Assembly: GCA_048940445.1 (NCBI GenBank)
Contig: JBHLON010000067.1
Location: 1-11,454, forward strand
Direction: 5' to 3'
DNA length: 11,454 nt
DNA from: Promethearchaeota archaeon
GTDB taxonomy: Archaea > Asgardarchaeota > Lokiarchaeia > Sigyniarchaeales > SOKP01
This document shows positions 1 through 11,454 of this stretch, in pieces (positions within the stretch are counted from its first letter, which is position 1; every line of letters begins with the position of its first letter). The notes under the pieces are model-generated. The model made no database searches, had not been told where the DNA came from, and worked only from the letters and a program-made list of their open reading frames with translations. The position numbers and the translations under genes are program-made.

Positions 1-1323
1 TTTATCTCTTGGCTTTGTAGCTTTTCCATATACCCTTTTTTCAAACTTAAGATAAAATATTGGAGATTTTCTATTTCCTATTTTAGTTAAATATCCTTCT
101 GTGAGTATAAAAAGATTCAATTTTTCTTGCAAATCTGCTTCACCAATGGTAATAATCTCTTTAGCTGTACGAGAACTTACTCTAACAAAATTTTCCTGTA
201 AGAAAGCTGAAACTGTAAAGTTTTCTGATTTTGCGAGGAGGTCCTGTAAATCTCCAATATTAGTAGATGAGGGATGTGGTTTAGCATATTTAGGTTGCCT
301 TGGAAAGGATGATACTAATCTTCGATAGATGAATTCTTCTCCATACGGATCAATGAAAATAAGTGTTACGTGGGGATTCATTAAAGCAGTTTCTTTTATA
401 TAAGTATCTACATAACCCCTAACATATTTAACATTTAAATAATTTAATTTGATGTACGTTCCATGAAGGAAAGGGCTATCAACTTCAGTAGGGTGAACCA
501 AATATTTTTTTTCATTTTTGGATGTTGTGAAAAATTCGGAAACCGAACCATAAATCATATCAGACGTTTTCGATACAGCAATGATTGGCTTTCCAGTAGT
601 ATTTTGGGCATCACTAAAGGCACTAGGAGCTCCAAATCCTTGACTTCCTCTAGTTTGTTTTAACTCAACGCTTTTTGAAGAGGCTAAATACTTTCCAAAT
701 TTTCGTAAATCAGCTTTACCCATACCTATTCCATTATCAAAGATTTCGAATGTATAATTCATTACATTCTTTTGACTTAATTCAGAAGTTAAGAAAGATG
801 GTGCTTCATATTCTCTTAAGCGGATTATCACAATTGGTTCAATATCTACAATATTTGTTACAGGTTTAATGATTTCATTCATGTCATCTACAATTTTTCT
901 AACTTCCTCTTCAACTTCCAGTTGAGCCTTATCAACAATTTCTCCTGATTTTTCTTCCTTATCATCAAGAAGATATTCACGCTCATTGGCTGCTTTTAAT
1001 TGGGAACCCTCTATTTCTTGCATTAATGCTTCTTTTGCCTCATTATTTAATGGTTGTATCTTTTCATCTTCTTCTATTTCCTGTACAATTGAGAGATTTT
1101 CTAGTGATAGTTCTTGATCTAACGAAAATTTGATTTTAGAGTTACCAGCATCCAATTCACTCCATTGAAATGTTTCAATTGCATCTAATGCATTATCTAA
1201 AAACTCAGCTGTATATTGTGTATGCTTCCAGTATCCAAATTCGAATCCAACTAATTGAGTTCGCTTACGCATAAATTGAGCAATTGTACCTTGCGTTATT
1301 CGACCATCCTCTTCAGAACTCAC
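1..1323 (-). CDS. top6B: DNA topoisomerase VI subunit B, 3'-truncated at window edge (441 codons in window), with a large acidic insertion
   Basis: Hand translation gives an open frame from GTG 1323 (alternative GTG 1335; in-frame TAA at 1339-1341) to base 1. It contains the GHKL motifs AEFLDNALDA (N-box), FDNGIGM (G1), KQTRGSQGFG (G2) and HGTYIKL (G3), the Top6B-typical ETALMNPHVTLIFIDPYG and AKPHP, and an H2TH start FLQENFVRVSSRTAKEII. Confidence 0.95.
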   Translation of the reverse strand, partial: MSSEEDGRITQGTIAQFMRKRTQLVGFEFGYWKHTQYTAEFLDNALDAIETFQWSELDAGNSKIKFSLDQELSLENLSIVQEIEEDEKIQPLNNEAKEALMQEIEGSQLKAANEREYLLDDKEEKSGEIVDKAQLEVEEEVRKIVDDMNEIIKPVTNIVDIEPIVIIRLREYEAPSFLTSELSQKNVMNYTFEIFDNGIGMGKADLRKFGKYLASSKSVELKQTRGSQGFGAPSAFSDAQNTTGKPIIAVSKTSDMIYGSVSEFFTTSKNEKKYLVHPTEVDSPFLHGTYIKLNYLNVKYVRGYVDTYIKETALMNPHVTLIFIDPYGEEFIYRRLVSSFPRQPKYAKPHPSSTNIGDLQDLLAKSENFTVSAFLQENFVRVSSRTAKEIITIGEADLQEKLNLFILTEGYLTKIGNRKSPIFYLKFEKRVYGKATKPRDK

Positions 1324-1331
1324 CTTTTCCT

Positions 1332-1338
1332 TCACCTT
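1332..1338 (-). promoter_or_regulatory. Shine-Dalgarno-like AAGGTGA upstream of top6B
   Basis: The minus strand reads AAAAGGTGAAGGAAAAG-GTG. AGGTGA matches the archaeal SD core (GGAGGTGA) and lies 8 nt before GTG 1323. Confidence 0.5.
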
Positions 1339-1558
1339 TTAATTTTCAATACATGAATATAAAAATCTAATATAAATACTTACACATTTGTTGTATATAA
1401 GAAAATAATATTATTTAACCACAAGGGTATTAGAGTTTATCTAATAAACCCGGTTATCTATATAACATGTATTTTTTCTTTCATTTTGAAAAGAAATTGA
1501 ATTACTATTTAAATATTTTTATATACCTAAAAAAGTGTAAATAATGGAAATTTTAAAG

Positions 1559-2836
1559 TTACTTATGCATTTTATGATAATTTTCAATAGCAACATCTAA
1601 AATTCTAGAAGCAACATACCTTTTAGTAGACTTTTCAACATGAGTAATATGCTTTTCTTTATCAACTATATAGACTTCGTTATCTTTGCTTCCAAATCCA
1701 ATATCTTCCCTACCAATATCATTTGCTACTATCAATTCAATTTCGGATTTTAATAATCTATTATATGCTCTTTCTATTAATTGACTTCTGGATACATTAG
1801 TTTCTGCTTTAAACCCTATAATATAAACCTTATAGTTTTTTCTTCTTGCCTCGTCAATTATTTTTGGGGTCAGTCTCATGTTTACTTGTAGTTCCTTTAC
1901 TTCATCTGAAGAAATTTTTCCTTCAATGCATTCTGTGGGTTTATAATCACTAATTGCTGCTGCTGAAATAAAAAGATTATAATCTTTAGATGATAGTTCA
2001 CTTTTCACAGCATTGATAAAATCATCTGTTGTTTCTACGTTTAATGTAGTTATATATTCAGGAATCTTTACCATGCACTCACCAGCAATCAACAATACAT
2101 CAGCACCTCTAGCAGCAGCCTCTTTAGCCAATTCAATACCCATACGCCCTGAAGATCTATTTGATACAAATCTCACCTTATCTATTGCTTCTCTTGTTGG
2201 TCCTGCAGTGATTAAGACTTTCATGCCTTCATAATCCTTTTTAGCTATTAATAAATCGATAACCCGGTCAATAATATCATCTAACTTCGCGATTTTAGCC
2301 TTTCCTTCGGAGAGTCTGGGACCAAGTATGTCTATACCATATTTTTTCAATTTGGTTATGTTATTTTCTATAATTGGATGTAACATGCTCTCATGCATAG
2401 CTGGTACTATTACAATTGGTATTGAAGATCCTAATGCTGTTGATACTACTGTCGTCACCGGAGTATCGTCTATTCCATTAACAATTTTCGAAATCGTATT
2501 TGCTGTGGCAGGACAAACTAATATTAAATCTGCTTTTCCTGCAGCATTGGGTCGATATCCTGCTAGAAGCACATGTTCAACTTTACCAGTTAATTTAACG
2601 ATAGCTGGATTACCTGTTGCCCAATGCATCAGCGATGGGTTTATCAATTCAGTTGCTGCTTTAGATAACACTGGAATTACTTCAGCACCTAATCGCATTA
2701 GCTCTCTTGCTATGATTGGAGCATTTATAATTGCAACTGAACCAGTTAAACACATACATATCGTTTTTCCTCGTAAGATAGTACCTTTTGTTTCAATTAT
2801 ATCTTTTGAAGGATGATGGAATTTCTTTTTATCCAT
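1559..2836 (-). CDS. coaBC: Bifunctional phosphopantothenoylcysteine decarboxylase / phosphopantothenate-cysteine ligase (archaeal Dfp type)
   Basis: Flavoprotein domain motifs LTGSVA, VEHV, PATANTISK and PAMHESM. CoaB domain motifs LITAGPTREAIDKVRFVSNRSSGRMG, AAAISDY, GFKAET and IVANDI. Archaeal-type HPSKDI N-terminus. Confidence 0.97.
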   Translation of the reverse strand: MDKKKFHHPSKDIIETKGTILRGKTICMCLTGSVAIINAPIIARELMRLGAEVIPVLSKAATELINPSLMHWATGNPAIVKLTGKVEHVLLAGYRPNAAGKADLILVCPATANTISKIVNGIDDTPVTTVVSTALGSSIPIVIVPAMHESMLHPIIENNITKLKKYGIDILGPRLSEGKAKIAKLDDIIDRVIDLLIAKKDYEGMKVLITAGPTREAIDKVRFVSNRSSGRMGIELAKEAAARGADVLLIAGECMVKIPEYITTLNVETTDDFINAVKSELSSKDYNLFISAAAISDYKPTECIEGKISSDEVKELQVNMRLTPKIIDEARRKNYKVYIIGFKAETNVSRSQLIERAYNRLLKSEIELIVANDIGREDIGFGSKDNEVYIVDKEKHITHVEKSTKRYVASRILDVAIENYHKMHK

Positions 2837-2913
2837 ATTATAACATCTACTAATTGAGTCTATATACCTATTAGAATTATCTTTTTAATTTAAAAATAAT
2901 TAATGTATTTTTT

Positions 2914-3678
2914 TCATTTTAAAGAAAATTCAAATAATTGATCTTGAATTTTATTTTTTATTTCTTTTGAAAGGTTATATAAAGTTTCCTCAGGAATGTG
3001 TTTTAAGTATTCAATTAAGTCTCTTTCTATCATTGGACCTAACTTATTCATAAATTTTTCAATAACATGATGTTTTCTTAGATGCAAATTCTTATAAGTC
3101 TGTATATAGGCTCGATTCAGACTCTCAAGCCATCTTTTACCTTTTTTCTCCAGATCTGTAATTACTTGTATTGAATTTGAGGCGTTAAAGTTAGTGAATT
3201 CATATTTATATCGAATTAGTATTCGTTTAAGGTAGTTCATAATATTCTCTTTCTCAATTGGACTTAAATTTGCATTAGAATTAAGAAAAATAATAATCAT
3301 ATATTTATTAAACAAAAAATTAATTTGGATCTTGATATTGGAGCCATAAATCTCGAGATGAGATAAATTCTGAATATTAGTTTGTGTAGCAAAGACTTTA
3401 AGCGAGCTAAAATACATTGATATAAGATCGACTTCAAGAAATGAAGTATCTTGAGTAATATATGCTTTTATTGGTCTATAGTTGCTATTCTCATCTGAAT
3501 CATGTTCAAGTATCATAAGGGTATTCCCATATTGATTTGCAATGATAATTCCTATTATAGGGGGTATTTTATCAAAACCTTTAGATTTATAAGCAGAATT
3601 AACTAAAGTCTCTTCAATATTTGCAAAATTGTTCTGATTCTTATTTCCCTCGTTAAGATGTTGTTCTTTAATAGTCAT
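2914..3678 (-). CDS. Longin-like domain protein (Asgard-type eukaryotic-signature fold) with C-terminal helical extension
   Basis: The 254-aa ORF follows the longin order beta-beta-alpha-beta-beta-beta-alpha: IIGIIIANQYGNTLMI, DLISMYFSSLKVFATQT, LSHLEIYG, IKIQINF, YMIIIFLN, then a helix ending ILIRYKYEF. Recognised by pattern only; no HMM was run. Confidence 0.65.
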   Translation of the reverse strand: MTIKEQHLNEGNKNQNNFANIEETLVNSAYKSKGFDKIPPIIGIIIANQYGNTLMILEHDSDENSNYRPIKAYITQDTSFLEVDLISMYFSSLKVFATQTNIQNLSHLEIYGSNIKIQINFLFNKYMIIIFLNSNANLSPIEKENIMNYLKRILIRYKYEFTNFNASNSIQVITDLEKKGKRWLESLNRAYIQTYKNLHLRKHHVIEKFMNKLGPMIERDLIEYLKHIPEETLYNLSKEIKNKIQDQLFEFSLK

Positions 3679-3780
3679 TTATTAAATATTATTCAATATT
3701 AAATATGTCAATTTAGCATATATCTTTGAATAAAAGTGATAGAGTCTGTTGGTTTACTTTCAATTAAAAAGTTATACTTT

Positions 3781-6153
3781 TTAAATAGATTGAAGTTCGG
3801 AAATGAGTAATGGTATATTTAGTTTTCTAGCAAATTTTTCGATCTTATTGAAAAGCTCTTGAGATATTATCTCTTTTTTTTCTAAATTCAGAATTTTCAC
3901 GAATTTTCTGCCATAATAGGTTTTTTTGAGATTTGAAATATTATATCGTATCGTACCTTCTTCAAATGATTTATATATTTTTGAAGTTTCTAATTCTTCT
4001 TTTCTTATTTTAACAATTTCATCGGAGTATTTCATAAACGAAGTATTTCTCATCTTCTTTAGATTAAATATATCAGTAGAACCTAATTCCTTTTTATTTA
4101 AGGATTTATTTATAAAAGAATGAATTTCATTTAACAATTCTATTTTAAACTTTTTAAGGGGAAGATCTTCCGACAATAATTTTTTAATTATTCTAGTATA
4201 TGGAATGTCTATGCCTGCCAATTCTGTCGTCAAATTTAATAACGCTAATATTTGATTAGTTCTCTCTTCTGGATTTAACTTTAACTGGTTAAAGGTATAT
4301 TCTCTTTCTTGATTTATGAAATTAAATAGAAATTTTCTGAAAGCTTTTATAAATTGATTATAATTTGGGATAAATGATTTATTAGGATTATTATATATTT
4401 CGTCATCTGCCTCGAAAGGTGTGATTTTTTTCTTTAGAACTAAACTTACTACAGATAAAGGGTAATAGCCTTCAATAAATTCCATACCTTTGGAGACACT
4501 ATTTATTGCATCTTTTATTGAGCATTTTGTTATAACATCTATCGTTTTAATAATATTGCCTTCTATTTTAACTGGATTTTTCTGGCAATAACATAGATCG
4601 AAAGGTTTTAAATCATGGAATAATGGATTGTTTTGATCGGGAATTATGACTTGGGATCCGTAGGCATTTACAATGTTAGTGTGTTGAGGCTTACTTGCTA
4701 AATCCCATTCAATTATGATTACATTATTAATATTTAAAAATGCTTGAAATGTATCATAACTATTATTAGTTGGTTTAGATATCAAGGAAAAAGAATCAGC
4801 AAGATTTATATTATAGTCTTCTTGTTCTCCCCAAAATTGATTTTTATAGTAAAAAACATCGGGAAAATTCGTTAGGTCATCAAGGAACAATTCATTCATA
4901 ATATGATAATTAATTCCAATTTCAGATGATTTAATATTGGAATCATCTAATCCATAGAAACCGATATGCTTTATTATATAATTATAAACAGGAATGCTAA
5001 AATTATCTTTATCATGACTTACAAGATAGGTGTTTCTCTTTTTTCTAAAATTAACATGCGCTTTTTTTATATGATGACGATCTATGAGATATTTTAAAAA
5101 TGCAAATTTCTTTAAATAAATTTTTCTCTTTAACTCTCTGATTTCAACCTTATATTTTTTATATGCGTCGATATAATCTGTTTTGGGAATATTAAATATT
5201 TCAAATTGATTTTTCATTAACTTGATCTTTTCTATTATAGAAAAACTTTCAATCTCAGTTAAAAAGTAGTCTAAAATCTCTCTTTTAAACGATTGTTGTT
5301 CTTCAAGTTTCACTGCTTCTTTAAAAGAAGGATTTAATGCGCTTAAAGTTTCAAAGTTCTTTATTATGAAAAAGTTTGAGAAGTATTTTTCATTAAAATC
5401 TTTAGATTTAGCCATTTCTAGAAGCTTGTCAATCAAAGACGTCAAAAAAGACGTATTCTTAAATTGATATACTTGAAGGATCCTATCAATAAATTCAATG
5501 ATTCGAAGTATATCATAAAAAGAATATAACGATACTGTTCTTAAAATAAGTTTATAGGCTTTTTCAATATAATTATTATATTTTACTAGATATTCAGCCA
5601 AACCATTTTCATAACAATTTTTAAGGAATTCAAATAATTCAATGAATAAATTATTTTCTAGTGCTATCTTAAGGAACTTCTCAATAATCGGTTCACATTC
5701 ATATTGATTAATAATTGCCTTGTTTAAATAATTTAAGCCTTCTACATAATTTTTATCCCCTAAACAAGAATTTGCTAAGTTTAAAAAATTATCACTTTTT
5801 TTTCTAGCACCGAAATCTTCAGAGGTTAAATTATATTTCTTTATATTATTTAAAATCTTTAAAGATAATCTTTCTTTTAAAATAAGTAGTATTTTTAATA
5901 AATGAATACATATTTTATCTTCTAATTGCGTATGTATCAAAAATGTAGGACAATCATGAAAGATCTCTAAATTTGTTTCATCTATAATTATATGGAATTC
6001 ACGATCCTCATCTGAAATAATAGCTTTTATAACAACTGGATCCTCATCTAACTGAATTATAGTTATTTTATTAATTGGAAATTCAGATGATTTTTTGTAT
6101 AAATTTAATCCAAATTTACTTATTACCAATTCGGACAAAGACTTGTTATCCAT
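3781..6153 (-). CDS. SWIM zinc-finger-like protein with TPR-like/helical region and uncharacterised C-terminal domains (790 aa)
   Basis: An N-terminal beta-rich segment leads to H66-D-C68-x13-C82-I-H84-LLKILL (SWIM consensus CxC-xn-CxH). A TPR-like unit follows (FLNLANSCLGDKNYVEGLNYLNKAI). The start is 4 nt after the vWA gene stop. Confidence 0.7.
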   Translation of the reverse strand: MDNKSLSELVISKFGLNLYKKSSEFPINKITIIQLDEDPVVIKAIISDEDREFHIIIDETNLEIFHDCPTFLIHTQLEDKICIHLLKILLILKERLSLKILNNIKKYNLTSEDFGARKKSDNFLNLANSCLGDKNYVEGLNYLNKAIINQYECEPIIEKFLKIALENNLFIELFEFLKNCYENGLAEYLVKYNNYIEKAYKLILRTVSLYSFYDILRIIEFIDRILQVYQFKNTSFLTSLIDKLLEMAKSKDFNEKYFSNFFIIKNFETLSALNPSFKEAVKLEEQQSFKREILDYFLTEIESFSIIEKIKLMKNQFEIFNIPKTDYIDAYKKYKVEIRELKRKIYLKKFAFLKYLIDRHHIKKAHVNFRKKRNTYLVSHDKDNFSIPVYNYIIKHIGFYGLDDSNIKSSEIGINYHIMNELFLDDLTNFPDVFYYKNQFWGEQEDYNINLADSFSLISKPTNNSYDTFQAFLNINNVIIIEWDLASKPQHTNIVNAYGSQVIIPDQNNPLFHDLKPFDLCYCQKNPVKIEGNIIKTIDVITKCSIKDAINSVSKGMEFIEGYYPLSVVSLVLKKKITPFEADDEIYNNPNKSFIPNYNQFIKAFRKFLFNFINQEREYTFNQLKLNPEERTNQILALLNLTTELAGIDIPYTRIIKKLLSEDLPLKKFKIELLNEIHSFINKSLNKKELGSTDIFNLKKMRNTSFMKYSDEIVKIRKEELETSKIYKSFEEGTIRYNISNLKKTYYGRKFVKILNLEKKEIISQELFNKIEKFARKLNIPLLISELQSI

Positions 6154-6157
6154 AATT

Positions 6158-8659
6158 TTAAAATCTTGACTTAATAATTTCAGATATCAATTTGGGAAAT
6201 TCATTCCAATCTTTTATGGTAAGAAGCTGCCCTCCAGCTACTTTAACCATTTTCTTAGCATCTTTTAAGCTATATGAAGTTTCAGGACAAATCAAAATAA
6301 AGTCTACTCCCAAAGAACGCATTATTCTAATCTCTTCAATTCCATCACGAAGATCGAATATTTCTGCATCTGTAAATAACACATTTAATTTTTCACGAGA
6401 ACTTGAATATTCTTTAAACTGCTTATTAGCCCATTTGAGAGCACTCTGAATTCTTGTCCCTCCTCTCGCACTAACAGAAAGCAATTCATCAGCTAGTTGT
6501 TCTAAATCAACTTTTTCATTCAATTCCTTTAAAACATGAGTATCTGATTCAAAAAAAGTTACTCCAAATTCATCTTTACGCATACCATAACATAGCATAG
6601 TTACACAAATAGTCATATAAGCTAGTTTATCTCCTGACATTGAGCCACTAATATCTAATTCAAAACAACAAGATCGAAGTCCCTTTGCAGTCTCAAAAAC
6701 ATAAAAGTCATCATAATTTATGTGATCTAATTCCTTTCCTTTTTCTAATAGATTAAAAATAGTTTCTTCTAAATCTATATTTTCAAAGTCATCTCCGATA
6801 GTATATGGTCTTACTATGTTAATTGGGATAGGTCCGGTCGTAGCAGACCCTAAGCGAGCTCTAGAATAATATATACCTAACTCCACTAGTATTTTTTTTG
6901 CCAACTCTTTAACTTTCTGTCTTGTATGTTCTGGTAAAGTTTTACGGTGAATAAACCATTGTTTGAGTAAATTCTCGCCACTGCCAGCCGACAAACACGA
7001 AATAGTTTTTTCTTGTCCTTCTTTTCCTCCAATTTGCTGTGCTGCTTTCAAAGTTTCGCCTAAATTAAAATGACCTAAAGCAGCTAATGCTTCTCTATTA
7101 TCATTAGCTAAGGCACTACTGATTAATTCTTTAACCCGATCATAATTCAATTGATCTTTTACCTGATTGATTAAATTTGAGATTCTTTGAAAATCTCCGA
7201 TCTTTTTATCAATCATCTTTTTTAATAATTGATAGTTAGGTTCAATTAATTCAAAAATCTCTTCATCAGACATATTGAGTTTTTTTCCAATATCTTTAAT
7301 CATATCTGACTCTGGGTTCAAACCAATTTTTCTAAAAAATTCAAGAGCATTTCTAAGTTGTTCTGGAGTTTCACAAACTTCTAAAGTTTGTTTCATTAGG
7401 TTAGGGATTTGTTGAGCCATTTTTTGACTACAATGGATATTTGCACAACTATTCGCTAATTGTTGTAGGTGATGAGTTAGTGATTTAAATGCTTCAGGTT
7501 TTACTTTTTGTTTCATTGCATCTTCGATCGCGTTTTGAAGTGATTGATTAAATAGGTCATTCCATGATTTATCTGCAAATGCATTTTTAGTCAAACTTTC
7601 AAGAGATAAATTATTTTTGGAATTATGAAATTGCTCTTGAATTTTCTTTAACAGTTCCATTCGTATATTTGTTCCAAAATATTGATCTAAGGAGTTAGCT
7701 AGATTAAAATTATACTCAAAAGAAGAACTTTTTAATGAATTATTCATTACTTTTTGAAGATCAAATTGCGGAGTTTCCCCCAGTGTTTTTGCAGCATTAA
7801 ATAGTTGGTCTAAATTTGTGATTTGATTATGAAGTTGATTTTTAATATCTTTCAATTGATTTTTTATTTTGTTACTTTCAATAGTTTCATCTAAATATTT
7901 CATTGTTTGCAAAAGATCATTAACTTTGTTGTTTTTGATTAAGTCTTCTAACTCAGAAGTAATATCTTGATTTTCAAGCGCCTTAGCAGTAATTTTTTCC
8001 CATTCGCGAAGAGATTTCGATTGTATTAATTCATTTAAACCCAATTTAACTCCTGCTTCTATGTCATCTGGTTCTAATGAGTTAATTTTTTGTTCTAAAC
8101 GATCTTTTGCTTCTTCAATTAATTTTTCTAGTGATGAAATCTCCTCTTTATATAACTCAGAATCTTCGTTAAAAAAGTGCAATGCTGATTTATATGGTTC
8201 TTCTTCTCGTTTTTGATTCAAATCATTAAAAAATTCTTCTAATTCTAGAATTGATTCTTGATCAATCGATTTTGAAAATTCTATTTCATCTATTTCATCT
8301 TGAATTTGATCTAATTCTGATCTAATTTCACCAGAAACAATCTCATCATTAAATTCTTCTTTTGGTTCTTCATCACTAGGAAAAAATGACCCGAGCATAT
8401 CCTTCTTATAATTAGGAAAGAGGATTTCAAAAGCAATTTCCTTTGCTAGTTGTTGATTATCAGGAAAAGAGGTAACAGTGCTGATTTCTATATAATCATT
8501 TGGAGTCACTTTCCCAATTCTATAATATCGCGATAAAATTAATCTCGGAATTGAAAGAACTTGTCGTGAAGATGGAATTTGTACTATATCTGGATGACTT
8601 CTCATCTTTCTAATAAAATCAACGGCAAATTCACAGGGATTTTCTGGAAACACATGCAT
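6158..8659 (-). CDS. vWA (MIDAS) domain protein, MoxR partner: N-terminal AAA+-lid-like domain, long helical middle, C-terminal vWA
   Basis: Complete MIDAS motif: DISGS (DxSxS, D669), GGT and LFTD. It is preceded by VRPYTIGDDFENIDLEETI, which resembles the pre-vWA segment of DUF58/CoxE/chelatase-D-type proteins. The gene lies directly downstream of a MoxR ATPase. Confidence 0.9.
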   Translation of the reverse strand: MHVFPENPCEFAVDFIRKMRSHPDIVQIPSSRQVLSIPRLILSRYYRIGKVTPNDYIEISTVTSFPDNQQLAKEIAFEILFPNYKKDMLGSFFPSDEEPKEEFNDEIVSGEIRSELDQIQDEIDEIEFSKSIDQESILELEEFFNDLNQKREEEPYKSALHFFNEDSELYKEEISSLEKLIEEAKDRLEQKINSLEPDDIEAGVKLGLNELIQSKSLREWEKITAKALENQDITSELEDLIKNNKVNDLLQTMKYLDETIESNKIKNQLKDIKNQLHNQITNLDQLFNAAKTLGETPQFDLQKVMNNSLKSSSFEYNFNLANSLDQYFGTNIRMELLKKIQEQFHNSKNNLSLESLTKNAFADKSWNDLFNQSLQNAIEDAMKQKVKPEAFKSLTHHLQQLANSCANIHCSQKMAQQIPNLMKQTLEVCETPEQLRNALEFFRKIGLNPESDMIKDIGKKLNMSDEEIFELIEPNYQLLKKMIDKKIGDFQRISNLINQVKDQLNYDRVKELISSALANDNREALAALGHFNLGETLKAAQQIGGKEGQEKTISCLSAGSGENLLKQWFIHRKTLPEHTRQKVKELAKKILVELGIYYSRARLGSATTGPIPINIVRPYTIGDDFENIDLEETIFNLLEKGKELDHINYDDFYVFETAKGLRSCCFELDISGSMSGDKLAYMTICVTMLCYGMRKDEFGVTFFESDTHVLKELNEKVDLEQLADELLSVSARGGTRIQSALKWANKQFKEYSSSREKLNVLFTDAEIFDLRDGIEEIRIMRSLGVDFILICPETSYSLKDAKKMVKVAGGQLLTIKDWNEFPKLISEIIKSRF

Positions 8660-8670
8660 TAAGAAATGAT

Positions 8671-8676
8671 CCTCCT
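8671..8676 (-). promoter_or_regulatory. Shine-Dalgarno AGGAGG overlapping the MoxR stop codon
   Basis: The minus strand reads GCA-TAG-GAGGATCATTTCTTA-ATG. AGGAGG overlaps the TAG and lies 11 nt before the vWA start, consistent with translational coupling. Confidence 0.6.
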
Positions 8677-9616
8677 ATGCTCCTAATGTTTTATGAATAA
8701 CATTATCAATAATAGTTTCAACCCTTATACCTGGTTTTGGCTTAATACTTCCTAATAATACATATTTTGAGATTTCAGAAAGGTATTCATAAACAGAAGC
8801 ACTTTCTCCAATTTTTCCTTCTCTTTCAAGGAAACGCCTTCTAGCTAACATCTTAGCAATAGCGATTCCAGCTCTAATTGATGCTGGAACTTCAATATCA
8901 ATCTTATTTCTCCTAGTTTCATCAATTATTGAATAAATTAATTCTAATTCCGATTCTTCAATAGTAAAATGCTCTGGAAGATTAATTCGTATAATATCTA
9001 ATTCAGTAGTTTTATCTGGATATGTTAATTTTATCCAGACCTTGATTCTGTCTTTTAGAGCTTCTGAAAGACGATGAGTTCCAGATAGTTCTTCTGGATT
9101 CATGGCAGAAATAAAGAAGAAATCATCATCGGCTTTAATCCGCCCTAAGTGTGGAATACCTATTGAAGCTTCTTCTAAAGGCTCTAAAAGCGTGTTTTGT
9201 GAATATTCTGTAGCACGGTTAATTTCATTAGCTAAAAATGTGCCTCCTTCTAACATCGCACTGAGTAATGGACCTGGATTAAATGCTTCAAGAACAAAAC
9301 CTTTTTTTAAAGTTATGGCAGGATCAAAAGACCCTATAAAATGAGAAGGTTTTATACTTTCATCCATAGTCATCCAATAAAAACTCCTATTTTTATTCTC
9401 TTTAGCTCTTAGACTCGCGAAATATCTACACAAAATAGTTTTTCCAACTCCTGGTGGGCCAACTAAGGCAGGAAATAAACCAGTGGCCTCTGCATCTCTT
9501 AATAGTTCCAAGGCTTTTCCATATTGTCCAGACAAGACGATATTAATACTTTCTTCAGTAATATCTTTGATAAGATGTTGACTAAATAGTTGCTCAAAAT
9601 TTTCTTTATTAATCAT
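8675..9616 (-). CDS. MoxR-family (CbbQ/NorQ/GvpN-like, AAA_5) AAA+ ATPase
   Basis: Walker A GPPGVGKT, helix-2 insert ending FNPGPLLSAM, Walker B variant FLANEINRA, QNTLLEPLEE, pre-sensor-1 hairpin, sensor 1 SAMNP, Arg finger LSEALKDR, and a lid with sensor 2 ASIR. Confidence 0.93.
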   Translation of the reverse strand: MINKENFEQLFSQHLIKDITEESINIVLSGQYGKALELLRDAEATGLFPALVGPPGVGKTILCRYFASLRAKENKNRSFYWMTMDESIKPSHFIGSFDPAITLKKGFVLEAFNPGPLLSAMLEGGTFLANEINRATEYSQNTLLEPLEEASIGIPHLGRIKADDDFFFISAMNPEELSGTHRLSEALKDRIKVWIKLTYPDKTTELDIIRINLPEHFTIEESELELIYSIIDETRRNKIDIEVPASIRAGIAIAKMLARRRFLEREGKIGESASVYEYLSEISKYVLLGSIKPKPGIRVETIIDNVIHKTLGA

Positions 9617-9891
9617 ACCAATTTCTCAAATGAATCATAGAGATAAATATCTATTCCTTTATGAGAATATTAAATTAATGATAACTTAAAATTTTAAACC
9701 TAATATTTTAAAAAAATCATTAATCTAAAAGGAAATTAAGACAATGCCTTTAAGAATTTTTATTTAATTATATACCCATTATTTTAAATAATATTTTGTG
9801 TCTAATAATTTGTGAAAATAATAGAGATAAACAATTATATTGTTTTAAATGATTTATTGTAATAAGCGATTAAAAAAGGTAATTAAAAGAT
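9617..9891. promoter_or_regulatory. Divergent promoter region between the MoxR operon and the methyltransferase
   Basis: A 275-nt, very AT-rich non-coding gap between head-to-head genes. Several TATA-like hexamers are present, but none can be singled out. Confidence 0.5.
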
Positions 9892-10827
9892 TTGACTAAT
9901 AATAATAATTCACAGAAATCATTAATTGGATTTTTTGAAACGAAAAATCAACTAGAAGTGTATCTCTCATCAAAAAGGTATGAAAATAAAAAAAATAAAG
10001 CTATAATAGGAAACCCGCATCCTTTTTTAAAGTGGGCGGGAGGAAAAAGACAATTAATTCGTCAATTAAATAAATATATACCTGATAATTATAATCGTTA
10101 TATTGAACCTTTTGTTGGAGGAGGTGCATTATTTTTCTATCTTTTGCCTTCAAAAGCCATTTTAATTGATAGTAATTTTGAACTGGTTAATTGTTTTAAG
10201 GTTATAAAAGATAATGTTGAGGATTTAATAATATCATTGAAAAAACACAAATATGAAAAAGATTATTATTATAAAATCCGTGCAATGGATAGGAATATAC
10301 AAGTTTATTCAAATTTATCAAATAATGAAAGAGCTTCAAGGACAATCTATTTGAATAAGACAGGATTTAATGGGTTATATCGTGTTAATAGTAAAGGTTT
10401 CTTTAATGTGCCATTTGGTAGACATAAGAACCCAACTATCTGTGATGAAGATAATTTAAGAGCTGTTAATAAGGTTTTAAAGAATGTGAAAATAGTGCAT
10501 GGATCTTTTGAAATGTGTTTAGAATTTGCTGAGAAAAATGATTTTATTTATTTAGACCCTCCATATTATCCCATCTCTGAAACAGCATTGTTTACCAGTT
10601 ATACAAAACAGGATTTTGGAAAAGATTCTCAGCTAAATTTATTCGAAATTTTTAAAAAGTTAGATCAAATGGGATGTATGTTATTATTAAGTAATTCTTA
10701 TTGTGATTTTATATTAGATTTGTATAAGGATTATAAGATTATCAAAATGAAAGCCAAAAGAGCCATAAATTCTGTTTCATCTAAACGGGGTCAGATAAAT
10801 GAAGTATTAGTTACTAATTTCTCATAA
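9892..10827 (+). CDS. dam: Dam/DpnM-family (D12 class) DNA N6-adenine methyltransferase, apparently orphan, with N-terminal extension
   Basis: Motifs PFLKWAGGKRQL, YIEPFVGGGALFF (motif I), YLNKTGFNGLYRVNSKGFFNVPFG (Dam-type target recognition), FIYLDPPY (motif IV), LLSNS and EVLVTN. The TTG start is preceded by AAGGTAA, with an in-frame TAA at 9880-9882. Confidence 0.93.
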   Translation: MTNNNNSQKSLIGFFETKNQLEVYLSSKRYENKKNKAIIGNPHPFLKWAGGKRQLIRQLNKYIPDNYNRYIEPFVGGGALFFYLLPSKAILIDSNFELVNCFKVIKDNVEDLIISLKKHKYEKDYYYKIRAMDRNIQVYSNLSNNERASRTIYLNKTGFNGLYRVNSKGFFNVPFGRHKNPTICDEDNLRAVNKVLKNVKIVHGSFEMCLEFAEKNDFIYLDPPYYPISETALFTSYTKQDFGKDSQLNLFEIFKKLDQMGCMLLLSNSYCDFILDLYKDYKIIKMKAKRAINSVSSKRGQINEVLVTNFS

Positions 10828-10906
10828 TCTTAATAATTTAATATTTACTTTATAACAACAAATCTTTAATTTAATATGAAACCTTATTCTGATTATATAT
10901 AAATAA

Positions 10907-11454
10907 ATGTCTTTTGAGTGGTTAAAGATGCAATTAGAGCAATCATATCCCAATGCATATGATTATAGAATCACTAAGATGAAAAATAAAGTAATTACCG
11001 TACCACATGAATTATGTATTGAAAGGGCAAAACTCTTTACAGAATCATATAAAAAAACTAAAGGAGAACCATCGGTAATTCGTTTTGCGAAAGCTTTAAA
11101 TTACTTTTTGTCTAACATGACAATTAAAATTTGGGATGATGAATTTATCGTTGGAAATCGATGTACTAAATTTGTGGGAACTCCATTATATCCAGAGGTA
11201 CGAGTGGATACAATTGAGTTAGATTTGGATCTATACAGCACACGTGATGTTCAAAAATTCCTAATTTCTGATATAGACAAAGAATTTTTAAAAAATGAAA
11301 TCATTCCGTACTGGAAAATTGAGGAGGATACAGTAAAATCGAGATTTGATTCGTATTTGAGTCCTGATCTATTTGATCTAATGTTAATGATGATCTATAT
11401 TGTAGATGTTAATATTACAAATGGAGTTGGACATTTTTTTCCCGGTCATGAGAA
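10907..11454 (+). CDS. Glycyl-radical enzyme (PFL2 / dehydratase-like branch of the pyruvate formate-lyase superfamily), 3'-truncated
   Basis: Hand translation from ATG 10907 (alternative ATG 10928) is open to the edge: LCIERAKLFTESYKKTKGEPSVIRFAKAL, IKIWDDEFIVGNR, PLYPEV, EIIPYWK, GVGHFFPGHE. This is the characteristic GRE N-terminal pattern. The catalytic Cys and Gly loops lie outside the window. Confidence 0.9.
   Translation, partial: MSFEWLKMQLEQSYPNAYDYRITKMKNKVITVPHELCIERAKLFTESYKKTKGEPSVIRFAKALNYFLSNMTIKIWDDEFIVGNRCTKFVGTPLYPEVRVDTIELDLDLYSTRDVQKFLISDIDKEFLKNEIIPYWKIEEDTVKSRFDSYLSPDLFDLMLMMIYIVDVNITNGVGHFFPGHE

Follow-up and report, generated by a model that had tools for sequence, protein, structure and literature searches.

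An isolated AAA+ lid at the start of an archaeal vWA protein: a possible subunit-mimicking anchor on its MoxR-type ATPase ring

In the window, the 11,454-nt stretch of Promethearchaeota DNA analysed here as a whole, a MoxR-type AAA+ ATPase is encoded next to a vWA protein whose residues 4-82 are an isolated AAA+ small (lid) subdomain. This lid-first layout is a variant of the MoxR-vWA pair of which our literature searches returned no description. In the explanation that we favour, and to which we give about an even chance, the spare lid mimics a subunit and serves as an anchor at the seam of the ATPase ring, through which the vWA protein would gain a second hold on the ring.

Gene order and domain layout

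Close relatives of the segment studied come mostly from genomes labelled Promethearchaeota (Lokiarchaeia), which places the window in an Asgard archaeon. Three genes follow one another on its minus strand: a 313-aa AAA_5/AAA_3 ATPase (8675-9616), the 833-aa ORF of the vWA protein (6158-8659) and a protein of 790 aa that belongs to no known family (3781..6153). A Shine-Dalgarno-like AGGAGG (8671..8676, minus strand) overlaps the ATPase stop codon and precedes the vWA ATG. Stop-codon readthrough from the ATPase into the vWA protein, across a 15-nt gap that is in frame here, was ruled out by the relatives, in which the gap varies from 3 to 23 nt and falls in all frames. A split gene or frameshift artefact was ruled out as well, since the ATPase has a complete lid of its own (about 8684-8956, minus strand) and relatives share the layout. 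The window holds no in-frame P-loop upstream of the vWA ORF.

Within the vWA protein, the lid (8414..8650, minus strand, as are all parts of this protein), recognised by profile, fold and conservation, is followed by a poorly conserved linker (residues 83-130; 8270..8413), which is acidic here (D+E 33%), and by a middle region of variable length (residues 131-600; 6860..8269), which is probably helical judging from its sequence. The conserved segment before the vWA domain (residues 601-660; 6680..6859) is probably a pore-binding 'finger/shaft', by analogy with NorD and CobT (PMC9976466, PMC13036017); a weak, sub-threshold VWA_CoxE match covers residues 628-795. The vWA domain itself (6158..6679), recognised by domain match and conservation, has an intact MIDAS made up of D669, S671, S673, T735 and D764, each of which is at least 93% conserved.

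The 790-aa protein, which has no match in Pfam or NCBIfam, is a candidate client or third partner. Its gene follows the vWA gene in 71 of 80 close loci, an adjacency that is confined to close relatives. Near its N-terminus, an H-D-C...C-x-H motif, SWIM-like and possibly metal-binding, is present in 70 out of 70 homologues. The remaining genes of the window were named by sequence appearance only. On the plus strand (9892-11452) are what are probably genes for a Dam-like DNA adenine methyltransferase and for a glycyl-radical enzyme; in many close relatives, these divergent genes lie upstream of the ATPase. Downstream, on the minus strand (1-3678), are genes for what is probably a topoisomerase VI subunit B carrying insertions, for CoaBC and for an unknown protein of 254 aa.

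Homology and fold of the spare lid

The original prediction had read residues 9-63 as an AAA+ lid pattern that aligns with the lid of the neighbouring ATPase, and deep profiles uphold this. Single-sequence comparison with the neighbour's lid was not significant (BLASTP E 29), nor was hhalign with shallow profiles (E 0.12), and the same two methods gave no significant match to a paralogous MoxR lid. When a 105-sequence alignment of the spare lid was compared with 30 partner ATPases, the homology was established at an hhalign probability of 94% and an E of 1.4e-7. In this register, the P-S-x-R of the spare lid falls on the A-S-I-R of the ATPase and R32 (codon 8566-8564) stands opposite R248; by alignment and conservation, R32 is thus the sensor-2 equivalent, as had been proposed. 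The two profiles agree column by column at R20/R235, S30/S246, R32/R248, L35/I251, L40/M256 and R44/R260.

Searched genome-wide, the two profiles find each other above reversed-sequence controls. Among the 3828 ORFs of its own genome, the lid profile ranks the neighbour ATPase lid second (E 0.014; best reversed-ORF control 0.45), and the ATPase-lid profile ranks the vWA N-terminus fourth, behind three true MoxR lids (E 0.059; reversed control 0.36). In 10 other Asgard genomes, every weak lid-profile match that was examined, with E values down to 9e-7 per genome, was a lid or a lid-like segment belonging to an ATPase, to an ATPase-vWA fusion or to a second lid-first family. The lid segment of the window has no Pfam or NCBIfam match, and two family members weakly match Pfam AAA_lid_2 (best E 0.0096). 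Many close homologues (P0007-P0021 and others) carry a precomputed match to Pfam PF27098. PDB sequence searches gave no relevant match; an apolipophorin match, which spans one helix only, was dismissed.

AlphaFold2 predicts the spare lid as four helices (residues 8-21, 31-48, 53-62 and 66-80) with a pLDDT of 95. They correspond to the ATPase helices that follow alpha5, while alpha5 itself is missing. The segment 9-63 reads as it had been quoted; the domain, however, includes the fourth helix and reaches about residue 82. Against the Atlas MoxR and AAA_lid_2 clusters, the predicted fold gives a TM of 0.70-0.75 over 77-78 residues, which bears out a four-helix lid fold, whereas Foldseek against the PDB returned no match at E 0.001 or better and re-alignment added little. 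For an 84-residue helical domain, this null result is no evidence against a lid fold. The similarity to solved lids is modest (BchI Z 6.3, CbbQ 5.5, NorQ 5.3, with an MCM lid also among these matches; overall Z 5.3-6.3) and interspersed with unrelated bundles. Top rows of the fold comparison such as Doc, DUF507 and cyclins were set aside as common helical arrangements.

Conservation of the spare lid

A deep search of 1.84 billion representatives yielded 120 matches, and in 119 of them the lid segment is located at or near the N-terminus (start within about 45 residues). The long homologues are vWA proteins of about 650-1200 aa, and no N-terminal P-loop was found among 45 of them. A lid lacking a P-loop and followed by an acidic stretch, as originally described, is what the window protein has; strong acidity of the linker (D+E at least 30%), on the other hand, is found in only nine of 39 distant homologues. 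Conservation across the 119 diverse homologues reaches 100% for R32, 99% for R20, 97% for D55, 93% for P29 and 92% for S30. Search bias alone does not explain the invariance of R32, because S31, V34, D24, G49 and P66, which are invariant in the seed, vary freely among the matches.

Among 72 close homologues, identity to the query is 86% in the lid, against 48% in the linker, 62-66% in the middle and 79% in the vWA domain, and the lid is about level with the finger. In the 39 distant homologues, the lid has the highest mean column conservation of the protein, with nine near-invariant residues. Short members (455-540 aa) have mostly lost the middle and retain lid, finger and vWA domain.

These figures bear on the proposal that the lid is a non-functional relic of a ChlD-like ATPase-vWA fusion. 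The relatives do include fusions with the same order of parts, and the window protein is colinear with one of them (residues 9-41 on its lid, 413-766 on its C-terminal part). Descent from an ATPase-vWA fusion is likely on the strength of trees and colinearity, and the two alternatives of the original prediction, docking and a relic of a ChlD-like ancestor, are not exclusive of each other. A mere relic is another matter: because few parts of the protein are as well conserved as the lid, which is also kept in the short forms and retained in a second lineage, this reading is largely excluded by conservation and we regard it as very improbable.

Occurrence and coupling to the ATPase

Of 301 Asgard genomes, 154 contain a match to the lid profile, some of these being weak matches to ordinary lids, and the Atlas cluster of the spare lid is 76% archaeal. 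Lid-first vWA proteins are found in many Asgard archaea and apparently in some bacteria too. The vWA gene directly follows an ATPase gene in 75 of 80 close loci (the remaining five begin too near a contig end), in all 30 of the further Asgard loci and for seven of eight assessable distant proteins. In small trees that are rooted at the midpoint and carry no formal clade test, the lid travels with one ATPase clade (100/99), which is placed beside a group of ATPase-vWA fusions and of ATPases with short lid-free vWA partners, and the lid-first vWA modules cluster together (95/89).

Several loci show other neighbours. In three bacterial-looking ones (L086:1435-4321, L089:2365-5095 and L149:4126-7093), a small gene, an SMC-like ATPase and an unknown protein of 180-210 aa precede the ATPase and the lid-vWA gene; the genes overlap tightly and possibly form a five-gene system. 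Two short lid-first members of 458-479 aa (L145:6001-7440 and L147:5101-7377) are encoded beside 2-oxoacid:ferredoxin oxidoreductase genes at two unrelated loci, one of them without an adjacent ATPase, which may hint at an Fe-S enzyme client or be chance.

A partner ATPase with a cis lid

The ATPase had been taken for a clade-7 motor with a displaced lid and a trans-acting sensor-2, and this part of the original prediction did not hold. Its Arg finger R190 (9049-9047, minus strand) and its sensor-2 R248 (8875-8873, minus strand) are 58 residues apart, versus 61 in CobS and 81 in RavA. Taken as a single body, the whole chain of the ATPase model fits CbbQ (Z 25.6, rmsd 2.5 over 261 residues) and NorQ (Z 23.7, rmsd 2.3 over 250), whereas it fits the domain-swapped CHU_0153 only over residues 22-198 (the large domain), or at an rmsd of 16 Å. 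A trans-acting sensor-2 depends on a pre-sensor-2 insert (PMC6987120), which is absent from CbbQ, dynein and midasin (PMC7973254) and likewise from CobS; the ATPase model has no extra helix that would represent it. The partner's own sensor-2 and Arg finger are kept in 30 of 30 aligned partner ATPases. The partner ATPase is hence of the CbbQ/NorQ type with a cis lid, and not a clade-7 protein in the strict (trans sensor-2) sense. Its Walker B (residues 126-134) reads N-E, with Asn (once Gln) in place of Asp in 30 of 30 partner ATPases, and the other motifs are intact. The Asn-type Walker B is shared by the sister group, whose vWA partners are short (L081, L127, L135, L137, L141), while the fused ATPase-vWA group has E-E and a Walker A of the form G-x-x-G-x-S-K-T.

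Because the ATPases keep their own sensor-2 in a cis arrangement, the ring needs no outside arginine by design, and for R32 to gate hydrolysis, the lid of a subunit would have to be moved out of its place. Such a displacement is what a second explanation supposes: the lid of the seam subunit would swing out and be replaced by the spare lid held on the next subunit, with R32 acting as sensor-2 for that site and the vWA protein gating hydrolysis there. The original prediction had the same idea, though it arrived at it differently. In RavA-type ATPases, the portion given in trans begins just after alpha5, and the spare lid starts at the same point. The idea is also favoured by the invariance of R32 together with S30, P29 and R20, by L35, which retains the hydrophobicity of the invariant ATPase I251 (87%), by a ring and ATP-site architecture that is the same for cis and trans types, and by the mobility of the seam small domain in CobS. 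However, nothing is missing from a cis ATPase with its own sensor-2, its lid would need unpacking from alpha5, and several matching positions are relaxed in the spare lid, hydrophobicity falling from 89% to 21% at I227/A12, from 89% to 56% at I247/S31 and from 100% to 67% at Y228/V13. The relaxed positions would face alpha5 or the nucleotide. We see a swap of lids as possible but unlikely. That the vWA partner would in this way complete the active site, turning one site of a cis-type ring to trans and controlling where ATP is hydrolysed, is an unlikely outcome in our estimation.

A predicted docking site on the ATPase

One ATPase subunit with ATP and Mg was modelled together with the spare lid, along with three controls. 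The complex scored 0.71 and the best of the controls 0.00; in a calibration that is only roughly applicable to a model with its own alignments and a ligand, 58 of 80 solved complexes and two of 110 mismatched pairs attain this mark. Contact agreement between runs was 100% and the partner pLDDT was at least 85. The proposed docking by subunit mimicry is therefore supported by the model. On the lid, the predicted interface comprises residues 30-47, 58-66 and 69, including S30, R32, L40, S64 and Q69. On the ATPase, it comprises residues 34-47, 52, 174, 188-189 and 192-196 (W194 and D41 included); this face is made up of the helix that precedes Walker A, of strand beta5 and of residues on either side of the Arg finger R190. 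The score may stem from the likeness of this arrangement to the contacts between lid and large domain in solved rings, and so it shows likeness and not binding by this copy. From general AAA+ architecture we infer that the docking face is where the lid of the previous subunit sits, so that it would be free only at the seam or at a ring end.

The modelled position is compatible with a swap of lids as such, but no P-loop residues are listed in the interface and the lid lies off the P-loop face of the ATP-bound subunit, which argues against it. The model also bears on a third explanation, in which the lid was redeployed and does not contact the ring, packing instead on the protein's own helical region or binding a client, a nucleotide or nucleic acid. 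The basic surface residues R44 and R47 are conserved, the homologue P0155 has no adjacent ATPase, and intramolecular contacts are possible, given that the lid rather than the full-length vWA protein was modelled. Yet R44 and R47 are each matched by a conserved residue of the ATPase lid (R260 and the Arg at position 263), the complex model passed, and the lid is conserved throughout while the middle region ranges from nearly absent to over 700 residues. A redeployed lid thus appears quite improbable.

The spare lid as a proposed anchor

If the spare lid is an anchor, the ATPase and the vWA protein would form a remodelling machine like NorQ-NorD or CobS-CobT, in which the spare AAA+ lid replaces the usual N-terminal anchor of the vWA partner. 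The lid would dock on the ATPase large domain at the Arg-finger face, as modelled, and at the seam or the end of the spiral it would act as a partial subunit that fastens the vWA protein to the ring and serves as a fixed point. The finger and the vWA domain would be moved in the pore while the MIDAS grips a client. R32 would be retained because it belongs to the subunit-subunit contact that the lid copies, perhaps paired with the invariant D189, and it would affect ATP turnover indirectly, if at all. There are precedents for such a design. NorD and CobT grip the ring at two points: their finger and vWA domain are in the pore, their N-domain is on the periphery. In apo-CobST, an extra small domain is seen near the sixth large domain. 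The homology and fold of the lid, its constraint, the gene coupling, the complex model, the relaxed lid positions and the NorD/CobT precedent together argue for an anchor. Against it stands the strict invariance of the arginine, never replaced by Lys, which one would sooner expect of a residue that binds phosphate than of one in a plain salt bridge. On balance, we put the chance that the anchor is the right account at around a half.

Comparison with known systems

The pair resembles NorQ-NorD, CbbQ-CbbO and CobS-CobT in its adjacent genes and in an ATPase fold with a cis lid, and the partner, like NorD, CbbO and CobT, consists of an N-domain, a flexible linker, a finger (probable here) and a vWA domain with an intact MIDAS. 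It differs from all three pairs in its N-E Walker B. In those systems, moreover, the N-domain binds the small domain of the ATPase, and that of CobT has a peptidase-M48-like fold, whereas the N-domain described here is an AAA+ small domain in its own right and is modelled on the large domain.

Similar to ChlI-ChlD and BchI-BchD, the vWA subunit combines AAA+-derived sequence, a linker and a MIDAS, and ChlD was proposed to replace the sixth ChlI in an I5D ring (PMC13297055). ChlD, however, keeps a whole AAA+ module, about 40% identical to ChlI, and only the lid is present here; BchI has the pre-sensor-2 insert that the partner ATPase lacks. No ChlH/CobN gene was called in 14 annotated loci. Databases automatically label lid-first vWA proteins 'Mg-chelatase subunit ChlD', a label that is misleading, as the protein has no large domain and is not a ChlD. 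RavA-ViaA and other MoxR proteins with the pre-sensor-2 insert share a homologous lid, an S-x-R-type sensor-2 and a vWA partner. In RavA, lid and sensor-2 are supplied in trans from an ATPase subunit (PMC6987120), while the ATPase described here lacks the insert, as its shorter spacing shows. Midasin/Rea1 is the best PDB sequence match of the ATPase profile and likewise has cis lids, a helical linker, an acidic region and a MIDAS domain; it is a single chain of six AAA+ modules, and no ancestry is claimed. Literature searches, with subscription papers mostly outside their reach, returned no description of lid-first vWA partners.

Origin of the lid-first layout

A second lid-first family is found in one Asgard genus. 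It passes the Pfam AAA_lid_2 cut-off at residues 21-77, lacks a P-loop, and clusters (100/100) with proteins in which the AAA-lid-vWA layout is complete. Its open frames of about 650-680 aa (L133:1429-3204, plus strand; L140:1-1767, minus strand; L128 and L129) lie behind a chelatase-like ATPase, with two paralogues per genome, and the same genomes carry the full AAA-lid-vWA version (L130, L142). The simplest reading is that the lid-first layout arose from two independent losses of the large domain from ATPase-vWA fusions. The window vWA protein would accordingly be a likely descendant of an ATPase-lid-linker-vWA fusion that lost its large domain. Asgard fusions with this order of parts, of 636-730 aa, represent a candidate ancestral layout (L123, L124, L126, L132, L135, L136, L144). 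The genome of the window also carries a paralogous pair, an ATPase with a 318-aa lid-free vWA protein (L081:6893-8877, minus strand) next to molybdopterin biosynthesis-like genes, which provides a natural control for lid function.

Implications for MoxR-vWA machines

Recent NorQD and CobST structures show that the finger in the pore is not enough for a vWA partner, which must grip the ring at a second place as well. The family described here apparently builds this second grip out of a part of the motor, and the same seems to have happened independently in another lineage. Lid-first proteins fill the step between ATPase-vWA fusions, ChlD-like subunits and lid-free partners. They also offer a small, soluble two-protein system in which the capping of a ring seam, or the donation of a sensor-2 arginine by a partner, could be tested.

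Follow-up and report, generated by a model that had tools for sequence, protein, structure and literature searches.

The window analysed here is the whole 11,454-nucleotide stretch of contig JBHLON010000067.1 from a Promethearchaeota archaeon. It carries a gene of the dam/dpnM family of N6-adenine DNA methyltransferases, the product of which begins with an extension that holds a peptide resembling the PCNA-interacting (PIP) box. The features of the locus are as follows:

6158-8659, minus strand: vWA gene, alongside the MoxR gene (Pfam)
8675-9616, minus strand: MoxR-type AAA ATPase, the divergent neighbour (Pfam); a conserved neighbour, not a restriction enzyme
9844-9849, plus strand: TTTAAA, a possible TATA box (weak, read from the sequence)
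9877-9880, plus strand: AGGT, a putative SD-like element located 11 nt 5' of the TTG (read from the sequence)
9892-9894, plus strand: TTG start codon, with the Q of the motif 7 codons downstream; invariant in 12 of 12 aligned loci
9892-10827, plus strand: gene for a 311-aa N6-adenine DNA methyltransferase of the dam/dpnM family, read from the TTG (PF02086, TIGR00571, DpnM 2dpm)
9913-9936, plus strand: PIP-like motif QKSLIGFF, residues 8-15, in a probably disordered N-terminus (sequence, conservation, PCNA model)
9943-10017, plus strand: Lokiarchaeia-specific basic helix (residues 18-35) and I-x-G-x-P connector (model, conservation)
10030-10032, plus strand: K47, equivalent of K9 in E. coli Dam (alignment; invariant)
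10105-10128, plus strand: motif I, the SAM-binding loop EPFVGGGA (sequence, alignment, conservation)
10366-10419, plus strand: recognition hairpin, residues 159-176, with L162, R164 and P174 aligned to L122, R124 and P134 of E. coli Dam
10555-10566, plus strand: catalytic motif IV, DPPY, D222-Y225 (sequence, conservation)
10907-11454, plus strand: PFL-like glycyl radical enzyme, the downstream gene, cut by the contig end (Pfam); a conserved neighbour

Throughout the genus, the methylase gene lies between the MoxR ATPase and the PFL-like enzyme. In the window, the MoxR ATPase, the vWA protein and a 790-aa protein form a co-oriented cluster (3781-9616, minus strand), which is divergent from the methylase. 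The 790-aa protein gave no Pfam match and contains a SWIM-like CxxF...CxH stretch. The other contig end cuts a gene at 1-1335 (minus strand) for a TopoVI-B-like GHKL ATPase, which carries a long acidic insertion.

The family of the enzyme was determined by profile and structure searches. PF02086 matched from residue 48 (E 2e-65, 221 bits against a cut-off of 22) and TIGR00571 from residue 43 (295 bits, curated cut-off 114.85), which places the protein in the Dam/DpnM family. The score for PRK10904, the E. coli Dam equivalog, was 161 bits, below its cut-off of 441, and the enzyme is closer to DpnM. The same was seen with phmmer (E 7e-78 for DpnM and 1.5e-35 for E. coli Dam) and with Foldseek, where the best match of the modelled structure was DpnM (2dpm). 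E. coli Dam came next among the solved relatives. The named homologues are proteins of Promethearchaeota/Lokiarchaeota, which marks the host as a lokiarchaeon. K47, L162, R164, P174 and D222-Y225 are all intact and invariant across 43 homologues. We take K9 of E. coli Dam to act in GATC recognition, and the roles of L122, R124 and P134 are presumed in the same way. The Dam/DpnM family also includes members with specificities other than GATC. The intact motif I, DPPY and recognition residues point to an active GATC enzyme, and we regard its specificity for GATC as highly probable.

The catalytic domain begins at residue 43-48, so that about 42 residues precede it, close to the 40 given in the first-pass annotation of this DNA. 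That annotation also reported QKSLIGFF at residues 8-15, and these residues are an exact match to the PIP-box consensus Qxx[LIM]xx[FY][FY] (PMC4929162). In the single-chain AlphaFold model, residues 1-16 are unbound with pLDDT below 50; the motif thus stands in a predicted disordered terminal segment and is conserved there, as expected of a PIP client. The strict pattern was found 47 times in the 1.04 million residues of ORFs from the same genome, and within the first 30 residues in 4 of 3180 ORFs. At about 0.1% per protein, a single instance is suggestive, not decisive, and it is conservation that settles the matter. The TNNNNS leader, previously listed as a feature, is not conserved and is incidental. 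The stretch described there as a flexible basic linker belongs to the conserved helix 18-35, which is predicted with confidence (pLDDT 91-93 across residues 21-40). R29, N32, K36 and I38 of this region are strongly conserved. The helix and its connector are better conserved than the linker before them and are retained in several motif-less copies. The basic helix may add DNA affinity. Only about 3 residues separate it from the motif, a spacing that bears on the geometry of binding clamp and DNA at the same time and is a point against the proposed tether.

The presence of the motif in the protein depends on the start codon. Codon 1 is TTG in all 12 aligned motif-bearing loci, whereas the position of GTG 9958 is occupied by 7 different triplets among them. 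GTG 9958 was ruled out as the start because this codon position is not conserved. In 22 of 23 motif-bearing loci a start codon (TTG, GTG or ATG) lies 6-9 codons 5' of the Q, and in the remaining one it lies farther away; several of these loci offer no start codon at all from the motif up to the catalytic domain. The comparison therefore answers the caveat about the start codon and argues for initiation at TTG 9892. The AGGT element is similarly spaced in six close orthologues (loci L001-L007), which also have a similar T/A-rich block 5' of the gene, probably by chance given the AT-rich DNA. A scan with a sigma-70 promoter model, which is not suited to archaea, gave matches at chance level only.

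The alignment of orthologues proposed in the first-pass annotation was decisive for the motif, which is kept in close orthologues while the flanking extension diverges. Across the 12 loci, Q8 and K9 do not vary, position 11 stays hydrophobic and position 14 aromatic; position 15 varies (F, I, L, V, M). Non-synonymous pair differences amounted to 19 per anchor codon and 44-46 in the flanks, so that positions 8, 9, 11 and 14 are constrained and residues 2-7 and 16-23 drift. A cause at the DNA level (promoter or SD) was ruled out by the tolerated synonymous change. Loki homologues provided 78 distinct long extensions, and 53 of these contain Qxx[LIMF]xx[FY], compared with a mean of 2.2 and a maximum of 7 in 500 shuffles, a comparison of related rows that is not to be read as a p-value.

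The motif is not universal in Lokiarchaeia. It is clear in 23 of 71 Loki genome loci and not clear in the other 48, one of which is cut by a contig end; the closed genomes G044, G050 and G055 are three without a clear motif. Judged from its absence in about two thirds of the loci, the motif is dispensable. It disappears either by shortening of the extension or by erosion, and in one clade the extension is still there but the motif has eroded. Some motif-less loci may carry variants without Q, as such variants are also seen in PolB outside family f1 and in the RNase HII of the host. In a quick, midpoint-rooted tree built from the catalytic domains alone, the Lokiarchaeia copies all fall into a single clade (SH-aLRT 100), over the deep branches of which the motif is scattered (families f1, f4 and f6). 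This pattern fits an ancestral motif that would have been lost repeatedly. We propose that the gene itself was vertically inherited. Of 41 genomes in the host genus, 30 have it, as do about 45% of the class genomes searched, which indicates a useful rather than essential gene; it was not found in several class genomes of 100% completeness.

Outside Lokiarchaeia, the homologues of Heimdallarchaeaceae type carry an N-terminal motif 28 residues before WxGGK in 18 of the 19 best hits. In the Thorarchaeia homologues, the motif forms the last residues of the protein (e.g., QTRIDEF and QTSLDEF). The genes of these two groups have a common downstream methylase neighbour, and hence related genes bear the peptide at opposite ends. 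A separate origin of the N-terminal motif in Loki and in Heimdall was considered and set aside, as a tree with a joint group was not rejected (p-AU 0.37); only the N- and C-terminal placements are clearly separate. The motif was found in none of 76 bacterial homologues, the one apparent match lying upstream of the likely start. Two copies of Hydrothermarchaeota type lack it in a barely sampled set of non-Asgard archaea, Micrarchaeota matches show only a partial C-terminal pattern, and some metagenomic matches of unassigned origin also contain the motif. In a second Thorarchaeia-associated clade (L103, L105, P0174-type), the tail is shortened to QQKLV/QQRLQF and resembles half of a clamp-binding motif.

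One PCNA gene (C107:37470-38294) was found in the host genome, and its product was used for the complex modelling suggested earlier. Residues 1-42 of the methylase gave an ipSAE of 0.67, while the best control gave 0.02; among reference pairs, 58 of 80 solved complexes attained the mark applied, as did 2 of 110 mismatched ones. The runs share at least 87% of contacts, and the pLDDT of the partner was 57-59. In the model, residues 5-16 of the peptide contact PCNA at 41-48, 127-132, 235-237 and 253-260, and thus would occupy the canonical PIP pocket at the interdomain loop. The PIP-PCNA pair is a textbook one, so the model speaks for likeness and compatibility and not for binding as such. From conservation and modelling together, we consider it quite probable that the methylase binds PCNA via its N-terminal peptide. 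The three refuting conditions of the first-pass annotation, as far as computation could address them, all turned out in its favour, and its interpretation as a whole is supported in part.

Similar peptides are present in other proteins of the host. PolB begins with a basic extension holding QKSLFSFV, nearly the same peptide as QKSLIGFF of the methylase, and this peptide is kept in 13 of 14 genomes of family f1, the 14th being truncated by the end of its contig. In archaea, the PIP box of PolB is normally C-terminal. The N-terminal extension of the lokiarchaeal PolB (contig C48 of the host genome; L280-L299) is long, basic and of low complexity, and it contains Q[KT]SLxSF[VIM] in family f1 and versions without Q in other families; we infer that the PolB peptide binds PCNA. 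The DP2 subunit of PolD ends in QQKLSDFF and NreA in QKTIKDFL, and both PolD and NreA are PIP clients of PCNA (PMC4929162). RNase HII has a version without Q, and Fen1 is cut by a contig end, with its PIP region outside the assembled sequence. Further C-terminal PIP-like peptides of the host genome occur in an unannotated Cys-rich 350-aa protein (QKSLISFI; C71:7608-8657, plus strand), a DUF72 protein (C119:52193-52993, minus strand), an LRR protein (C62:36933-38591, plus strand) and a DinB-like polymerase (C72:7707-8786, minus strand). A second DNA methylase (PF01555; C73:31646-32197, minus strand) ends in PIP-like QIGLDNF. A distant second methylase of the D12 family (C96:52225-53280, plus strand) has an N-terminal extension of its own and no PIP match.

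The first-pass annotation had called the enzyme an orphan Dam methyltransferase, and the searches, which covered known nuclease families, agree with this, since neither DpnII nor MutH gave a match in the host genome (93% complete) and the neighbours are the MoxR and PFL-like genes. Full-length DpnII was found in none of 151 class genomes. The DpnI search recovered no control and carries no weight for orphan status. An unannotated gene for a 300-aa protein (L101:2631-3539, plus strand, and homologues) was found in 14 of 161 Lokiarchaeia genomes and not in the host genome. In 11 genomes it adjoins the methylase, with an orientation that varies, and none of these 11 methylases has a clear PIP motif, although these kin are not independent. 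We rejected this patchy neighbour as a cognate nuclease: it gave no Pfam, PADLOC or PDB sequence match, no restriction nuclease stood at the top of the fold search, and the gene was not found in the host genome. The protein is predicted to consist of a winged helix and a ferredoxin-like domain, with T3 SAM lyase (6zm9) as the best and borderline match (Z 8.0, rmsd 3.3, 119 aligned), and a role as a SAM-linked regulator is possible. A distant homologue adjoins an N6/N4 methylase (L255). In five genomes of family f1 (L064, L069, L074, L075 and L077), an endonuclease III-type HhH-GPD glycosylase gene lies directly 3' of the methylase, often overlapping it.

Our best explanation overall, which we favour with modest confidence, is that an orphan GATC methylase binds PCNA and remethylates DNA near the replication fork. 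The disordered peptide would insert Q8, L11, F14 and F15 into the interdomain-loop pocket of host PCNA, where the similar peptides of replication and repair enzymes are expected to bind likewise. By docking transiently on PCNA left on new DNA, the enzyme would be enriched at the places where hemimethylated GATC sites arise, and this higher local concentration would make remethylation faster or more processive. The tether would be an accessory for efficiency rather than an essential part, which fits the repeated loss of the motif. The mark may protect against foreign GATC nucleases or regulate genes.

Binding to PCNA might instead serve remethylation after repair, or a general search for targets by sliding on chromatinised DNA. 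We hold this to be a less probable but serious alternative, as NreA and the DinB-like protein bear the same type of motif, the glycosylase gene follows the methylase directly in the five f1 genomes, and sequence cannot tell use at the fork from use in repair. The nearest match of the peptide is nevertheless on PolB, and replication yields far more hemimethylated sites than repair does. Besides PCNA, PIP-like motifs can have MutL-type proteins or other hubs as partners, and the host has a MutS-MutL pair. The variable position 15 would suit such a partner, or the enzyme's own surface, and the pass in the PCNA model may reflect likeness to solved PIP complexes. We consider this improbable because the Q, hydrophobic and aromatic positions give the exact PIP consensus and match PCNA clients of the same genome, and because the single-chain model leaves residues 1-16 unbound and of low confidence.

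An orphan enzyme of the Dam family in a genome with MutS and MutL also brings to mind E. coli, where fork-coupled GATC methylation would serve methyl-directed mismatch repair or origin timing. The E. coli type combines MutH with a nuclease-less MutL, whereas the host genome has no MutH match and its MutL carries the endonuclease motif DQHA-x2-E of the MutH-independent type, which makes strand discrimination of this kind unlikely. Quick clamp-coupled remethylation would, moreover, shorten the strand signal. GATC sites are mildly avoided and unclustered (O/E 0.88), with no clusters or enrichment, which counts against an origin or regulatory role, and the gene is patchy. We therefore give this reading little credence. 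We find it hardly more plausible, if anything slightly less so, that the motif is untranslated, a chance match or a decaying relic. About 4 such N-terminal matches are expected per genome regardless of function and the motif was lost in many lineages, but the TTG is invariant and the motif codons are constrained across genera. Similar motifs also occur at other positions in other Asgard classes and are absent from bacterial homologues.

If binding of the methylase to PCNA holds, clamp-coupled DNA methylation of the kind known from mammalian DNMT1 has arisen convergently in Asgard archaea, with the clamp-binding end of the enzyme shifted from one terminus to the other between classes. A broader reading, which is speculative, is that Asgard archaea repeatedly and independently tethered methyltransferases to PCNA, so that replication-coupled maintenance of m6A could be read as a cell-cycle or chromatin mark. 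If true, the closest relatives of eukaryotes would possess a prokaryotic counterpart, in function, to the coupling of DNMT1 and PCNA. The system is cheap to work with: it needs two small recombinant proteins, and the natural orthologues without the motif are ready-made controls. The N-terminal PIP-like peptide of lokiarchaeal PolB is a useful by-product for rebuilding the Asgard replisome.

Both the enzyme family and the PIP mechanism are known; the literature searched yielded no description of the two together. M.DpnII (DpnM, 2dpm) and E. coli Dam (2g1p) have the fold, motif order, DPPY and GATC-recognition residues in common with the methylase. In contrast to them, it has the 42-residue N-terminal extension with the PIP-like motif and basic helix, and its genome lacks a DpnII or MutH match. 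The HG3 persistent orphan archaeal GATC methyltransferases are likewise Dam-like orphan m6A enzymes conserved within an archaeal taxon (PMC10609329). At about 45%, the methylase stays below the 75% persistence bar of that survey at class level; the survey includes one Asgard genome and, in the parts available to us, does not mention a clamp tether (PMC10609329).

Known archaeal PIP-box clients are PolB, PolD, RFC, Fen1, RNase HII, NucS, NreA and TIP, with no DNA methyltransferase among them (PMC4929162). They carry QxxhxxAA in a disordered terminal segment, as does the methylase, in which the N-terminal placement resembles the proposed TIP motif (PMC4929162) and host PolB. The first-pass annotation knew of no such case, and in the literature outside subscription papers we likewise found no description of a prokaryotic DNA methyltransferase as a direct sliding-clamp client. 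The nearest published hint is a putative adenine methyltransferase that co-purifies with P. abyssi NucS, alongside PCNA and RFC (PMC4929162).

The tether of mammalian DNMT1 to PCNA is transient, brings an approximately 2-fold gain in efficiency and is not strictly required (PMC1934996), which fits the patchy retention of the motif in Loki methylases. DNMT1 and the methylase have in common an N-terminal PIP box on a DNA methyltransferase, predicted in the case of the methylase. The enzymes themselves are not homologous: DNMT1 is a C5-cytosine methyltransferase and the methylase belongs to the N6-adenine Dam family. The C5-cytosine domain and the RFTS, CXXC and BAH domains of DNMT1 are absent from the methylase, in which only PF02086 was found and the structure of which matches the Dam family. 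The earlier term "DNMT1-like" thus suits only the predicted tether and not the descent of the enzyme; maintenance methylation of hemimethylated DNA is a putative role. The likeness to DNMT1-PCNA coupling is convergence, not ancestry.
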